Part shown: piece after piece, positions 1 through 64,000 of the stretch | Numbering within the stretch: position 1 is the first letter of the stretch | How the letters are laid out: every line of letters starts with the position of its first letter | DNA from: Acidimicrobiia bacterium | GTDB taxonomy: Bacteria > Actinomycetota > Acidimicrobiia > Spongiisociales > UBA5794 | Length of the DNA stretch: 64,000 bases | Reading direction: 5' to 3' | Assembly (NCBI GenBank): GCA_036985755.1 | Contig: BTQG01000002.1 | Coordinates: 2,277-66,276 of the forward strand | Position numbers and translations under genes: made by a program | The notes under the pieces: model-generated | What the model saw: the letters and a program-made list of their open reading frames with translations, nothing else | Told to the model about the DNA's origin: nothing | Databases searched by the model: none

Positions 1-3000
1 CCTGGCGGCGATGGTCGCCAGGTTCACCGTCGATTCGGCAATGCCAACCCGATAGTTGGCGGCCCGACACATGAGGTCGACACGCTCCAGTTCCACCTCG
101 GCTTCGTCCAGCTTGCCCTGGTCGAGCAAGACGAGCGCCCGGCTGCGACCGGCGGCGGCGGCACCGACCGTGTCACCGGCGAGGTCCCTGTGCCGTGCGT
201 TGCCTTGTTGGTACTCCAACGCTTCGTTCCAGAGCCCCTGGTCGTACGCCTCGCGGCCCAGGCTATCGAGGACCTCGGCCTGCATGAGGTGGTCATCGAC
301 CTTCTCGAAGGCCTTCAAAGCAAGTGCCAGATCTTTGGCCCCGGATCCCGGGTCGAGATGCGAGTCGGCGCTCCCCCGCAGAAAATAGGCGTGGGCCAGC
401 GTCGTCTGATCCCCGGCCTTCTTGGCCAGCGGTATCGCCCGCCCGGCACGTTCCACGGTCTCCCGATACCGAGCCTGTCGATACCGGACGCCGGCGTACG
501 CCACCTCGAGCTCGGCACGCGCACCGGGATGCGAGCGCGCCGACACAACGCCGAGGGCTCGAGTCAGCATGCGGAGCGACTGGGGAAATTGGCTCTGCTG
601 TTGACGGATGAGAGCTCGTTTGGCCAGCAAGCGCGCTGTGTCGACCTGGTGTTTCACCGACTCGCCGGCCTTCACATACGCCTTGTCCGCTTCTTCGAAG
701 CGTCCCGAAAGGCGATGTGCATCCCCGAGAAGCTCCGCGGCGTCGGCCAGATCCCGGACCGGGACGGAGCCGACATGGCGGGCCGAGCTGAGGGCCTGTT
801 CCAATAGCACGGATGCCTCGTCGGGAGCGCCCCGGGCGAAGGCCTGTTTGCCCGCCACATAGCCGTGGGCCCAGGCCTCATCGTGGGCACCGGCCCGGTG
901 AAAGTGCAATGACAGCAACGCCGGCTTCGCCGATCGGGCGGAGAGGGCATGCGCCACCCTCCGGTGAAGGTCGCGGCGGGCTGAGGGCGATAGCCCGTCG
1001 TAGGCAACCTCGTGCACTGCGGCGTGGCGGAACCTGAGCTGCCCGTCCCGATCCCGCTCGAGATGCTCATCGAGGCCCGCCCACTCCTGCGGCCCGACAA
1101 CCTCCGCAGCGAAGTCGGGAGAGAAGCGCCGGCCGAGCACCGAGACCTCGCGTAGCAGCCGTCGGTCTTCAGGAGCGAGACGATCGATTTGCATGACGAT
1201 CATTTCCTCGAGCGAGTCCGGAGCGGCTTCGGATGGTCGTGCTGCGGCCGCCAGCAGCTCCAGGAACAATGGGTTTCCCGCCGACCGCTCGATCAAGGCC
1301 GTAGTCAGATCGGGGGAGAGCGGGTTGTCGCGGCGGAGTTCGGTCAACAACGCCACGGCCGCGCCGGGCGTCAGCGGTTCCAGCTCGATCCGGGTCGCAT
1401 CGAGCTCGTCGTCGGGTTCCCACCCCGTGCCCCCGGGCCGACGCGTTGCCAGCACCAGCCATGGGAGCTCGGCACCACCGGCGAGCACGAAGGAGAGGAG
1501 CTTTGCGGAAGCTGGATCCATCCAATGGCTGTCTTGGATGCGGATGACGATGGGCTGGGGCGTGAGCCATACAGCGAGCTGAGCAACGGCCCAACGGGTG
1601 CGGTCGCCGCGGAAGGAACCGTCGAGCTGATCGACCTCGGGCGTGGTCTCCACCTCGACGTCGATGACATCGGCCAGCAGAGGGAGCCAGGGGTCGAGGT
1701 AGGGCGCAACATCATGGACCTGTGCCGCCAGCATCATCCCTGCCCGCCTCGGGTCTTCGCTGTCGCCGATCCCCATCGCGGCGCGGAGCAGTCGTGAGGC
1801 TGCGCCGTATGGGACCAACTGCCGATACCGCTCGCCACGGACGATGACGACCGGTCGATCGGTGTCGCCCAACGCCTCCGCAACCAGCCGGGACTTTCCG
1901 ACCCCGGCAGGGCCGACGATGTCGGCGAGGCCGCCGCTTCCTCCATCGAGCCGGCTCACCTGCTCGGCCAGATGCGTCCGCTGGCCCGACCTCCCGGTAA
2001 AACCTCCTCCTCCTCCTCCTCCTCCTCCTCCTCCTCGAACCGGAGTCAACTCGGCGCCGACCACCACGGGAACCACCTGCGCCTCGATTCCCTCGAAGGT
2101 CACGGGATCCCATTCGCTGGTGGCAAAGCGGGCCGCGGAACGATCCATGGTGCGGTGGGTCGCCATCACCTCACCCGGCGCCGCGGTGGCTGCCAGCCGG
2201 GCAGCCAGATCAACCGTGTCGCCCATCACGGTGTAGGTGCGCCGAGTCGACCCGCCGATGTCACCAGCAAGGACGTTCCCGGTGGCGACCCCGAAACGCA
2301 GCGCAAAGGGTGGCTGCCCTTCGGTGGCAGCCCTGGCGGCGAGAATCATCCTCTCCTCGCCGTCGTCGTCGGCGATTGGCACTCCTGTGGTCAGGAGGAA
2401 GCTGGCACCGTCCCGGCCAACGTTGGTTCCGAGCACGGTGGCGCCGTATCGGGTGGCGGCACGTTGCACCCCATCGACCAACTCGGCGATCCGATCAACG
2501 GCCCTTGCCGGATTTCGCTGTAGCGCATGGTCGACCCCGGAGAAGATCCCGAAAGCGACGGTCGCCGGTCGGTACGCCGGCCGGGACTCCTCCGAGCCGA
2601 TGACGCCGCGGATTGGATCAGCAAGAAAGGCGCTGACGGGCCAGGCCACCGGGCGACCATGCGTCTCGAGCGTGTTGTGGTCGACGGTTTCGAATCGAGT
2701 CTCACCGGAACCGGCGGTGGCTTGCAGCTCGACTGCCCTGCTGACGGTAGCGCCGACTGCGATCAGCTGTCTGGGCTCGTCGCCACAAGTGATCAGATGG
2801 ACTATCCCCGAGGCGATCCCTGCCGACATCGACAAGGCGCCAGCGGCCCCCGGGACCAGGGGTCGAGCCACCACCGCGTCCTGCATGGCGTGGGTGGCGT
2901 TGATGGCGCGCCCATGGCGACCCTCTCCGGTAAACAAGAGACACATGTGGTCCCCACCGAGGAAAAGCACATCTCCGCCCAGTCCCTCGGCGGTGGCGAT

Positions 3001-3192
3001 GAGATCTTCGAAGGCACCGTTGAGGGTGGTCGTAACCAGATCGTCGCCATCCTCGCCTTTCCCCGACAGCCGCTCAGTGAGAGCGGTGAGCCCGGCGATG
3101 CGGCACACCGCCACCGACCCGGCGACGATGCGGGCGCCGTCCCATGGTTCGTCGAGCAATCGCGGCACATACGGGGCGAAGGTGGCGCGCAT
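1..3192 (-). CDS. Signalling protein: two class III adenylate/guanylate cyclase domains + STAND/AAA ATPase + TPR repeats (C-terminus beyond window edge)
   Basis: My reverse-strand translation is one continuous frame from ATG (compl. 3190-3192) to position 1: MRATFAPYVPRLLDEPW...FALRFGVATGNVLAGDIGGSTRRTYTVMGDTVDLAARLAATAAPGEVMA (class III cyclase signature), a Gly11 linker, Walker A GPAGVGKSRL, then long helical TPR-like repeats. It is absent from the ORF track because it runs off the window. Plus-strand ORFs listed here are antisense artefacts. Confidence 0.85.
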   Translation of the reverse strand, partial: MRATFAPYVPRLLDEPWDGARIVAGSVAVCRIAGLTALTERLSGKGEDGDDLVTTTLNGAFEDLIATAEGLGGDVLFLGGDHMCLLFTGEGRHGRAINATHAMQDAVVARPLVPGAAGALSMSAGIASGIVHLITCGDEPRQLIAVGATVSRAVELQATAGSGETRFETVDHNTLETHGRPVAWPVSAFLADPIRGVIGSEESRPAYRPATVAFGIFSGVDHALQRNPARAVDRIAELVDGVQRAATRYGATVLGTNVGRDGASFLLTTGVPIADDDGEERMILAARAATEGQPPFALRFGVATGNVLAGDIGGSTRRTYTVMGDTVDLAARLAATAAPGEVMATHRTMDRSAARFATSEWDPVTFEGIEAQVVPVVVGAELTPVRGGGGGGGGGGGFTGRSGQRTHLAEQVSRLDGGSGGLADIVGPAGVGKSRLVAEALGDTDRPVVIVRGERYRQLVPYGAASRLLRAAMGIGDSEDPRRAGMMLAAQVHDVAPYLDPWLPLLADVIDVEVETTPEVDQLDGSFRGDRTRWAVAQLAVWLTPQPIVIRIQDSHWMDPASAKLLSFVLAGGAELPWLVLATRRPGGTGWEPDDELDATRIELEPLTPGAAVALLTELRRDNPLSPDLTTALIERSAGNPLFLELLAAAARPSEAAPDSLEEMIVMQIDRLAPEDRRLLREVSVLGRRFSPDFAAEVVGPQEWAGLDEHLERDRDGQLRFRHAAVHEVAYDGLSPSARRDLHRRVAHALSARSAKPALLSLHFHRAGAHDEAWAHGYVAGKQAFARGAPDEASVLLEQALSSARHVGSVPVRDLADAAELLGDAHRLSGRFEEADKAYVKAGESVKHQVDTARLLAKRALIRQQQSQFPQSLRMLTRALGVVSARSHPGARAELEVAYAGVRYRQARYRETVERAGRAIPLAKKAGDQTTLAHAYFLRGSADSHLDPGSGAKDLALALKAFEKVDDHLMQAEVLDSLGREAYDQGLWNEALEYQQGNARHRDLAGDTVGAAAAGRSRALVLLDQGKLDEAEVELERVDLMCRAANYRVGIAESTVNLATIAAR
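2003..2035. repeat. Perfect (CCT)11 / (GGA)11 trinucleotide microsatellite inside the cyclase-ATPase gene (encodes a poly-Gly linker)
   Basis: cctcctcctcctcctcctcctcctcctcctcct read directly; on the coding strand (GGA)10GGT = Gly11 between the cyclase and ATPase modules. Confidence 0.9.
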
Positions 3193-3261
3193 GGCAGAAG
3201 CGTATGCAGCTACCGGCGACACAACCGGGATTGTCTATGCGAGCTCGGAAGGAAGACGCGC

Positions 3262-3624
3262 CTACTCGCTCGCCCACCGTTTGGCCGCCTCGACGTCGGC
3301 GGTGGCATAGACCTTGATCTCGCCGGGGACCATCCAGCCGAGGAATTTGAGAGCGTCGTCGACCCAGTCCTTGTCGGTGACCAGGGCGATCTTCTCCCAG
3401 GCCCCCCAGTTTCCGATGCCGAGTTTGGTGTCCTCCCACATGGCGCCGCCGGTATAGCCATCGAACTGGTCTCCGAGCAGGTAGATCAGGCGGAGCTTGT
3501 CATTGCTGAGCAATGCTGCGTCGACGGCAGGGTCGAGGGTGGTCTTGTAGTCGCCGGCGTCGACCTCGCCGACGGCTTCGAAGCCGATCACGTTGTCCGG
3601 GAGGTTGTCCATCATCTTGATCAC
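3262..3624 (-). CDS. Small STAS/SpoIIAA-like (SEC14-type) domain protein
   Basis: 120-aa ORF MIKMMDNLPDNVIGFEAVGEVD...YTGGAMWEDTKLGIGNWGAWEKIALVTDKDWV. It has no Cys. It lies 39 nt downstream of the rSAM gene and 70 nt upstream of the cyclase gene on the same strand. Confidence 0.55.
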   Translation of the reverse strand: MIKMMDNLPDNVIGFEAVGEVDAGDYKTTLDPAVDAALLSNDKLRLIYLLGDQFDGYTGGAMWEDTKLGIGNWGAWEKIALVTDKDWVDDALKFLGWMVPGEIKVYATADVEAAKRWASE

Positions 3625-3663
3625 GGTGTTCTCCTCATGCGTGGGCGAGCAATCGACCCCTAA

Positions 3664-5151
3664 TCACGACCGTGCGGATCGAATCCGCCGACCCCGAGCA
3701 GCAGCCGCCTTCTTGCCCCGCTCGGTGACCGGTGGTCGGGGGACACCCTTGTGGTCGGGCAGGGCATGGCGTGGATCCCCCGCCTGCGTCCTGCCGTGAC
3801 AGCGCTTCACCTTCTCACCACTCCCGCAGGGGCAAGGGCCGTTGCGCCCTGCCGCCTTCAGCGCCGCATCGAAAGCGAGCTCGTCCCGAGTCAGCAGGGT
3901 CATCACCTCGTCCGCGGGGCGTCCCGCTCGCATCGCGGAGACCATCATCTGCATCGGCCGGTCGACGTGGTGGAAGAACTTCTTGAAGCCATCACACAGG
4001 TAGTTCAGGCCGGGTTCGCCGTCCGGGGTCTCGAGGAAGCGATTCTTCGGGCACTCGCCGTGGCAGGCGAAGCGGACGTCGCAGTCGCGGCAGTACTGGG
4101 GCAGCGTTGTCAGCTTGTCCTGACCGAAGGCGTACTGCTGCCGGCCGCTCACGATTTCCCTCATACTGGTGTCGGTGATGTTGCCGACGAGGAACTCAGG
4201 GTCGACAAAGTGGTCGCAGGAGTACAGATCTCCGTTGTGCTCGAGGGCGAGTCCGGTCCCGCAGGTCTCGTTGAACACGCACATCCCCGACGACAGTCCC
4301 ATCCAATTGCGCGCCGCCGCCTCGAAAGTCTGGACAAACACGCGCCCGACGTCGTTACGGACCCACTCGTCGAAGATCGTGATCAGGAAGTTGCCGAACT
4401 GCTCGGCTCCGACGGATCGATCCGAGGCGTAGGGGCCGCGCAGATGGGCGGGCTCGCCGTGCTCATCGACGCGCTCCACCACCGGGATGAATTGCATCCA
4501 GTCGGTGCCGACTTCGTCGCGCAGGAACCGGTACACCTCGGTGGGGTAGTCGCCGTTGATCGCGTTCACTGTGGTGAGCACGTTGTATTCCACACCGTGT
4601 TTCTGTAGGAGGCGGAGCCCGCGCATCACCTTGTCGAACGAGCCGTCGCCCCCCTTGTACACGCGATAGGCGTCATGCAGCTCGCGGGGCCCGTCGATGC
4701 TGATACCGATCAGAAAGTCGTGCTCCTTGTAGAACTCGCACCACTCGTCGTTGAGAAGGGTGCCGTTGGTCTGCATGGTGTTGAGGAACGTCATGCCCGG
4801 TTTTGCGTGCTGGTTCTGCAACTCGATGGAGCGCCGGTAGAAATCGACCCCCATCAGCGTCGGCTCGCCACCCTGCCAGGCGACGGTCACCTGCGGCACG
4901 TCGTGGGCCCCGATGAGCTGACGGATGTACTCGTCGAGCAGGTGGTCCGACATGTGGAAACGATCGCCCTCGTAGAGCAGTTCCTTGTCCAAGAAGAAGC
5001 AATAGGAGCAGGCGAGGTTGCAGATCGCCCCGGTCGGCTTGGCCAGGATATGGACCGCCGGGGGTGACCAGGCGGCCGCCGACGCCGCCGAGGCGGGACG
5101 TACGCTCGGAGCCGGCAATGGTGAGATTCTGGCCGCGGCGTCGTCCGGCAT
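3664..5151 (-). CDS. Radical SAM/SPASM enzyme of the anaerobic sulfatase-maturating enzyme (anSME) type with C-terminal SEC-C motif
   Basis: Carries the CNLACSYCF CxxxCxxC motif, then GGEPTL, MQTNGTLL, ISIDGP...HD..R and Cys-rich SPASM-type clusters (CDHFVDPEF...CRDCDVRFACHGECPKNRF). The C-terminus has CPCGSGEKVKRCHG (SEC-C). The true start may be internal to the 495-aa ORF. Confidence 0.8.
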   Translation of the reverse strand: MPDDAAARISPLPAPSVRPASAASAAAWSPPAVHILAKPTGAICNLACSYCFFLDKELLYEGDRFHMSDHLLDEYIRQLIGAHDVPQVTVAWQGGEPTLMGVDFYRRSIELQNQHAKPGMTFLNTMQTNGTLLNDEWCEFYKEHDFLIGISIDGPRELHDAYRVYKGGDGSFDKVMRGLRLLQKHGVEYNVLTTVNAINGDYPTEVYRFLRDEVGTDWMQFIPVVERVDEHGEPAHLRGPYASDRSVGAEQFGNFLITIFDEWVRNDVGRVFVQTFEAAARNWMGLSSGMCVFNETCGTGLALEHNGDLYSCDHFVDPEFLVGNITDTSMREIVSGRQQYAFGQDKLTTLPQYCRDCDVRFACHGECPKNRFLETPDGEPGLNYLCDGFKKFFHHVDRPMQMMVSAMRAGRPADEVMTLLTRDELAFDAALKAAGRNGPCPCGSGEKVKRCHGRTQAGDPRHALPDHKGVPRPPVTERGKKAAAARGRRIRSARS

Positions 5152-5276
5152 AGCGCTCCTTGGTTCTCCGTGCCAGAGGATATCGTCTGGCCCAGTCGCC
5201 TCGTGCCGTGGGCCAGCAGGGGGGGCTTCCGGACCCCCGAGCCCAGGGCTCGCAGGGGCGGCTACCGTTTTGGGGT

Positions 5277-5729
5277 ATGTACTCGTCGCCGACCACGGGG
5301 CTCGATCGTGACCTGCTGACCGGGCAGAGAGTCTGGTCGACCCTGATCGTGGCCGGATCCGTCCTGTTCATCGTGGGAATGGTCGTGCTGCCCTGGTTCA
5401 ACAAGGCGGCCATCTTTCGAACCGGCGCAGGGTTGACGTTCTTTCAGTGGTACCAACAGACCGAGTCGATGATCCCGTATTACGTCGCGATGGGTGCCTA
5501 TATCGCCGCCGCCTTCGTTGCCTTCACCAAGGCCTCGCGATGGTCGGCGTGGGCGGGCATCGTTCTTGCCGGCATCACGTTTGTCGTAACAAGCTGGAAG
5601 ATGAGCGCCATGTTGCTGGTCCCCACGCCACTCGAGCTCACCATCGGTGTCGGGTTCTACACCATGATCACAGGAGGCGCGCTGGTGCTCATCGGCAGCA
5701 TCCAGCGCCTGGTGCAGGCGTCGTCCTAG
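5277..5729 (+). CDS. Hypothetical integral membrane protein (about 4 TM)
   Basis: Hydrophobic ORF MYSSPTTGLDRDLLTGQRVWSTLIVAGSVLFIVGMVVLPW... I chose the internal ATG because the upstream 39 codons are Arg/Gly-rich. The 3' end overlaps the convergent peptidase gene by 4 nt. Confidence 0.5.
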   Translation: MYSSPTTGLDRDLLTGQRVWSTLIVAGSVLFIVGMVVLPWFNKAAIFRTGAGLTFFQWYQQTESMIPYYVAMGAYIAAAFVAFTKASRWSAWAGIVLAGITFVVTSWKMSAMLLVPTPLELTIGVGFYTMITGGALVLIGSIQRLVQASS

Positions 5730-6862
5730 ACCACGACCAGATCGGTGGGGTAGGCGTTGAGCTTTCGGCCTCCGTCGGCTTCGCATACGATGATGTCCTC
5801 GACCCGCACCCCGATCACATCTGCCCTGAACAGCGACGGCTCGATCGTGAAGGTCATTCCGGTTTCGAGAGCGGTCTCGTCCTCCTCAGAGATATAGGGC
5901 CGTTCGTGGACGTCGAGACCGATGTTGTGCCCGGTGCGGTGGCGAAAGAGGTCGCCGTGTCCGGCCTCCACGATGACCTCACGACACGCGTGATGAACGG
6001 CAGCTGCGGTGACGCCCGGCCGGACCGCGGCGATGCCCGCAGCTTGCGCCCTCATCACGACGTCGTATCCGGCGATGAAGTCGTCCGTCGGCTCGCCGAC
6101 GTGCACCGTTCGGCCGAAGTCGGAGCAATAGCCATCAACAACGGCGCCGAAATCGAAAGACACCGAGGCACCGGACACGATCGAATCCGACGTGAGGCGC
6201 CTGTCTGCGTCGCGATCGATGCCAACGCCGATGGTCCAGGCTCCTGTATCGAACGAAGGCAAGCGCGACCCGGCAAGCGCCATCTGGTGATCGATCTCTT
6301 CGGCCAGTTCGCGTTCGGTGACACCGGGTCGGATCCTCTTCGTCACCGCCGCCATCGCCGAGTCCGCAATGTGTGCCGCGCGCTCCATGAACACCAGTTC
6401 CTCAGGGGTTTTGATGCGGCGCTGCTGGTTGATGAGCGGCGATACGTTCCCCAGATCCGGATTGGAAAAAGCATCGAGCGCCTGGATCACCGCCTCGCCG
6501 GGGGTTCTGGCGCCGAGCCCGAGCTTGCGCACCGACCCGAACCGGCGGGCTGCACCGGCGAACAGGCGACTGCCGTCGTCGAGTTCCGACACGGTGACCA
6601 GGTCTCCCGGGACCCCTGAGGGCAGGTCGAACTCCACCATCATGCGGGGAAGGATGAACACGGGGTCGGTGTCGACGCCGATGAGCATGCCGGCAACCCA
6701 GTCGTGGGCGTACCCGATATCGCCGAACGTCGGCACCCTGCGTTCCAGACCGGTCAGATATTCCAGATCGGCCGAGAGCGGTATGAACGCAGCGTCGAAC
6801 TCGCTCGTCTCCATCGTGGCGCGGAACCGCCGACGCCGATCGGCGTAGTCAAAATCCGGCAT
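5726..6862 (-). CDS. M24 family Xaa-Pro aminopeptidase / prolidase
   Basis: 378 aa with the typical pita-bread metal-ligand pattern (DFG...D...HRTGHNIGLDVHE...E...E) and an N-terminal creatinase-like domain. Confidence 0.85.
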   Translation of the reverse strand: MPDFDYADRRRRFRATMETSEFDAAFIPLSADLEYLTGLERRVPTFGDIGYAHDWVAGMLIGVDTDPVFILPRMMVEFDLPSGVPGDLVTVSELDDGSRLFAGAARRFGSVRKLGLGARTPGEAVIQALDAFSNPDLGNVSPLINQQRRIKTPEELVFMERAAHIADSAMAAVTKRIRPGVTERELAEEIDHQMALAGSRLPSFDTGAWTIGVGIDRDADRRLTSDSIVSGASVSFDFGAVVDGYCSDFGRTVHVGEPTDDFIAGYDVVMRAQAAGIAAVRPGVTAAAVHHACREVIVEAGHGDLFRHRTGHNIGLDVHERPYISEEDETALETGMTFTIEPSLFRADVIGVRVEDIIVCEADGGRKLNAYPTDLVVV

Positions 6863-7037
6863 CTCAGGAATCTAGGAGGGTGGTGCATCGAGCGCACCGG
6901 CCCGAGCTGTCGATATTTCCAGCACCCCGGTCGGGTTGGTGCCCGCTGCAGATGCCAACGTCGACGGATCGCGCTAGTTTGTCGCCATACGAGCGCCATG
7001 GCGGCTCTCGTACAAGGCATTTTGAGGAGGCATTCGA

Positions 7038-8774
7038 ATGACCAAGAGATTCTTATTGGTTGTGTTTGCGTTCGCTCTCGTTGTGGCTGCCTGCACTTCG
7101 AGCGACGACACGACAACCACCACAGCCGGTGCTGCCAGCACCACGACGACAACCACGGAGGCACCAGCAGCAGCGACGACGACTACGGCCGCCGAGGCTG
7201 TTGCCGTATGTCCGAGTGAGGCCGGCGGCGGAACCGTGGTCATCGGGACCACCGACGCCATCGCCAGTCTGGATACGGCTGATGCGTACGCGGTGCGGGA
7301 CTGGGAGGTCCTGAAGAACTTCGGTGAACCGCTACTCAAGTGGGTTCCCGGTGCCGCCGACGAGCTGCAACTTGGCATCGCCGAGAGCATGCCCGTTGCC
7401 AGCGAGGATGGCCTCACCTGGACGGTCACGCTGCGCGACGGTCTGTTGTTTGGTGACGGCACCCCGGTCACCGCACAGATTGTTGCAAGCCAGTTGACGC
7501 GCCTGCTGACGATCTCAGAGACCGGGCCCAACCAGGTCGGCTTGACGCTGGGCAACCCGTACGTCGACAGCATCGAAGCTGTTGACGACCGGACGGTCCA
7601 GTTCAACCTCCCGGCACCGATTGCGTTCTTCCAGCAGCTGCTGGCGAGCGCCTCGTACATCCCGGCGAACCCGGCGATCTTCCCCGAGGGGGAGCTCAAC
7701 ATCTTCCCGGAACCGCCCCTGACGGGCACCGGGCCGTGGATCGTGACCGAGATCGTTCCCGAGGAATCGATGACGCTGGAGCCGAACCCCAACTACTACG
7801 GCGACCAGCCGAATTTGGACAGGGTGATCGTTCGCCAGTTCGCCGATCCGCAGTCGATGGCCCTTGCGGTCCAGAGCGGTGAGATCGACGTTGCCTGGCG
7901 GATTCTCGGAGCCGAGTTGGCCACCGAGCTCGGTGAGGTCGACGGTCTGAACTCCGTCGTCGTGCCGTCCGGTCCGATTCGCTACCTGATCATCAACCAC
8001 GTCCTCGAGCCCACCAACGACCCGAACGTGCGGAAGGCCATCGCCTCGGTGATCGATCGCGATGAGCTTTCCGACGTCATCTTCGGTGGAGCCGTCGATC
8101 CGCTGTTCTCGCAAGTGCCCCCGGGCTTCCTGGGAGCCAACGAGGCGTTCGAGGATCTGTATGGATCACCGGACCTCGATGCGGCACGGGCCTTCCTCGA
8201 GGCGTCCGGCTATTCCGAGGACAACAAGCTGCAGCTGCCCGTGTGGTATCCACCGGAGCACTACGGAGCGACGACGGCCGACGGCGTGCTGCTCATCGTC
8301 CAACAGCTCGAAGCAACCGGGATGATCGATGTCTCCGTCCAGGCACAGGAGTGGGGCACCTACGTCGGCGCCGCTACCAGCGGTGAGGACTATGCGGTCT
8401 CCGTGCTCGGCTGGTTCTTCGACTTCCCGGATCCGGAGAACTATCTCCAGCCGTTCATCGAGAACGGTGGTATCGGAACGATGGTCACCGCGAAGGAAGA
8501 CGGATCGATCACGCCCGGCGTGAGCCCTGAACTGCTCACCTTGCTGACCGCATCTCGTCTCGAGACCGACCTCGACGCGCGTGCCGCAATCCTCGACGAA
8601 TTGCAGAAGGTGTACGCCGATGAGGTGGTGACCGTTCCGTTGTGGATCGAGCCGGAATTCATCGTGTACCGAGACGGTATCTGCGGCGACGCAAGCCTGC
8701 CGAACCCGCAGACGCTCAACATCGGTGGCACGATGGAGTTCGTCTATTCGGTGCTGAACACCGACGGAAGCTAG
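7038..8774 (+). CDS. ABC transporter substrate-binding lipoprotein, family 5 (DppA/OppA-like)
   Basis: Signal peptide plus lipobox ([11 protein letters not shown]), a Thr-rich linker and 578 aa with a family-5 SBP signature. A GAGGAGG RBS precedes the ATG. It is the first gene of a 5-gene importer operon. Confidence 0.9.
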   Translation: MTKRFLLVVFAFALVVAACTSSDDTTTTTAGAASTTTTTTEAPAAATTTTAAEAVAVCPSEAGGGTVVIGTTDAIASLDTADAYAVRDWEVLKNFGEPLLKWVPGAADELQLGIAESMPVASEDGLTWTVTLRDGLLFGDGTPVTAQIVASQLTRLLTISETGPNQVGLTLGNPYVDSIEAVDDRTVQFNLPAPIAFFQQLLASASYIPANPAIFPEGELNIFPEPPLTGTGPWIVTEIVPEESMTLEPNPNYYGDQPNLDRVIVRQFADPQSMALAVQSGEIDVAWRILGAELATELGEVDGLNSVVVPSGPIRYLIINHVLEPTNDPNVRKAIASVIDRDELSDVIFGGAVDPLFSQVPPGFLGANEAFEDLYGSPDLDAARAFLEASGYSEDNKLQLPVWYPPEHYGATTADGVLLIVQQLEATGMIDVSVQAQEWGTYVGAATSGEDYAVSVLGWFFDFPDPENYLQPFIENGGIGTMVTAKEDGSITPGVSPELLTLLTASRLETDLDARAAILDELQKVYADEVVTVPLWIEPEFIVYRDGICGDASLPNPQTLNIGGTMEFVYSVLNTDGS

Positions 8775-8796
8775 GTCCGCACCGACATGTAGGTGA

Positions 8797-8826
8797 TTTT
8801 GGGGAGGGCTCCGGCCCTCCCCAAAA
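8797..8826 (+). terminator. Perfect 9-bp GC hairpin flanked by T4/A4 between SBP and permease genes (attenuator/terminator)
   Basis: ttttGGGGAGGGCtccgGCCCTCCCCaaaa lies 22 nt after the SBP stop codon. This arrangement is classic for over-expression of the binding protein relative to the permeases. Confidence 0.5.
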
Positions 8827-8855
8827 TTCCATGGACCGCCAACCGACAGGGCGTT

Positions 8856-9947
8856 ATGCATCCTTTGTTGCTGACCTTCTTGATCTTCGGCATTCCTGCC
8901 GTCATCGGGTTGGCGTACGTCTTCGTGCGCGGAAGCCCGGGTCTTCGCTCCTACATCGTCACCAGGATCGCGCTGACCATCCCGATGATCTTGATCCTGG
9001 CGACCGTCGTGTTCCTCGTGATGCGGATCATCCCCGGCGATCCGATCGATTCGGCGCTTGGACCAAAGGGCACTGCTGAGATCAAAGAGCGCTTTGCCGA
9101 GCAACACGGACTGAACGACCCCCTGGCCGTGCAGTACGGCAGATTCGTCGTAGACATCTTCACGCTGGATTTCGGCAACTCCCTCGTGCAGTCGCAGCGT
9201 CCGATCGTGGACGAACTGGGAGAACGGCTCCCGGCGACACTCGAAATGGTGATTCCTGCGACATTGCTCGCCCTCGGCCTTGGCATCTTCCTGGGGACAA
9301 GAGCGGGGGTGCGGCGCAAGAGCGCCACCGACTACGGATCGCGCATCTTCAGCGTCATGATCTACGCGATGCCGATCTTCTGGCTCGGTTTGCTCTTCCA
9401 GTTGATCTTCGGTGTCTGGTTGGGATGGACGCCCATCGCAGGCAGAATCGATCCCCAGATCCCGCTGGAGCGCACCACCAACCTGCTGGTCGTCGACGCG
9501 ATCATCACGGGAAACTGGGTCGCCCTCCGCAGCGTGCTCTCCCATCTCGTATTGCCCACACTCACTCTGGGACTCGTCCTGTCGGGGGTGTTCCTGCGTC
9601 TCACCCGCATCAACATCATCGAGACAGGCCAGGAGGACTACGTCGCCGCCGCCCGAGCACGCGGCATCGATCGTGGAACGATCACCCGCAAGTACTCACT
9701 GAAGAACGCAATGATCCCGGTGATCACGTTGATCGGCCTCCAGGTGGCGATCCTGCTCGCAGGAGCGGTGCTCACGGAAACCGTCTTCGCCTGGCCCGGG
9801 ATGGGGCGATACCTCATCCAGCGCATTCTGGCGCGTGACTTCATCGCAGTTCAGAGCGTGATCATCTTCTTCGCCCTCTTTGTTGCGGTCATCAGCCTGG
9901 CCGTCGACATCGTGTATTCGCTGCTGGACCCGCGGGTGCGTTACTGA
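8856..9947 (+). CDS. ABC transporter permease (DppB/OppB-like)
   Basis: MHPLLLTFLIFGIPAVIGLAYVF... with 6 TM segments and the EAA-like loop (TQEDYVAAARARGI). Start moved from 8793 to the ATG at 8856. Confidence 0.85.
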   Translation: MHPLLLTFLIFGIPAVIGLAYVFVRGSPGLRSYIVTRIALTIPMILILATVVFLVMRIIPGDPIDSALGPKGTAEIKERFAEQHGLNDPLAVQYGRFVVDIFTLDFGNSLVQSQRPIVDELGERLPATLEMVIPATLLALGLGIFLGTRAGVRRKSATDYGSRIFSVMIYAMPIFWLGLLFQLIFGVWLGWTPIAGRIDPQIPLERTTNLLVVDAIITGNWVALRSVLSHLVLPTLTLGLVLSGVFLRLTRINIIETGQEDYVAAARARGIDRGTITRKYSLKNAMIPVITLIGLQVAILLAGAVLTETVFAWPGMGRYLIQRILARDFIAVQSVIIFFALFVAVISLAVDIVYSLLDPRVRY

Positions 9948-11209
9948 TGCCCGACCCGGTCCTCCTGGATGCTCCTCCTGAGGAGCAGTGGCAGATTGAT
10001 CTGGAGCGGGTCGGGCTGCTGCGCAGGCTTCTCAACGGCAGGAAGTGGTACGGCGTCGACTGGTGGATGGTCGTGATCTCCTCGATCATGGTCGTGTTCT
10101 TCATCGTCATCGCCTTCTTCCCTGGGTTGCTGGCGCCACACGACCCGCTCGAACAGGTCGGGCCGCGGTTCCTGCCGCCGGGGGATAAACCGGACGCCGA
10201 GGTTCTGCTCTTGCGCGTGGACTCGCCCATCGAATCGCTTGCAGATCTCGCCGGCCAGGGCCGGGTGCCTACCGCCGTGGTGCAGGGGGCTCCCTCGAGC
10301 GAGGACATCCGCTCCGAAGCCGAGCGCATAACCCAAGAGCTGGCGGCCACTGGTTCCGACGATCGCATCCGGTTCCGGATCCTCCGGCTCGAGACGCTGG
10401 AGGAGGTGTTGGCCGCGATCCAGGCAGGCGACGTCGAGCTCGGCGCCGGCTCATCGCAACAGCTGGAACCGCTGATGGACGCCTACCCCGACGTGGTCAT
10501 TGCCGGGCCGATCAGCGGGGAAAAGGGTGGCAAGACCTTCCTGCTCGGCACGAATCAAATCGGTCAGGATGTGTTGAGCCGTCTCAGCTGGGGTGCCCGC
10601 ATCGCCCTCATCATCGGCTTTACCGCATCGATCTTCTCGCTCGTCCTGGGGGTGCCGCTCGGTTTGTTCGCCGGTTTCACCGGGGGGAAAATCGATAGGG
10701 GACTCACGCTGGTGATGGACAGTCTCTATGCGTTCCCCGGCCTGATTCTCGCCATCGCCATCGCTGCGGTGCTCGGCCCCAGCATCGTCAACGTGATCGT
10801 TGCCATTGCGGTCCTCTACATCCCGACCTATTACCGCATCGTCCGCGGCCAGACGCTGTCCACGAAGGAGAGCCTCCACGTGGAAGCGGCGACGAGCATC
10901 GGCGCCACCAAGACTTCCATCTTGCGCCGTTACATCTTTCCGCTGGTGATTCCATCGGTTGCGATCATCTTTTCGGTCAACATCGCAGACGCCATCCTCA
11001 CCGGCGCCGCGCTGAGCTTCCTCGGTTTGGGCCTGCCCCCTACCACACCCGATTGGGGCATCGATTTGGCCCGCGGCCAGGAGTTCATCCAAAGAGCATG
11101 GTGGCTCATCACCTTCCCCGGCATCGCCGTCATGCTCGTCGTGCTGGCGTTCACCATGCTGGGTGAAGGACTCACCGAGATCTTCAACCCGAAACTCAGG
11201 AAGCAATGA
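9947..11209 (+). CDS. ABC transporter permease (DppC/OppC-like) with a ~120-aa extracytoplasmic insertion after TM1
   Basis: The core TM bundle and EAA loop are present. A 4-nt overlap with the upstream gene places the start at 9947. Residues ~55-175 form a soluble insertion not usually present. Confidence 0.85.
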   Translation: MPDPVLLDAPPEEQWQIDLERVGLLRRLLNGRKWYGVDWWMVVISSIMVVFFIVIAFFPGLLAPHDPLEQVGPRFLPPGDKPDAEVLLLRVDSPIESLADLAGQGRVPTAVVQGAPSSEDIRSEAERITQELAATGSDDRIRFRILRLETLEEVLAAIQAGDVELGAGSSQQLEPLMDAYPDVVIAGPISGEKGGKTFLLGTNQIGQDVLSRLSWGARIALIIGFTASIFSLVLGVPLGLFAGFTGGKIDRGLTLVMDSLYAFPGLILAIAIAAVLGPSIVNVIVAIAVLYIPTYYRIVRGQTLSTKESLHVEAATSIGATKTSILRRYIFPLVIPSVAIIFSVNIADAILTGAALSFLGLGLPPTTPDWGIDLARGQEFIQRAWWLITFPGIAVMLVVLAFTMLGEGLTEIFNPKLRKQ

Positions 11210-12207
11210 GCTCGGATGTCCTGTACTCGATCCGCAACCTAGACGTCGAATACGACACCCGCCTCGGGGGGGTGCGTGCGGTCGACGATTTCTCGCTCGA
11301 TATCCAGAAGGGTGAGATCCTGGGCCTGGTAGGGGAATCCGGGTGCGGCAAGTCCACCCTCGGCAAGGGGATGATGCGCACGATCACCACCCCCGGCCAC
11401 ATCGTGGGCGGTGAGCTGTGGTTCGAGGGTGTCGACCTGATGACACTCAGCGAGAAGCAGATGAGCGGTATCCGCGGCAACAAGATCGGCATGGTGTTCC
11501 AAGACCCGATGACGTCGCTCAACCCGCTCATGACGATCGTCGACCATCTGACCGAGGCAATTCGGGCCCATCACAAAGAAGTGTCCCAACAGGCGGCACG
11601 AGCTCGGGCCACGGAGATGGTGGCCGAGCTCGGCATCCGAACCGAGCGGATCGATGACTACCCGCATCAGTTCTCCGGAGGCATGCGGCAGCGCATCATG
11701 ATCGCCCTCGTCCTGGCGCTCAACGCCTCGCTCGTGATCGCTGATGAGCCGACGACCGCACTGGATGTGATCGTCGAGGCGCAGTTCCTGGATCTGCTGA
11801 GAGGTCTCCGCAAGGAGTTCGAACTGACGATCCTCCTGATCACACACAACATCGGAGTTGTCGCCGAACTGGCGGATCGGGTGGCGGTCATGTACGCAGG
11901 GAAACTGGCGGAAGTGGCTCCGGTCGATTCACTGTTCCTTGAAACGAAACATCCCTACAGCCGCGGGCTCTTGAAGTCGGTGCCGAACATCGATGTCGAC
12001 AATCAGGAGCTGTACAAGATGGAGGGTGCGCCCCCCAACCTCATCGCCCCACCATCGGGATGCCGGTTCCACCCGCGTTGCCCATACGCGGTCGCTCTGT
12101 GCGCCGCGGAGGAACCGGAGCTCACAACGGTGAGCGGCGAGCAGCATCGAGCCACCTGCTGGATCTATTCCGATAGGAAAGATCGCCCGACGGACGGCCT
12201 CACATGA
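11206..12207 (+). CDS. ABC transporter ATP-binding protein (DppD/OppD-like)
   Basis: Walker A GESGCGKST, the LSGGMRQR signature, Walker B and a C-terminal oligopeptide-type extension with CxxC...C. The start overlaps the upstream stop (ATGA). Confidence 0.9.
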   Translation: MSSDVLYSIRNLDVEYDTRLGGVRAVDDFSLDIQKGEILGLVGESGCGKSTLGKGMMRTITTPGHIVGGELWFEGVDLMTLSEKQMSGIRGNKIGMVFQDPMTSLNPLMTIVDHLTEAIRAHHKEVSQQAARARATEMVAELGIRTERIDDYPHQFSGGMRQRIMIALVLALNASLVIADEPTTALDVIVEAQFLDLLRGLRKEFELTILLITHNIGVVAELADRVAVMYAGKLAEVAPVDSLFLETKHPYSRGLLKSVPNIDVDNQELYKMEGAPPNLIAPPSGCRFHPRCPYAVALCAAEEPELTTVSGEQHRATCWIYSDRKDRPTDGLT

Positions 12208-13250
12208 CCGACGAGAAAGCGCTGGTCAGGCTCGAACACGTTGAGAAGTTCTTCCCGGTTCCCAGGGGGCTCATCGCCAGCCTTCGCGACAGGGGGGAGA
12301 AACCTGCGGTCAGGGCGGTCGATGACGTTTCGTTCGAGATCAAGCGGGGCGAAGTGCTCGGGCTTGCCGGTGAGAGTGGCTCGGGCAAGTCCACGGTAGG
12401 TCGACTCGTGTTGCGCTTGTTGGACCCTACGGCCGGCCGCGTTTTCTTCGATGGTGTCGATCTGGCGACGCTGAAACCAGAGGAGATGCGCAAGACGCGC
12501 AGCAGGATGCAGGTCGTCTTCCAGGATCCGCTTGCCTCGCTCAACCCGCGAATGTCGGTCGGTCGGGCCGTCGAGCACCCTGCCCAGATCCACATGCCGG
12601 ATCTGACCCAGCAACAGCGGAGGGAAGCGGTGTACGAGATCTTCGGTGCGGTGGGCCTCGATCCTCCGAAGTACTTCTACGACAAGTATCCCCATCAGAT
12701 CAGCGGCGGACAGCGGCAGCGCATCGTGATGGCACGCGCCCTCATCACCCGTCCGGACCTCATCGTGGCCGACGAGCCGATCGCCATGGCAGACGTGTCG
12801 GTCCAGGCACTGCTGCTCGACTTGATGATGCGTCTCAAGGAGGAGTTCGATCTCACCTATCTCTTCATCACGCACGACCTGGCCACCACCAAGTACCTCT
12901 GTGATCGACTGGCGGTCATGTACCTGGGCAAGATCGTTGAGGTCGGGAACCTTCGGGAGGTGTTCACCAACCCGCAGCACCCGTATACGCGAGCCCTGTT
13001 GTCGGCAGTTCCGGTACCGGATCCCCGGCATCGCCGGACCGAACCGTTGCCTCAGGGTGAGATCCCGAACCCGATCAACCCTCCTGCCGGCTGTCACTTC
13101 CATCCTCGCTGCCCGATCGCGCAGAAGGGAATCTGCGATGTCGAAGCGCCGGAGCTGCTGCCGTTCCACGACGACGACGCTCATCTCGTCTCGTGTCATC
13201 TGCGAACCGGTGCCTACCAGGACCTCGATCCGGATCGGCAAATCGCATAA
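12204..13250 (+). CDS. ABC transporter ATP-binding protein (DppF/OppF-like)
   Basis: Walker A GESGSGKST, the signature ISGGQRQR and Walker B LIVADEP. The start is translationally coupled (ATGA). Confidence 0.9.
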   Translation: MTDEKALVRLEHVEKFFPVPRGLIASLRDRGEKPAVRAVDDVSFEIKRGEVLGLAGESGSGKSTVGRLVLRLLDPTAGRVFFDGVDLATLKPEEMRKTRSRMQVVFQDPLASLNPRMSVGRAVEHPAQIHMPDLTQQQRREAVYEIFGAVGLDPPKYFYDKYPHQISGGQRQRIVMARALITRPDLIVADEPIAMADVSVQALLLDLMMRLKEEFDLTYLFITHDLATTKYLCDRLAVMYLGKIVEVGNLREVFTNPQHPYTRALLSAVPVPDPRHRRTEPLPQGEIPNPINPPAGCHFHPRCPIAQKGICDVEAPELLPFHDDDAHLVSCHLRTGAYQDLDPDRQIA

Positions 13251-13280
13251 GCGGAGGCTGACGGGGTCGAATAGTGGACC

Positions 13281-13433
13281 GTGAGCGAGGGCACCCTCCG
13301 CCGGGGCGTGCTCTTTCACGATGGCACCTCGTTCGATGCCAACGACGTCGTTGCCTCGTTCGCCGCAGGTCTCGATGTCTCCAGCCCGTTGCACACCGGC
13401 AACAGCGGTGTGCGTTTCCAGCTACCAGTTCCC
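13281..13433 (+). pseudogene. Internal fragment of a family-5 SBP gene (remnant)
   Basis: The frame reads GTLRRGVLFHDGTSFDANDVVASFAAGLD, a hallmark internal segment of DppA-type binding proteins. It has no start context and runs directly into the heptamer repeat. Confidence 0.35.
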
Positions 13434-13445
13434 GGAGTCGCAAGT

Positions 13446-13508
13446 CGCAAGTCGCAAGTCGCAAGTCGCAAGTCGCAAGTCGCAAGTCGCAAGTCGCCGA
13501 ATCACCTA
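13446..13508. repeat. Tandem heptanucleotide repeat (AGTCGCA)8 + AGTCGCC
   Basis: Read directly: agtcgcaagtcgcaagtcgca... with 8 perfect units and 1 variant. The same heptamer recurs at 15989-16002 and 19149-19174. Confidence 0.9.
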
Positions 13509-13548
13509 TCACGAAGGAATCTGGGCCACCATCCGGCTTTCGACGAAG

Positions 13549-13625
13549 CTGCCGGGCCCTGCCGCCAGGCCCCTTCCCAAAGAGATCTGCCGGGCCCTGC
13601 CGCCAGCCCCTTTCCAAAAGAGAAA
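13549..13625. repeat. 38-39 bp direct tandem repeat x2
   Basis: ctgccgggccctgccgccaggccccttcccaaagagat is followed by ctgccgggccctgccgccagcccctttccaaaagagaaa. Confidence 0.85.
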
Positions 13626-13657
13626 GGAGACGGCCTCGAACTGCAAGACTGCTCGCC

Positions 13658-15988
13658 GTGAACCGCTATTTCGCAGGTGGCCCGGGACAGCCGAGGGTCC
13701 GGCGCGCCAGCGACGCCGTCGCAATCGGCATCGGTCTCCTGCTTCTGCTGTGGACCGGTCTGAACGCGGAGACGGTCCTTGCCTTCGAACAGCTCCTGGT
13801 TGATCTCGCCGTGAGTCTGCCTTCCTGGTCCAAGAACGTGTACCAAATCGGGTACCTGCTCGGGTTCTTGATGGTCATCTCGCTGTTCGTGGCCGCAATT
13901 CTCCAGGGCAGGCAGCGACTCGACCTGCTTCGCGACCTGGTTCTCGCCGTGGTCGTCTCTGCAACCGTGGCGATTCTGCTCGCCTTGTGGTTATCCGAGG
14001 CCTTTCCTTCATTCCCCCTCGAGCTGACGGGAGACGAGCCGAAGGCAGTATTTCCGATCGTCCGGGTCGCACTCCTCACCGCTTCGATCATGGTCGCCGC
14101 GCCCCAACTGAGCCGGCCGATCCGTCGCCTGGGGTGGGCCCTGGTCGTGCTCGTCGCCATCTCCGGCTTCGGGCTCGGCTTCGGGTTCCCATCGGACGCC
14201 CTCGGAGGCGTCGGCCTCGGCATGGTCGTCGGCGGCTCGATCTTGCTCGTCTTCGGCTCACCGCGCGGATATCCCGACATCGGGTCGATCGTGGCCGCCC
14301 TCTCGGATCTCGGGCTCCAGGTCGGCGACCTGGCGTTGGTGCCCGACCAATCGTGGGGATTACGAACCCTCACCGGATCCCTCGATGACGGAACAAGAGT
14401 GAAGGTCCTGGCCTACGGTCGGGACGCCTCTGACACTCACCTGGTGGCAAAGGCGTGGCGCAGTACGTGGTACCGCGAAGGTAGCGATGAGATCAGCTTG
14501 AGCCGCCTCCAGATGGTCGAACATCAGGCGCTGGCAATGCTGATGGCAAGCAGGAACGGTGTGCACACACCGGATCCGCTGGCGGTCGGGGTCGGCGGCG
14601 ACGATATGGCGCTGCTGGCTACCAGCATCGAAGGGGTGCCAATCACTTCCCCGTCGCCCGAGGAATTGACACCGATGTGGCAGGAGGTGAGCCGCCTCCA
14701 CGACAGCAGAATGGCCCATGGGTCGCTGACCCTCGAGGCAGTCACGATGAAGGATGGCACTGCCGTGCTCAGCAACTTCGCTGCGGCTTCGTTCAACGCC
14801 GGCGAGAGCCGCCAGAGCCTCGACATCGTGTCGCTCCTCTATGAGACCGCGACGATCGTCGGAGCCGAGACCGCCGTGGCCGCGGCGCATGCTGTGGTGC
14901 CCGAACAACGACTGGTTGCCGCTCTCGCCTACCTCCAGGTTCCTGCTCTGACCCGCGCCCAGCGAAAGCTCGTCGACAAACCAAAGAAGCTGGTCGCAGA
15001 GCTCAGAGACGGCATCGCAGACGCCACCGGAGCCGAGATTCCCCCGCCGGCGAAGCTGCGCAGGGTCCGGCCGAAGGACCTGATCATGCCGGGGCTTTCG
15101 CTGATCGCGGCATACGCCCTGATCGGGCTGCTCGCCGACATCGATTTCGCTGCGGTGTGGGCGGTGGTGAAAGACGCAACGTGGGCATGGATCATCATCG
15201 GGTTCTTCATCGGCCAGATCGCCTTCTTGTTCGAGGCCACCGGGATGCTGTTCGCTACCGGCTCCCCGCTGCCGATGAAACCGCTCGTCGTCCTTCAGGT
15301 GGCGGTGAAATGGATTGGCCTCGCCATCCCCAGCGCCGCCGGCCGCATCACGATGAACACGTTGTTCCTTCGCAAGTACGGGGTCCCTCCGACCATCGCC
15401 GTCACCCAGGGGGCGATCGACGGCCTTTCCGGTTTTGTCGTCGAGGCCATCATCCTGCTCATCGCCTTCATCGCCATCGACGTTCCCATCGACTATGACA
15501 CCCCTGAGATCGCGTGGGGGGTGATCCTGGTCATCGTCGTTCTCCTGATCGTGGGGGCGGTCATCGCCGTCCTGCGCATCCAGCGGTTCTACGATCTCGT
15601 GGTGCCGGTCCTCAAGGAAGCGTGGGGGTCGCTGTCCGGCGTCCTGACCGACCCCAAACGAACGCTCGGGCTGCTCGGGAGCAACCTTGCCTCGCGAATC
15701 ATCCTCGCCGTCACCCTCTGGTTCATCCTCCAGGCCGTCGGGACCCCACTGCCGTTGGTGGTAGCCCTGGTGGTGACGGTGGCCGTCAACCTGCTCGCCG
15801 GATTGGTACCGATACCCGGGGGTATCGGGGTTGCCGAGGCGGTGCTGACTTCGTTCCTCATGCTCGTCGGTCTCGGAGCCGACGAAGCGTTCGCGGTCGC
15901 CATCGTCTTCAGGATCGCCACCTTCTACATCCCCGCCGCGCAGGGGTTCTTTGGGACCCGGTGGTTGGAGACCGGCGGGTACATCTGA
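13658..15988 (+). CDS. Large membrane protein with C-terminal lysylphosphatidylglycerol-synthase-TM / flippase-like domain and a central soluble kinase-like region
   Basis: The C-terminal 300 aa carry the ...LVPIPGGIGVAEAVLTSFLMLVGL... pattern typical of LPG_synthase_TM (UPF0104). Several N-terminal TM helices are present. The start was moved to the GTG at 13658 because the upstream 128 codons are Arg-rich translation of repeats. Confidence 0.7.
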   Translation: MNRYFAGGPGQPRVRRASDAVAIGIGLLLLLWTGLNAETVLAFEQLLVDLAVSLPSWSKNVYQIGYLLGFLMVISLFVAAILQGRQRLDLLRDLVLAVVVSATVAILLALWLSEAFPSFPLELTGDEPKAVFPIVRVALLTASIMVAAPQLSRPIRRLGWALVVLVAISGFGLGFGFPSDALGGVGLGMVVGGSILLVFGSPRGYPDIGSIVAALSDLGLQVGDLALVPDQSWGLRTLTGSLDDGTRVKVLAYGRDASDTHLVAKAWRSTWYREGSDEISLSRLQMVEHQALAMLMASRNGVHTPDPLAVGVGGDDMALLATSIEGVPITSPSPEELTPMWQEVSRLHDSRMAHGSLTLEAVTMKDGTAVLSNFAAASFNAGESRQSLDIVSLLYETATIVGAETAVAAAHAVVPEQRLVAALAYLQVPALTRAQRKLVDKPKKLVAELRDGIADATGAEIPPPAKLRRVRPKDLIMPGLSLIAAYALIGLLADIDFAAVWAVVKDATWAWIIIGFFIGQIAFLFEATGMLFATGSPLPMKPLVVLQVAVKWIGLAIPSAAGRITMNTLFLRKYGVPPTIAVTQGAIDGLSGFVVEAIILLIAFIAIDVPIDYDTPEIAWGVILVIVVLLIVGAVIAVLRIQRFYDLVVPVLKEAWGSLSGVLTDPKRTLGLLGSNLASRIILAVTLWFILQAVGTPLPLVVALVVTVAVNLLAGLVPIPGGIGVAEAVLTSFLMLVGLGADEAFAVAIVFRIATFYIPAAQGFFGTRWLETGGYI

Positions 15989-16002
15989 GTCGCCAGTCGC
16001 AA
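15989..16002. repeat. Two further copies of the AGTCGC(C/A) heptamer immediately after the stop codon of the flippase-like gene
   Basis: tgAGTCGCCAGTCGCAaacc, with the stop codon overlapping the first unit. Confidence 0.6.
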
Positions 16003-16013
16003 ACCAGAAAACG

Positions 16014-16367
16014 CTAAACGAGTTTCGCTTTCAGCTGCTGATACTCGTCGTCCGTTATGTCGCCATCGTTGCGAAGCTTGGCGAGGTTGGCGATCTCCCC
16101 GGCGACCGACGAGCCGTCGGCAACGACGGCGGCGTCGTAGTGCGCCACCGCGACAGCCTCATCCGGGGTGAGGGTCGGCCGGACAATCAGGTAACCGAGA
16201 ACCCCGATGAGTGGAAACAGGACGATCAGGATCGTCCACGACACCTTGGCCCACCCCGACAGGTCGCCGCGGCGAAGCAGATCAACGAACGTCGTGATGA
16301 CGAGGAATACCCAGAGGACGAACACCGCGCCCCAGACCATCAGCATCACCAACTGCCAGAAGTTCAT
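16014..16367 (-). CDS. PLD-nuclease N-terminal (PLDc_N) membrane domain + SHOCT domain protein
   Basis: MNFWQLVMLMVWGAVFVLWVFLVITTFVDLLRRGDLSGWAKVSWTILIVLFPLIGVLGYLIV... ending ...NDGDITDDEYQQLKAKLV (SHOCT). GGAGAGGG SD sits before the ATG at 16367; the longer track ORF is rejected. Confidence 0.65.
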   Translation of the reverse strand: MNFWQLVMLMVWGAVFVLWVFLVITTFVDLLRRGDLSGWAKVSWTILIVLFPLIGVLGYLIVRPTLTPDEAVAVAHYDAAVVADGSSVAGEIANLAKLRNDGDITDDEYQQLKAKLV

Positions 16368-16461
16368 CCCTCTCCCCTTTTCTCCGTTTGCCCTCGCAGG
16401 GGGCTCGAGTCCGACTATATCTGAGACGCCAGGGCCGCCGCCGATCGATGCTAGTTTCGCC

Positions 16462-17406
16462 ATGTCTATGACTACGACAACAGACACCATGGTGCAGATC
16501 CCCGGCGGCGAATTCGCCATGGGGTCAGAGGAGTTCTACCCCGACGAGGCGCCGGTGCGCCGCATCACCGTCGATGGGTTTCGCATGGACCCCTACCAGG
16601 TGACCAACGACGAGTACGCCGGGTTCGTCGCAGCAACCGGCTACGTGACCGTTGCCGAGCACGTCCCGGACGCTGCGCTGTACCCGTTGGCGCCACCGGA
16701 GAATCTCGTACCAGGATCCCTGGTGTTCACGATGACCGATGGGCCGGTGGATCTGCGCGACTACCACAACTGGTGGCAGTGGACCCCCGGCGCACAGTGG
16801 CGGCACCCGACCGGACCGGCATCCGACCTCGACGGCCTCGGCAACCATCCGGTGGTACATATCGCCTACCAGGACGCCGAGGCGTACTGCGCCTGGGCCG
16901 GCGGCACCCTGCCCAGCGAGGCAGAATGGGAATTTGCCGCTCGCGGCGGCCTCGACGGCAAGCGGTTCGTATGGGGTGACGACGATCCTCAGGAGACCGC
17001 GCCGGTGGCGAACACCTGGCAAGGCCGTTTCCCGTTCGAGAACACCGAGGTCGACGGATACACCCGGACCGCGCCGGTCGGCTCCTTCCCGGCGAACGGA
17101 TACCACCTGTATGACATGGCGGGCAACGTGTGGGAGTGGACCGATGACTGGTTCACCGACCAGCCGGGCAGACTCGCCGAACACTCGTGTTGTGCACCGG
17201 TGGACCCTCGCGGTGCGGTGGTGGAACAGAGTTTCGACCAGCGTCAGCGAGAAACACCAATCCCGCGCAAGGTGCTGAAGGGCGGATCCCACTTGTGCAC
17301 TCCGCAGTATTGCTACCGATACCGGCCCGCCGCCCGCCAGCCGCAAATGATTGATACCGGGATGAGCCACCTCGGCTTCCGCCGCATCATGAGAGAGGAA
17401 CGCTGA
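16462..17406 (+). CDS. Formylglycine-generating enzyme (FGE-sulfatase / SUMF1) family protein
   Basis: FGE signatures are present: HPVVHIAYQDAEAYCAWAGGTLPSEAEWEFAARGG, GNVWEWT and GGSHLCTPQYCYRYRPAAR. The start was set at the ATG at 16462. Confidence 0.85.
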   Translation: MSMTTTTDTMVQIPGGEFAMGSEEFYPDEAPVRRITVDGFRMDPYQVTNDEYAGFVAATGYVTVAEHVPDAALYPLAPPENLVPGSLVFTMTDGPVDLRDYHNWWQWTPGAQWRHPTGPASDLDGLGNHPVVHIAYQDAEAYCAWAGGTLPSEAEWEFAARGGLDGKRFVWGDDDPQETAPVANTWQGRFPFENTEVDGYTRTAPVGSFPANGYHLYDMAGNVWEWTDDWFTDQPGRLAEHSCCAPVDPRGAVVEQSFDQRQRETPIPRKVLKGGSHLCTPQYCYRYRPAARQPQMIDTGMSHLGFRRIMREER

Positions 17407-17426
17407 AGCGAGACGGGACACCCTGT

Positions 17427-17476
17427 CGTTCTTGCGTCAGAAACCGCACCAATCTGCGGTTTCTGACGCAAGAACG
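17427..17476. terminator. Perfect 22-bp-arm inverted repeat between convergent genes (bidirectional terminator)
   Basis: CGTTCTTGCGTCAGAAACCGCA-ccaatc-TGCGGTTTCTGACGCAAGAACG, followed by a second GC hairpin (gggcccgcgatctcgcggaccc). Confidence 0.6.
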
Positions 17477-17533
17477 GAGCGCGACGAAGGGCCCGCGATC
17501 TCGCGGACCCTTCGCCCATTCACGTTTGTTCGA

Positions 17534-18037
17534 TTACTCGCTGGCTGCGAGAACTCCGAGGCCGACCAGAGCCATCGGGCTCAGGAAGTCCTGGGCGAGC
17601 ATGAGTCCGCCGGAGGCCTCGACTGCATCGCGCAAGGGAATGGCCCAGGTATGCTCGATCGCGAGCAGCATTGCGGCGCCGCCTGCCGGAATGGCGTCGG
17701 CGATCTCCCCGATCCTGGCCTGATCGAGGCCGTACTCGTACTTCTCCATACCCGCTACAGCACCGGCGATCGCACCGACCTCTGCACCTTCGACACCTCC
17801 GGCTCCGAGGCCTACGAGGGCCCCGATCCAGGCGCCGTAGGCCATCATCTCTTCCTCGGTCAGATCGCTGAGCTGGGCCGCGATCACCGTGCCGTCCTCG
17901 TCCTTGTACACGCCGAGCGAGTCGACGATGCGAATGTGACCCGCCGCGGTTGCATCTTCCAATGCGCCGAGAATTGATCCATCGAGTTGTGGGTCGGTGA
18001 AACCGACGGCGAGCAGCTGTAGTGGTCCGATCTGCAT
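17534..18037 (-). CDS. DUF1269-like Gly-zipper membrane protein
   Basis: MQIGPLQLLAVGFTDPQLDGSILGALEDATAAGHIRIVD... plus a Gly/Ala-rich amphipathic C-terminal half. The alternative start is at 18067. Confidence 0.5.
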   Translation of the reverse strand: MQIGPLQLLAVGFTDPQLDGSILGALEDATAAGHIRIVDSLGVYKDEDGTVIAAQLSDLTEEEMMAYGAWIGALVGLGAGGVEGAEVGAIAGAVAGMEKYEYGLDQARIGEIADAIPAGGAAMLLAIEHTWAIPLRDAVEASGGLMLAQDFLSPMALVGLGVLAASE

Positions 18038-18205
18038 GAGAGTCCCCTCTGTTACAAGCGACCGCACTTCGACCGCCGTGGGGCAAGTATATCGGTGCCC
18101 GGGTTGGTCGGATCGCTAGGGCTGTAACCCCCAATCCCTGCCCTCCCCGGCCTTGACATCGACCGAGGTCCCGTTCATGGTGGCGCTGACCAACCAGGAG
18201 CTGGC

Positions 18206-19147
18206 ATGGCTTGGACCGAAGCCGATATCCCCGACCAGACCGGCCACATCGCCGTTGTCACCGGCGCAAACGGTGGGCTTGGCTACGAAACCACCAGGGC
18301 GCTCGCCGCCAAGGGCGCCACCGTAGTGATGGCTTCCCGGAACCAGGAAAAGGCAAAGGGGGCCGAGAAGACCATCCTCGAGCACAGCCCACAGGCCGAT
18401 CTCGACCTGCGAGCGCTCGATCTAGCCTCTCTTGCTTCGGTACAGGCGTTCTCGCAAGGGGTGCTCTCGGACTACGACTCCATCGATCTCCTGATCAACA
18501 ACGCAGGGGTGATGGCGACCGCTCAGATGGAAACAGCGGACGGGTTCGAGCTGCAGTTCGGTACGAATCACCTCGGCCACTTCGCGCTGACCGCCCACCT
18601 GATGCCCGCCCTGCTTCGCACCGGGATGGGGCGGGTCGTCACCGTCACCAGCACCGCCCGCTACTTCAGAAAACCGTTGGATCCTGCCGATCCACATCTC
18701 AGGAACTCGTACGACCCTTGGCGCGCATACGGTCAGGCAAAGACGGCCAACATCCAGTTCGCCGTCGAGTTGAACCGGCGACTCGATTCCTCTGAGGCTG
18801 CGGTGGTGAGCCTTGCTGCCGACCCCGGGTTCACCGACACCAACCTGCAGAAGGAGAGCGTGCGCCTCAGCGGCGGGTCTGGCGCCTCCCGCTTCTTCGC
18901 CACGATCACCCCGGTGATCGGGATGAGCCCGGCGCGAGGGGCGCTGTCACAGCTGCGGGCTGCCACCGACCCGCAGGCCGGCGGCGGCGAGCTGTACGCA
19001 CCCAGGTGGATTGCCAACGGCTCACCGATCCGCCGGTCCATCGGGTCCGGCCTGCTGGACCCAGACGAGCTCGAGCAATTGTGGGAGCTCTCCGAATCCG
19101 AGACCGGCATCGAATTCGACGTCGCAGGAATGGTCGGCGAGAGGTAG
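18206..19147 (+). CDS. Short-chain dehydrogenase/reductase (SDR), retinol-dehydrogenase-like
   Basis: VVTGANGGLGYETTRAL (TGxxxGxG), the NNAG motif and catalytic Y...K (YGQAK). Confidence 0.85.
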   Translation: MAWTEADIPDQTGHIAVVTGANGGLGYETTRALAAKGATVVMASRNQEKAKGAEKTILEHSPQADLDLRALDLASLASVQAFSQGVLSDYDSIDLLINNAGVMATAQMETADGFELQFGTNHLGHFALTAHLMPALLRTGMGRVVTVTSTARYFRKPLDPADPHLRNSYDPWRAYGQAKTANIQFAVELNRRLDSSEAAVVSLAADPGFTDTNLQKESVRLSGGSGASRFFATITPVIGMSPARGALSQLRAATDPQAGGGELYAPRWIANGSPIRRSIGSGLLDPDELEQLWELSESETGIEFDVAGMVGER

Positions 19148-19148
19148 G

Positions 19149-19174
19149 GGTCGCGAGTCGCAAGTCGCAAGTCC
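19149..19174. repeat. Third locus of the AGTCGCA heptamer (about 3.5 units) directly after the SDR stop codon
   Basis: tagGGTCGCGAGTCGCAAGTCGCAAGTCC. A 7-bp GC hairpin (cctccccaagagcaagaggggagg) lies 40 nt further on. Confidence 0.7.
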
Positions 19175-19277
19175 CGGAAGCCCCCTCTGTCCCGCCGGCT
19201 CCGCCGTCGGTCCACCTCCCCCAAGAGCAAGAGGGGAGGAAACGGGCGGGAGCAGGCAGGTCGGTAGGGTTTTCGGG

Positions 19278-19679
19278 ATGGGTGTCACCAAGCGGGTTTT
19301 GCTCTGGGTGATGGGCGGGTTCTATGTCGTCGCCGGCATGAACCACTTCCTCAACGCCGAGGCGTACATCGCGATCATGCCCACCTACCTGCCCTGGCAC
19401 GGCCAGCTCGTTTTCCTCTCCGGCCTTGGCGAGGTCGCTCTCGGGATCGGCGTCCTCATCCCAACCACGAGGGTGGTGTCGGCGTGGGGCATCATCCTGT
19501 TGCTCATCCTGATCTTCCCGGCCAACCTGTACGTGGCAATGAATGATCTTGCCTATTTCGGAGGCGAACCGAACACCCTGCTCAATTGGCTGCGGCTTCC
19601 GTTCCAGCTCGTCCTGATCGCCTGGGCCTACGGGTACACGAAACCTGCACTGCCCGAACCGGTAGTGTCGCCCACATGA
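19278..19679 (+). CDS. DoxX-like small membrane protein
   Basis: MGVTKRVLLWVMGGFYVVAGMNHFLNAEAYIAIMPTYLPWHGQLVFLSGLGEVALGIGVL... with 4 TM segments. Confidence 0.5.
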   Translation: MGVTKRVLLWVMGGFYVVAGMNHFLNAEAYIAIMPTYLPWHGQLVFLSGLGEVALGIGVLIPTTRVVSAWGIILLLILIFPANLYVAMNDLAYFGGEPNTLLNWLRLPFQLVLIAWAYGYTKPALPEPVVSPT

Positions 19680-19749
19680 GCCGCCCCGGCTGTGGCACGA
19701 AAGACCCGGATCAGCGCACAGGCTTCCTGCGCGCCAACGCCGAACGCTG

Positions 19750-20742
19750 ATGCGCGCCGTAGTGTGTCGGGAGTTCGGCCCGGTCGATCGCCTCGAGCTG
19801 GCAGAGCTGCCCGACCCTGAGCCCGGCCCAGGAGAGGTGGTGATCGACGTCTCGGTGGCTGCCATGAACTTCCCGGATACCCTGATCGTGCAAGGCAACT
19901 ATCAGGTCCGGCCCGAGCCTCCCTTCTCCCCCGGGTTCGAGGGGACCGGGGTCATCTCCGCGGTGGGGGATGGGGTTACGTTGCAGGTTGGGTCCCAGGT
20001 GGTCGCCGCGTTCACCCACGGTTCGTTCGCCGAGAAGTGGCTGGTGCCTGCTGCCAGTGTGCTCGCCTTTCCCAACGGGCTCTCGCTGGAGGAGGCTGCC
20101 GGATTCACCATCACCTACGGCACCTCGTTCTACGCCCTGAGCCAACGAGGGCAGCTAGGCAAGGGTGAGGTGCTCCTGGTCCTCGGCGCCGCCGGTGGTG
20201 TCGGCAGTGCTGCGGTGGAACTGGGCAAGATCATGGGGGCCACCGTCATCGCGGCGGCGTCGACAGAGGACAAGCTCTCATTCGCCGCCTCGCTCGGCGC
20301 CGATCACACCATCAACTACACCGAACAGGAGCTGAAGGCAGCGGTCAAGGAATTCACCGACGGGCGAGGCGTCGACGTGGTGTACGACCCGGTGGGTGGC
20401 GAGCTGTCGGAGACCGCCTTCCGGACCATCGCCTGGGGGGGCCGCCATCTGGTGATCGGCTTCGCCGCAGGCGACATTCCTGCCATTCCCCTCAACCTTC
20501 CCTTGCTCAAAGGGGCGTCGATCGTCGGGGCGTACTGGGGAGATTGGTTGAGGGAGGAACCGCACCAGGCCGCAGAAACGGTCGCCGAGCTCTACGAGCT
20601 CGCCGCAGCCGGTCGGGTCCATCCGCGAGTCAGTGATGTCTTCGCCCTCGAGCAATATGCCGACGGCTACGCCGCCCTCACCAGCCGCGCCGCCAAGGGC
20701 AAGGTGTTGTTGCGGGTAGCGGAGCCCTCTTTCCCCCGGTAG
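19750..20742 (+). CDS. Zn-dependent alcohol dehydrogenase family / NADPH:quinone oxidoreductase
   Basis: 330 aa with an MDR fold. The cofactor motif LVLGAAGGVGSAAV is present. Confidence 0.85.
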   Translation: MRAVVCREFGPVDRLELAELPDPEPGPGEVVIDVSVAAMNFPDTLIVQGNYQVRPEPPFSPGFEGTGVISAVGDGVTLQVGSQVVAAFTHGSFAEKWLVPAASVLAFPNGLSLEEAAGFTITYGTSFYALSQRGQLGKGEVLLVLGAAGGVGSAAVELGKIMGATVIAAASTEDKLSFAASLGADHTINYTEQELKAAVKEFTDGRGVDVVYDPVGGELSETAFRTIAWGGRHLVIGFAAGDIPAIPLNLPLLKGASIVGAYWGDWLREEPHQAAETVAELYELAAAGRVHPRVSDVFALEQYADGYAALTSRAAKGKVLLRVAEPSFPR

Positions 20743-20926
20743 CGGGCATTTGGGAGTGAGTGGTGGAGAGGCACGACCTCCGAGTTGCCCCTCGCCCGGC
20801 TCGCGAAAAACCCCATCTGAGCCATTGCGCAAGTTGTCGGCTAGGCCACCGATAGGAACTTAAGGGAATTCTTACATTCCAACCCGCACGCTCGTGCCAC
20901 GTTGGCGCAAAGCAGAAGGGTGCGAA

Positions 20927-21562
20927 ATGCGCAAGATCGGCGTTCTCGTGGCAGCACTGGGCATGTTGGCCGCGGCCTGCTCCAGTCCGGAATCGAGCAC
21001 CCGCTCGATCACCGACGCCGGTCGGCTCACCAGGATCGACATCCCGGCCGACTGGCAGTACTACTCGAACGACGCCCTTGCCGACATCGTGTCCACACCG
21101 TTTGTCTCGCAGGCACCGGGATTCGAGATGCCGGTTATGTCGCGCTTCGTCTTCGACGCGGCACCCATCCCGACCACCGACAACCTGATCGCCCCTCTCT
21201 CCCAAGCAGATTTTCCGATCGGCAGCTCCGTGGTGCGCCGCATCTCGCCCGACATGCGCGACCAGATGTCCCGTTACCTGCTCGCTGAGGCCGTCGCGCC
21301 GTACCACGCGGCGTCGGAACAGCGCGAGTTGGCCAAGAGCGATATCGACCTGGGAGACGACTACCAGGGCGTGCAGGTGACCGTGATCTTCAAGGAGCCC
21401 GGCACCGAGCTAGACGTTGGCGTCCACCTGATCTCGGTCACCGATCCCGAGGTGACCATGCTGTACCAGGTGGCCATCGGGTGCAGCATGGAGTGCTTCC
21501 GGGCATACGGTCCAACGATCAGAGAGGTCGTCGATTCGTGGCTGGTGAACACCCGTGGGTAG
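20927..21562 (+). CDS. Hypothetical lipoprotein
   Basis: MRKIGVLVAALGMLAAACSSPESS (lipobox). It sits 27 nt upstream of the FtsH-like gene. Confidence 0.55.
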   Translation: MRKIGVLVAALGMLAAACSSPESSTRSITDAGRLTRIDIPADWQYYSNDALADIVSTPFVSQAPGFEMPVMSRFVFDAAPIPTTDNLIAPLSQADFPIGSSVVRRISPDMRDQMSRYLLAEAVAPYHAASEQRELAKSDIDLGDDYQGVQVTVIFKEPGTELDVGVHLISVTDPEVTMLYQVAIGCSMECFRAYGPTIREVVDSWLVNTRG

Positions 21563-21588
21563 AGGAACCGCTCACCGGGGAGTGAACT

Positions 21589-23916
21589 GTGGCTAGAGGC
21601 ACCGTTTATGAGGGTGTGAAGGTGGAGAAGAGCCGGCGTAACCCGGCGTCGATCTTCGACCGATTCAAGATCCTGCTCATCCTTGCGGTGTTCTTCCTCA
21701 TCGCGGTGACCTACCAGCTCAACCCGCCGTTCACCGGGTGGAGCGAGGCGCTGGAGATCACCCTCGGCACGGTCATCGGCTTCGGCCTCGTCGTGGCGAT
21801 GGGTCTCGAGATCCTCCGTCAGTTCCACTACTACATCTCGGAAACGTGGGCCGCCTACAACCACCTGTGGTCGAACAGTGTGTTCGGCGGCTTGGAGCGG
21901 ACGTTGCAGGGGATGATGACCGAGTGGACCCGGTTCCGCCTGGCCAGGCTGTTCAAGATCTTCCTGTTTTTCATGGTCATCGGGAGCGGGGTGATGATCG
22001 TCGTCGGCGGGGTCACCAACCCGATCGATGGCCTGCTCGCCATCCCAAGCCTGATCGGCCAGTACGCCTTCATCATCGTCTATTTCATGATGATCATGTC
22101 GCTGATGGTCGGGCAGTTCGTCCTGATGTTCTGGTTCCTCAGCAAGGGTGGGATCGACGTCGTATTTCCTGAGGATATCGAAACCCGCTTCGATTCGGTG
22201 TGGGGCCAGGACCATGTGCTCGATCTGGTCAAGGAGAACGTCGCCTTCCTGGAGAACCCCGACGAGATCGAGGCAAAAGGTGGCTACATCCCAGGCGGAA
22301 TCCTCCTGTGGGGTCCTCCCGGCACCGGAAAGACCCTCATAGCAGAAGCCATCTCCGGCGAGATCGGCAAGCCGTTCGTCTTCGTCGACCCCGGCGCCTT
22401 CATCCAGATGTTCATGGGCATCGGCATCCTCAAAGTGAAACGGCTGTTCCGCAAGCTGCGCAAGCTGTCGCTCCAGCACGGCGGTGTGATCGTGTTCTTC
22501 GACGAGGCAGATGCTCTCGGCAGCCGCGGCGCCATCGGGGCGGGCGGCCAGGGACAGTTCCAATTCGAAGCCGCCAACAGCTTGCAGTGCAACGGCCTCG
22601 GTTACGTGTCGGACCAGAGCCGCTATCAGGTGCTGGACTCGATGGGCCTGCTCGACGGGTCCGCGGCACCGGAACCACCGCAGCGGTGGGTAGACCGCAT
22701 CATGATGGGCATGGGCGGCGGAGGCGGCGGAGGCGGCATGGGGACCTTGCAAGCGCTGCTCACCGAGATGTCCGGGCTCAAGAAGCCGCGGGGCCTTTCG
22801 AACAAGCTGCGGCGTGCCGTCGGAATGAAACCGAAGCCGCCGCCGCAGTACCGGATCCTGGTGATGATGGCGACCAACATGCCGGACGCCCTCGACGAAG
22901 CGCTGCTCCGGCCCGGTCGCATCGACCGCATCTACAAGGTCGGCTATCCGTCGAAGACAGGCCGCGAGGAGACCTTCCGCGGCTACCTGAAGAAGGTGAA
23001 GAACGTCCTCACCGAAGAGGAAATCGACCGTCTCGCCACCATGACGCCGTACTACTCGGGCGCCAAGGTCAAGGACCTGGTCAACGAAGCCCTGATCCTC
23101 GCCATTCGCGACGACCGCGATACGGTGGAATGGGATGACATCTGGCACGCCCGTTCCACCAAGGAGCTTGGGCCGCCGGAAGACGTCGAGTACATCGAAC
23201 GAGAACGTCACGCGGTGGCGATCCACGAGGCCGGCCACGCCGTGGCCGCACATCTTTTGCGATCACACCGCATGATCGATCTGGTCTCGATCGAGAAGCG
23301 GGCGACCGCCCTGGGCATGGTCGCTTCCCTCGATATCGAAGACCGGGTGACCCAGTGGCAAACCGAGCTCGAGATCGACGTCAAGGTGTCGATCGCCTCG
23401 CTCGCCGTGGAGCGGATGTTCTTCGGCGGCGACAGCTCGTCCGGCGTGTCCAGCGATTTGCAGGCGGCGACCAACCTCACCGCGCTCATGGAGGGCGTTT
23501 TCGGTATGGGGTCGGGGCTGACATCGCTCGCCGGCCTGCCCGAGCACATCATCACGCAGACTCCCGACCCCACCGACAAGGTGGTCGGCCGGATGTCGGA
23601 CCGCATCGAGAAGCGCCTTCAGGTCCTGTACGACGAGGTGTACGAACTGCTCGAGGAACATCGCCAGGACGTGGCCCGCCTGGCCGGCGTGCTCGGGGAG
23701 AAGAGGACGATCTCCGGCGAGGAGGTCGCTGAGGTCATGGGATCGGATTCAGGCTCATGGACGTCACACAAGCCCGAAGGCTTTGCCGCCGCCGACCTCG
23801 ACGACCTGCGCTCTGCAATGAGCGACAACGGCCCATCGGGGAACGGCGGTGTCCCGGAGAAGCGGGCGAGAGGTCCCAAGGGCAACGGCGAGGTAGAGCC
23901 CGTCCCCGGCACGTAG
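21589..23916 (+). CDS. Divergent FtsH-family ATP-dependent zinc metalloprotease (AAA+ + M41) with a 4-TM N-domain and an inserted segment in the AAA module
   Basis: Walker A GPPGTGKT, pore loop FIQMFMGIGILKVKRLF, Walker B VIVFFDEADALG, SRH/Arg-finger ATNMPDALDEALLRPGRIDR and the M41 zinc site HEAGHAV are all present. A ~95-aa Gly-rich insert (..MGMGGGGGGGGMG..) lies between Walker B and sensor-1. About 4 N-terminal TM helices replace the 2 of canonical FtsH. Confidence 0.8.
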   Translation: MARGTVYEGVKVEKSRRNPASIFDRFKILLILAVFFLIAVTYQLNPPFTGWSEALEITLGTVIGFGLVVAMGLEILRQFHYYISETWAAYNHLWSNSVFGGLERTLQGMMTEWTRFRLARLFKIFLFFMVIGSGVMIVVGGVTNPIDGLLAIPSLIGQYAFIIVYFMMIMSLMVGQFVLMFWFLSKGGIDVVFPEDIETRFDSVWGQDHVLDLVKENVAFLENPDEIEAKGGYIPGGILLWGPPGTGKTLIAEAISGEIGKPFVFVDPGAFIQMFMGIGILKVKRLFRKLRKLSLQHGGVIVFFDEADALGSRGAIGAGGQGQFQFEAANSLQCNGLGYVSDQSRYQVLDSMGLLDGSAAPEPPQRWVDRIMMGMGGGGGGGGMGTLQALLTEMSGLKKPRGLSNKLRRAVGMKPKPPPQYRILVMMATNMPDALDEALLRPGRIDRIYKVGYPSKTGREETFRGYLKKVKNVLTEEEIDRLATMTPYYSGAKVKDLVNEALILAIRDDRDTVEWDDIWHARSTKELGPPEDVEYIERERHAVAIHEAGHAVAAHLLRSHRMIDLVSIEKRATALGMVASLDIEDRVTQWQTELEIDVKVSIASLAVERMFFGGDSSSGVSSDLQAATNLTALMEGVFGMGSGLTSLAGLPEHIITQTPDPTDKVVGRMSDRIEKRLQVLYDEVYELLEEHRQDVARLAGVLGEKRTISGEEVAEVMGSDSGSWTSHKPEGFAAADLDDLRSAMSDNGPSGNGGVPEKRARGPKGNGEVEPVPGT

Positions 23917-24079
23917 CCGGGTTGGGAGATCAGCTCGGCAACACATCCGAGGCAAGCGGCGGCGGCGATTCCCCTTCGCCGACGCTGGATGCCCCGCCCC
24001 CAACATGTATGTCGAGTGCGACCTCGGCTCAACCCGGACCGTCTATGGGCATCGGTAGGGTCATGGCAGGAGGAACACC

Positions 24080-24169
24080 ATGCCGACCGAGAGGAAAATG
24101 AGCGTCCCCGCCGACACGTTGGAGCGTTGCGAGCCTTCACCGGGACCCGCCGCCCCGGTCGGACAATGA
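24080..24169 (+). CDS. 29-codon upstream ORF translationally coupled to mtnN (putative leader peptide)
   Basis: A perfect SD (AGGAGG) lies 6 nt before the ATG. It encodes MPTERKMSVPADTLERCEPSPGPAAPVGQ. Its TGA stop overlaps the mtnN ATG (ATGATG). Confidence 0.3.
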   Translation: MPTERKMSVPADTLERCEPSPGPAAPVGQ

Positions 24170-24861
24170 TGATCGGAATCATTGGTGCGATGGAAGCCGA
24201 GGTGCGCCTGGTCGGTGAGATGCTCGGCGAGCGCACCATCACCCACTCCACCGGCCGCGACTACGTCACCGGGAGGCTCGGCGATGAGGCGGTCACCGTC
24301 TCCATTTCCGGGTTCGGCAAGGTGGCAGCGGCATCGACCGTCACCACCATGCTCGACCGATTCGACACGGAGGCGATCGTGTTCAGCGGCGTCGCCGGTG
24401 CTCTCCATGCCGACGTGAACCGCGGCGACGTTGTCATCGCCGATGAGCTCGCCCAGCATGACTTCGATGCCAGACCGCTCTTTCCCCGCTTCGTCATCCC
24501 ATCGTTGCATGTCGACCGGATCAGGGCCGACGAGGCGTGGACGGAGCGTGCCGCCTCGGCAGCGGCCGGGGCCGGAGCAACCGTGCATCGCGGGCTCGTT
24601 CTCTCCGGTGATCGGTTCATCGGCAACGACGCCGATCGGGCGGGCCTGCGTTCGCTGTTTCCCGATGCACTGGCCGTCGAGATGGAAGGAGCCGCCGTCG
24701 CCCAGGTGTGCGCCGAACGCAGGGTTCCGTTTGCGGTGATCCGGGCCATCTCGGACACAGCGGACGGCGACGCCGCCACCGACTTCCTCGATTTCGTTGA
24801 CCAGCAGGCGGCCCCGCTGCTCGCCGAGATCATCGCAGGCCTGATAACAGCTACCGAGTGA
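24166..24861 (+). CDS. mtnN: 5'-methylthioadenosine/S-adenosylhomocysteine nucleosidase
   Basis: MMIGIIGAMEAEV...SGFGKVAAASTVTTML...VEMEGAAVAQVC...IRAISD; a PNP/UDP-1 fold with the MTAN signature. Confidence 0.85.
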   Translation: MMIGIIGAMEAEVRLVGEMLGERTITHSTGRDYVTGRLGDEAVTVSISGFGKVAAASTVTTMLDRFDTEAIVFSGVAGALHADVNRGDVVIADELAQHDFDARPLFPRFVIPSLHVDRIRADEAWTERAASAAAGAGATVHRGLVLSGDRFIGNDADRAGLRSLFPDALAVEMEGAAVAQVCAERRVPFAVIRAISDTADGDAATDFLDFVDQQAAPLLAEIIAGLITATE

Positions 24862-24903
24862 TGGTGGTGGAGCCCGGACTCGATACTCGCACGCTGTTGT
24901 CCG

Positions 24904-26553
24904 TCACGGTGGAGGGCCGGGAGCAACCGACAGGTCGTCCATCTCGAGTTGCACCCGGGGGATCGTCGGGTTGCGGACCGTGTTGCGCACGATCTCCTCG
25001 ACACCCTCGCCTTTCGCCTCGAGCTTCTTCGCTGGCAGCCGGATAGCCATCACCGCGCCAAATAGGGCCACGATCCCTCCGACGATGATCGCTCCCTGGA
25101 AGCCGTCGAGCGCCGCCGCGTCATAGATCGACGCCACCTCAGCCTGCACCTCTGGCGGGGTGTCGGCCAGTTCTTGTTCGAATCGCTGCCGGTCTGCGGC
25201 GTCCAGCCCTCCGCCGAGTGCGAGCTCGGTGGCGGCCTTGGTCTCTTGCGGAATCAGCGCACTGTCTTGCACCTGGTCACCGATCGAGGAAAGGGCCACA
25301 CTGAGGATGACGGTGCCGATGACGGCGGTCCCCAGGGCCATGCCCAGGTTCTGCGCCGTGCCCTGGAGCCCCGATGCCTCGCTGGCCTCGGCGGAATCGA
25401 CCCCGCTGAGGATGAGGTTGGGCAACTGGCCGGCGATGAGCCCGATGGCGATGCCCCCGATGAGTAGACCGAGCGCCATATCGAGCGCCTCGGTGGCGGT
25501 CTCGAGTGAATCCGCCAAAATGAAGCCGCCGACGAACAACAGCACGAGGCCTGCCTGGATGATGTATTTGGGGTAGATCCTCTGCCCCAGCGTCGGAGTC
25601 AGAACCGACGTCACCAACACGCCGATCGACAGCGGCAACAGGGTCAACCCGGTCTCGAGGGCGTCGAAGCCGAGCACCGACTGGGTGAACAGCGGAATCA
25701 GGAACAGCAGACCGGCCTGGGCGAACGTCTGAGTCGAAAGCACCGGCAGCCCCGCCGAGATGGCGCGATGGCGAAATATCGACGGGTGGACGAGCACGGG
25801 CCTGCCCCCGGCCTCTCCCCTTCGCACCCACCAGATAAAGGCGGCGATGAACGCAAGCCCGAGGCCGAGCATCGTCAGCACAAGTGGATCGCTCCAGCCC
25901 CGGTCGGTGGTCTGCAAGATCCCGAGCACGAACAGGCCGAGGCCAACAACCGAAAACACCACACCGACCACGTCGAGCTTCGGCTTAGGAACGACCGCCG
26001 GGGAATCCTTCATCAGCCCGGATGCCAGCAACACCCCGACGACGATGACGGCCTCAGCCCCGAAAGCCACCCGCCAGCTCAGGGAGGTGGTGATCCAACC
26101 GCCGATGAGTGGCCCGAAAGCAGCGCCGGCAGCCGCGACGCCGAAGAGAACCCCGTACGCAGAGGCGCGGCGCGAGCCCTTGTAGTTGGCTCGAACCAGC
26201 GTGTTGATGGCGGGCACGATGAGGGCCGATCCCAAACCTTCCAGAATCGACCAGCCGATGATCACGAAGCCGATCGTCGGCGCCACCGCGGTGATCGTGG
26301 TCCCGATGGCGTAGATGACAAGCCCGATGCGGAAGGCCCGCTTCGATCCCCAGATATCGCCGAGCTTGCCCCCGGTGAGCATGAACGAGGCCATGGTCAG
26401 CGTGTACAGGGTGATGGCGGTCTGCACCGCGCCGACCGTGGTGTCCAGGTCCTCGACCAGCGCCGAGATCGACACGTTCATCAGCGTGGTATCGATTACG
26501 TAGACGAACATCGCCGCCGACAGCACGGCGAGGACGATCGCTGCCGAGGACAT
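24904..26553 (-). CDS. MFS transporter, DHA2-like (14 TMS drug/H+ antiporter type)
   Basis: About 14 hydrophobic segments. The MFS motif A-like GKLGDIWGSKRAF is present. The start was set at the internal ATG (MSSAAIVLAV). Confidence 0.85.
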   Translation of the reverse strand: MSSAAIVLAVLSAAMFVYVIDTTLMNVSISALVEDLDTTVGAVQTAITLYTLTMASFMLTGGKLGDIWGSKRAFRIGLVIYAIGTTITAVAPTIGFVIIGWSILEGLGSALIVPAINTLVRANYKGSRRASAYGVLFGVAAAGAAFGPLIGGWITTSLSWRVAFGAEAVIVVGVLLASGLMKDSPAVVPKPKLDVVGVVFSVVGLGLFVLGILQTTDRGWSDPLVLTMLGLGLAFIAAFIWWVRRGEAGGRPVLVHPSIFRHRAISAGLPVLSTQTFAQAGLLFLIPLFTQSVLGFDALETGLTLLPLSIGVLVTSVLTPTLGQRIYPKYIIQAGLVLLFVGGFILADSLETATEALDMALGLLIGGIAIGLIAGQLPNLILSGVDSAEASEASGLQGTAQNLGMALGTAVIGTVILSVALSSIGDQVQDSALIPQETKAATELALGGGLDAADRQRFEQELADTPPEVQAEVASIYDAAALDGFQGAIIVGGIVALFGAVMAIRLPAKKLEAKGEGVEEIVRNTVRNPTIPRVQLEMDDLSVAPGPPP

Positions 26554-26766
26554 CTCCTGTTTCTTCAGCTCTTCTGCCACTTGAGGCCTTCCCTGTGGTG
26601 AGCGCGGCAACCCTAGCCAGGGCGCCAAGGATTCGAACTAGGCGTCGTACGTGTCTGGGTATACCGCCACGGTATGCCGAGACACGAGCGACGCCCCGAC
26701 CGCGCACTCCTCGGTCATTATCGTGTGGAACCACGCTGCCCGACTGTCCGGCTCGAGGGAGAACCC

Positions 26767-27246
26767 ATGGCCTCTGACGACAAACGACCGATGGAGGGAT
26801 TCGACGACTTCTTCGAGGTCGAGGTAGCCGTGAACGCATCGAGGGAACGACTGTACGAGCTCGTGACCAACATCGAGGGACTCTCGCAGTTCTTTCCATC
26901 GGTCTCTTTCAAGCTCGACTCCGACGCACCACTCGCCGTTGGCAGCACCTACCACACTCGTCAGAAAGGCTCGAAGACGTGGGTGCCCTATCGAGTATTG
27001 GTACTGGACCCGAACGCACGAATGTCCGCCGAATTGATCGGCAAGGACCCGCTGTTCAAATCTCTCAGGTATGACCATCGCTTCATCGCCGAGGAAGGCG
27101 CCACCACGTCCCGCGAAAGGGTGGACTACACCTTCCGATACGGCTACGCCGGACGTGTTCTCAACTTCGTCATAGGCAAGAGGCTGGTGCGAAAGCAGGT
27201 GTTGGATGCACACCGCAGACTCCGCGAGGCTGCGGGCCCCGACTAA
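26767..27246 (+). CDS. SRPBCC (START/polyketide-cyclase-like) family protein
   Basis: 159 aa, MASDDKRPMEGFDDFFEVEVAVNASRERLYELVTNIEGLSQFFPSV... consistent with a Bet-v1-like fold. Confidence 0.65.
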   Translation: MASDDKRPMEGFDDFFEVEVAVNASRERLYELVTNIEGLSQFFPSVSFKLDSDAPLAVGSTYHTRQKGSKTWVPYRVLVLDPNARMSAELIGKDPLFKSLRYDHRFIAEEGATTSRERVDYTFRYGYAGRVLNFVIGKRLVRKQVLDAHRRLREAAGPD

Positions 27247-27390
27247 CCCGCAATGGGGCTGGTCGCCTCGAGGTCGACGAGGGGGCGCAATCGGGGGCAA
27301 CCCGACGCCGCCGCGGTATCCCCTGTCTGGCCGCCGGGCGGGGCAAACGATGGCAACGGTCCCGGGTTCCACCGGCGCTGGTTAGCCTGG

Positions 27391-28245
27391 ATGGTGCATA
27401 TGAACATCGTCAACATGCACCGGGTGACGCGGCGAGCGTTCGTGACCGAGTTCGGTCGCGGTGTGTTTGCCATCGCCATTCTCGGGACCGGGATCGCCGC
27501 CTGCACGACCGGCAGCGACGACTCGAGCACGACGTCGGAGGATGCGACGCCCACCAGCGGCACCGACCCCACGACATCGACGACCTCGGAAGAAACCACG
27601 ACCAGCAAAGCCGAGCCTGAAGCCGGCGGCGGCATCAGCGTGACCAGGATCAACCTCGGCTTTGTATCCGCGTACGTGTTGGTGCGCGGCGCTGAAGCCG
27701 TCGTCGTCGATACCGGGGTCGCCGGGAGCGAGGGCGATATCGAGGCCGGACTGAGCGAGCTCGGTCTCGGCTGGAGCAACGTGGGCAGCGTGATCCTCAC
27801 TCACTTGCATCCCGATCATGTCGGCAGCCTGGGACCGGTGATGGACAATGCTTCCCAGGCGTTTGGATATGCCGGAAAGGCAGACATTCCCGCCATCGCC
27901 TCACCCCGGCCGTTGACGCCGGTCGGAGATGGAGACACGGTCTTCGGCCTCCCCATCATCAACACTCCCGGCCACACCCCCGGCTCGATCAGCGTGTTCG
28001 ATCCACTTGCCGGGGTCCTCGTCGTCGGTGACGCCATGAACGGCGCCGGCAGCGGTGTACCCGGGTCCGAAGGCGGCGTCGGCGGTGCCAACCCGAACCC
28101 GCAGTTCACCGCGGACATGGCTCAGGCTGAACAGTCGATCAAGAAACTCGCCGGGCTCGATTTCGACTCGGTGTATTTCGGCCACGGTGACCCCGTCGAG
28201 AGCAACGCCTCGCAGATGGTCGCCGAGCTCGCCGGGACGCTCTAG
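27391..28245 (+). CDS. Secreted MBL-fold metallo-hydrolase (Tat-like RRAFV signal + lipobox)
   Basis: RRAFVTEF...IAACTTGS, a Thr/Ser-rich linker, the THLHPDHVG motif (HxHxDH) and a downstream H/D ligand. Confidence 0.75.
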   Translation: MVHMNIVNMHRVTRRAFVTEFGRGVFAIAILGTGIAACTTGSDDSSTTSEDATPTSGTDPTTSTTSEETTTSKAEPEAGGGISVTRINLGFVSAYVLVRGAEAVVVDTGVAGSEGDIEAGLSELGLGWSNVGSVILTHLHPDHVGSLGPVMDNASQAFGYAGKADIPAIASPRPLTPVGDGDTVFGLPIINTPGHTPGSISVFDPLAGVLVVGDAMNGAGSGVPGSEGGVGGANPNPQFTADMAQAEQSIKKLAGLDFDSVYFGHGDPVESNASQMVAELAGTL

Positions 28246-28310
28246 GAAAGCCGGACGTTCGACGGGCTCACACCGTCAAATACGAGGTCACCAACCCAGG
28301 CTACGCGAGA

Positions 28311-29795
28311 TCAGCAGAAGAGTTGGATCTCGACGCCGAGCAGCGCGGCCTCGTCCTCGATCGGGGCACAGGCTTCTTCGATGTTGGGGATGTCGGAGAC
28401 GATCTCCTCCAACGACGTAAGAGAGTCCGACGTAGCCACCGCGGCGACGATCTCGTCCCTCCTCTCCGCTATTTCGCCAAATACAGCCAGCAGATTGTCG
28501 TGAACGGCCTGAAGAGAGCGGGGCGCGCTGAGCTCGGCAGCCGCCTGGTAGCTGCGCGTAACACCGGCGAAGAGCAGGTCGAAGACAACGGCAATGGCGG
28601 CACTGTCGTACTCACCCCCAGCTAAGGCGGCTTCGAGGGCAGGGTCGGAGAAGGCGGATTCGAACGAAGCTTCGAGGTTACTCAAGGCGGCTTCGGCTGC
28701 TTTGAGATACGCCTCCTCTTCTGCGGTAGCCTCGCTTCCGGGCAGGACCGGTGAACCGGCGAGCGTCCCGACGAAGTCGGAGTAGAAGGCATCGGGATCG
28801 GGAACGGCGAATGCAACTGTCGCCGAGTACCCACCGTCGTTTCGTGCGGTGCGACCGTCGTCACTGCCCCCCTCAACCACGACGATCGTGATCTCCTCGG
28901 TCGACACGTGGTCGTCCCCGGCGGCCACGGACGCGGCAAGCTCGTCCCAGAACTGGTAGAAGCCGCTCGTAACCGCAGGGAAGCTGCGAACCATCAGGCT
29001 CAGATAGGCAATGGCATCGCTCTGCTCCGCGTCGTCGAGCAGTCTCTGGTAGAAGCCGGGGACCGGGACGAAGTTGGTCGCATCGAGAGGAACGAGCGTT
29101 ACCGGGACACCGGAGGCGAGGACGGTGGCGGCGGCGGGCACGTCGATCCAAACGTTCCATTCGGCATTGGCGCCGAAGACATTGCCGGGGGCATCTACGG
29201 CGCCACCCATGATGACGATGCGCTGCAGGTCTCCAGCGAGGCCGGGATGCCGGTCGAAGGCCCTGGCCACGTTGGTCAGCGGAGCAACTGCGTAAAGCAC
29301 TACGGGGCGATCTGCCGCAGCGGCCACTTCGGCAATCAGGTCGGGGCCCGACAGATCCGACGCCTTCGCCGTCGACTCTGGTAGCCCGAAGGTGAGGCTC
29401 TCTTGACCGGCGAGGAACTCCTCCGGCCACTCTCGAGCACCGTAGGGCACCTCGGGGTCGCAGGCCACGGGGATCCCCTCCCGGTCGAACATGGCCAAAA
29501 TGCCAAGCGTCACCTCGATGCCGAGATCACATCCCGCCTCACCGGTCACCGGCAGTGACACTGCGATCACCTCAACGTCGGGATGAGCTAGCAGGTACAT
29601 CAGCCCGCCAACGTCAGAGACCGTCGGGCTGTAGTCGACGATGACCAGCGTTGGGCCGCCCTCGGCCGCAGCCGTAGTGGTGGTAGTCGATGTCTCGATC
29701 TCAACCGTGGTGGTCGTCGTCTGCGAGCCCGAATCGCAGGCGGCGGTGAGTAGACCAAGTGCGGCCACGGCGGCTAGGAGTGGTGGCCACCTCAT
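28311..29795 (-). CDS. Nucleoside-hydrolase-like lipoprotein with degenerate N-terminal Asp motif and ~170-aa C-terminal extension
   Basis: Lipobox LLTAAC. The IU-NH-like core is present, but the canonical DxDxxxDD is replaced by VDYSPTVSDVGG. The C-terminal helical domain is unrelated to IU-NH. Confidence 0.65.
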   Translation of the reverse strand: MRWPPLLAAVAALGLLTAACDSGSQTTTTTVEIETSTTTTTAAAEGGPTLVIVDYSPTVSDVGGLMYLLAHPDVEVIAVSLPVTGEAGCDLGIEVTLGILAMFDREGIPVACDPEVPYGAREWPEEFLAGQESLTFGLPESTAKASDLSGPDLIAEVAAAADRPVVLYAVAPLTNVARAFDRHPGLAGDLQRIVIMGGAVDAPGNVFGANAEWNVWIDVPAAATVLASGVPVTLVPLDATNFVPVPGFYQRLLDDAEQSDAIAYLSLMVRSFPAVTSGFYQFWDELAASVAAGDDHVSTEEITIVVVEGGSDDGRTARNDGGYSATVAFAVPDPDAFYSDFVGTLAGSPVLPGSEATAEEEAYLKAAEAALSNLEASFESAFSDPALEAALAGGEYDSAAIAVVFDLLFAGVTRSYQAAAELSAPRSLQAVHDNLLAVFGEIAERRDEIVAAVATSDSLTSLEEIVSDIPNIEEACAPIEDEAALLGVEIQLFC

Positions 29796-29842
29796 CTGGA
29801 GCGAAACCTACCGGGTACTGCAATCCTGAGTTCGCTCTTTTC

Positions 29843-29874
29843 GCCGCTCATCCGGTATGCCGGATGAGCGGCGA
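29843..29874. terminator. Perfect 14-bp-arm hairpin downstream of the minus-strand membrane-protein gene
   Basis: CGCCGCTCATCCGG-tatg-CCGGATGAGCGGCG. Confidence 0.45.
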
Positions 29875-29982
29875 CAAAGTGGAACCACGAGCCGCCAGCC
29901 CCCGGGCAGGGGCACGTGCCCGAATCGATGCTGCCGACGATCTGTACAACGACCTCGACCGCGGGCTCAACACGACCAACGA

Positions 29983-31269
29983 TTAGACCTCGGCATCTTC
30001 GCGGTCCGGCGTCGGCGCCCGAGTGGGCCCGGCCATCACCTCGACGAGCACCACCACGCCGAGGACCGCGGCAAAGGTGGCGATCACGAGCAGACCGCTC
30101 GGAGTGGGCCCGAAGAGCACGAACAACAGACCGAGGGTCGTCACGACCACCTGAATCGTCCGCTTCCACTCGGCAAGGAACGTCGTGAACCCGCTCGGCT
30201 CCTCCTCCGTCGGTCTCCTCCATCCGTCGATCGTCTTCGCGCCCCAGGAACTCAATCGCTGTGCACGCGTCGACGGACCCAACAGCCATGCGAGCAAACC
30301 AACGATGAGCGCCAACACCAACAACGCCCAGGTGAAAGAAGTCAGCCTGCTGAACGTCGTGTCCCAGACGGCGATACCGGCCTCTCGTGCCAGGTCGTCT
30401 TCGATTCCCCCGAGCACGGCGTTCTGCGCCACCCTGTCCGCCGCCAGTTGGATCAACATGGCGATCGCCGTTGCGAAACCGAGGATGGCCACCATGCGTC
30501 TCCGATCGACGGCAACCCATACCGCGGCAGCGATCAGGAGCAGTGCCACCACGGGGAGGACCCAACCGGCGGTGCTGATCCCCTGGGCCACCCCCTGGGC
30601 GGTCGCAAGCTCATCGCTCTCATAGATGACGATCGAGCCCAATTCGAAGTCGATATCGGGCAAATCGACCCCGCCAGCTTCGACCCGATCCACGATCACG
30701 ACAGCCAACTCGTCGAGGTTGATGGCGATCTGGCCGTTCTCACTCTGCAGCGCCCCGTCGTTGCCGGTGAGTAAGGCGCTCACCGCAATGTGGGTACCGC
30801 GCAAGTTCACCGCCCACACGGTGGCGGCGGCGTCGGACCGGATGACTTCGTTGGCGGCCCGTGCAATCAGCTGCTCGATCGAAGCGGTGATCGGAGCGGC
30901 AAGAAGACTCAGCTCATCGGGGAGGCGGTCGGCGACGAACGTTTGCACCTCTTGTGATTCGACGATACCGCTGGCGACGCGGGTCGAGAGGAACTCGGCC
31001 ACGGCATCGTCTTGGGTGAGGCCATCGAAGGTTGCGACAAACTGGTCCTCATCCTCGAGGGTCGTCTTCAGCCACAGCGCATCGACGGCGACGACAAGGG
31101 TGAGGATGGCGAGCACGGCGAGGGTGCCGGCAAGCACCTTCCTCCACACCGGGTGGCGTTCCGGCTGCGATTCGAGTTGCGTCCGGAGCGCCTCATTCTC
31201 TTCCCTCAACGCGGTGATCTCGGTCAGGTCGACGACGTCGTCGGCCTGTGATTTTAGTTCATCAGCCAT
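29983..31269 (-). CDS. Hypothetical membrane protein with N-terminal coiled coil
   Basis: MADELKSQADDVVDLTEITALREENEALRTQLES..., then multiple TM helices. It lies downstream (same strand) of the Prx-like gene. Confidence 0.55.
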   Translation of the reverse strand: MADELKSQADDVVDLTEITALREENEALRTQLESQPERHPVWRKVLAGTLAVLAILTLVVAVDALWLKTTLEDEDQFVATFDGLTQDDAVAEFLSTRVASGIVESQEVQTFVADRLPDELSLLAAPITASIEQLIARAANEVIRSDAAATVWAVNLRGTHIAVSALLTGNDGALQSENGQIAINLDELAVVIVDRVEAGGVDLPDIDFELGSIVIYESDELATAQGVAQGISTAGWVLPVVALLLIAAAVWVAVDRRRMVAILGFATAIAMLIQLAADRVAQNAVLGGIEDDLAREAGIAVWDTTFSRLTSFTWALLVLALIVGLLAWLLGPSTRAQRLSSWGAKTIDGWRRPTEEEPSGFTTFLAEWKRTIQVVVTTLGLLFVLFGPTPSGLLVIATFAAVLGVVVLVEVMAGPTRAPTPDREDAEV

Positions 31270-31377
31270 GGGTGCCCTCCCTGTGAAACCGCCCCGAGAA
31301 CAGTGGGATCGGCTGCCGGCCCGAAGCACGACCCGAGGGATTCTAGGTTTGCCCCCGTTCCTTGCGTGTGGGCGATA

Positions 31378-32061
31378 TCAGTCCTGCGCGAGAGAATTCC
31401 TGAGTTCCTGGACGGCCTCGATGTAGCGGTCCATCTCGGCGACGTATGCCTTGGCATCGGCTTTGAACTCCGCGCCGAGCTCTCTATGCCTGAGACCAAG
31501 GGCCTGGACCGCGAAACGGGCCCCCTTGAGGTAGTAAGGAAGACCGTCGAGCGGCATCGCCCTCTTTCCCGGCTCGGGCACTCCCGGTGTCGGTGCCTGC
31601 TGGGACGTTGGCCCGAGGCCGAGGCCCTGTACCACCTCGAGCACATCGTGTTCGGGAAGCCGGTCGGCGTAATCACGCGAGACGAAGCGGAAGGCTTCGT
31701 TGCCTTCACCGTCGACGAGGATCATCGCGGGACGGGCGAGGTTGCGCAGGTCGTCTGGGTCGGCCACACCGTACGGCTCGATCGCCAGCGACCGGTCGGG
31801 ATCGGAGAGCACGGGGAACGGGAGCTGCAGGCTTGCCACGATGGCGGCATGTTGACCGACGGAGTCCACGGAGATGGAAACGACCCGGGCACCGGCGTCG
31901 AGGAACTCCTGGTGTCGTGAAGCCAAGCTGACCAGCTGGCCGCCACAGTACGGTCACCAGTCTCCACGATTGAACACGAGCAGCATTGCCGCATCGCGGT
32001 GCTCGGAAAGCGTCCAGGGGTCTCCGGCCTGATCGGGAAGCGTGAAGTCGGGAACAGCCAT
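31378..32061 (-). CDS. Candidate selenoprotein: AhpC/TSA-2 (Prx-like) thioredoxin-fold protein with in-frame UGA (compl. 31954-31956) at the first Cys of the W-C-P-x-C motif
   Basis: Translated from the ATG (compl. 32059-32061): MAVPDFTLPDQAGDPWTLSEHRDAAMLLVFNRGDW-U-PYCGGQLVSLASRHQEFLDAGARVVSISVDS... It continues in the same frame to 31378. The track ORF 31378..31926 is the C-terminal part only. Confidence 0.55.
31922..31940 (-). promoter_or_regulatory. SECIS-like hairpin 13 nt 3' of the in-frame UGA
   Basis: mRNA: UGA-ccguacuguggcg-GCCAGCU-GGUC-AGCU(U)GGC. It has a 7-bp stem with a bulged U and a GGUC apical loop. Confidence 0.45.
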
Positions 32062-32098
32062 CAGCGCTGATCGTAGAGCGATAGGCGTCGCGTTGCCG

Positions 32099-32638
32099 CT
32101 ACCGGACCGCGTACCGCGGTCCGTGGCCCGGCACGATCATCGTTGCCAGCTCCAGTACCCTGGCGCGATGCTGCTCCAGCAGTTCGGGGTTGGTGGCGAG
32201 CCGATCATTGCCTGCACCTTCGAACACCCATAGGTGGGTCAGTGCCGCTACTCCATCGTCGGTGTCCACCAGGGTGGTGATGTCCTGCGGGGTGTGGCCG
32301 GGTGTTTCGAGCAGACGAACGCCGGGGGACAACTGCACGCCCTCCGCGGGGCGCGAGATCCATCGGTCATGGTGGTAGATCGCCCAGTGGTCGTGGATCC
32401 GCACGTCGGGAAAGAGGGCGATGTTGATCGTGTGGTCTGGATGATGGTGCGAGATGATGACGTCGGTCACCTGCTCGACCGGCACCCCGAGCCCGGCCAG
32501 TGGGTCGAGGATGGAAGCCCGCGACGGCACCATCCCCGGGTCGACGATCGCAACCAGGTCGCCGTCGCGAATCAGGCTCACCGTGCTGGCCACGCCGTCG
32601 CCGCCGTACCCGTCGAACAGCACGTCCAGTCTCGCCAC
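32099..32638 (-). CDS. MBL-fold metallo-hydrolase
   Basis: IISHHHPDHT (HxHxDH), GHTPQD and a later HG. It lies 37 nt upstream of the Prx-like candidate selenoprotein on the same strand. Confidence 0.8.
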   Translation of the reverse strand: MARLDVLFDGYGGDGVASTVSLIRDGDLVAIVDPGMVPSRASILDPLAGLGVPVEQVTDVIISHHHPDHTINIALFPDVRIHDHWAIYHHDRWISRPAEGVQLSPGVRLLETPGHTPQDITTLVDTDDGVAALTHLWVFEGAGNDRLATNPELLEQHRARVLELATMIVPGHGPRYAVR

Positions 32639-32737
32639 CGGTCTGCTCCTTCACTTGCTCGGAACATTCTGGTGCATCGCAGGTTGGTCTGCTGTATGTC
32701 GCCGTCGAAGGCAGCAGACCGTTCTAGTGAGGTGTTC

Positions 32738-33043
32738 TTGCAGATAGACATCAGCGACGACGCAATCGATTTGGCCCGCAAGAAGGGCGGTCGCATCGCC
32801 CTCGACTTCATCACACCAGTCGGCTGAGGAAAGCCGGCTGAGGTGTCGGTCGACACCAACACAATGGGCAAGAACCTCGACCCCTACAGGCGGGTGCAGC
32901 GCGACGATGTGGAGTTCTTGGTGCCGCGCAATCTGACCCGCTGGGCAGACAACCTGACCGTGCATGCCAAAAAGACCATGCTCGGGACTCGTTTCATCGT
33001 CGAGGCCGGCCACGCCCACGCCCCCGGCTGCCAACACGGCTGA
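32738..33043 (+). CDS. Candidate small selenoprotein (about 101 aa) with IscA/HesB-like layout and in-frame UGA at 32825-32827 in a G-U-G motif
   Basis: A GAGGTG SD lies 5 nt before the TTG start: MQIDISDDAIDLARKKGGRIALDFITPVG-U-GKPAEVSVDTNTMGKNLDPYRRVQRDDVEFLVPRNLTRWADNLTVHAKKTMLGTRFIVEAGHAHAPGCQHG. Track ORFs 32234..32827 (3' end) and 32843..33043 are in the same frame, separated only by this TGA. The alternative ATG is at 32696. Confidence 0.45.
32842..32857 (+). promoter_or_regulatory. SECIS-like hairpin 14 nt 3' of the in-frame UGA
   Basis: GGUGUC-GGUC-GACACC: a perfect 6-bp stem with a GGUC loop, the same loop as the neighbouring candidate. Confidence 0.45.
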
Positions 33044-33110
33044 GCCCGGGTCAGGGTTGCGAAACGGACGAACAGGGCCTTGGATCAGATCGATCACGAG
33101 AGGGCACACC

Positions 33111-33509
33111 ATGAAAACGGTGCTGGCGGCGCTTTCGGTCATCAATGGCCTGATGGGGTTGACGCTGCTCGGCCTATTCGTGGTGACCGCTGACACCCCG
33201 CTCGTGGTGGCGGCGCTGAGCATCGGGCTCCTCATCCAGGCCGGATACACCCTGGCCTACATGGCCGGTGTGCTGGATGCTCGGCACAAGTGGTCGCTGC
33301 GGGCGCTGCTGGCAGGCCAGACCGTGGCGCTGCTGGTGGGATTCTTTGGTTTCGCGTCCTCGGCGCTGTACAACATCAATCCCGCGGGAGGCGACTACGA
33401 GTACGGGCCGCTGACCGTCGGTGCGCTCATCGCCGCGCAGGCAGCCGTGGCGTTGTGGATCTACGCCGTGGTAGACCGACCCGAGCGTGTCCGCGCACCT
33501 CACGCCTGA
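33111..33509 (+). CDS. Small hypothetical membrane protein (4 TM)
   Basis: MKTVLAALSVINGLMGLTLLGLFVV... It lies directly downstream of the small candidate selenoprotein. Confidence 0.5.
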   Translation: MKTVLAALSVINGLMGLTLLGLFVVTADTPLVVAALSIGLLIQAGYTLAYMAGVLDARHKWSLRALLAGQTVALLVGFFGFASSALYNINPAGGDYEYGPLTVGALIAAQAAVALWIYAVVDRPERVRAPHA

Positions 33510-33579
33510 CTACGAGCGAACGGTCCTGACCCGGCGGGTTCTCGGCGGGAGGCCGGCACGGCGAGGTGAGACGGTGGCT

Positions 33580-34344
33580 CTACTGCGCGGTCCAGGCTCC
33601 ATCCACCACCAGAACGTGACCCGACACCATCGCCCCGGCGGCTGATGCCAAGTAGATCACGGCAGCGGCGACATCGGATGTCGTTCCAACCCGACCGATC
33701 GGAAGGCGACTCAGGACCTGCTCCAGGTACTCGGGCTGATCCAAGCGCTCGGCGGTGCCCGGGGTGTAGATGAACGTTGGCGCCACCGCATTGACGGTCA
33801 CCCCCCGACGCGACCACTCGAGAGCCAGCACCTTGGTGAGCAGGTTCACTCCCCCCTTGCTGGCGCTGTAGACGGAGTGGTCCTCGATACCCACCACACC
33901 AGCCTGGGAGCTCATGTTGATGATCCGTCCCCGGCCCTGGGCGAGCATGAGGCGCCCGGCTGCCTGACAGGAGAAAAACAGCCCCCGCAGATTGACTGCC
34001 ATCATCTCGTCCCAATCCGATTCGGTGACGTCCTCTGCTGGTTGATTGGCTCCGAGACCGGCGTTGTTGACCACCACATCGAGCGAGCCGAAGTGCTGGT
34101 GAACCTGTTCGAACGCGACGCCGATCTCGCTTACGCTCCGCACATCGAGCTGCACGGCGATGGCGTCTCCGCCGTCAGCCCGAATCTCGCTCGCCAGCAG
34201 TTCGAGGGATTGCAGGTCGCGGGCGACAACCGCCACCACAGCTCCTGCCTCGGCCAACGCCTTGGCCAGATCCCAACCGATGCCTCTGCTGGCGCCGGTT
34301 ACCAGCGCCACCTGGCCGTCCAGGCGGAAATCCGGATACTCCAT
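33580..34344 (-). CDS. SDR family oxidoreductase (FabG-like)
   Basis: VTGASRGIG, NNAG and catalytic S...YSASK. Confidence 0.85.
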   Translation of the reverse strand: MEYPDFRLDGQVALVTGASRGIGWDLAKALAEAGAVVAVVARDLQSLELLASEIRADGGDAIAVQLDVRSVSEIGVAFEQVHQHFGSLDVVVNNAGLGANQPAEDVTESDWDEMMAVNLRGLFFSCQAAGRLMLAQGRGRIINMSSQAGVVGIEDHSVYSASKGGVNLLTKVLALEWSRRGVTVNAVAPTFIYTPGTAERLDQPEYLEQVLSRLPIGRVGTTSDVAAAVIYLASAAGAMVSGHVLVVDGAWTAQ

Positions 34345-34355
34345 GCACCACCCTC

Positions 34356-34733
34356 CTAGAGGTCGAACGCCTGTCGCGCTGCCTCCAGGTTGGCGACGCC
34401 GAGCATGACCCGGTCTCCTGTCGCAAGCGAGAGCAGGTAGACCCCTGCGCTCGCCTCATAGGCGGTGCGGGCAACGCTCGCCAGACCACCCGGTCGATCC
34501 TCGAGCGGCACGACGAGTACCTCTCGGGCGTCAACGGTCAAGAAGTCGGCGCCCGTCAACACCTCCTGGGCGCGATCAGCCACAGCATCCTCGACCACTA
34601 CGTGCACCACCCTGTGATGTTCCCGTGAGAACGACACCGCAGCCTCGACATTGATGTCGGCGGCAGCGAGCGCTTCCCAGATCTCGGGAACCGCTCCACC
34701 CCGCTCCGGGATCAGGATCGTGATGTCTTTCAT
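34356..34733 (-). CDS. Hypothetical small protein, possibly tandem ACT-like
   Basis: 125 aa with two repeated ~55-aa halves. No motif recognised with confidence. Confidence 0.4.
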   Translation of the reverse strand: MKDITILIPERGGAVPEIWEALAAADINVEAAVSFSREHHRVVHVVVEDAVADRAQEVLTGADFLTVDAREVLVVPLEDRPGGLASVARTAYEASAGVYLLSLATGDRVMLGVANLEAARQAFDL

Positions 34734-34839
34734 TGTTACTCCTCCTTGTCACTGCGTCGCCAAACGATCGCGGGCCACTCTCGAATTCACGCCGAACCCG
34801 CCATCGGTCGACTGCACCAAGCGTTGGTAGACTCCTCGG

Positions 34840-35394
34840 GTGCGTCGAGCACTCGTTTTCACCGTGCTGGCGGCGACGATCGTCGTCGGTGTTCTGTTGA
34901 TCACTCGGCCACACAGCCCTCCCGCCCTTCGATTCGATGAGACCGTTCCCGACGATCTCCGCACCCTCGCCACCGGGACCTGGCAGGACTTCCTCACGGC
35001 CCACCGGGGGCGGCAAGATTGTTTTCCCCCGGTTGCCCTCAGCGCGGCGTGGGAGCTGGACGATCGCGCCGAGTACCGGCCGGGCTCGGCGACCGTGCTC
35101 ATCCGGGTCCCGGGAACCGCGGCGAACCTGCGCCGCGGGCTGATCCACGAGTTCGCCCACCATGTCGAATTCACGTGCCCGGAGCATGCGGAACTCCGTC
35201 CGGAGTTCCTCGCTGCACAAGGTTTTCCCGCTTCGACCGACTGGTTCGGCGGCGACGGGTGGGAAACGACACCGTCCGAACAGTATGCAGAAGCCACCGT
35301 CGAAGTAGTGCTCGGACGCCGAGCGCACCACGGCGGCATCGTCATCTCGGACGAAGCAGTCGCCATCGTCCGTCGATGGGGATCTGGTTCCTGA
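34840..35394 (+). CDS. Membrane-anchored hypothetical protein with HExxH (HEFAHH) motif
   Basis: GTG start, an N-terminal TM helix (FTVLAATIVVGVLLI), then a soluble domain with HEFAHHVEF. Confidence 0.5.
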   Translation: MRRALVFTVLAATIVVGVLLITRPHSPPALRFDETVPDDLRTLATGTWQDFLTAHRGRQDCFPPVALSAAWELDDRAEYRPGSATVLIRVPGTAANLRRGLIHEFAHHVEFTCPEHAELRPEFLAAQGFPASTDWFGGDGWETTPSEQYAEATVEVVLGRRAHHGGIVISDEAVAIVRRWGSGS

Positions 35395-35498
35395 GTACAC
35401 CACGCTGCGCACTGTTCCCTCGTCTACCTCGCTCGGCACGCTGCAAAGCCGATTGTGCTCGGGCCGGGTCCACATGCAGCCCGCGCCGGAAGGTCAAT

Positions 35499-36385
<887 letters not shown>

Positions 36386-36389
<4 letters not shown>

Positions 36390-37465
36390 CGTGCAGCCGC
36401 CTTTTGCCGTATGAAGTTGTTGAATATCACCGCGATCACGAGCACGACTCCCACAAACACCTGGAACCAATCGCCGTCCACCCCGGTGATGATGATGCCC
36501 TGTTGCACCATGGCGAAGATCAGGGCCCCGAACGAAGCTCCGATCGCCGAGCCGTACCCACCGGTGAGCAGCGTTCCGCCCACCACCACTGCGATGATCG
36601 CCGTGAACTCCAACCCGAAGCCCCGCAGCGTGTCCGATCCGGTGAACTGAACTGCCTGAATGACCGCCACGAGGAATGCGGCAAAAGCCGTTCCCATGAA
36701 GAGCGCAATCTTCACCAGGTTCACCGGCACACCGACGTTGCGGGCTGCGTTGGCGTCTCCACCCGTGCCGTAGATCCAGTTGCCCTGACGGGTGCGAAGC
36801 AGGATCCAAGTGCCCACCGCCGCCATCGCAAACCACCACAGGATCGACACTCTAAAGCTGGTCCCGAAGAGCTTGATCTCGCTGGCGAACAGTGTATCGG
36901 CAAGGGCAAACCCGGAGACTTCGTCCAGGTTTCCCAACTGTGTTCGATTGGTGAACAGTCTGGCCAAAGCGATCGTCAAACCTCGGAAAATGAACAGGGT
37001 GGCCAGCGTGATGATGAACGATGGCAATTTCGTGGCGACCACCAGGGTGCCGTTGAAGACCCCGATCACCAGGGCCAACACGAGCGCTGCGAATATTGCC
37101 GGCCAAAGCGACCATCCGAACCCACCGCCGCTTGACGGGGTGATCAGCACCATGATCGTCATGCCGGCAAAGCCGAGGATCGAGCCGATCGACAGGTCGA
37201 ATTCGCCACCGATCATGAGCAGGGCGACCGCGACCGCCAGTATCCCGAGCGGGGCGGCTCGGTTCATGATTGCCGAGAACGTCGCCCAGCTGGCGAAATT
37301 GTTGTCGTTGGCAACGATCGCAAAGAACACCCAGACCAGGACTGCTCCCAACCCTGCGCCGAACTCCGGCCGCGACAACAACTTGGTCAGGCGACTGACT
37401 TTCCTGATCCGCTCGTCTGCTTCCGGTGGTCCCGCGCTCGGCGGAGATTCGGTTTCGGATACCAA
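36386..37465 (-). CDS. Sugar ABC transporter permease (CUT2, ribose/xylose-type)
   Basis: 10 TM segments and an AraH/RbsC-like pattern. Confidence 0.85.
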
Positions 37466-37545
37466 GTCGTCTCCCTCCGTTGGTGGTTGCGGGTGACCGG
37501 GCCCGCCCGAAGGCGGGCCCGGTCAGCCGTTTGCTCGTGCTGCCT

Positions 37546-38565
37546 CTAGCGCAGACCCTGCTCCGAGAAGCTGATCACATCAGCCGCAACATCGGCGGTC
37601 ACGATCTGCGGACCAGTCAGGATCACTCGATTGACACTGCCGAGCGGCAGCGCTCCGGTCTCCAGGAACTTGGTCAGCAATACGACCGGCAGGTAACCCT
37701 GCAGGTACTGAGCCTGATCGATGGCGAACATCATGTCGCCGGCGATGATGGCGTCGAGCACGTCAGGGGACATGTCGAATGTCGCGAACCTCGTCGTGCC
37801 GAGCAGCCCTGCACTCTCGAGAGCGGCAAGCGTCGGCTGGGCACCGGTCGGGCCCAGCGTCAAGATGCCGTCGACGGGATTGGCCTGCAATGCACCGGCA
37901 ACCGTTTCCTGGGCACCGGTCGGGTCGGCAAGGTCGACGGGGATGACGGGGACGTCGACCCCGAGGCCATCCTCAAAGCCCTGACAGCGGAGATCGAGGG
38001 CAACGTTGCCCACTTCCTGGTTCACACAGATGGCGCTGCCGACACCTGCGGCCGCGAACCGTTGACCCGCAATCAGGCCGGCTTCGTATTCGGTCTGACC
38101 AACGTGCACCAACACGCCAAGGTCGGCGAATACGTCGCTGCCCGAGTTCATCGAGATCACCGGGATGCCGGCGGCAACCGCGGCCCGGATCGAATCGCCG
38201 AGGGCATCGGCATCAGGGATCGTCACGATCAGCCCGTCGGGTTGTGACGCCACAGCGGCGTCGATGATGGCGCTCATCTCGACCATGTCGAACGTGCCGG
38301 GTGACTGGTACTCGACGGTGACACCCATGTCCTCGCCTGCGTCTTTCACCCCGTTGGCCGCTACCGACCAGAAGGGATCCGACGACTGTCCGTGCGAGAC
38401 AACCACGAAGCGGAAGTCCCGCTGCATGACCGCGTCACCATCACCGGAGGCAACCGTTGTGGCGCCCTCGTCGCCCGCCGTGGTCGTCGTATCGTCGCTG
38501 CTGCTGCACGCGGCAACGACGAGCGCAAAGGCCAGCAGGGCTGCCAGCCAAATAGTTCTCTTCAT
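37546..38565 (-). CDS. Periplasmic sugar-binding lipoprotein (type I PBP)
   Basis: [25 protein letters not shown] (lipobox) followed by a PBP1 fold. The start was set at the ATG at 38565. Confidence 0.8.
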
Positions 38566-38798
38566 ACTTTCCTCGCCTTCGTTCATTTGAGCCACCGGTG
38601 GTGGATCAACCTCGCCCCTAGCCCAAAGATCTCGGGGAGGCGGGGCAACCTCCCGTTGGGACGAATCACTGTAGGACTCAGGGCGGCTCCCCAATGGCCG
38701 CAAGCTCTCCTTTCGCGCTCTCTGCCGAGCACGGGATCCGATTCGAGCACGTACCATTCCCCGTAAGCCGATCGCTCAGACTCGGAAACGAATACGGG

Positions 38799-39983
38799 AT
38801 GGCAAATGTGACTCAATCCATCGGCATCGGCGTGGTCGGTTTCGGTTGGATGGGCCAGGCACACTCGCGGTCCTATCGGCGAATCCCGATGCACTTCCCC
38901 GAGGCGGAGCTCATGCCCCGACTGGTCATCGTTGCCGACAACGTCCCGGAGCGTGTACAGCTGGCGAGAGAGAACTTCGGATTCGAAACGGCCACGGCCG
39001 ACTGGAGAGAAGTGGTCGAGCACCCGGACGTGGACGTGGTGACGATCGGCGCACCCAACAAGCTGCATAGAGAGATCGCCGCCGCTGCCGCCGCCGCCGG
39101 CAAGGCCGTCTTCTGTGAGAAGCCGGTGGGGGAGGCACCGGACGTCACCGCCGAGATCGAGCACGCAGCGCGCCGGGCCGGCGTGATCACCGGGGCCGGC
39201 TTCAACTACCGATGGGTGCCTCTGGTCCTGCACCTCAAACAGCTGATCGACGGGGGTCGCCTCGGGGATCTCACCCACTACCGAGGCCGATTCTTCTCCA
39301 TGTACGGGCGGGATCGGCTCGGCACGCTGAGCTGGCGTTATCTGATGGAGGAGGCGGGCTACGGAGTCCTCACCGACATCATGTCGCACACCGTCGACAT
39401 GGCGCTCTACCTTGTCGGCCCCATCCGGCGGGTGGTCGCGACCAAAGAGATCATCGTCAAGGAACGCCCACTGCCGCAGCCTGGCTCTGGCACCCATTAC
39501 GACCGCGGCTCGCCCGGTGATCCCACCGGCAGGGTGAGCAATGAGGACTACGTGGGTGCGCTCGTCGAGTTCGAGAACGGCGTCCGGGGCACCCTCGAAG
39601 CCGATCGAACGATCTTCGGACCACAGAGCCAGATGGGATTCGAGGTCAACGGCTCTCGCGGCGCCGCGATATGGAATCTGGAGACGATGAACGAACTCCA
39701 GCTCTACCTCCCGGAGGAGAGTCCAGCCGACGGTTACATACGGGTCCTCGCCGGCGACGGCTTTCCCCACCACGGCAACATCGTCCCCGGAGGAGGGAAC
39801 CCGATCGGATACGAGGACCTCAAACTCTTCGAAGACCTCGAGTTCCTCAAAGCGGTCGCAGCCGGACGGGAGGCACCCGTCACCTTCGCCGATGCGCTCG
39901 CCGCCGCCGAGGTCGAGGCCGCAATGGCCCGCTCCTGGGACTCGGGCAAGTGGGAAGACGTCACCAGCATGCGGATCGACTGA
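38799..39983 (+). CDS. Gfo/Idh/MocA family oxidoreductase (inositol dehydrogenase-like)
   Basis: A Rossmann motif IGIGVVGFGWMG and the EKP motif (FCEKPVG). Confidence 0.85.
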   Translation: MANVTQSIGIGVVGFGWMGQAHSRSYRRIPMHFPEAELMPRLVIVADNVPERVQLARENFGFETATADWREVVEHPDVDVVTIGAPNKLHREIAAAAAAAGKAVFCEKPVGEAPDVTAEIEHAARRAGVITGAGFNYRWVPLVLHLKQLIDGGRLGDLTHYRGRFFSMYGRDRLGTLSWRYLMEEAGYGVLTDIMSHTVDMALYLVGPIRRVVATKEIIVKERPLPQPGSGTHYDRGSPGDPTGRVSNEDYVGALVEFENGVRGTLEADRTIFGPQSQMGFEVNGSRGAAIWNLETMNELQLYLPEESPADGYIRVLAGDGFPHHGNIVPGGGNPIGYEDLKLFEDLEFLKAVAAGREAPVTFADALAAAEVEAAMARSWDSGKWEDVTSMRID

Positions 39984-40082
39984 CACAGACCACGATGGAT
40001 TCGCCGGAGGCCGCCGGCGGAGGTGATCGGCGACGTCAATGCGAAGGGTGCACCACCGCTGACCGATCCTGTCGGTCTGTTC

Positions 40083-40907
40083 TCACAGCGTGAAGGCGGC
40101 GCGAAAGCGCTCCAGCGCCACAACGTCGTCGCCAGCCGCGTATGCCTCCAGCCCGACAACCCCTGAATATCCGATGTCGCCAAGAGCGGATGCGATGGCC
40201 GGGTAGTTCAATTCCCCGGTACCGGGCTCGCACCTGCCCGGCACGTCGGCGACCTGGACCTCACCGATCGCCGACCCGGCTCGGTGGACGAGCTCGACCA
40301 GATTGCCCTCACCGATCTGTGCGTGATAGAGATCGAGCATCATGCGGACACCCGGCCGATCGGTGGCTTCGACGAGGGCAAGGGTGTCCGCGGCACGGGC
40401 GAAAGGAACGCCGGGATGGTCCACCAGGACATTGAGGTTCTCCAGGCAAAACGTGACGCCGTTGCTCTCACCAAGCTCGGCCAGTTCGTCCAGTGTCCGT
40501 GCTGCGTTCAACCACATCGACCCGGTGACCTCGGAAACCGGCCGCACCGCACGACCCGAGCCATCGAGTTGGGTTCCATGAACGACGAGACGCGGACACC
40601 CCAACTCCTTGGCCACCGGAATCGCCTCACCGGCGGTTCGCAGCATCTCCGCTGACGCATCGCGTTCGGCGAGACCGCCCCGGAGGTAGCCGGTCATCGA
40701 CGAGAACGTCGCCCCGGTGCGAACGAGTGCACCGATGTCCTTCTGCGTCCAGTCCCAGATCTCGACCTGGAATCCGAGATCATCAAGACGACGGAGTCGC
40801 TCCTCGAAGGGAAGGTCGAGGAACACCATCTCGCTGCACACGGCCAGATCGAAGGTCTCGGACGCTGCTGCCTCGTATTCGGGATTGGAACGTTCCGTGG
40901 GCGCCAT
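40083..40907 (-). CDS. Xylose-isomerase-like TIM-barrel sugar phosphate isomerase/epimerase
   Basis: AP-endonuclease-2/IolE-like pattern (..LGCPRLVVHG.., ..CLENLN.., ..DLYH..). The start was set at MAPTERSN. Confidence 0.8.
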   Translation of the reverse strand: MAPTERSNPEYEAAASETFDLAVCSEMVFLDLPFEERLRRLDDLGFQVEIWDWTQKDIGALVRTGATFSSMTGYLRGGLAERDASAEMLRTAGEAIPVAKELGCPRLVVHGTQLDGSGRAVRPVSEVTGSMWLNAARTLDELAELGESNGVTFCLENLNVLVDHPGVPFARAADTLALVEATDRPGVRMMLDLYHAQIGEGNLVELVHRAGSAIGEVQVADVPGRCEPGTGELNYPAIASALGDIGYSGVVGLEAYAAGDDVVALERFRAAFTL

Positions 40908-41114
40908 CGACACAGCCTGGATTCTACTTTGGCGTGTAGTGGTCCGATGACCGGCCTGCCGGGGGCGGAAGCTCAGCGTGGCCAGGATCGGCGTTCGGCG
41001 CCCACCGGTGCATCCGCAACATACTGAAGCCGTTCGACATGGACTATCGGTCCTTTCTCGCCGATACTTCTCAGACGGACTGGCCTCGGACGAAGCGGTC
41101 ACAGAACGAAGAGG

Positions 41115-42203
41115 ATGACGCCTTTGACACTCCCGGGCAACAATGGCACCGGACTTCGACGACGGACTCGGCGGCTGACGAACCTTGTCGCGGTGTCGGC
41201 GTTCGTCTATCTGTCGTCGATCATCATGGTCATGGCGTCCGAAAGGGTCTACTGGTTCTGGGCCGGACTCGATTTCGAATCCGTCTTCTTACTGGGAGCC
41301 TTCTACGTGATCCCGGCCAGTGTGGGAATATGGGCCGTTGCGCTGACGCCCGCCAAACGTCCCTATCAGGTGGTCCTCGCCGGCGCCATCTTCGCCTTCG
41401 TGGTCGAGGGAGTGTTGACGCCGATCATCTATGGCGACGGACCACTTCCGATCATGGCCGCCATGTTCGTCGGTTGGCATGGCCTGATTTCATTTGTCGG
41501 GTTCTGGTACCTGACGCGAACGTGGCTCGTCAACGGTGAGACAGGGCGCCTATCCATCGTCGCCGCGGGGTTTGGGAGCTTCTGGGGAGTTTGGGCTGTG
41601 GTCTCGGCAGTTACGGATCCCCCCGAAACCGCCGAGATCGGATTCGACGCGACGCTCCTCGCTCCCGGTGGCTTCGCCCGCTATGCACTGGCTGTCGGAG
41701 CAACGTTTGCCCTGGCACACTGGCTCATCGGGTACGTGTGGCCCGTCGGATGGCGCCCATCGAAGTTCTCGACCTGGGCAATCGCGACGATCGCCGTGGC
41801 TTACATGGTCGTGGCAGTGTTGCCGGCTGTGATTTGGGCACCCATCAAGCTCGCCGTGCTCATCGGGGGGACCTGGCTGCTCATCAGGCTCAGCAGAATG
41901 CAGGTATCACAGGATGAGCCGTCGATCATCGACAAGCTCAACGGCCACCCGCGCCTGCGCCGCATTGCCCCAATACTGCTCATGCCCCTCACCGCCGCCC
42001 TGGCGTATGCGGCAACGTGGGCTGTCCGCGGATACGGGGAGCTCATGGGCGGCGTCTACTGGGTGCTTGTGGGAGCTCAGATCACAGTCGGAGCTGCAGC
42101 CTTCATCTGGGCGGGGCGCCGGGCGGTGGGTCGCGACAAGCGGCGTCGGTCCCTGGGCAAGAGCCCACTCAACAGAGCGCCCACCGAACGGCACACCACC
42201 TGA
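41115..42203 (+). CDS. Hypothetical polytopic membrane protein (about 8 TM)
   Basis: Strongly hydrophobic, 362 aa. No recognised motif. Confidence 0.55.
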   Translation: MTPLTLPGNNGTGLRRRTRRLTNLVAVSAFVYLSSIIMVMASERVYWFWAGLDFESVFLLGAFYVIPASVGIWAVALTPAKRPYQVVLAGAIFAFVVEGVLTPIIYGDGPLPIMAAMFVGWHGLISFVGFWYLTRTWLVNGETGRLSIVAAGFGSFWGVWAVVSAVTDPPETAEIGFDATLLAPGGFARYALAVGATFALAHWLIGYVWPVGWRPSKFSTWAIATIAVAYMVVAVLPAVIWAPIKLAVLIGGTWLLIRLSRMQVSQDEPSIIDKLNGHPRLRRIAPILLMPLTAALAYAATWAVRGYGELMGGVYWVLVGAQITVGAAAFIWAGRRAVGRDKRRRSLGKSPLNRAPTERHTT

Positions 42204-42384
42204 CGGTGAAAGCACCCGTCCGCCTCACGATCGTGGCCCTGGCGAACTCTTTGCCGGTAGATGTGGCCCTGCTCCGGGCGAAGCAGGCCGAGTCAATTTC
42301 TGGTCGTGTTCGTACCGGCGACTCTCTCACTGCTCAGAGGCGCCGATGCCTGCCGAACACTCCCCCTGCATTGGCAATCGTTCC

Positions 42385-44832
42385 CTATGAGTCCGGGGAG
42401 ATCTCGATTCGGCCGCCGGTGCCGTCGACGGTCACGACTTGTCCATCCTCGAGCAGGGAGGTTGCCGAGCCCGTCGCCACCACCGCGGGGAGCCCGTGCT
42501 CACGAGCGACCACAGCGGCATGGGAGAGCAGTCCACCGGTATCGGTGACGAGAGCACCGGCGACCGCGAAGAGCACGGTCCACGCCGGAGTTGTGACGGG
42601 AGCCACCAGCACATCGCCGGCCTGCACCTTGGTGAAGTCGGCCTCGCCGCGGACGATTCGAACGGGTCCGGTGTAACTGCCGGGTGAGACCGGGGTGCCG
42701 GTGAGGCCATCGCCCACCGGTGCAGCGATGTCCCGCTCGATGTACCAGAGCAGTGCCTGCATCAGTCGACGGGTATGGCGGGGGACCTTGGTGAGGTCGG
42801 GAGGGGGATACTCGGTGCCGAAGGAAGGGACCGGGGTATGACGTTCCGCCCATGCGTGCTCCCGGCGACGCTGTAGCACGTGCTTCCGGTGGTCTTCGCC
42901 CGCCTCGATCGCTCGGATCGCCTCATCCACATCCAGGTACACGATGTGGGCATGCTCATCCAGCAGACCGCGCCCGACGAGGCGAGCCCCCATCTCGAGC
43001 GCGGTCAGACGGATCAGCCCGATGGGGAGGTTGTCGGTGAAGAACACGTTGTCTTCGCGTAGCGGGTACACGTGCTCGACTTTCTCGAAGAGGGCCTCGA
43101 ACTGGGCGAGCTTGTCGCTTCGGTCGGCGAGCAGTGTTCTCGCCTCTGTGGCCAACTCTGCTCGATCCGGCAGGCGCTGCCCTGGTGCGGAAGCCCGGCC
43201 GGGCCGGAGGTTTCTCAAGTTCTGGATGAGCGTGTCAGAGCTCTCGCCGATCGTCGGATCGGCCACGTCATAACCCGTGGCTCGGGCTCCGAAGAGCTGC
43301 ATGTACTCGTCGAGGGCAGCACCGAAACCAGCGTCGGCGTTGCCCAGATCGTCAATGGCCACATGCTCGTCGGCGTCGAGGAGCTCGACGACGGGCGGAC
43401 TGGCGTAGGCGAGCGCGGAGAGGGCCTCCAGGCGTCTCGACGGCTCGGTGGACCACTCCGAGAGCCCGGCCATGAGCTGCACCGTTTTCGCTTCGGACCA
43501 GCCCAACACATCGCTGCCGAATTGCATCAGGTCGTACACGCCAAGCATGTACGGCACGAACAGTTTGAAGTGCACCTCCTGTCCTCGGTCGTTCAGATCG
43601 ATGAGCCGGCGCAACCGTTCGATGAGCTCGGCGTCGGACAATGTCGAGAGATCCACGGCCGACAGGATTGCCAGCTCGTCCCTGAACTGGTCGCGCCACT
43701 CCGCCCACCACTGCTCGGCATAGCGGTCTCCCAGGTTCTCTTCGGCGGCCCGACGCCCGCGGGCCACCTTCTTGCGCAGGGGCGGCACGAGTCGAGTCAA
43801 CAGGCCGAGCAGCCACGCCGGCGGTGGAGGGCCGTCCTTTCCCATCGGAGGGATGACACGCACGTAGGGGCGCCAGCCCACGATGGCAATCTCGATACCT
43901 TCAACGAGAGCGCCAAACTCGCCAAAGGCCGCGGTGGCGTGGCGGGCAATGGCCGGGTGGTAGAAGCTCGCCGCCATCGGTGAGATCGGCCGGGGATAGT
44001 GGCCGCCGTCAAACGACCAGAACCCGGGTTCCGGGGGGTCGATCGTGGGTTGCAAAGGATCGACGTCGGGGAGCCCGGTGATCGGGCGCGACTGGAGCGC
44101 AAAGAGGCGCCCACCCGCATAGGCCCACTCGATATCCTGGGGAATGTCGCCAAAATGGGACGTAACTCGATCGGCGAGCTCGGCCACTTCTAGAACCTGG
44201 TCTTCGGAGAGCGCACCCTCTCCCGCCGTCCGCAGGGAAACGACCCCACGCTCGACCTGCCACTCGTCGGGAGTTACCTCGCCTGAGACGAGGCGCTCAC
44301 CGAGCCCGGTGACTGCAGAGACGATGGTCCGATCTCTCTCGCCGGTAACGGGGTCGGCGGCGAACGCCACACCAGCAGTGTCGGCGTCAACGAGCTCCTG
44401 GACCACAACGGCCATCGGCCCCGCTTCGCCGCCGCTGTATTCGGCGGCAATTGCTGAATCACGCGATGAGGCAATAGCTCGGATGGCATCTTTCAGATCC
44501 GCTCGGCCCGTCACTCTCAGCTTGGTCTCGAAGATCCCGGCGAATGATCCGTTGAGGGAGTCCTCACCAACGGCGGACGAACGTACCGCAAAGGGGCCGT
44601 TGCCGAGGGCCTCCACGACTCGGTCAACGACACCGTCGAGTCCGGCCGGGTTTTCGCCGAGCAGACCAGCCACCGCGCCCGTTGGCACAACGACGCCTCG
44701 CGGAACGTCAAACCCACCGCGGAGGAGCTGTGCCAGTCCGGCGGCTTTCCCGCCGATGCTGGCGACGTCTGCCGGGTCCGCCTCGGCTAGGTCAATGACA
44801 ACGTCCGTCGTCGTTTCGATATCGTTCGTCAT
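42385..44832 (-). CDS. PEP-utilising enzyme with rifampin-phosphotransferase-like domain order (N-terminal ATP-grasp PEP/pyruvate-binding, C-terminal mobile His domain)
   Basis: N-terminal DVASIGGKAAGLAQL...VVPT; the extreme C-terminus has DTGGLLSHAAVVAREHGLPAVV followed by GGRIEI. The His domain at the C-terminus, rather than central, matches the Rph architecture. AGAGGA SD. Confidence 0.75.
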   Translation of the reverse strand: MTNDIETTTDVVIDLAEADPADVASIGGKAAGLAQLLRGGFDVPRGVVVPTGAVAGLLGENPAGLDGVVDRVVEALGNGPFAVRSSAVGEDSLNGSFAGIFETKLRVTGRADLKDAIRAIASSRDSAIAAEYSGGEAGPMAVVVQELVDADTAGVAFAADPVTGERDRTIVSAVTGLGERLVSGEVTPDEWQVERGVVSLRTAGEGALSEDQVLEVAELADRVTSHFGDIPQDIEWAYAGGRLFALQSRPITGLPDVDPLQPTIDPPEPGFWSFDGGHYPRPISPMAASFYHPAIARHATAAFGEFGALVEGIEIAIVGWRPYVRVIPPMGKDGPPPPAWLLGLLTRLVPPLRKKVARGRRAAEENLGDRYAEQWWAEWRDQFRDELAILSAVDLSTLSDAELIERLRRLIDLNDRGQEVHFKLFVPYMLGVYDLMQFGSDVLGWSEAKTVQLMAGLSEWSTEPSRRLEALSALAYASPPVVELLDADEHVAIDDLGNADAGFGAALDEYMQLFGARATGYDVADPTIGESSDTLIQNLRNLRPGRASAPGQRLPDRAELATEARTLLADRSDKLAQFEALFEKVEHVYPLREDNVFFTDNLPIGLIRLTALEMGARLVGRGLLDEHAHIVYLDVDEAIRAIEAGEDHRKHVLQRRREHAWAERHTPVPSFGTEYPPPDLTKVPRHTRRLMQALLWYIERDIAAPVGDGLTGTPVSPGSYTGPVRIVRGEADFTKVQAGDVLVAPVTTPAWTVLFAVAGALVTDTGGLLSHAAVVAREHGLPAVVATGSATSLLEDGQVVTVDGTGGRIEISPDS

Positions 44833-45464
44833 AGGTTTTCCTCTGCTTTCTGACGCGCCGATTCGTTTCTCGCAACGAGGTCCTCGATCAGCACCGTTAT
44901 CGCCCGGGCCACCGCGGGCCCGGAATGGTCTCCACTCAGGTCGAACTGTTGACGAAGGATGAACCACTGCTGCACCGCGCCCAGCGACCGGATCACCGCG
45001 AACGCAGCAACAAACCCCTCTTCGTCGAGGTCGGGCGCTAGTTCACGGAGAGCGGAACGGAATTCGGCGGTGCGCTGTCTTCGCTGATCTGTTTGGTGAT
45101 CGGAGGTGAGTCCTACGATGCTGAGGGCACGCACCATCCGATCCTCCTCGTCGAGCGCGAGGAAGATGCGCGTTATGGCCTCGGGTATCTCCCAGGCGTT
45201 GTTCGAGATACCAGGCAGCTCGAGTTCGCCGAGACGATCGTCGAGCCACAAATACAGCCCATTGAGAAGTTCTTCACGATTGGCGAAGTGTCGATAGACC
45301 GTGCGGTGAGATACGCCTGCCCGGTCGGCGACTGTCTGCACCGAGAAGTCGTGGACACCTTGCTCGACGATTACGTCGGCGAGGGCACGAAGGATGACCT
45401 CCTTGGCGAGGTTTCGGCTCAGCTCTTGCTGTTTGTCGCGAAGTGACGGTGCGGTCTTGTCGCT
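44829..45464 (-). CDS. TetR family transcriptional regulator
   Basis: An N-terminal HTH (FSVQTVADRAGVSHRTVYRHFANREELL). Its stop overlaps the start of the Rph-like gene by 3 nt, so the two are co-transcribed. Confidence 0.85.
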   Translation of the reverse strand, partial: SDKTAPSLRDKQQELSRNLAKEVILRALADVIVEQGVHDFSVQTVADRAGVSHRTVYRHFANREELLNGLYLWLDDRLGELELPGISNNAWEIPEAITRIFLALDEEDRMVRALSIVGLTSDHQTDQRRQRTAEFRSALRELAPDLDEEGFVAAFAVIRSLGAVQQWFILRQQFDLSGDHSGPAVARAITVLIEDLVARNESARQKAEENL

Positions 45465-45909
45465 CATCAGTTCTGCCCGTTCTCGTCCTGTCATAGGCTA
45501 TTGCACGTAGAACATAACACATGTCGCAATCAGCACAAAAGATGGCAGGCCTGTCGGGGAGAGTTGTCGCTACGGAGCTCTCCTACCCGTCCTGGCTTTC
45601 TGGTCCGTCGTCGTGTCGGTCACCGCAGCCACCGCACAAAAAGCCAGGCGAACGCCAATCCCCACGCGGATTCGAGCTCCTCGAAACCTGCCATTGCGTC
45701 CTCGAGGAGTGAGTCGCTTCGGCGGGCCTGGAGAGCATGGCAAGGATCGTTGCCGACATCGCCCGGCTCTCGGGATCGCCGCTGTCCTGTGCCAAACGCA
45801 GCGGCCTCCTTGGCGTATCCCCTCGCCCTCCGTACCTGGTGTGGGTCGGCGCACAAGACTTCCTACCCTATGTGTTATTGCGGATCGAGAACGATTTATA
45901 CCTCAGCGG

Positions 45910-47232
45910 GTGGGCCAGCTCACGACGGAGCTGTGCAGTCTGGCGTGGCCCGAGGATCAGGATGGGACCGAGCAGTTCCGCTCCTTCAGCCGGTTGACGT
46001 CGGCGCTGTACCACTACGAGTTCTACGACCGAGAGCAGGTGGTCACCGAGGCTTGGGAACGAGTCGGCGACGACCCCGCAGCGGCCTCGCTTGTGGCCGC
46101 CGAACTCACCGGCCTGCTCGACGGAGCAAACTACATCCCCGTCACGATGGCCGAACTCGACGATGCGCTGGCCAACGAGTCACTGATCCCGCTGCGGCTC
46201 GAGGTCGACCTCGACGACTACGACGAACTGCTCATCTACCGCCGCGGCAGTGAGCTGGACACCATCGAAATCCCAAAGTGGATGGGGCTGCGGTCCAAAG
46301 AGAAGACGATCACTGTCGACAAACGGGTGGTGGTATACACGCGAGTGAAGGCCCAAAGCTGGTTCGATGAGCGCAAGATCGACCCGGCCGAGCGAAATCT
46401 GGTACCTGGCCACGTGTCGCTCCGGCAGTTCCAGAACGTACCCAGGGCCGACATAGAGATGTTGCTGCCCTCTACCCAGGTGGGGTTGCGGCTGACCGAC
46501 TCCCTGGCCATCGGGGTACCAGCGGTGGCTTCGGGCGTCGCTGTATTGGCCACCAAACTGTTGCCAACCCTCGGTCTGATCTTCTTGCTGGTGGGAGCCT
46601 GGCTCGGGTTCCGTGACGAGCAGCCCAACATCGACCAGGCAGCTCTGGTCATCCTCCTCGGTGGAGCCGTCACCCTCGGAGGCTTCGTGTTCCGTCAGTG
46701 GACCAAGCTGAAGAACCGTCGCCTCGAATACCTCAAAACCCTCACCGAGAACCTCTACTTTCGTACCCTGGCCGCCGGCATCGGCGTACTCCACACCCTC
46801 CTATCGTCGGCCGAGCAGCAGGAGGTCGTAGAAGTGCTCCTCGCCTACCGCTTCTTGCTTGCCGCACCCGGCGGCCTCACCGCAGCACAACTCGACGCCG
46901 AGGTCGAGACGTGGCTGCGAGACGCCGGCCAAGGCGACATCGACTTCGAGGTCGCCGACGCCATTGCCAAGCTGCGCCGACTCGAAGTGATCGAGAGCCA
47001 CCCCACGATGCGGGCGCTACCCCTCCCCGAGTCCCTCGCACTACTCGACCGCCGGTGGGACGACCTGTTTCGGTACCAGCCCAGCGAACTGGTTACCCCG
47101 TCGACCGTCCGCGACGAACGTATCGCTACCGACGGATACCGACTTCCGCGCCTCATCCGCCTGCGTCGTGTCATCGACCGGTTCCGCGGCCGCCTCGGTG
47201 AACGCCGCATCGAACGGGAGCCCCAAGACTGA
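45910..47232 (+). CDS. Hypothetical protein with two central TM helices (DUF3754-like)
   Basis: ...IPKWMGLRSKEKTITVDKRVVVY... then two TM helices and a C-terminal helical domain. The GTG start at 45910 is tentative. An AT-richer promoter-like stretch precedes it at 45860-45905. Confidence 0.45.
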   Translation: MGQLTTELCSLAWPEDQDGTEQFRSFSRLTSALYHYEFYDREQVVTEAWERVGDDPAAASLVAAELTGLLDGANYIPVTMAELDDALANESLIPLRLEVDLDDYDELLIYRRGSELDTIEIPKWMGLRSKEKTITVDKRVVVYTRVKAQSWFDERKIDPAERNLVPGHVSLRQFQNVPRADIEMLLPSTQVGLRLTDSLAIGVPAVASGVAVLATKLLPTLGLIFLLVGAWLGFRDEQPNIDQAALVILLGGAVTLGGFVFRQWTKLKNRRLEYLKTLTENLYFRTLAAGIGVLHTLLSSAEQQEVVEVLLAYRFLLAAPGGLTAAQLDAEVETWLRDAGQGDIDFEVADAIAKLRRLEVIESHPTMRALPLPESLALLDRRWDDLFRYQPSELVTPSTVRDERIATDGYRLPRLIRLRRVIDRFRGRLGERRIEREPQD

Positions 47233-47647
47233 CACGAGCCGATCGCCCAAACGCCTCGTGCAGAGTTCTCCAAGAGCACCGATGTTGATCGAGTAGTTAC
47301 GAGCCCAAGCAAGCCGACAGTCGATCAGCGTCATGCGATCATCTGGGCGTCGAAGTCCCTGCTGTTGTTCGTCCGCGAACCCCTCACGTTCGGCCCCGAG
47401 GCGAGAATGGCTCCCAAGGTCCCGTCTCGCGAATCGATCCTCCCTCAACGCTCTTCACCTCAACCCTCTACGCGGCGGTCCCCTGCCCATGCTGGCTCCC
47501 TGCGAGCGTTGCTCGGTTGGTTTATCCCGTGCGCCAGAGATCATGTATCGCCTGCATCGCCGTCATCGGAGCTCTACTGGCCGCGCTCCCGCGCCACGTT
47601 GCGCCTGTATGACCCCTCTTCCATTCTTCCATTAGGTATTTACTAAA

Positions 47648-47682
47648 CGAAGATTTTTCGTATACTAATAGAAGAATCTTCG
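47648..47682. promoter_or_regulatory. AT-rich inverted repeat with embedded -10-like TATACT immediately upstream of fic
   Basis: CGAAGATTTTT-cgtatactaatag-AAGAATCTTCG: 11-bp arms with 1 mismatch, in a 60-bp stretch of <35% GC within a 70% GC genome. Confidence 0.5.
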
Positions 47683-47703
47683 GTAAGAGAGAGAATTACA
47701 GAA

Positions 47704-48831
47704 ATGCTATTCACCCCACCGCCGATCGACGAAGCGGAACGGCGAGTCGTCGATGAGGTTGATGAGCTCTGGGAGAGCCTGCGCTATCAGCTCGGCCAGC
47801 CACGCCGCTGGTACGGGCCACTGCGCCGACTCGTAGCGGCAAAGAACGTTCAAGCGTCGAACTCAATCGAGGGCTACAACGTCAGCGTTGAAGACGCAGC
47901 GGCCCTCCTCGCGGGAGAAGAGCCCGCCTATGCAAGCACGGTGGATGCTGCCGTCGTCCGCAACTACGGCGATGCCATGACCTACATCCTTCAGCTCGCC
48001 GACGACCCCACGTTCGAATACAGCCAGGGCCTCATCAAGAGCCTGCACTACTCGATGATGAAGCACGATCTGGAGGCGAAACCTGGCCTCTTTCGCGACG
48101 GCGCGGTGTGGGTCGTCTCTTCAACCAATAATGAGACCGTGTACGAAGGCCCGGACGCGGACATCGTGCCCGAACTGGTGGGCGCCATCGTCGATGAACT
48201 CAGAAGAGGCGAGACTCGCTCTGGATCACCATGGATCCCAGCCGCCATGGCTCACCTGAACCTGACCATGGCCCACCCGTTCAAGGACGGCAATGGCAGG
48301 ATGGCACGCGCTCTTCAGACGCTCGTGCTTTCCCGAGCCAGGATCCAATCCGACACGTTCCTCTCCATCGAGGAGTACTTGGGTGCCAATACGCCGGAGT
48401 ACTACGACGTTCTCGCTGAGGTTGGCCGGGGAGGCTGGCATCCGGAGAACGACGCGCGACCTTGGGTCCGATTTGCCCTGAAAGCCCAGTTCGTACAGGC
48501 GAAAACGATCGAGAAGCGGATCATCGAGTCATCTCGGCTATGGGACGCGATCGACGATGAGCGCCAAGCCCTCGGCCTTGACGAGCGCAACATGGGAACG
48601 CTGTACTCAGCGGCGTGGGGCTTGCGAGTTCGCCGCAGCACACACCTCACCTACGCAATCGACATCTCAGAGCGCGTGGCCACCAACGACTTGAACCGCC
48701 TCGTCGATCGAGGTCTGCTCGTGCCGGTCGGCGAGCGACGCGGTCGCTACTACATCGCCTCCGATCACCTAGAGGAGCTGAGGCAACAGACTCGAGAGCC
48801 CCGTAAGCCGATACTTGACCCATTTGAGTGA
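47704..48831 (+). CDS. Fic family protein (AMPylase-type) with C-terminal winged-helix
   Basis: The canonical Fic motif HPFKDGNGRMARAL is present. Confidence 0.85.
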   Translation: MLFTPPPIDEAERRVVDEVDELWESLRYQLGQPRRWYGPLRRLVAAKNVQASNSIEGYNVSVEDAAALLAGEEPAYASTVDAAVVRNYGDAMTYILQLADDPTFEYSQGLIKSLHYSMMKHDLEAKPGLFRDGAVWVVSSTNNETVYEGPDADIVPELVGAIVDELRRGETRSGSPWIPAAMAHLNLTMAHPFKDGNGRMARALQTLVLSRARIQSDTFLSIEEYLGANTPEYYDVLAEVGRGGWHPENDARPWVRFALKAQFVQAKTIEKRIIESSRLWDAIDDERQALGLDERNMGTLYSAAWGLRVRRSTHLTYAIDISERVATNDLNRLVDRGLLVPVGERRGRYYIASDHLEELRQQTREPRKPILDPFE

Positions 48832-48954
48832 AGCCACACCGGTGCCGCAATTGCTGGCACGGCGGTACCCATGTCATGCGGGCGATACCTACCTTTTGGC
48901 GGGCGAAGGGGGCTGATCTGGACCACATGAGCGTTCGCCGCGATGGGACCGCAA

Positions 48955-49085
48955 TGCAGAGGATGGCTCCCAGATTGGCTCCCAAACGTCATACGGCCCA
49001 TCAGTCGTCACGCGACAAGGCCTCTTCCGTACAACGCCCAGGTGGCAGGCCCGGAGGAACTCGAATCCACCAACCTTTTGACCCG
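48955..49085. repeat. att-like partial direct repeat: copy of the 3' half of tRNA-Arg(ACG) plus ~90 nt of its 3' flank
   Basis: caggcccggaggaactcgaatccaccaaccttttgacccgtag matches the 3' end through the anticodon stem of the tRNA at 52831-52904 (about 40/43). The adjacent ggatggctcccagattggctcccaa matches 52738-52765. A third partial copy of the flank lies at 47398-47430. Confidence 0.6.
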
Positions 49086-49478
49086 TAGATGGATGGGCAC
49101 GGAACGGCGCAAGCCGATGAGAAGCGGGCTGGGCAATGAGAGGGAGACCGTGAGACCCAGCTCGGGACGTCCTGGGAATCCGGGTCAGTACCATCCGGGC
49201 ATGAGGACTGTCGGCGTGAACTGCGATCCACATCGCGCTCTATTGGCCGTGGCAGAGGACGGTGCGATCGTTGATGGCTACCCCGAGAAACTCGAACCGC
49301 CCGCCGGAACGGATGACGACGATCGACTTCTGGAGTTTGTGGACGACGCGACGCGGGCGTTCTCAGTGATTGAGCCTGAACGAGCCGGGCTGCTCTTGCC
49401 TGAGGCGTCCGATCGCTCGGCTCGCCGGCGAGCTGCCGTCGCAACCGCGCAGCGGATTGACCGAGACGAGGCACATAC

Positions 49479-50588
49479 GTGACCGATCACAGCGACGACG
49501 TCGCCACGGGACAACAAGAAGGGTCTGAAAACCGCTCGCCGGGTGATGTGGCCCATGGGGTGCTCACCCCGGTCGGGAGCCTCATCCGGCGCATACGCGC
49601 TCCCGAGGACTGGACCGAGGAAGAACGCCAGGAGGCTCTGGGCGAGCTGTTTTTCGAAGGGTCCGAATGGATCCCTTATCTCAAGCGGTTTTTTACGCTC
49701 ATAGCCCTGTCGACGAGCATCGCCGCCTTTGGCCTGATCGCAGACTCGACGGCGGTCGTTATCGGAGCGATGCTCATCGCCCCCCTGATGACCCCCATGC
49801 TGGCCATCTCGGCGGCCGTGGTCTACGGGCGACTGGATCGCATCGTGGTGTCAGGGATCGTCGTACTCCTGGGGACGGTGGCTGCCGTGCTGGTCGGCGC
49901 GTTGGTGGCGACGGTGACCGCGGGGACGCTCACATCCACCGATCTTTCAGGCCAGATCTTGTCGAGGACCAGTCCAAGTCTGCTCGACCTGGGCATTGCC
50001 GTAACCGCGGGAATGGCGGCAGGGTACGTCCTAGCACACCGAAAAGTGGGGGCGTCCCTTCCCGGTGTAGCCATCGCCGTGGCACTCGTGCCTCCGCTGG
50101 CAACCATTGGGGTTACGCTGCGACTGGGTGCGACGAGCGAGGCGCAGGGCGCCATGCTCCTGTATCTCACCAACCTGGTGGCGATCGTTCTGTCGGCAGG
50201 CGTTGTGATGGTCGTATCCGGGTTTGTGCCGCGCCATATCCGTGCGATCGCCAAGGGTCATCTCACCGCAGGATTCGTGGTCTCGATAGTGGCGTTGGTT
50301 GTCATCAGCGTTCCGCTGGCTTTCCATACGGTCGAGCAAGTGCGCAATGAACAACTCGAGCGATTGGTGGTCGGGTCTGTTCCGCAGTGGGACGAGAGCG
50401 CCTCGGTGCGGAGCATCAACGTCAGTACCGACGCTGGGAGGGCGGAAATCCAGCTGGGGGTGGCGACCACGGGCGACCCGAAACCGGCATGGGAACTCGC
50501 CGAGCTGATCGCTTCCGGGAGCAGCTTCGATGTCGACCTCACGATCAGGTACCAGAGCGAGTTGGTCGACGCCGCCTCTACCAGATGA
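49479..50588 (+). CDS. DUF389 (TIGR00341) hydrophobic-domain membrane protein
   Basis: An N-terminal soluble part followed by a ~6 TM block with the repeated GxxxG-rich pattern typical of DUF389. Confidence 0.65.
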   Translation: MTDHSDDVATGQQEGSENRSPGDVAHGVLTPVGSLIRRIRAPEDWTEEERQEALGELFFEGSEWIPYLKRFFTLIALSTSIAAFGLIADSTAVVIGAMLIAPLMTPMLAISAAVVYGRLDRIVVSGIVVLLGTVAAVLVGALVATVTAGTLTSTDLSGQILSRTSPSLLDLGIAVTAGMAAGYVLAHRKVGASLPGVAIAVALVPPLATIGVTLRLGATSEAQGAMLLYLTNLVAIVLSAGVVMVVSGFVPRHIRAIAKGHLTAGFVVSIVALVVISVPLAFHTVEQVRNEQLERLVVGSVPQWDESASVRSINVSTDAGRAEIQLGVATTGDPKPAWELAELIASGSSFDVDLTIRYQSELVDAASTR

Positions 50589-51844
50589 TCAGGGCGCTGG
50601 GACTCGTCGCTGCCGTTGTGGCCGTCGCGCTGGTTGTGGCGGCCTGCTCGGCGACCGAGGCGGAGGACGGTCCGGTCGTGACGGTGTTCGGACCATACCG
50701 CGGCACCGACGCAGCTCGTTTTGCGGCCTCGATCGCACCGTTCGAGGCGCGCACCGGCATAGATGTCCGGTACGTCGGGACTGGGTCGCTCGCCGCGGAC
50801 CTCGTCGATCGTATTGCAGAAGGCAACACGCCAGACGTCGCCATGGTCCCGCAGCCGTCCCTTGTCGGGGATCTCGTCGCCATGGGTCAGGTGATTCCGC
50901 TGGGTCCGGAAGGCGTGGCTGCGGTTCGAGCCAATTACGCACCCTCTGCCATCGACCTGATGACGTTTGGCGAGAAGCTGCACGGGGTCCTCTACCGGGC
51001 AAACGTCAAGAGTCTGGTCTGGTACCCGCCCGCCGTGTTCGAAGAGCGCGGGTACGAGGTGCCGGAGTCCTGGGATGATTTGATCACCCTCACAGAACGC
51101 ATGGAGCAAGACGGTCTACAACCCTGGTGCTTCACGCTGGCGTCGTTCGCCGCCACCGGATGGGTAGGGACCGACTGGGTCGAGGACGTGATGCTGCGGC
51201 TCAACGGTCCCGACGACTACCAGGCGTGGGTCGACGGTGACATCTCGTTCGACGATCCGAAGGTACGGCGTTCCTTCGAGCTGTTCGGGGACATCGTGCG
51301 AACACCAGGCAGGGTCAACGGAGGGATCAGGCGGGCCCTCGGTGTGCTGTGGAACGATGCGGCCACACCTATGTTTGCGGATCCGCCGGGATGCCTGCTC
51401 CACCGCCAGGCCTCCTTCTATCGGAGTTCGCTGCCTGCCGGGGTCGTGCTGGGTGAAGACGTCGATGTGTTCGTGCTCCCACCGTTTCAGACCGGAGAGG
51501 CGCCTCCGCTCCTCGTTGGAGGTGACCTGGCGGTTGGTTTCGATGATCGGACTGATGTCCAGGCGTTTCTTGCCTATCTGGCTACGCCGCAGTCCGGGGA
51601 AGCGTGGGCGCGTGCCGGCGGTTACACCTCCCCTCACACCACGTTCGATCCTGACCTGTACACGGATATGTTCGATCGGCGCATCGGAGAGATGCTCGTG
51701 TCCACGGCGGCGGTCGCCTTCGATGCTTCCGACCAGATGCCATCAGCAGTCGGTACAGGAACTTTCTGGAAGGGCATCGTGTACTACGTGCAAACCGGGG
51801 ATCTCGACGGCACCGTGTTGATGATCGAGGAGGGATTCGAGTAA
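50585..51844 (+). CDS. Orphan ABC transporter substrate-binding lipoprotein (family 1, sugar-type)
   Basis: [23 protein letters not shown] (lipobox). The start overlaps the DUF389 stop (ATGA). No permease or ATPase genes are adjacent. Confidence 0.7.
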   Translation: MIRALGLVAAVVAVALVVAACSATEAEDGPVVTVFGPYRGTDAARFAASIAPFEARTGIDVRYVGTGSLAADLVDRIAEGNTPDVAMVPQPSLVGDLVAMGQVIPLGPEGVAAVRANYAPSAIDLMTFGEKLHGVLYRANVKSLVWYPPAVFEERGYEVPESWDDLITLTERMEQDGLQPWCFTLASFAATGWVGTDWVEDVMLRLNGPDDYQAWVDGDISFDDPKVRRSFELFGDIVRTPGRVNGGIRRALGVLWNDAATPMFADPPGCLLHRQASFYRSSLPAGVVLGEDVDVFVLPPFQTGEAPPLLVGGDLAVGFDDRTDVQAFLAYLATPQSGEAWARAGGYTSPHTTFDPDLYTDMFDRRIGEMLVSTAAVAFDASDQMPSAVGTGTFWKGIVYYVQTGDLDGTVLMIEEGFE

Positions 51845-52019
51845 TGAACCCGACCCGGAGAGGCGCGTGAACAGACGCCGACCTACTGGGACCGGGGTTT
51901 CAGAGAGCCGACGACATTGTTCACGGTGGCCGGTCTCCCGCCGCGTTCCGTTGGTCGGGCTGAGCGAGCTACGTTGTCATGTCGGTCGGGGGATTCGCCG
52001 TCGCACTTTCACCGTACGG

Positions 52020-52424
52020 TCAGGCCCCAGCAGCGATGTCACGTCCGTGAGCGGTGAGTGCCCAGATTACGAAGCCACCGATGGTGATCATGATGGCCGA
52101 CCAGACCGGCTGGTAGGGAAGCCAGGCGAAGTTCGCCACCATGCTGGCCACAGCGATGACCACCCCGATGACCCGTGCCCATACCGCTCCGGTGAACAGG
52201 TAGAGCCCGGCCAGGAACACGATGATCCCGCCGATGAGATGGATCCATCCCCAGGTAGTGAGATTGAATTGGAAGATGTAATCGGGGGTGAGCACGATCA
52301 CGTCGTCCTCGAGGATCCCGACCAGACCCGCGATGGCCTGGAAAAAGCCCAAGACGATCATCAGGATCGCGGCGAAGGCAGTCCAACCAACCGCCCACCC
52401 ACTCACATCTTGCTGCGACGTCAT
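52020..52424 (-). CDS. Small hypothetical membrane protein (4 TM)
   Basis: A GAGAGGGGAG SD. It has a ~400-nt leader between it and tRNA-Arg. Confidence 0.55.
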   Translation of the reverse strand: MTSQQDVSGWAVGWTAFAAILMIVLGFFQAIAGLVGILEDDVIVLTPDYIFQFNLTTWGWIHLIGGIIVFLAGLYLFTGAVWARVIGVVIAVASMVANFAWLPYQPVWSAIMITIGGFVIWALTAHGRDIAAGA

Positions 52425-52830
52425 TGCGTCTCCCCTCTCGTTGCGTGAGTTGGATTGTAGCGAGGGACCCGGCGGGTCGCATCACCATGAGGGGACGTGG
52501 GTGGGAGGGGGGCTGCGGATCTCGATGCATTTGCATCACAGGTCGAAGCTACCGGCATGACGAGATAATCCAACCCCCACCCATCCGCAAGCCGCCCATA
52601 TGTGCATTTCGGCCCTCGCCTATGGAGTCTCTCGCCTCCCGATGGCGTCGGCATCACGAGCGTCCCTTCCTGCCACGCGGTCGGGTGCCACCAAAGTGTC
52701 TGAAAGGCGATCAGACGTTCGTCTCGCGGAAGGAGAATGGCTCCCGAGAGTGGCTCCCAAGGGTCCGTTCTCGCGAGAAGCGCCGTGATCCCTACGCGAT
52801 GGAGCCCTTACGCCACAACAGTCTCATCAG

Positions 52831-52904
<74 letters not shown>

Positions 52905-53126
52905 TCGTAACCGACAAGGTAATCCGCGGCGCACCCTACATCCAGGGAAACGACCGGCACCGCGTTTCGCGTTCAGGCTCCAACCTCGATGCGAGTACTC
53001 GCGAGTCTGCGGTACCCGGCCCACGATCCCACGGCGTTCTTGGATCCAATCGCCGAGCAGCCAACTCTCACGACGCTCTCATCTGGCTCCAATCACGACC
53101 TCATCTGCGGTGGCGATCATGCTGGT

Positions 53127-53570
53127 ATGAATCGCACAAACGACGGGCCGGTGGAGGTGGCAGCCCTCCTCCTGTTCGTGCAGGCCGCAATCGCGGTGGC
53201 TCTCTCCGCCGAGGCCGTGGGAGCGGCAATCCTCTTCGGCGGGGCGTCTGCCCCCTCGGCACTGCTCACAGTGGCCGGAACCGTGGCCACCTTTGTGCTC
53301 GTCTCCAAGCTCCACAAGCGTCGCCGACGCGCCCGCCGTTGGGTGATGGCCTTCCAGATCGGCTGGATTGCCCTGGCGCTCGTGGACCTGGCACTCGCCC
53401 TCGCCCTGGCCGGGCGGGGACTGACCCCGGTGGGTTTCTTCACTCGCATGGTGCTGCCGAGCGCCATCTTCTGGCTGTTGCGACGTCCCGAGTCCAGAGC
53501 AGAGTTCGCAACCGGCAAAACCTTCGATACCGCCGGCGCGAGCGGAGAGTTGGAGACGGTCGGCACATGA
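53127..53570 (+). CDS. Small hypothetical membrane protein (4 TM)
   Basis: MNRTNDGPVEVAALLLFVQAAIAVAL... Its stop overlaps the next start (ATGA). Confidence 0.5.
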   Translation: MNRTNDGPVEVAALLLFVQAAIAVALSAEAVGAAILFGGASAPSALLTVAGTVATFVLVSKLHKRRRRARRWVMAFQIGWIALALVDLALALALAGRGLTPVGFFTRMVLPSAIFWLLRRPESRAEFATGKTFDTAGASGELETVGT

Positions 53571-54736
53571 ACGACACCACACTGCTCGACCGCTACGTTG
53601 GCAATCCCATCTACGGGATGGACCCGGAGCACGGGGCCGCTCTCCTGCTGGTGCTGGCGGTGGGACTTGCCGGGCTCCTTGTCTGGATCCTGGCGCGCCG
53701 TGGCCACGCTCGTTTCGAGGCTTTCGCCGCTCGGTACCGAGCATTGCCCTCGAACTACCGCCTGCTCGCCTGGCTTCTCGCCCTCTCAGCCACCGCCAAC
53801 CTTGGCATGGCGCTGGGAGAGTCGCCGGCCGTCGTGTCGTGGTGGCTCGGCGCCGTAGCCGCCGCGCAACTTGTTTCCGCCTGGCTGCTGCTGCACGATC
53901 GGCGGTGGCGGAAGACGACGTCGGTGACTCTGATCGCAGCGCTCACCGTGAACCTCGGCCTTGCCATTGCCGGAGTCACCGTGGACCAGGTCGGCCTCGC
54001 CATCGCCCTCGCCGAGGCCACCGCACTCGCCGTCGTGCTCCGCTCTGTCGAGGGGGGCAAGCTCCGCCGCTCCTTCGCCACGCTCACCGTGGTCGGCGCC
54101 ATTGGACTGACCACCCTTGCCGGGTGGATCGGTGCCGGGGTCGCCGGCTTTGGAGGCGAGAATCTCGGTGAAACCCCGTTCCCCGGAGTACTGCTCCCCA
54201 AGGGCACCGATCGGGCCCCGACCTCGGCCGAGCAAGAGGCGGCGGACCGGGTCTACGCCGAGACCGTCATCGGTATCACCAAATATGAGGACCTCGCAGT
54301 TGCTGCCGCTGCGGGATACCAGGTCGATCAGATCGTCGGGTCCCAATATCACGCCGAGAACCCGATCTTCAAGGCCGACGGTGTGATCCTCGATCCTGAG
54401 CGTCCAGAGACTCTGGTGTACGAGCCGGGGCCCGACGGCCCGATCCTGCTCGGCGCCCTGTACGAGATGGAGTCCATCGGTGAGCCGGGCCCGGCCTTCG
54501 GGGGGCCGATCACCGTGTGGCACGCCCACGACCATATCTGTTTCTCGCTGACGCCTCCGGCGATCGCCGGGTTCGAGTCCCCGCTCGGTGCGTGTCCAAT
54601 CGCGTCGATCTCGGTGCCGATCACCAACGAGATGATCCACGTGTGGACGCTTCCCGGTGTCGAGGATCCTTATGCCGAGCTCGACGAAAACTGGGTAGCC
54701 GACTACATCGAGGGAACGGCGGGCACACAGCACTGA
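53567..54736 (+). CDS. Hypothetical membrane protein (about 6 TM) with C-terminal soluble domain
   Basis: MNDTTLLDRYVGNPIYGMDPEHGAALLLVLAVGLAGLL...; the C-terminal ~180 aa are soluble (..WHAHDHICFS..). Confidence 0.55.
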   Translation: MNDTTLLDRYVGNPIYGMDPEHGAALLLVLAVGLAGLLVWILARRGHARFEAFAARYRALPSNYRLLAWLLALSATANLGMALGESPAVVSWWLGAVAAAQLVSAWLLLHDRRWRKTTSVTLIAALTVNLGLAIAGVTVDQVGLAIALAEATALAVVLRSVEGGKLRRSFATLTVVGAIGLTTLAGWIGAGVAGFGGENLGETPFPGVLLPKGTDRAPTSAEQEAADRVYAETVIGITKYEDLAVAAAAGYQVDQIVGSQYHAENPIFKADGVILDPERPETLVYEPGPDGPILLGALYEMESIGEPGPAFGGPITVWHAHDHICFSLTPPAIAGFESPLGACPIASISVPITNEMIHVWTLPGVEDPYAELDENWVADYIEGTAGTQH

Positions 54737-54893
54737 CACAACGGGCCACGACTGAACCGGGACTTCCCACTTCAGCACCGCGCTGAGAACCGGGTACTCC
54801 CTCGTCATGCCCTCTTTCCAGTTCATCGCGGGTGCTCGGGAGCGATAAGGTGATCCGCCACGCCCCCTCCATCCAGGGAAAGGATCAGCACCG

Positions 54894-56564
54894 GTGAGCA
54901 ACGAGCTCCGATCCCTCGCCGACGAGTACCACCAGTACAACCTCGAACACAACCCGACAGAGGCTCATATGCAAGGCGACTATCGCTATGCCGATCGCTT
55001 CGAGCAGGCGAGCCGGGCGGACGAGGACCGAAGGATCGCCCGGTTGCGAGAGTTCGGTGCCAGGGCCCGGACCATCGACCCCACCACACTCGAGCCCCAA
55101 GACACCCTGACCAGGGAGGTGCTCATCTTCGAGGTCGAAACGAAAGCCGACCTCGAAGAGACCAGGGAGGCGGAGTTCGCCGTCGATCCCATTTTTGGGC
55201 TCCACATCTACGCCCAGCTGCTGCCACCGATGCTATCGGTCCCCGACGCCGATGTGGCGGCGGCGATGGTCGAAAAATGGAAAAGTTACGCCGGCACGAT
55301 CGACCAGATGACCGAGAGATACCGCGAAGGGGTCGCCGCCGGTCGGACGCCGGCACAGTTCGCCGTCGAAGCCGTGATCGACCAGCTCAACGAGTGGTTG
55401 GCGCTTCCCATCGAAAAAGACCCATTGCTGATGACCCAGACGCCACCCGATTTCAGCGATGAACAGACCGCGGAATGGAAGGACGCCCTCGCCGAGGCGG
55501 TCCGCAACTCGGTGCGACCGGCGGTGGAGCGACAACGCAACGCGCTCCGCGACGAGGTGCTGCCCGTGTCCAGACCGAAGGGCAGCGAGGGGCTCTCCTT
55601 TCTTCCCGACGGAGACCTCGTGTACTCCAGGGCCATCCTTCGCTACACGACGCTGCCTATGCAGGCCGCCGAGATCCACCAGATCGGGTTGCAGCAAATC
55701 GCCCGGCTGGCAGATGAGTACCGCCAGCTCGGCCCAGACGTGTTCGGTACCGACGACCTCGACGAGATCTTCGCCAAGCTTCGTGACGATTCGAAACTGC
55801 ACCACAGCTCCGGCGCCGACATCGTCAAGGTCTCGGAGGATGCGTTTGCGAGGGCCAGGAAAGAGATGCCCGACTGGTTCGGAAAGCTCCCCAAAGCGGA
55901 TTGTCTCGTCCAGGAGACCTCGAGCGGCGCCCAGGCGTTCTATTTCCCCGCGGCCGATGACGGGTCACGCCCCGGCATGTTCTTCATGAACACCGCCGAT
56001 CCCTCGTCATGGGGGATCCACGAGGTGGAGTCGACCGCCTTCCACGAGGGTATCCCCGGCCACCACCTCCAGAACGCCATCGCCCAGGAGCTCGGCGACT
56101 CTGTACCCGACTTTCGGCGCCACTTGCACATCGTCGCCTACGGTGAAGGGTGGGGGCTGTATTCGGAGCGGGTCTCCGACGAGATGGGGATCTACGGCTC
56201 CGACCTCGACCGGATGGGGATGGTGGTTGGGGATTCGATGCGGGCCGGCCGGCTCGTCGTCGACACCGGTATGCACGCCCTCGGCTGGTCCCGCCAACAG
56301 GCGATCAACTACCTGGCGGAAAACACGCCGATGTCGATGCACACCATCACCGAGGAGATCGACCGCTACATCGCCTCGATGCCAGGCCAAGCCCTCTCCT
56401 ACATGATCGGTCGTCTCGAGATCCAGCGGATGCGCAGGGAGGCAGAGGAGGCGATGGGCGACCGCTTCGATATCAAGGCATTCCACGACACCGTGCTCGG
56501 CTCGGGCGCCGTGCCCCTAGAGACCCTGGATCGCATGGTGTCGGAGTGGGCGGCGTCGGCATGA
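54894..56564 (+). CDS. DUF885 family protein (predicted metallopeptidase-like)
   Basis: A FHEGIPGHHLQ motif and a globally collinear paralog of the next gene. Confidence 0.8.
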   Translation: MSNELRSLADEYHQYNLEHNPTEAHMQGDYRYADRFEQASRADEDRRIARLREFGARARTIDPTTLEPQDTLTREVLIFEVETKADLEETREAEFAVDPIFGLHIYAQLLPPMLSVPDADVAAAMVEKWKSYAGTIDQMTERYREGVAAGRTPAQFAVEAVIDQLNEWLALPIEKDPLLMTQTPPDFSDEQTAEWKDALAEAVRNSVRPAVERQRNALRDEVLPVSRPKGSEGLSFLPDGDLVYSRAILRYTTLPMQAAEIHQIGLQQIARLADEYRQLGPDVFGTDDLDEIFAKLRDDSKLHHSSGADIVKVSEDAFARARKEMPDWFGKLPKADCLVQETSSGAQAFYFPAADDGSRPGMFFMNTADPSSWGIHEVESTAFHEGIPGHHLQNAIAQELGDSVPDFRRHLHIVAYGEGWGLYSERVSDEMGIYGSDLDRMGMVVGDSMRAGRLVVDTGMHALGWSRQQAINYLAENTPMSMHTITEEIDRYIASMPGQALSYMIGRLEIQRMRREAEEAMGDRFDIKAFHDTVLGSGAVPLETLDRMVSEWAASA

Positions 56565-58240
56565 ACGATGAGCTGAAACGAATCGGCGACGACTTCTGGG
56601 CCTCGACCCTCGAGTCGAGCCCGACCAACGCCACCCTGCTCGGATACCACGACCACGACACCGAGCTCGAAGACCTATCCCGTGAGGTCGAGGACGAGCA
56701 CATTGCCTCCCTCGACGGGTTGGCCGCAGCAGCAGAGGCCATCGATCCGGACTCGCTGACCGCCGACGAGCGGATCAGCCGCGAGGTGTTGATGTTCGAG
56801 GCCTCAACGGCTGCCGACGAGCTTCGCTCCCGAATGGCGGAGTTCGCCGTCGACCCGTTCAATGGGATCCAGGTCGTGTTCCAGCTGGTTGCCGGCCAGA
56901 TCCCGATCACCGAGCCGGAGCACGCCGAAGCGATGGTGGAGAAATGGTCGAAGATGGGCCGCCTACTCGATCAGGCGATCGGGCGACTTCGTCAGGGTGT
57001 GGCCAGGGACCGCACACCACCGGTGGTTGGTACCGAAAAGACCATCGCCCAACTCGACACCTATCTGGCGTCGCCCGTCGAAACGGATGCCCTGGTCAAT
57101 TTGGCGGCACCCCCGCAGTGGAGCGAGGACGAGGTTGCCGAGTGGCGGGGGACCCTCAGCGACCAGGTGCGGTCTGCGGTGCGTCCCGGTTTTGCCCGTT
57201 ACCGCGACGCCATCGTCGATGAGATCCTCCCGGTGGCGCGGCCCCAGGAGCGCAGCGGTATCGTCTGGCTGGAAGACGGCCAGGAGGTATACGAGCGGGC
57301 GATCCGGCGTCATACCTCGCTGCCGTTGACCGCCTTGGACATCCACAACGCCGGCCTTGGCGACATCGCCGAACTCGACGACGAGTACCGCCGACTCGGG
57401 AAATCGGTTCTCGACACCGACGACCGCGCCGCGATCTACGGCAGGTTACGCGACGACAAGGCCCTTCGTTTCGAGGACGCCGATCAGATCGTGGCCGCCG
57501 CCCAGGGCGCCCTTGATCGGGCGAGGGCGGCGATGGGCACGGCGTTCGGACGGTTGCCGAAGGCGCCCTGCGTCCTGGCGGTGGTGCCACCGCTCGGTGC
57601 CGAGGATGCCCCCCTCGCTTTCTACTTCCCGCCGACCGAGGACGGCTCCCGGCCAGGGACCTTTTTCGTCAACACGACGTTCCCGACCACGCGCACACGC
57701 TACGAGTCAGAGGCGCTGGCTTTCCACGAGTCGATCCCCGGCCACCACCTGCAACTGGCGCTCTCTCAGGAAGCCGAGGGCCTTCCCGACTTCCGAAAGA
57801 ACGCGTTCATCACCGTATTCCACGAGGGCTGGGGCCTGTACTCGGAGCGCCTCGCCGACGAGATGGGCCTGTACACGGGTGATCTGGAGCGGCTGGGGAT
57901 TCTCTCGTTCGATTCATGGCGGGCCGGTCGACTGGTGGTCGACACCGGTCTCCATGCGTTGGGCTGGTCGCGGCAGCAGGCGATCGACTACCTCACCTCC
58001 AACTCGCCGCAGGCGCCAAACAACATCGTCAACGAGGTTGAGCGTTACATCGCCTGGCCCGGCCAGGCTCTCGCCTACAAGACCGGCCAGCGCCAGATGC
58101 TTCAGGCCAGAGCCGGGGCAGAGAAGGCCCTCGGGCGCGACTTCGACATCAGCGCATTCCACGACACGCTGCTGGGTTCGGGATCGGTGCCGATGCCAAC
58201 CATGCACCGGCTCATCGACGAGTGGGTGGCGGGCCAGTGA
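56561..58240 (+). CDS. DUF885 family protein, tandem paralog
   Basis: FHESIPGHHLQ. The start overlaps the upstream stop (ATGA). It shares about 45% identity with the preceding gene by eye (..GWGLYSERL.DEMG.Y..D...G.....WRAGRLVVDTG.HALGWSRQQAI.YL..N.P.). Confidence 0.8.
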   Translation: MNDELKRIGDDFWASTLESSPTNATLLGYHDHDTELEDLSREVEDEHIASLDGLAAAAEAIDPDSLTADERISREVLMFEASTAADELRSRMAEFAVDPFNGIQVVFQLVAGQIPITEPEHAEAMVEKWSKMGRLLDQAIGRLRQGVARDRTPPVVGTEKTIAQLDTYLASPVETDALVNLAAPPQWSEDEVAEWRGTLSDQVRSAVRPGFARYRDAIVDEILPVARPQERSGIVWLEDGQEVYERAIRRHTSLPLTALDIHNAGLGDIAELDDEYRRLGKSVLDTDDRAAIYGRLRDDKALRFEDADQIVAAAQGALDRARAAMGTAFGRLPKAPCVLAVVPPLGAEDAPLAFYFPPTEDGSRPGTFFVNTTFPTTRTRYESEALAFHESIPGHHLQLALSQEAEGLPDFRKNAFITVFHEGWGLYSERLADEMGLYTGDLERLGILSFDSWRAGRLVVDTGLHALGWSRQQAIDYLTSNSPQAPNNIVNEVERYIAWPGQALAYKTGQRQMLQARAGAEKALGRDFDISAFHDTLLGSGSVPMPTMHRLIDEWVAGQ

Positions 58241-58331
58241 GTTGCGAACCGTTTCCTCCCCTCGGTGGGCGGAGGCGGAGGCGGCGGCGTCGACCGCTGA
58301 CGATGATTGCCAGGGGCCGTAGGGTCTGCCT

Positions 58332-59162
58332 GTGACGTCATTCAGATTCATCTTCATGGCAGATTGCCAGCTCGGCGCCTACGCCACCTTCAGTGGCATG
58401 AACGAGGAGGACATTGCCGGCTTCGACGCTCGAGAGATGCGAGTCGAGATCGTTCCCAGAGTGGAGGGGTTCGCCTGGGACGCCGAGCGCTATCGCTCGG
58501 CGATCAACATGGCGAACGCAATCCGTCCCGAATTCGTGGTGATGGGTGGTGATATGACCGACGACGCCGCCGACCAGGAACAGGTCGATGAGCTGCTGGC
58601 AATCACCTCCACCCTCGATCCGGAGATTCCCATGCTGTGGGTTCCCGGCAACCACGACGTCGCCGCCGACACGGTGGCCCCGACGATGGCCAGCATCGGT
58701 GCCTACCGCGACGTGTTCGGCGCCGACTATTACGGATTCGACCACGGCGACGTGCGCTTCGTCGTGCTCAACACCGTCGTCATCGATCATCCGGAGAACG
58801 TGGAGGACGAATTGGTCGAGCAGCTTGCATTCGTCGAATTCGAGCTGTCCCGGTCGGCCGAGCACTCGCATACGATCTTGCTCGGCCACCATCCGTTGTT
58901 CCTCGCCTCCTCCGACGAGGCGGATACCTACTGGAACATCCCGGCCGAGCGTCGCAGCACGCTGCTCGACCTCATCCACCGCCACGGGATAACGATCGCC
59001 TTCGCCGGGCATTGGCACCGCAACTCGCTCGCCTACGACGGGGACTTCGAGATGGTGACGTCCGGTCCGGTCGGCTACACGCTGGGTGACGATCCATCGG
59101 GTGTGCGGATCGTGGACGTCGGCCCGGAGCGGATCCTCCACGAATACGTACCCCTCAGCTGA
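58332..59162 (+). CDS. Calcineurin-like metallophosphoesterase
   Basis: GDMTDD, GNHD and GHxH motifs are present. The start is GTG. Confidence 0.8.
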   Translation: MTSFRFIFMADCQLGAYATFSGMNEEDIAGFDAREMRVEIVPRVEGFAWDAERYRSAINMANAIRPEFVVMGGDMTDDAADQEQVDELLAITSTLDPEIPMLWVPGNHDVAADTVAPTMASIGAYRDVFGADYYGFDHGDVRFVVLNTVVIDHPENVEDELVEQLAFVEFELSRSAEHSHTILLGHHPLFLASSDEADTYWNIPAERRSTLLDLIHRHGITIAFAGHWHRNSLAYDGDFEMVTSGPVGYTLGDDPSGVRIVDVGPERILHEYVPLS

Positions 59163-60882
59163 TACCGGACGCGGACCCATCGCAGACCGGTATCGTCTGG
59201 AAACGAATGGCGGGAGGAATAGCCTGAGCACACCAATCATCTTTGCGGTCGACGACGATCCCCAGGTTCTCAACGCGGTGAGGCGTGACTTGCGGTCCCA
59301 CTTTGCGCCCGATTATCGGGTGCTCGATGCCGGTTCGGGGGCAGAGGCACTCGAAGCCCTTGAAGCACTCAAAGCCCGTGGGGACACGGTCGCGCTCTTT
59401 CTCGTCGACCAGCGTATGCCGTCGATGACCGGCACCGAGTTCCTCGTCGAAGCCCGCCACACCTACCCCGACGCCAAAAGGGCTCTGCTCACCGCGTATG
59501 CCGACACCGACGCCGCCATTTCTGCGATCAACGAGGTGGATCTCGACCACTATCTGATGAAGCCGTGGGATCCGCCGGAGGACAACCTGTACCCGATCCT
59601 CGATGACCTGCTCGACGACTGGACGGCCAATACACCGGCGCCGTTTGACGGAATCAGAGTCGTAGGCACCACCTGGTCACCCGCTACCCACGAGGTAAAG
59701 GACTTTCTGGCGAGGAACCAGATCCCGTACCGGTTCCTCGACATCGAACGGGACGAGGAGGCCGAGGCCATCGTCGCCGCCCAGTCCGGGGACGGCGGAT
59801 CCCTCCCGGTCGTGCTCTTTCCCGACGGCACCACCCTGGTCGATCCGGAGCGGCGCGCCCTCGCCGCACAGCTGGGTATGCAGACCGAGGCCGACAGCCC
59901 GTTCTACGACCTCATCATCATCGGGGGCGGACCGGCAGGACTTGCCGGTGCGGTGTACGGGGCATCGGAGGGGCTGCGCACGGTGATGGTCGAGGCCGAC
60001 GCGCCGGGCGGCCAAGCAGGCACGAGCAGCCGGATCGAAAACTACCTCGGCTTTCCTGCCGGCGTCAGCGGTGCCGACCTGACGCGGCGAGCCGTCACCC
60101 AGGCCACCAGGCTCGGCGCGGAGCTGCTCAGCGCCACCACGGTGACCGACGTCAAGACCGAGGACCAGATCAAAGTCGTCACTCTCGATACCGGCGAACA
60201 GCTCCGATCCCACGCTTTGATCATCGCCAGCGGCATGTCGCTGCGGAAGCTCAGCGTTCCCGGCTACGAACGTTACGAAGGCGCCGGGGTCTACTACGGT
60301 GCCGCCCTCTCCGAGGCCGCCACCTACCAGGATCGTCACGTGTTCGTGATCGGCGGAGCGAACTCAGCGGGGCAGGCAGCAATGCTGTTTGCCCGCTACG
60401 CCTCGACGGTGTCGATGGTGGTAAGGGGCGAGTCACTCGTCGCCAAGATGTCGGCCTACCTGATCGACCAGATCGGGACCCAGCCAAACATCGAAGTGAT
60501 CACCGACACCCAGGTCGTCGCCGTCGAGGGTGAGGAGCGCGTCGAGCGCATCCGGCTCAAGAACACCGCAACGGACCAGGAAGACGTTCACGAGGCTGCC
60601 GCCATCTTCATCTTCGTTGGTGCCGTTCCACACTCCGATTTTGTCGAGCACCTCGTCGCCCGCAACGAGCGTGGTTTCATCTACACCGGCCCCGACCTGG
60701 TGCTGGCAGGCGAGGACTTCCGCTGGCCTGAAGATCGTGACCCTCTGGCGCTGGAAACGAGCGTCCCTGGTATATTCGCCGCCGGCGATATCCGCCACGA
60801 TGCCATCCGCAGAGTGGCCTCCGCAGTAGGTTCCGGGTCGGTTGCGGTGAGCCTGGTCCATCAGTACCTCGACACGGTGTGA
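59086..60882 (+). CDS. Response-regulator receiver domain fused to thioredoxin-reductase-like FAD/NAD(P) disulfide oxidoreductase
   Basis: The receiver has IIFAVDDD...D...K. The TrxR-like part has GGGPAGLAGA, a second Rossmann motif GGANSAGQAAM and a C-terminal GDIR. The start is uncertain: no ATG or GTG sits close to the receiver N-terminus, and the first in-frame GTG, at 59086, overlaps the previous gene. Confidence 0.7.
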   Translation: MTIHRVCGSWTSARSGSSTNTYPSADTGRGPIADRYRLETNGGRNSLSTPIIFAVDDDPQVLNAVRRDLRSHFAPDYRVLDAGSGAEALEALEALKARGDTVALFLVDQRMPSMTGTEFLVEARHTYPDAKRALLTAYADTDAAISAINEVDLDHYLMKPWDPPEDNLYPILDDLLDDWTANTPAPFDGIRVVGTTWSPATHEVKDFLARNQIPYRFLDIERDEEAEAIVAAQSGDGGSLPVVLFPDGTTLVDPERRALAAQLGMQTEADSPFYDLIIIGGGPAGLAGAVYGASEGLRTVMVEADAPGGQAGTSSRIENYLGFPAGVSGADLTRRAVTQATRLGAELLSATTVTDVKTEDQIKVVTLDTGEQLRSHALIIASGMSLRKLSVPGYERYEGAGVYYGAALSEAATYQDRHVFVIGGANSAGQAAMLFARYASTVSMVVRGESLVAKMSAYLIDQIGTQPNIEVITDTQVVAVEGEERVERIRLKNTATDQEDVHEAAAIFIFVGAVPHSDFVEHLVARNERGFIYTGPDLVLAGEDFRWPEDRDPLALETSVPGIFAAGDIRHDAIRRVASAVGSGSVAVSLVHQYLDTV

Positions 60883-60886
60883 CCCG

Positions 60887-62296
60887 GTGCGAGAGGAGCT
60901 TCGCACCGTCCCCCTATTTGCCGATCTCGCCGACGACGACCTCGATTGCCTGGCCGAAGGCGCCACCGTGGTGTCCCTCGACCCGGGCGATCTCCTGTTC
61001 AACGAGGGGGACGACGGCGATCAGGCGTACGTGATCACCGACGGTGAGATCGAGATCGTGAAGATCACAGGGGAACGAGAGGTGCTGCTGGCCAGGAGGC
61101 TCCCCGGAGAGGTCATCGGTGAGATGGCGCTGCTCGACTCCGCCCCGCGCATGGCGTCGGGCAGGGCGGTAGAAGAGACCCGCCTCATCGCCATACCGAA
61201 AAGCCAGATGGATCAGCTGCTCGAGTCCAGCGCAACCGCAGCCAAGGCCCTGTTCTCGGTGCTGCTGGCTAGGTGGCGGCAAACCGAAGCCAGCCTTCGC
61301 CAATCCGAGCGCATGGTTCAGCTGGGCACACTCACCGCCGGCCTCGCCCACGAGCTGAACAACCCTGCCGCCGCAATCGCCCGCGCCTCAGGGCTGCTCG
61401 GGCCGGAACTCGAAGCCTACGGACGCGCCGCTGCCGCACTCGGCCACATCACCGTCCCTGCCGACCAGCAGGGCCAGCTCGATGAGTGGCTGGCCGCTGC
61501 GGCACAACCCGGTCCGGTGATGGGCTCACTCGAGCGTTCCGAACGTGAGGCGGAACTCGAACCAGCTCTCGGCGCCATCGGCGTCGCCGAGCCCTGGGCG
61601 GTGGCGACCGAGCTCGCCTTCGCCGGGTGGGACGCCGACACCGTCGCCGCTGTCGGCGAGGCGTTCGCAGCCGACGCTCCCGTGGTGCTCCAGGCCGTCG
61701 CCATGACCCGCAATGTGTCCGAGTTGTTACGCGAGATCAACGAGGGGGCAGGGCGCATGTCCGAGATCGTTGGTGCGTTGAAGTCGTACACACACCTCGA
61801 TCAGGCGCCGATCCAGGAGGTCGACGTGCGCAAGGGCCTCGAGGACACGTTGCTCATCCTCAAACCAAAGCTGAGCGATATCGACGTCGAGATCGAGTTC
61901 GCAGACGTCCCCGAGATCACTGCCTACGCCGGTGAGCTCAACCAGGTTTGGACCAACCTCATCGACAATGCCGCCGACGCCGTTGCCTCCTCGGGCAGGG
62001 AGGACGGGATGGTGACCCTTCGCACCTCTGCCGATGACGGCATCGTCACCGTCGAAATCGAAGACAACGGGACGGGGATCCCAGAGGGAGACGTCGACCG
62101 GATCTTCGACGCCTTCTTCACCACCAAACCACCTGGTTCAGGGACCGGCCTCGGTCTCGACATCAGCTATTCGATCATCGTGCACAAACACCGCGGCGCC
62201 ATCACCGTCGATTCCGAGCCGGGACGCACCGTGTTCTCCGTCAAGCTCCCGGTCGCCGGGCCCGACCAGGGGTCTCGGACCGCGCCCAGGGGGTAG
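60887..62296 (+). CDS. cNMP-binding domain + histidine kinase (HisKA + HATPase_c)
   Basis: The CAP-like PLFADL...GE.IGEMALL...R.A, an H-box LAHELNNP and G-boxes (DNGTGIP, GTGLGL) are present. The start is the GTG 4 nt after the upstream gene. Confidence 0.8.
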   Translation: MREELRTVPLFADLADDDLDCLAEGATVVSLDPGDLLFNEGDDGDQAYVITDGEIEIVKITGEREVLLARRLPGEVIGEMALLDSAPRMASGRAVEETRLIAIPKSQMDQLLESSATAAKALFSVLLARWRQTEASLRQSERMVQLGTLTAGLAHELNNPAAAIARASGLLGPELEAYGRAAAALGHITVPADQQGQLDEWLAAAAQPGPVMGSLERSEREAELEPALGAIGVAEPWAVATELAFAGWDADTVAAVGEAFAADAPVVLQAVAMTRNVSELLREINEGAGRMSEIVGALKSYTHLDQAPIQEVDVRKGLEDTLLILKPKLSDIDVEIEFADVPEITAYAGELNQVWTNLIDNAADAVASSGREDGMVTLRTSADDGIVTVEIEDNGTGIPEGDVDRIFDAFFTTKPPGSGTGLGLDISYSIIVHKHRGAITVDSEPGRTVFSVKLPVAGPDQGSRTAPRG

Positions 62297-62305
62297 GCTC
62301 ACTCC

Positions 62306-62593
62306 ATGGCTACGGCACAACGCGTGTTATGCGACGAACTCCAAAGCGTCCCGCTCGAGGACATGCCTTCGGGCGGCTGCATCGAGTGCCTGGAGACGGG
62401 GGACACCTGGGTGCACCTGCGCTACTGCGTGACCTGCAAGGAAACCAGGTGCTGCGACGATTCCAAGAACAAACACGCCAGGAAACACGGGCTCGCCGAC
62501 GGGCATCCTGTGATCCGCTCCAAGGAGCCCGGCGAGGCCTGGGCGTGGTGTTACGAGCACGGGGCGGGGACTCGACTCACGGTTTCGGCGTAG
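62306..62593 (+). CDS. UBP-type zinc-finger (zf-UBP) small protein
   Basis: CIECLETGDTWVHLRYCVTCKETRCCDDSKNKHARKH...HP, a Cys/His pattern matching zf-UBP. Confidence 0.65.
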   Translation: MATAQRVLCDELQSVPLEDMPSGGCIECLETGDTWVHLRYCVTCKETRCCDDSKNKHARKHGLADGHPVIRSKEPGEAWAWCYEHGAGTRLTVSA

Positions 62594-62663
62594 GAGTCGC
62601 GCGTCGTCGCAGTTTGGCGTCGGCCACCAACTACTCATCGACAACGGCCCGGTGTAACCCGGC

Positions 62664-62756
<93 letters not shown>

Positions 62757-62955
62757 GGGAACGTAGTACGTATCACGTAGTACGCATCACGTAGTCCGAC
62801 GTCCGCAACACGGACCACCGACTACTCATGACAGGGTACCGGCGTAAACGCGCATGCCGTGATCTGTACTCCGTAGCCCAGGGTTCGGCTCGAAATACGT
62901 GATACTTGATACGCAATACGGGCGTACGTAATACGGTCCGGCGCAGCCGGGCCCG

Positions 62956-63045
62956 CGGAGGGAGTGGGATTTGAACCCACGAAGCGGGGATACCGCTTAC
63001 ACGCTTTCCAGGCGTGCGCACTCGGCCAGACTATGCGATCCCTCC
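62956..63045 (-). tRNA. tRNA-Ser(GGA)
   Basis: Reverse complement: GGAGGGATCGCATAGTCTGGCCGAGTGCGCACGCCTGGAAAGCGTGTAAGCGGTATCCCCGCTTCGTGGGTTCAAATCCCACTCCCTCCG. Confidence 0.85.
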
Positions 63046-63081
63046 CTAGGGTGTGAAAGTGTAGAAGGAGGCTTCTGGCAA

Positions 63082-63531
63082 ATGGATGCCGTCGACGCCA
63101 TGGGAATCGCCCTCGAGCAAGCCGGCCTCGCACTCGAGCACGGCGACGTGCCGATTGGTGCCATGCTGCTTGACCGCTCGGGTGAGGTGGTTGCGGCCGA
63201 TCACAACCGGCGCCAGCAGCGAGGCGACGCGACCGCCCATGCCGAACTGCTGGTGCTCTCCGCACGATCACGCGAGATCGGTGACTGGCGACTCACCGGG
63301 CACACCCTTGTCGTCACCGTGGAGCCGTGTGCAATGTGTGCCATGGCCGCGGTATGGGCGCGAGTGGACCGCATCGTCTACGGTGCCGCCGATCCCAAGG
63401 CCGGTGCTGCGTGGAGCCTGTACAACATTCCCCAGGACGAACGGCTCAACCATCGGTGCGATCTGATCGCCGGCGTACGCGAGGACGAGGCCGCCGCGTT
63501 GCTCGAGTCCTTCTTCTCTGATCGAAGGTAG
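63082..63531 (+). CDS. tadA: tRNA-specific adenosine deaminase
   Basis: A GAAGGAGG SD, then MDAVDAMGIALEQAGLALEHGDVPIGAMLL with the HAE...PCAMCAMA zinc motif. Adjacency to tRNA-Ser genes is typical. Confidence 0.85.
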   Translation: MDAVDAMGIALEQAGLALEHGDVPIGAMLLDRSGEVVAADHNRRQQRGDATAHAELLVLSARSREIGDWRLTGHTLVVTVEPCAMCAMAAVWARVDRIVYGAADPKAGAAWSLYNIPQDERLNHRCDLIAGVREDEAAALLESFFSDRR

Positions 63532-63623
63532 CCACCGGTACACTGCTCGCCGGTGCCTGCAGCACCGACCGTATTACGTATCACGTATCCGGGTCGTAAT
63601 ACGTTGTACGTGATACGTACTTT

Positions 63624-63715
63624 GGAGGGGTGACAGAGCGGACGAATGTGACGGTCTCGAAAACCGTTGGGCCGGTTTCTCGGTCCCGTGGGTTCAAATC
63701 CCACCCCCTCCGCCA
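63624..63715 (+). tRNA. tRNA-Ser(CGA)
   Basis: GGAGGGGTGACAGAGCGGACGAATGTGACGGTCTCGAAAACCGTTGGGCCGGTTTCTCGGTCCCGTGGGTTCAAATCCCACCCCCTCCGCCA. Confidence 0.85.
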
Positions 63716-63837
63716 CTTCGCCCGATCTCTCACCGAGATCGGACTCGTTACGCGCAGCCGCAGCCGTCCCTGCCTTCCGGCTCGTGACCACGCGGCCCGT
63801 ATGGCCAGATTCCAGCTCGGCGCGAATCACGCGGAGA

Positions 63838-63862
63838 AGGTCCAATTCCCACCCCCTCCGCG
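63838..63862 (+). other. Partial duplicate of the tRNA-Ser(CGA) 3' end (T-arm + acceptor), 120 nt downstream of the intact gene
   Basis: aggtccaattcccaccccctccgcg compared with ggttcaaatcccaccccctccgcc in the tRNA. It is embedded in a 7-bp stem (CGCGGAG...CTCCGCG). Confidence 0.5.
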
Positions 63863-64000
63863 AGGCCCGCCTGCGGCGGGCCGTATTACTTATCACGAGC
63901 CGGACCTTTGGCGGATTGCTGACATCGGTTGCTCGGGAATAGCTTCGGCCATCGCTCGCTTATGGATTGAGAGATCGCCCGCCAGGGCGGCGGATGTGAA

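What the first reader, a model, noticed from the sequence alone, without database searches (positions are those of the whole stretch)
31378..32061. Prx-like thioredoxin-fold gene with in-frame UGA exactly at the catalytic Cys codon plus a downstream SECIS-like hairpin: candidate selenoprotein split by the ORF caller
Reading the minus strand from the ATG at 32061 gives MAVPDFTLPDQAGDPWTLSEHRDAAMLLVFNRGDW-TGA-PYCGGQLVSL..., and the same frame continues for 190 more codons as the rest of an AhpC/TSA-2 thioredoxin fold (..VVSISVDS..LPFPVLSDPDRS..YGV..ARPAMILVDGEGNEAFRFV..). The TGA occupies the position of the first Cys of the family's F-x-R-G-x-W-C-P-x-C redox motif, which is where Prx-like selenoproteins carry Sec (U-x-x-C). 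Thirteen nt downstream, the mRNA can form GCCAGCU-GGUC-AGCU(U)GGC, a 7-bp stem with a bulged U and a G/U-containing apical loop, at the distance expected for a bacterial SECIS. The alternative reading is a TTG-initiated C-terminal fragment lacking the CxxC strand, which would be a non-functional thioredoxin fold. In a 70% GC genome where TGA is the common stop codon this gene would normally be mis-annotated as truncated.
Basis: partly seen in the sequence, partly recalled or inferred. Interest (0 to 1): 0.8.

Follow-up and report, generated by a model that had tools for sequence, protein, structure and literature searches.

The report
Mis-annotated selenocysteine Prx-like redox gene
This is almost certainly a real selenoprotein gene: a peroxiredoxin-fold redox protein whose active-site residue is encoded by a UGA "stop" codon. 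That makes gene callers truncate it, but it is an ordinary new member of a selenoprotein class known since 2005.

Summary
A minus-strand ORF (32061..31378) has one in-frame TGA (31956..31954) in the motif RGDW-U-PY-C of a PF00578 fold, followed by a hairpin with a GGUC loop.

The selenoprotein reading is strongly supported:
- TGA occupies this column in all 30 genomic orthologues (Acidimicrobiia and other Actinomycetota MAGs) and in 70 of 72 metagenomic relatives.
- The protein sequence is conserved in frame on both sides of the TGA.
- More distant homologues have Cys there (RGDWCPYCNGQL).
- The same gene ends with a TGA stop in the window and in 20 of 30 orthologues, so the genetic code is not reassigned.
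- Synonymous-site variation collapses only over codons +3 to +9 after the UGA, which is exactly the hairpin.
- Other clades replace that hairpin with differently built ones. All have a G-containing loop 16-21 nt after the UGA, as in the published bacterial SECIS model.

Two caveats apply. The hairpin alone is weak evidence, because 30% of control positions pass the same model. The Sec machinery (selA, selB, selC, selD) could not be checked in 64 kb.

The active site is thioredoxin-like (UxxC plus an invariant Pro) on a BCP/AhpE scaffold, with a conserved, unmatched C-terminal two-helix extension.

Verdict: a new member of the known Prx-like UxxC selenoproteins, truncated in public databases.

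The parts
31378..32061 (-). Complete coding sequence of the selenoprotein: 227 residues, from ATG 32061..32059 to the terminal TGA 31380..31378.
   Evidence: Translation. Pfam PF00578, E = 2.2e-26. Full-length tblastn matches (query residues 1-227 or 5-220) in 30 genomic loci.
31954..31956 (-). In-frame UGA at codon 36, read as selenocysteine (U36) in the motif R-G-D-W-U-P-Y-C.
   Evidence: TGA in 31 of 31 orthologues and in 70 of 72 metagenomic relatives. Cys in distant homologues.
31945..31947 (-). TGT codon of C39, the resolving partner in the UxxC pair. It aligns with the peroxidatic Cys of BCP-type peroxiredoxins.
   Evidence: phmmer alignments to 5enu and 2cx3. Invariant in 31 of 31 orthologues.
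31922..31940 (-). SECIS core hairpin GCCAGCU-GGUC-AGC(U)UGGC: 7 bp, bulged U at 31926, apical loop GGUC at 31933..31930, 20 nt after the UGA.
   Evidence: Folds (core -8.5 kcal/mol). 97.7% of cells are paired in 31 orthologues. Synonymous entropy collapses here. Meets the bSECIS constraints quoted.
31917..31946 (-). Extended stem around the SECIS core in the window sequence (12 bp, -11.9 kcal/mol). This lower part is not conserved in relatives.
   Evidence: window row. Variable flanks are visible in alignments A1 and A4.
31621..32061 (-). Thioredoxin/peroxiredoxin-fold domain (residues about 1-147), BCP/AhpE-like.
31381..31620 (-). Conserved Pro/Gly-rich linker plus a C-terminal two-helix hairpin (residues about 148-227; motifs Y-x-R-G-A-R-F-A and D-S/A-K-A-Y-V-A-E-M-D-R). 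No known family or fold match.
   Evidence: Conserved columns. Helices 170-191 and 196-223 in the model. No Pfam hit even at E = 10. Not covered by any PDB match.
31378..31926 (-). The 182-aa TTG-initiated ORF that a standard ORF finder reports instead of the full gene. It is an annotation artefact.
   Evidence: Database homologues start at many different downstream positions (144-194 aa).

Best explanation
The locus encodes a 227-residue cytoplasmic selenoprotein of the Prx-like thiol:disulfide oxidoreductase kind (PF00578 fold, UxxC motif).

During translation, the UGA at codon 36 is decoded as selenocysteine. The mRNA hairpin that begins 13 nt downstream (loop GGUC, 20 nt after the UGA) acts as a bacterial SECIS: it recruits SelB carrying Sec-tRNA(Sec) to the ribosome. 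The second TGA, at codon 228, has no such hairpin and terminates translation.

In the protein, U36 sits at the N-terminus of helix alpha-1. It occupies the position of the Thr of the peroxiredoxin TxxC motif, or equivalently the first Cys of a thioredoxin-like CxxC. Its selenolate is the attacking nucleophile, and it cycles with C39 through an intramolecular selenenylsulfide that a thioredoxin-type reductant re-reduces.

The invariant Pro111 replaces the peroxiredoxin catalytic Arg, and Arg32 replaces the motif Pro. The chemistry is therefore thioredoxin/ResA-like on a BCP scaffold, not that of a canonical peroxiredoxin.

Shown: the conserved UGA, the in-frame conservation, the Sec/Cys pairing, the constrained hairpin, the fold, and the active-site substitutions. 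Inferred: actual Sec insertion, SelB binding, the redox cycle, the substrate, and the role of the C-terminal helical extension.
For: 1. **TGA is conserved.** It occupies the column in 31 of 31 genomic orthologues that are 41-95% identical to each other as proteins, and in 70 of 72 metagenomic relatives down to about 37% identity.
2. **The upstream part is translated in this frame.** The 29 codons upstream are conserved as amino acids while varying freely at synonymous sites. For example, Arg at column 25 uses 5 codons and Leu at column 11 uses 6.
3. **Sec/Cys pairs exist.** TGC is found in L091 and L107. RGDWC[PAS][YFW]C is found in P0122, P0124, P0127, P0133, P0134 and P0140.
4. **TGA is still a stop codon.** It ends this same gene in the window and in 20 of 30 orthologues, and it ends 25 of 51 rough gene calls in the window.
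5. **Synonymous constraint is confined to the hairpin.** Normalised synonymous codon entropy is 0.17 over codons +3..+9 after the UGA and 0.755 elsewhere. The lowest six-column windows in the whole gene all lie there (Mann-Whitney p = 7.6e-6). Within this stretch the clearest free site is the bulged nucleotide (U/C).
6. **The published bSECIS constraints are met in the window** (constraints from PMC13188914: loop 3-9 nt, stem 4-16 bp, G in the first two loop positions, 16-37 nt spacing, MFE <= -7.5). The window has loop GGUC, 7-12 bp, 20 nt spacing, and -8.5 to -11.9 kcal/mol.
7. **Other clades use differently built hairpins at the same place.** These are ACGGCC-AGUU-GGCCGU, ACGGGC-AGUUG-GCC(U)CGU and GCCAGCUC-GUC-GAGCUGGC. 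Of 93 distinct sequences, 86 pair fully in one of the defined hairpin designs. Single compensated pairs also occur, such as C-G to U-A in L055.
8. **Public gene calls are truncated.** Of the best 120 hits, 119 are N-terminally truncated. P0014 has W where its DNA has TGA.
9. **Fold and active site.**
10. **Precedent in the class.** Sec machinery is reported in another order of the class Acidimicrobiia (preprint 10.64898/2026.04.03.716425).
Against: - No selA, selB, selD or tRNA-Sec was found in the window or in any fetched flank. This was only 64 kb plus flanks of at most 10 kb, and the protein probes were E. coli sequences recalled from memory. The machinery of this organism is therefore untested.
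- The main hairpin class shows no double-compensatory changes within the 31 genomic orthologues. It is simply conserved.
- The single-sequence fold is no more stable than shuffles (z = 0.34).
- 29.5% of control positions pass the bSECIS constraints, and only 73 of 93 Sec sites pass the strict -7.5 kcal/mol cut-off.
- One Cys-form relative (L107) still has a perfect hairpin at this place.
- There is no experimental evidence of selenium incorporation.
Confidence: 0.88

Rival explanations
1. The UGA is recoded, but not to selenocysteine. A SelB-dependent non-canonical tRNA charged with Cys, or near-cognate read-through by Trp or Cys, inserts a standard amino acid. The protein would then be an ordinary CxxC or WxxC redoxin made from a UGA-containing gene.
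For: Nothing in the sequence distinguishes Sec from another amino acid inserted at a SECIS-directed UGA, and the Sec machinery was not seen. UGA recoding to Cys by SelB with an unusual tRNA has been described in some bacteria; this rests on my own recollection and was not checked here.
Against: Conservation of TGA in 100 of 102 close relatives, when a single TGA-to-TGC/TGT change would give Cys directly, argues that the encoded residue is not Cys. The hairpin matches the SelB-type SECIS model. Sec machinery exists in the class.
Confidence: 0.05
2. The TGA is a true stop. Only the downstream fragment is made (TTG at 31926 or a later start), or the gene is a decaying pseudogene. The upstream 35 codons are untranslated leader.
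For: This is what every standard gene caller reports. The single-sequence hairpin is not statistically unusual.
Against: The upstream 29 or more codons are under protein-level purifying selection in the same frame across 31 genomes, with free synonymous change. Downstream 'starts' differ from genome to genome (144-194 aa). The fragment would lack strands beta1-beta3 and the whole redox motif of a fold modelled at pLDDT 91. A pseudogene would not keep one identical stop in 100 lineages.
Confidence: 0.03
3. The organism uses a genetic code in which TGA is a sense codon (Trp or Gly), as the JGI call of P0014 (W at this site) implies.
For: P0014 was deposited with W at the position.
Against: The DNA of P0014 has TGA, and its gene also ends in TGA. 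The window gene and 20 of 30 orthologues terminate with TGA. TGA ends 25 of 51 rough gene calls in the window. No other in-frame TGA appears in this gene in any of the orthologues.
Confidence: 0.01
4. Sequencing or assembly error: the true codon is TGC or TGT.
Against: The same TGA occurs in independent assemblies from at least 100 samples and MAGs.
Confidence: 0.005

Closest known systems
Prx-like thiol:disulfide oxidoreductase selenoproteins ('Prx-like 1', PF00578, UxxC). Described in the Sargasso Sea and GOS selenoproteomes (PMC1088965, PMC2398784) and listed in the 2026 review PMC13188914.
   Same: PF00578 fold and a UxxC motif with Sec as the first residue. The SECIS hairpin lies inside the coding region immediately after the UGA. 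Cys-containing homologues exist.
   Different: This clade (Acidimicrobiia and other Actinomycetota) carries a conserved C-terminal extension of about 80 residues (linker plus two-helix hairpin) with no family or fold match. It has the specific motif RGDW-U-PYC-NGQL. I could not compare it directly with the published representative (WP_010940744.1), so subfamily identity is untested.
BCP/PrxQ and AhpE peroxiredoxins (M. tuberculosis BcpB 5epf, AhpE 5id2/1xxu, A. pernix BCP 2cx3).
   Different: The catalytic motif P-x-x-x-T/S-x-x-C plus the distal Arg is not kept. Pro becomes Arg32, Thr/Ser becomes Sec36, and Arg becomes the invariant Pro111. Sequence identity is 20-27%. These proteins have no C-terminal helical hairpin.
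ResA/TlpA-type thioredoxin-like CxxC oxidoreductases.
   Different: Those proteins are extracytoplasmic and membrane-anchored. This protein has no signal peptide or anchor, since the Prx fold starts at residue 2-3. Its overall fold is nearer to BCP.
NCBIfam selenoprotein models SelL_rel_redox (NF040769), peroxi_PrxU (NF040737) and WAxxUGC_long (NF041054).
   Same: Weak similarity over the N-terminal 90-100 residues, including the redox motif.
   Different: All scores are far below the curated cut-offs: 40.7 vs 120, 33.3 vs 270, and 22.3 vs 300. No NCBI naming model covers this family, which fits with NCBI records calling it a truncated 'redoxin domain-containing protein' (P0075).
E. coli fdhF-type bacterial SECIS.
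   Same: A hairpin in the coding sequence just 3' of the UGA, with a small apical loop containing G followed by G/U. The spacing is within the 16-37 nt of the consensus model. From memory only, the fdhF apical loop is also GGUC and has a bulged U nearby.
   Different: The bulge is on the 3' arm here. The sequence is otherwise unrelated. Sister clades use different hairpins (AGUU or AGUUG loops at +16). No Rfam model detects it.

Membership tests
Bacterial selenoprotein gene (Sec-UGA plus bSECIS) | In-frame UGA conserved among orthologues, with protein conservation on both sides | tested here: met
   TGA in 31 of 31 genomic and 70 of 72 metagenomic relatives. Flanks are conserved in frame.
Bacterial selenoprotein gene (Sec-UGA plus bSECIS) | Homologues with Cys aligned to the UGA (Sec/Cys pair) | tested here: met
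   L091 and L107 have TGC. P0122, P0124, P0127, P0133, P0134 and P0140 have RGDWCxxC.
Bacterial selenoprotein gene (Sec-UGA plus bSECIS) | Hairpin meeting the bSECIS model: loop 3-9 nt, stem 4-16 bp, G in the first two loop positions, 16-37 nt from the UGA, MFE <= -7.5 kcal/mol (PMC13188914) | tested here: met
   Window: loop GGUC, 7-12 bp, spacing 20 nt, -8.5 (core) to -11.9 kcal/mol. Family-wide, 73 of 93 sites pass the strict cut-off against 29.5% of controls.
Bacterial selenoprotein gene (Sec-UGA plus bSECIS) | Evolutionary constraint on the RNA structure | tested here: met
   Synonymous entropy is 0.17 in the hairpin codons and 0.755 elsewhere, p = 7.6e-6. Different clades use alternative fully paired hairpin designs. 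Within the main class there are no double-compensatory changes.
Bacterial selenoprotein gene (Sec-UGA plus bSECIS) | selA, selB, selD and tRNA-Sec (selC) present in the same genome | not testable with these tools
   None found in the 64-kb window or in the fetched flanks. The rest of the genome is not available. The only precedent in the class Acidimicrobiia is from a preprint.
Bacterial selenoprotein gene (Sec-UGA plus bSECIS) | Selenium demonstrated in the protein | not testable with these tools
   Needs 75Se labelling or mass spectrometry.
Pfam AhpC-TSA (PF00578) | Score above the gathering threshold | tested here: met
   92.6 bits against a cut-off of 26, residues 2-120.
Canonical peroxiredoxin (peroxidatic active site) | P-x-x-x-T/S-x-x-Cp motif plus the conserved catalytic Arg | tested here: not met
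   Cp is kept (C39), but Pro(-7) is Arg32, Thr(-3) is Sec36, and the Arg position (R122 of 2cx3) aligns with the invariant Pro111.
Thioredoxin-like CxxC thiol:disulfide oxidoreductase | C/U-x-x-C at the N-terminus of helix alpha-1 and a conserved Pro in the loop before the beta-strand that follows | tested here: met
   U36-P-Y-C39 immediately precedes helix 36-47 of the model. Pro111 is invariant in 46 sequences. The cis conformation of Pro111 cannot be tested here.
Prx-like thiol:disulfide oxidoreductase selenoprotein family (Zhang & Gladyshev) | PF00578-type fold with Sec in a UxxC motif | tested here: met
   Family definition as tabulated in PMC13188914 and PMC2398784. No direct sequence comparison with the published representative was made.
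NCBIfam SelL_rel_redox / PrxU / WAxxUGC_long | Score above the curated cut-off | tested here: not met
   40.7 vs 120, 33.3 vs 270, and 22.3 vs 300.

The most novel reading that the evidence does not exclude
This may be a distinct, almost exclusively Sec-using subfamily (about 98% TGA among the closest 100 relatives) of Prx-like proteins confined mainly to Acidimicrobiia and other Actinomycetota. Its strongly conserved C-terminal two-helix module would give it a substrate or partner specificity not shared with known Prx-like selenoproteins. Its SECIS would have been rebuilt at least three times in different registers (loop at +20, +16 or +21) while the UGA stayed fixed. That would make it a natural series for defining what an actinobacterial SelB actually recognises.
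Probability: 0.3. Interest if true: 0.45.

Novelty: new member of a known kind. Interest (0 to 1): 0.3.

Why it matters
**Annotation.** The gene is truncated in essentially every public record found. Of the 120 best database hits, 119 are truncated, and the remaining one has a spurious Trp. No NCBIfam model covers the family. The active-site half of a conserved redox protein is therefore missing from protein databases for a whole clade of soil and sediment Acidimicrobiia.

**Biology.** The gene implies that these organisms decode selenocysteine, in a class where Sec use has barely been documented. It adds one more case in which Sec replaces the nucleophilic Cys of a thioredoxin-like UxxC centre.

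**Limits.** It does not change any concept. The selenoprotein class, the recoding mechanism and the prediction criteria are all established.

Tried and rejected
- **Single-sequence folding as evidence.** Rejected. The z-score against shuffles is 0.34.
- **Rfam at gathering thresholds.** It found only four tRNAs, with no SECIS and no tRNA-Sec. Bacterial SECIS elements are not modelled there, so this carries no information.
- **tRNA-Sec search.** ARAGORN on the window and 31 loci found none.
- **Search for selD, selA and selB.** I ran tblastn with E. coli sequences recalled from memory against the window and loci, with no hits. This is a weak negative, because little sequence was searched and the probes were not verified.
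- **RNAalifold and pair counting on the 31 genomic orthologues.** The stem is 97.7% paired but shows no double-compensatory changes, and the shuffle controls are uninformative because the columns are nearly invariant. The case for structure had to come from synonymous-site entropy and from the wider metagenomic set.
- **First bSECIS scan based on the MFE of 48 nt.** It under-called the hairpin (16 of 31) and was replaced by local hairpin enumeration.
- **Conserved operon partners.** Synteny exists only with L001. No conserved neighbour was found in the other 29 genomic loci.
- **Heuristic scan of the window for other TGA-interrupted ORFs.** It gave no convincing second selenoprotein, and it also missed the true gene because its upstream arm is short.
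- **Structure prediction of the window protein with Cys in place of U.** The 60%-identical orthologue P0014 was modelled instead.
- **afdb50 fold library.** Unavailable.
- **Source organism.** Only a Logan metagenome contig carries an identical neighbouring gene (DRR500112).
Full report
**1. What is in the sequence**

On the minus strand, an ATG at 32061 opens a reading frame that runs to a TGA at 31380..31378. It is interrupted once, by a TGA at 31956..31954, which is codon 36. The product reads MAVPDFTL...LLVFNRGDW-[TGA]-PYCGGQLVSLASRH... and is 227 residues long.

A mechanical ORF list contains only the 182-aa piece that starts at the TTG at 31926. With Cys placed at the stop, the protein matches Pfam AhpC-TSA (PF00578, E = 2.2e-26, residues 2-120) and Redoxin (PF08534).

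It is GCCAGCU-GGUC-AGC(U)UGGC at 31940..31922, beginning 13 nt after the TGA. The TTG 'start' of the mis-called ORF is the bulged U plus the next two bases of the 3' arm of this hairpin.

Two details need correcting. The window is 64% G+C rather than 70%. The Pfam family is PF00578.

**2. Is it more than chance?**

Taken alone, no. The 66-nt region folds no better than dinucleotide shuffles (z = 0.34). When I enumerated local hairpins under the published bacterial SECIS constraints, 29.5% of 1,200 other in-frame positions in these genes also passed. The case rests on comparison with relatives.

**3. Comparative evidence for recoding**

A scan of one genome per species returned 30 loci, almost all labelled Acidimicrobiia or Actinomycetota MAGs. 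Their tblastn matches span the whole 227 residues. Every one has TGA in the same column (W/F-TGA-P/S/T-Y-C), with the upstream peptide (...LLVFLRGDW) conserved in the same frame. These proteins are 41-95% identical to each other.

A codon-level table shows that the 29 codons upstream of the TGA are conserved as amino acids while varying freely at synonymous sites. That is the signature of translation in that frame.

A metagenome scan seeded on two peptide motifs far from the TGA returned 80 further loci, down to 37% identity. Of the 72 that include the motif region, 70 have TGA and two have TGC (L091 and L107).

A search of 1.8 billion cluster representatives found full-length Cys forms at 40-50% identity, such as FNRGDWCPYCNGQL in P0133. 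The classical Sec/Cys pair criterion is therefore met.

TGA is still a terminator in these organisms. It ends this very gene in the window and in 20 of 30 orthologues, and it ends 25 of 51 rough gene calls in the window. Code reassignment, sequencing error and pseudogenisation are thereby excluded.

**4. Evidence that the hairpin is a SECIS**

*Synonymous constraint.* Across the 31 genomic orthologues, normalised synonymous codon entropy averages 0.755. It falls to 0.17 over codons +3 to +9 after the UGA (C-N-G-Q-L-V-S). Every one of the lowest six-column windows in the gene lies there (Mann-Whitney p = 7.6e-6). For example, Ser (six codons available) is AGC in 28 of 29 sequences, and Val is GTC in 28 of 28. 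The next Leu uses only UUG or CUG, differing at the bulged nucleotide, and the third base of the following Ala, just outside the stem, varies freely.

*Pairing.* The stem is paired in 97.7% of cells, but it is too conserved to show double compensations.

*Alternative designs.* The wider set supplies the missing variation. Of 93 distinct Sec-form sequences:
- 53 pair fully in design A (loop GGUC, 20 nt after the UGA);
- 12 pair in design B (ACGGCC-AGUU-GGCCGU, loop at +16);
- 18 pair in design C (ACGGGC-AGUUG-GCC(U)CGU, loop at +16);
- 3 pair in an unbulged variant (for example GCCAGCUC-GUC-GAGCUGGC in L079 and L099, loop at +21);
- 7 carry other variants, such as GGGCAGCU-GGUC-AGCU(UC)GCCC.

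Individual compensated pairs also occur, such as C-G to U-A in L055. All designs keep a small loop with G in its first two positions, 16-21 nt after the UGA.

*Fit to the model.* The consensus bacterial SECIS model has a 3-9 nt loop, a 4-16 bp stem, G in the first two loop positions, 16-37 nt spacing and MFE <= -7.5 kcal/mol (PMC13188914). The window's element meets all four constraints: GGUC loop, 7-12 bp, 20 nt spacing, and -8.5 to -11.9 kcal/mol. Family-wide, 73 of 93 Sec sites pass the strict energy cut-off against 29.5% of controls. The failures are mostly the same design-A hairpin, whose core folds at -9.0 to -6.3 kcal/mol when its flanking bases are included.

**5. What could not be shown**

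No tRNA-Sec and no selA, selB or selD were found in the window or in any fetched flank. That covers only 64 kb plus short flanks, and my protein probes were E. coli sequences written from memory. The rest of the genome is not available; an identical neighbouring gene is found only on a 3.3-kb Logan metagenome contig.

The nearest literature support is a 2026 preprint reporting selA, selB, selC and selD in all 84 complete Actinomarina genomes. Actinomarina belongs to the class Acidimicrobiia but to a different order. Sec decoding in this organism is therefore inferred, not shown.

**6. What the protein is**

An AlphaFold2 model of the 60%-identical orthologue P0014 is confident (pLDDT 91.4, pTM 0.86).

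Sequence alignments to solved BCPs place C39 on the peroxidatic Cys and U36 on the Thr/Ser of the T/S-x-x-C motif. Arg32 falls on the motif Pro, and the invariant Pro111 falls on the catalytic Arg (R122 of 2cx3). The canonical peroxiredoxin active site is therefore not present.

My best mechanistic reading is as follows. The U36 selenolate attacks a disulfide, sulfenate or peroxide substrate. C39 resolves the adduct to an intramolecular Se-S bond, and a thioredoxin-type reductant recycles it. This is inference from the family's chemistry.

Residues 148-227 form a Pro/Gly-rich linker and two long helices (170-191 and 196-223 in the model). They carry many invariant or nearly invariant residues (Y177, R179, G180, R182, F183, R191, H192, D202, K204, M210, D211). 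They match no Pfam family even at E = 10 and no part of any PDB hit. Their role is unknown; a dimerisation or partner-docking element is my guess.

No neighbouring gene is conserved beyond the closest relative L001, so no operon context helps.

**7. Comparison with what is known**

Prx-like UxxC selenoproteins with a PF00578 fold are an established family. They appear as 'Prx-like 1' with 225 sequences in the GOS survey (PMC2398784) and as 'Prx-like thiol:disulfide oxidoreductase' in the 2026 review table (PMC13188914). The present gene meets that definition.

It does not reach the curated cut-off of any NCBIfam model, including the selenoprotein models SelL_rel_redox, PrxU and WAxxUGC_long. 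This fits the state of the databases. Of the 120 best hits, 119 are N-terminally truncated at various downstream starts (144-194 aa). The single 225-aa entry (P0014, labelled 'peroxiredoxin') shows Trp where its DNA has TGA.

**8. Verdict**

It is a new, systematically mis-annotated member of a known selenoprotein kind, not a new kind.

Its modest points of interest are:
- the near-exclusive use of Sec across about 100 relatives;
- the conserved but unexplained C-terminal module;
- the clade-specific redesign of the SECIS hairpin around a fixed UGA.

Interest: 0.3.

Noticed in passing
L028:10100-10160, L029:10091-10151, L059, L064, L067, L069, L075-L077, L081, L083, L087 (class B); L084-L113 (class C): Orthologues in other clades replace the window's SECIS hairpin (loop GGUC at +20) with differently registered ones. 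These are ACGGCC-AGUU-GGCCGU and ACGGGC-AGUUG-GCC(U)CGU, both with the loop at +16. The 5' arm is shared, and the changes include amino-acid substitutions (V-S-L-A becomes A-V-M-A or A-S-Y-A).
   Followed up: partly
L107:1290-1350: A Cys-form relative (TGC; FFRGDWCPWCNGQL) still has a perfect 8-bp hairpin, GCCAGCUG-GCG-CAGCUGGC, at the SECIS position. It may be a fossil SECIS from a recent Sec-to-Cys change, or it may simply reflect the palindromic CAGCTG coding for Q-L. The other Cys form (L091) has no such hairpin.
   Followed up: no
L032:10001-10267: A distant Prx-like gene in a Planctomycetales MAG (37% identical over 88 residues) also has an in-frame TGA at the same column (HRYAT-TGA-PGC). 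A strong hairpin, GCGGC-AGUUC-GCCGC, follows 25 nt downstream. It is probably an independent Prx-like UxxC selenoprotein.
   Followed up: no
L034:582-1259 (protein P0014): The JGI record translates the TGA as Trp and annotates a full-length 'peroxiredoxin'. The contig was evidently called with a TGA=Trp code, which yields a database protein with a spurious W in the active site.
   Followed up: yes
L001 (JADFIY010000018.1): The closest genomic relative is labelled 'Acidobacteria bacterium'. It shares synteny with the window, and five neighbouring genes are 78-88% identical as proteins. Most other relatives are labelled Acidimicrobiia or Actinomycetota, so the label may be a mis-binning or misclassification.
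   Followed up: no
window 29983-31329 (-): A 448-aa ORF lies immediately downstream of the selenoprotein gene on the same strand. It has no Pfam or NCBIfam match and is conserved only in L001 (78% identity).
   Followed up: partly
window 32099-32638 (-): A short (179-aa) metallo-beta-lactamase-fold gene ends 37 nt upstream of the selenoprotein start on the same strand. The pairing is kept in L001 only.
   Followed up: partly
window 3262-5151 (-): A radical SAM/SPASM-domain gene (3664-5151) is followed in the same frame by a 120-aa ORF (3262-3624). The two are separated by a single TGA and 39 stop-free nucleotides. This is probably two adjacent genes, possibly a peptide-maturase locus.
   Followed up: no
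window 59086-62296 (+): A response-regulator receiver domain is fused to a pyridine-nucleotide-disulphide oxidoreductase (598 aa). It is directly followed by a protein with a cNMP-binding domain and a histidine-kinase-type ATPase domain (469 aa). This is an unusual redox and signalling pairing.
   Followed up: no
window 62665-63715: Three tRNA-Ser genes (anticodons GCU, GGA and CGA) are clustered within 1.1 kb. None is a tRNA-Sec (no UCA anticodon).
   Followed up: yes

What the first reader, a model, noticed from the sequence alone, without database searches (positions are those of the whole stretch)
32738..33043. Second in-frame UGA gene 0.7 kb away: small IscA/HesB-like protein with G-U-G motif and a GGUC-loop hairpin
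Two track ORFs (the tail of 32234..32827 and 32843..33043) are in the same frame, separated by a single TGA at 32825-32827. A GAGGTG SD lies 5 nt upstream of a TTG start, giving a 101-aa product MQIDISDDAIDLARKKGGRIALDFITPVG-U-GKPAEVSVDT...TRFIVEAGHAHAPGCQHG. The N-terminal I-x-I-S-x-x-A...KKGG, a Gly-flanked Cys/Sec about 30 residues in, a central beta-rich part and a C-terminal Cys resemble the IscA/HesB scaffold layout. HesB-like proteins are one of the documented bacterial selenoprotein families. Fourteen nt after the TGA the mRNA forms GGUGUC-GGUC-GACACC (a perfect 6-bp stem), with the same GGUC apical loop as the Prx-like candidate. The downstream 66-codon piece alone would start at a GTG with no RBS.
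Basis: partly seen in the sequence, partly recalled or inferred. Interest (0 to 1): 0.75.

Follow-up and report, generated by a model that had tools for sequence, protein, structure and literature searches.

The report
Unannotated small selenoprotein with IscA-like fold
The in-frame TGA at 32825 is very probably a selenocysteine codon in a real 101-residue protein that public records list only as a truncated 66-residue hypothetical, and the protein belongs to a small family shaped like the iron-sulfur carrier IscA.

Summary
One reading frame runs from TTG 32738 to TGA 33043. It is interrupted only by TGA 32825-32827, and the hairpin GGUGUC-GGUC-GACACC starts 14 nt after that TGA.

In 108 related loci from genomes and metagenomes, mostly Acidimicrobiia, the same TGA sits at the same codon with conserved protein sequence on both sides. 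The hairpin's synonymous sites are frozen while neighbouring ones vary freely. The only recurrent change is a compensatory G-C to A-U swap, seen in two clades. More distant homologues are uninterrupted ~100-residue proteins with Cys exactly at the TGA position.

Sec30 lies where IscA has Cys35. A conserved Cys near the C-terminus (Cys98) is itself a TGA with its own GGUC hairpin in most close relatives. The window keeps a decayed copy of that second hairpin.

Two gaps remain: the Sec machinery of this genome could not be examined, and the biochemical function is inferred only.

The parts
32729..32734 (+). Shine-Dalgarno-like GAGGTG upstream of the TTG start
   Evidence: Read directly. Orthologues carry GGTG 6-8 nt before an ATG or GTG that aligns with this TTG.
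32738..33043 (+). Selenoprotein gene of 101 codons: TTG start, Sec30, Cys98, TGA stop. It belongs to the CC/Se-motif superfamily and has an IscA/HesB-like fold.
   Evidence: Across 28 sequences, N-terminal codons 2-29 vary most at position 3 and least at position 2 (0.514 > 0.385 > 0.257), the pattern expected of coding sequence.
32825..32827 (+). In-frame TGA read as selenocysteine (residue 30, motif P-V-G-U-G-K)
   Evidence: TGA sits at this exact codon in all 108 related loci. Cys is at this position in P0121, P0122, P0125, P0127, P0129 and P0143; DNA was read only for P0172, a 94%-identical relative of P0121, where the codon is TGC (L035).
32842..32857 (+). Bacterial SECIS core: 6-bp stem GGUGUC/GACACC with apical loop GGUC (32848-32851). 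The loop lies 20 nt after the UGA.
   Evidence: Free energy is -9.6 kcal/mol. All cells are paired, and a G-C to A-U double change occurs in L019, L020 and L029. Third codon positions are frozen inside the hairpin and free outside it. It meets the published bSECIS constraints (PMC13188914).
33029..33031 (+). Codon for Cys98, the conserved C-terminal partner residue. It is a TGA (a second Sec) in most close orthologues.
33042..33059 (+). Decayed ('fossil') copy of the second SECIS hairpin, overlapping the stop codon and running into the 3' untranslated region
   Evidence: Alignment A5 shows GAGCCCGGGTCAGGGTTG here against GAGCCCCGGTCGGGGCT in L010/L011, which is three substitutions in the stem. 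The fold is weak (z = +0.57).

Best explanation
Positions 32738-33043 (+) encode a single 101-residue selenoprotein.

**Decoding.** During translation the UGA at 32825 is decoded as selenocysteine. The hairpin GGUGUC-GGUC-GACACC, whose loop lies 20 nt downstream, acts as a bacterial SECIS element. It would recruit SelB carrying Sec-tRNA(Sec) to the ribosome.

**Protein.** It is a divergent actinobacterial (Acidimicrobiia) branch of the CC/Se-motif (seleno)protein superfamily and adopts the IscA/SufA/HesB (A-type carrier) fold. Sec30 sits in the loop between two beta strands, where IscA has its invariant Cys35. Cys98 sits on a flexible C-terminal tail, where IscA has its C-x-C.

**Inferred mechanism.** Sec30 is the reactive centre. 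The tail Cys98 (Sec in most close relatives) swings in to form a selenenylsulfide, or to share a bound ligand. That would make the protein a small redox or chalcogen/metal-relay protein.

**What is shown:** gene structure, conservation, Cys/Sec exchange, RNA constraint and fold. **What is inferred:** actual Sec insertion in this organism, and the chemistry.
For: 1. **Conserved TGA and frame.** TGA and frame are kept at the same codon in 108 of 108 related loci, across several different gene neighbourhoods. The upstream 29 codons show the coding pattern of variability by codon position.
2. **Cys homologues.** Uninterrupted ~100-residue homologues carry G-C-G-K at the TGA position and C-x-x at the C-terminus. 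The window protein is 38% identical to P0121 over residues 1-98, with U30 aligned to C30 and C98 to C100.
3. **SECIS geometry and conservation.** The loop is 4 nt and starts GG, the stem is 6 bp, the spacing is 20 nt, and the energy is -9.6 kcal/mol. These fit the published bSECIS model (PMC13188914). Among the 76 distinct 60-nt segments without the 3-nt insertion, third positions of the six hairpin codons are 76/76, 74/76, 76/76, 76/76, 74/76 and 75/76 identical. The two 74/76 sites covary. Flanking four-fold sites are mixed.
4. **Peptide constrained by RNA.** The hexapeptide EVSVDT encoded by the hairpin is invariant in all Sec forms but variable in Cys forms (EVVADL, EAAIDT, EIALDT and others). 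L035, the one Cys-form locus whose DNA was read, has no such hairpin.
5. **Second Sec site as an internal control.** Wherever the C-terminal Cys codon is TGA, a stem-GGUC-stem hairpin (stem-GUU-stem in L034) follows it, the loop starting 17-21 nt downstream in the five loci measured. Its stems carry many compensatory changes.
6. **TGA is otherwise a stop.** It ends 18 of 32 confident ORFs in the window.
7. **Second Sec gene nearby.** An AhpC/TSA gene 0.7 kb away has an in-frame TGA at its redox Cys and a GGUC-loop hairpin at the same 20-nt spacing.
8. **Family.** All 20 aligned members hit NF041239 (best E 1.4e-7). Homologues hit PF28096 CC_Se_fam.
Against: - No tRNA-Sec, selA, selB or selD is present in the 64-kb window or in the flanks of related loci. 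The decoding machinery of this genome is therefore unverified.
- Covariation in the first hairpin rests on a single base pair: three loci in two clades. The other five pairs never vary, so they are uninformative.
- The thermodynamic z-score of the hairpin is unremarkable.
- The window protein scores 23 bits against NF041239, below the cutoff of 40, and hits no Pfam model in the local library.
- The structure was predicted for a 38%-identical Cys homologue, because the tool would not accept the U-containing sequence.
- No conserved operon partner points to a function.
- No experimental data exist.
Confidence: 0.87

Rival explanations
1. The gene structure is the same, but the protein's function is iron or Fe-S cluster (or other metal) binding like a true A-type carrier, rather than redox cycling. 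In this reading Sec30 and Cys98 from two subunits act as cluster ligands.
For: - The fold matches only IscA, SufA and related proteins.
- U30 aligns to the ligand Cys35, and the second thiol sits on a flexible C-terminal tail as in IscA.
- There are faint hits to ErpA (E 0.15) and to the NfuA N-terminal domain (E 0.007).
- Some members end in CC or CCT, which gives them three thiols or selenols.
Against: - The C-x-C signature of A-type carriers is absent from most members.
- No Pfam Fe-S_biosyn or TIGR01911 hit was found.
- The gene is never next to isc or suf genes.
- From general knowledge, Sec is typically a redox catalytic residue, and DsrR shows that this fold can work without cluster ligands.
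Confidence: 0.3
2. The TGA is a true stop. Under this reading there are two products: a 29-residue upstream peptide and a 66-residue protein started at GTG 32843 by re-initiation or coupling.
For: - Every public gene call truncates the protein this way (GMQ84563.1).
- A GAGGA overlapping the TGA lies 12 nt before the GTG.
Against: - Cys homologues are single polypeptides.
- The N-terminal 29 residues form a strand and helix that are integral to the predicted fold.
- The five codons between the TGA and the GTG are conserved as protein.
- The GTG is fixed because it lies inside the hairpin.
- The same architecture recurs at the second TGA, where no downstream ORF exists.
Confidence: 0.04
3. The UGA is read through, but by something other than Sec. 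This could be near-cognate Trp or Cys insertion, or a reassigned code, as the JGI translation of P0025 with TGA=W implies.
For: P0025 is stored with W at all three of its TGAs. The Sec machinery was not seen.
Against: - TGA ends 18 of 32 ORFs in the window, including this gene itself.
- Homologues have Cys, not Trp or Gly, at the site.
- A SelB-type GGUC hairpin under RNA-level selection follows each recoded TGA.
- Sec machinery is documented in another Acidimicrobiia order, Actinomarinales (bioRxiv 10.64898/2026.04.03.716425).
Confidence: 0.04
4. The gene is a pseudogene, or the TGA is an assembly error.
For: None beyond the presence of the stop codon.
Against: The identical TGA is found in 108 independent assemblies of many species, with purifying selection on both sides.
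Confidence: 0.01

Closest known systems
CC/Se motif family (seleno)protein: NCBIfam NF041239 (Moor_selen_rel) and Pfam PF28096 (CC_Se_fam)
   Same: - Small proteins of about 90-100 residues.
- The window protein aligns to profile positions 1-83 of 91 at E 6e-5.
- All 20 aligned family members hit the model, and the Cys homologue P0143 reaches the cutoff at 40.1 bits.
- PF28096 is recorded for the Cys homologues, and weakly for the Sec form P0025.
- The family is already known to contain both Sec and Cys forms (PMC13188914).
   Different: - The window protein scores 23 bits against a cutoff of 40.
- The review lists the known Sec members with a CxxU motif and one Sec. Here the motif is P-V-G-U-G-K with no Cys at -3, and many close relatives carry a second Sec near the C-terminus.
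- The lineage is Acidimicrobiia rather than Moorella-type Firmicutes.
- I could not see the NF041239 seed alignment, so I do not know where its CC/C-Sec motif lies relative to U30 and C98.
A-type Fe-S carriers IscA / SufA / ErpA (HesB fold, Pfam PF01521)
   Same: - The N-terminal I-x-I-[ST]-x-x-A helix start is shared.
- The reactive residue sits in the loop equivalent to Cys35.
- The second thiol sits on a low-confidence, flexible C-terminal tail.
   Different: - There is no significant sequence-model match (ErpA at only E 0.15).
- There is one C-terminal Cys instead of C-x-C.
- There is no isc or suf gene context.
- Sequence identity to solved structures is 10-19%.
HesB-like selenoprotein family (TIGR01911, motif UxGP)
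   Same: A small HesB-fold protein with Sec replacing the first conserved Cys. It is a documented bacterial and archaeal selenoprotein family (PMC1794560; PMC13188914).
   Different: - There is no TIGR01911 hit, even at E <= 10.
- The motif here is U-G-K-P, not U-x-G-P.
- The lineages differ: the known family is mostly Deltaproteobacteria, Clostridia and methanogens.
Bacterial SECIS elements of the fdhF type, recognised by SelB
   Same: - It is a stem-loop immediately downstream of the UGA inside the coding region.
- The apical loop begins GG then U.
- The loop lies 20 nt from the UGA.
- It satisfies all four constraints of the consensus model quoted in PMC13188914.
- From general knowledge, the E. 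coli fdhF and Moorella fdhA loops also contain GGUC.
   Different: It is a very short perfect 6-bp stem with a strict tetraloop and no bulged U. No conserved lower stem was found.

Membership tests
Bacterial selenoprotein gene (Sec-UGA plus bSECIS) | In-frame UGA with conserved coding sequence on both sides | tested here: met
   108 of 108 related loci keep the TGA and the frame. The codon-position variability pattern holds upstream of the TGA.
Bacterial selenoprotein gene (Sec-UGA plus bSECIS) | Homologues with Cys aligned to the UGA | tested here: met
   P0121, P0122, P0125, P0127, P0129 and P0143 have G-C-G at this position. The TGC codon is confirmed in L035.
Bacterial selenoprotein gene (Sec-UGA plus bSECIS) | [quoted passage not shown] | tested here: met
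   The loop is GGUC, the stem is 6 bp, the spacing is 20 nt and the energy is -9.6 kcal/mol. The criteria come from PMC13188914.
Bacterial selenoprotein gene (Sec-UGA plus bSECIS) | RNA-level conservation or covariation of the hairpin | tested here: met
   All cells are paired, with one compensatory pair seen in two clades. Synonymous sites are frozen only inside the hairpin. The covariation is modest for this hairpin and rich for the sister hairpin at the second TGA.
Bacterial selenoprotein gene (Sec-UGA plus bSECIS) | selA, selB, selC (tRNA-Sec) and selD present in the same genome | not testable with these tools
Indirect support comes from a second Sec-type gene in the window and from Sec machinery reported in Actinomarinales, another Acidimicrobiia order.
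Bacterial selenoprotein gene (Sec-UGA plus bSECIS) | Selenium actually incorporated (75Se labelling or mass spectrometry) | not testable with these tools
   This requires an experiment.
CC/Se motif family (NF041239 / PF28096) | HMM score at or above the curated cutoff of 40 bits | tested here: not met
   The window protein scores 23 bits at E 6.1e-5. All 20 relatives hit below the cutoff. The Cys homologue P0143 reaches it at 40.1 bits.
CC/Se motif family (NF041239 / PF28096) | Full-length homology to the family profile | tested here: met
   The alignment covers residues 1-83 of the protein and positions 1-83 of the 91-position profile. PF28096 CC_Se_fam is recorded for P0121, P0172-P0180 and, weakly, P0025.
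CC/Se motif family (NF041239 / PF28096) | The name-giving CC / C-Sec motif (listed as CxxU in PMC13188914) | tested here: not met
   Residues 27-30 are P-V-G-U and residues 95-98 are A-P-G-C, so no CxxU exists at either site. Some relatives end in CC. The position of the motif in the seed alignment could not be inspected.
A-type carrier / HesB (PF01521; TIGR01911 for the Sec form) | Match to PF01521 or TIGR01911 | tested here: not met
   There is no hit at E <= 10.
A-type carrier / HesB (PF01521; TIGR01911 for the Sec form) | HesB/IscA three-dimensional fold | tested here: met
   [not shown]
A-type carrier / HesB (PF01521; TIGR01911 for the Sec form) | Three conserved Cys ligands: C35 plus a C-terminal C-x-C | tested here: not met
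   Only U30, aligned to C35, and a single C-terminal Cys98 are present. A minority of relatives have CC.

The most novel reading that the evidence does not exclude
This is a previously unrecognised clade of selenium-dependent minimal A-type-carrier-like proteins, widespread in marine and sediment Acidimicrobiia.

- Both reactive positions, the loop residue 30 and the tail residue 98, toggle between Cys and Sec over evolutionary time.
- The two-Sec forms would make a diselenide, or a Se-ligated Fe-S, metal or chalcogen-relay centre.
- Their C-terminal Sec would be decoded by a SECIS that straddles the stop codon and extends into the 3' untranslated region, which is an unusual placement for bacteria.
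- The window would then capture a recent Sec-to-Cys reversion with a fossil SECIS.
Probability: 0.3. Interest if true: 0.6.

Novelty: new variant of a known kind. Interest (0 to 1): 0.45.

Why it matters
- **Annotation fix.** The closest public record, GMQ84563.1, is a 66-residue 'hypothetical protein', and all but one of the ~120 close relatives listed in the searches are stored as 62-73-residue fragments. One rule repairs the whole clade: G-TGA-GK followed by GAGGTGTCGGTCGACACC.
- **Selenium use in Acidimicrobiia.** Together with the neighbouring Sec-peroxiredoxin, it shows selenocysteine use in an Acidimicrobiia lineage common in marine and sediment metagenomes.
- **A lineage-specific SECIS rule.** The pattern stem-GGUC-stem with the loop about 17-20 nt after the UGA could be used to find the rest of the selenoproteome in this lineage.
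- **A structural link.** It connects the uncharacterised CC/Se-motif family to the IscA/HesB fold, which gives the family a testable functional hypothesis.
- **Evolution of Sec sites.** Sec/Cys exchange at two sites, with one decayed SECIS, is a clean natural example of Sec gain and loss.

Tried and rejected
- **Pfam scan.** The read-through product and three relatives gave nothing relevant. PF28096 is not in the local Pfam copy.
- **PDB sequence search.** A profile search found only a chance cytochrome hit at E = 1.
- **Single-sequence AlphaFold of P0025.** It failed, with pLDDT 33.5.
- **afdb50 fold library.** It was not available.
- **Thermodynamic significance of the hairpins.** z-scores ranged from -0.02 to -1.9. 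This was rejected as a criterion, and comparative evidence was used instead.
- **Motif greps for SelA, SelB and SelD, and ARAGORN/Rfam for tRNA-Sec.** Searches of the window and of 33 loci were negative.
- **Conserved operon partner.** Neighbours are housekeeping genes (Lnt, D-Tyr-tRNA deacylase, HemE, RecQ-like helicase, RNase E/G) or MBL-fold hydrolases. No functional link emerged.
- **Promoter and terminator scan of 32500-33700.** It found nothing.
- **Generic scan for other in-frame-TGA genes in the window.** The filter was too strict and missed even the two known cases, so it is uninformative.
- **Literature search for 'CC/Se motif'.** The family appears only as one table row in PMC13188914. 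The cited papers' main texts do not describe it.
- **Cluster look-up for source names.** It found only 'hypothetical protein'.

Full report
**1. Observation**

The sequence is as described. A TTG at 32738, preceded by GAGGTG (32729-34), opens a frame that runs to TGA 33041-43. The only internal stop is TGA 32825-27. The translation is LQIDISDDAIDLARKKGGRIALDFITPVG*GKPAEVSVDTNT...APGCQHG*.

Fourteen nt after the TGA lies GGTGTC-GGTC-GACACC (32842-57). It has a perfect 6-bp stem, and its tetraloop lies 20 nt after the UGA.

There are two minor corrections. The SD hexamer ends 3 nt before the TTG. A GAGGA overlapping the TGA lies 12 nt before GTG 32843, so 'no RBS' is slightly too strong.

By itself the hairpin is not statistically remarkable. 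Its z-score is -1.1 to -1.9. The window holds 4 such GGTC-loop hairpins against 2.5 +/- 1.6 in shuffles.

**2. The TGA and the frame are conserved**

A protein search with the read-through product (U replaced by C) returned 23 hits, all 62-66 residues long. They correspond only to the piece after the TGA.

Fetching the DNA showed that each has an upstream 29-32-codon ORF ending in a TGA in the same frame, in three different gene neighbourhoods. A scan of one genome per species found 24 loci, and a metagenome scan found 80 more. With the other fetched loci this makes 108 related loci.

All 108 carry TGA at exactly this codon, within the motif G-TGA-G-K ... E-V-S-V-D-T-N. Most genome loci are Acidimicrobiales or Acidimicrobiia MAGs.

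The 28 codons upstream of the TGA vary as coding sequence does. Mean pairwise differences are 0.385, 0.257 and 0.514 at codon positions 1, 2 and 3. Orthologues start with ATG or GTG where the window has TTG.

TGA is otherwise the commonest stop in the window, ending 18 of 32 confident ORFs including this gene. The code is therefore not reassigned.

**3. The hairpin is constrained as RNA**

In 109 loci (84 distinct 60-nt segments) the 16-nt hairpin is GGTGTCGGTCGACACC in 105. Three loci (L019, L020 and L029) carry GGTATCGGTCGATACC. They come from two clades, one of which has a 3-nt insertion upstream. This is a G-C to A-U exchange in which both changes fall on synonymous third positions. One locus has a single mismatch at the closing pair.

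Among the 76 distinct segments without the insertion, third positions of the six hairpin codons (GAG GTG TCG GTC GAC ACC) are 76/76, 74/76, 76/76, 76/76, 74/76 and 75/76 identical. Adjacent four-fold sites are thoroughly mixed. For example, ACN is A16/C18/G39/T2 and GCN is T30/C31/A5/G2.

The loop, stem, spacing and energy (-9.6 kcal/mol) meet all four constraints of the consensus bacterial SECIS model quoted in PMC13188914. RNAalifold finds no conserved lower stem.

**4. Cys homologues exist**

An exhaustive HMMER search was seeded with P0025. P0025 is the only full-length database entry, and it turned out to be a JGI translation reading TGA as W.

The search found uninterrupted ~100-residue proteins with G-C-G-K/G at the TGA position and C-x-x at the C-terminus: P0121, P0122, P0125, P0127, P0129 and P0143. 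Some come from Nitriliruptoraceae.

The window protein is 38% identical to P0121 over residues 1-98. U30 aligns to C30 and C98 aligns to C100.

In these Cys forms the hexapeptide encoded by the hairpin is free to vary (EVVADL, EAAIDT, EIALDT, ELAADT, EVSVST, EVSVVT). The one Cys-form locus whose DNA was read (L035, which encodes P0172, 94% identical to P0121) has TGC and no such hairpin. The invariance of EVSVDT in the Sec forms is therefore imposed by the RNA element.

**5. Family and fold**

NCBIfam gives one hit, NF041239 'CC/Se motif family (seleno)protein'. The window protein scores E 6e-5 and 23 bits, below the cutoff of 40, and aligns to positions 1-83 of 91.

All 20 aligned relatives hit the same model (best E 1.4e-7). 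The Cys homologue P0143 reaches the cutoff. The precomputed Pfam family of the Cys homologues is PF28096 CC_Se_fam.

The local Pfam copy gives nothing, including no Fe-S_biosyn. TIGR01911, the HesB-like selenoprotein model, does not hit.

AlphaFold of P0121 with a 40-row alignment gave pLDDT 88.3 and pTM 0.79. The last ~12 residues, which carry the C-terminal Cys, have low confidence.

Both structure searches return only A-type carriers as strong matches:

| Search | Strong matches | Next hit |
|---|---|---|
| Foldseek | SufA E 3e-5, then IscA, HI1723, DsrR, AQ_1857 | no other hit below E 0.015 |

A profile alignment to E. coli IscA places U30 on Cys35. The IscA sequence was recalled from memory and verified against 1r94/1s98. 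The alignment score is weak, and its value lies in agreeing with the fold.

**6. The C-terminal Cys and a second Sec**

A Cys 1-4 residues from the end is nearly universal in the family, appearing as CxI, CC, CCT or CQHG.

In the window's own clade most members have TGA at that codon instead. About 31 metagenome loci, plus L001, L006, L010 and L011, read G-P-G-TGA-[RQSA]-H-[GDTA]-TGA.

Each such TGA is followed by a stem-GGUC-stem hairpin, the loop starting 17-18 nt downstream in the four measured (L001, L006, L010, L011). The hairpin overlaps the true stop and runs into the 3' untranslated region. The stems differ by many compensatory changes (GAGCCCC/GGGGCUC, GAGUCCC/GGGACUC, GGGCCCC/GGGGCCC, GCCUCC/GGAGGC and others) while the loop stays fixed. 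P0025/L034 has a different hairpin with a GUU loop.

The window and L008 have TGC. The window still aligns to the hairpin region of L010/L011, but with three stem substitutions: GAGCCCGGGTCAGGGTTG at 33042-59. It no longer folds well.

This looks like a fossil SECIS of the kind described for Sec-to-Cys conversions in PMC1794560. The direction of change is inferred, not proven.

**7. Context and Sec trait**

The neighbours are an MBL-fold gene (32099-32638, minus strand) and an AhpC/TSA gene (31378-32061, minus strand).

The AhpC/TSA gene has an in-frame TGA (31954-56) in the motif W-U-P-Y-C. With U replaced by C it matches PF00578 across the TGA at E 2e-26. It also has a GGUC-loop hairpin whose loop lies 20 nt after the UGA.

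No tRNA-Sec or sel gene is present in the window or in the locus flanks. The genome's machinery therefore remains unverified. A 2026 preprint reports selA, selB, selC and selD throughout Actinomarinales, another order of Acidimicrobiia.

Gene neighbourhoods of the orthologues share only housekeeping synteny.

**8. Mechanism**

Shown here:

- One gene with a conserved UGA.
- A SECIS-type RNA under selection.
- Cys/Sec exchange at two positions.
- The IscA-like fold.

Inferred:

- SelB-dependent Sec insertion.
- Sec30 as the reactive centre in the beta2-beta3 loop.
- The tail Cys98 (or Sec) approaching it to form a selenenylsulfide.

I favour a redox or chalcogen-relay role at about 0.45. Both sites interchange Cys and Sec as redox pairs do, and the C-x-C of carriers is missing. 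An Fe/Fe-S-binding role stands at about 0.3. The remainder is unknown chemistry.

**9. Novelty**

Several pieces are already known: the superfamily, which has Sec forms listed as CxxU with one Sec; HesB-like selenoproteins; and GGUC-type bacterial SECIS elements.

What is not documented in the sources I could reach:

- This Acidimicrobiia clade with G-U-G-K.
- Its two-Sec members, with a stop-straddling SECIS.
- The structural link of the CC/Se family to A-type carriers.
- The correct gene model. Public records hold 62-73-residue fragments.

I rate it a new variant of a known kind, of moderate interest.

Noticed in passing
window 31378-32061 (- strand); TGA 31954-31956: An AhpC/TSA-family peroxiredoxin-like gene has an in-frame TGA at the first Cys of W-U-P-Y-C. 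With U replaced by C it matches PF00578 across the TGA (residues 2-120, E 2e-26). A bulged hairpin GCCAGCU-GGUC-AGCU(U)GGC puts the GGUC loop 20 nt after the UGA, the same spacing as in the gene studied here.
   Followed up: partly
L001 3967-4000; L006, L010, L011, L034, L036-L066 (C-terminal region); window 33029-33059: Most close orthologues have a second TGA at the C-terminal Cys position (G-P-G-U-R-H-G-stop). Its own stem-GGUC-stem hairpin overlaps the stop codon and the 3' untranslated region, and shows many compensatory stem changes. The window has TGC there and a decayed copy of that hairpin.
   Followed up: yes
L034 1190-1546 (protein P0025): The JGI record translates three TGAs (codons 30, 98 and 102) as Trp. 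This yields an artefactual 119-residue protein that runs past the real stop. It is the only 'full-length' database entry of the Sec clade.
   Followed up: yes
window 32099-32638 (- strand); L008, L010, L011; L013, L014, L017, L018, L025: A 179-residue MBL-fold (Lactamase_B) gene is adjacent in the closest orthologues. A 450-residue MBL plus alkyl-sulfatase-dimerisation gene is adjacent in another subclade. Whether this is a functional link or plain synteny is unknown.
   Followed up: partly
L010 (CAXMPL010000277.1) and L011 (JADFIY010000018.1): The two closest genome hits are binned as a 'Kiloniellales' MAG and an 'Acidobacteria' MAG, whereas every other member is Acidimicrobiia or Actinomycetota. 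This suggests mis-binning of short contigs, or horizontal transfer.
   Followed up: no
L026 6001-6369 versus L024: L026 lacks the C-terminal Cys and runs on for 122 residues. Its close relative L024 ends in ...GTCC. An apparent frameshift or assembly error lies near the 3' end.
   Followed up: no
window 62665-63715: Three tRNA-Ser genes (anticodons GCT, GGA and CGA) lie within about 1 kb. ARAGORN and Rfam find no tRNA-Sec anywhere in the window.
   Followed up: no
window 33113-33509 (+ strand): A 132-residue hydrophobic ORF immediately downstream has no Pfam match. It was not examined in the orthologous loci.
   Followed up: no
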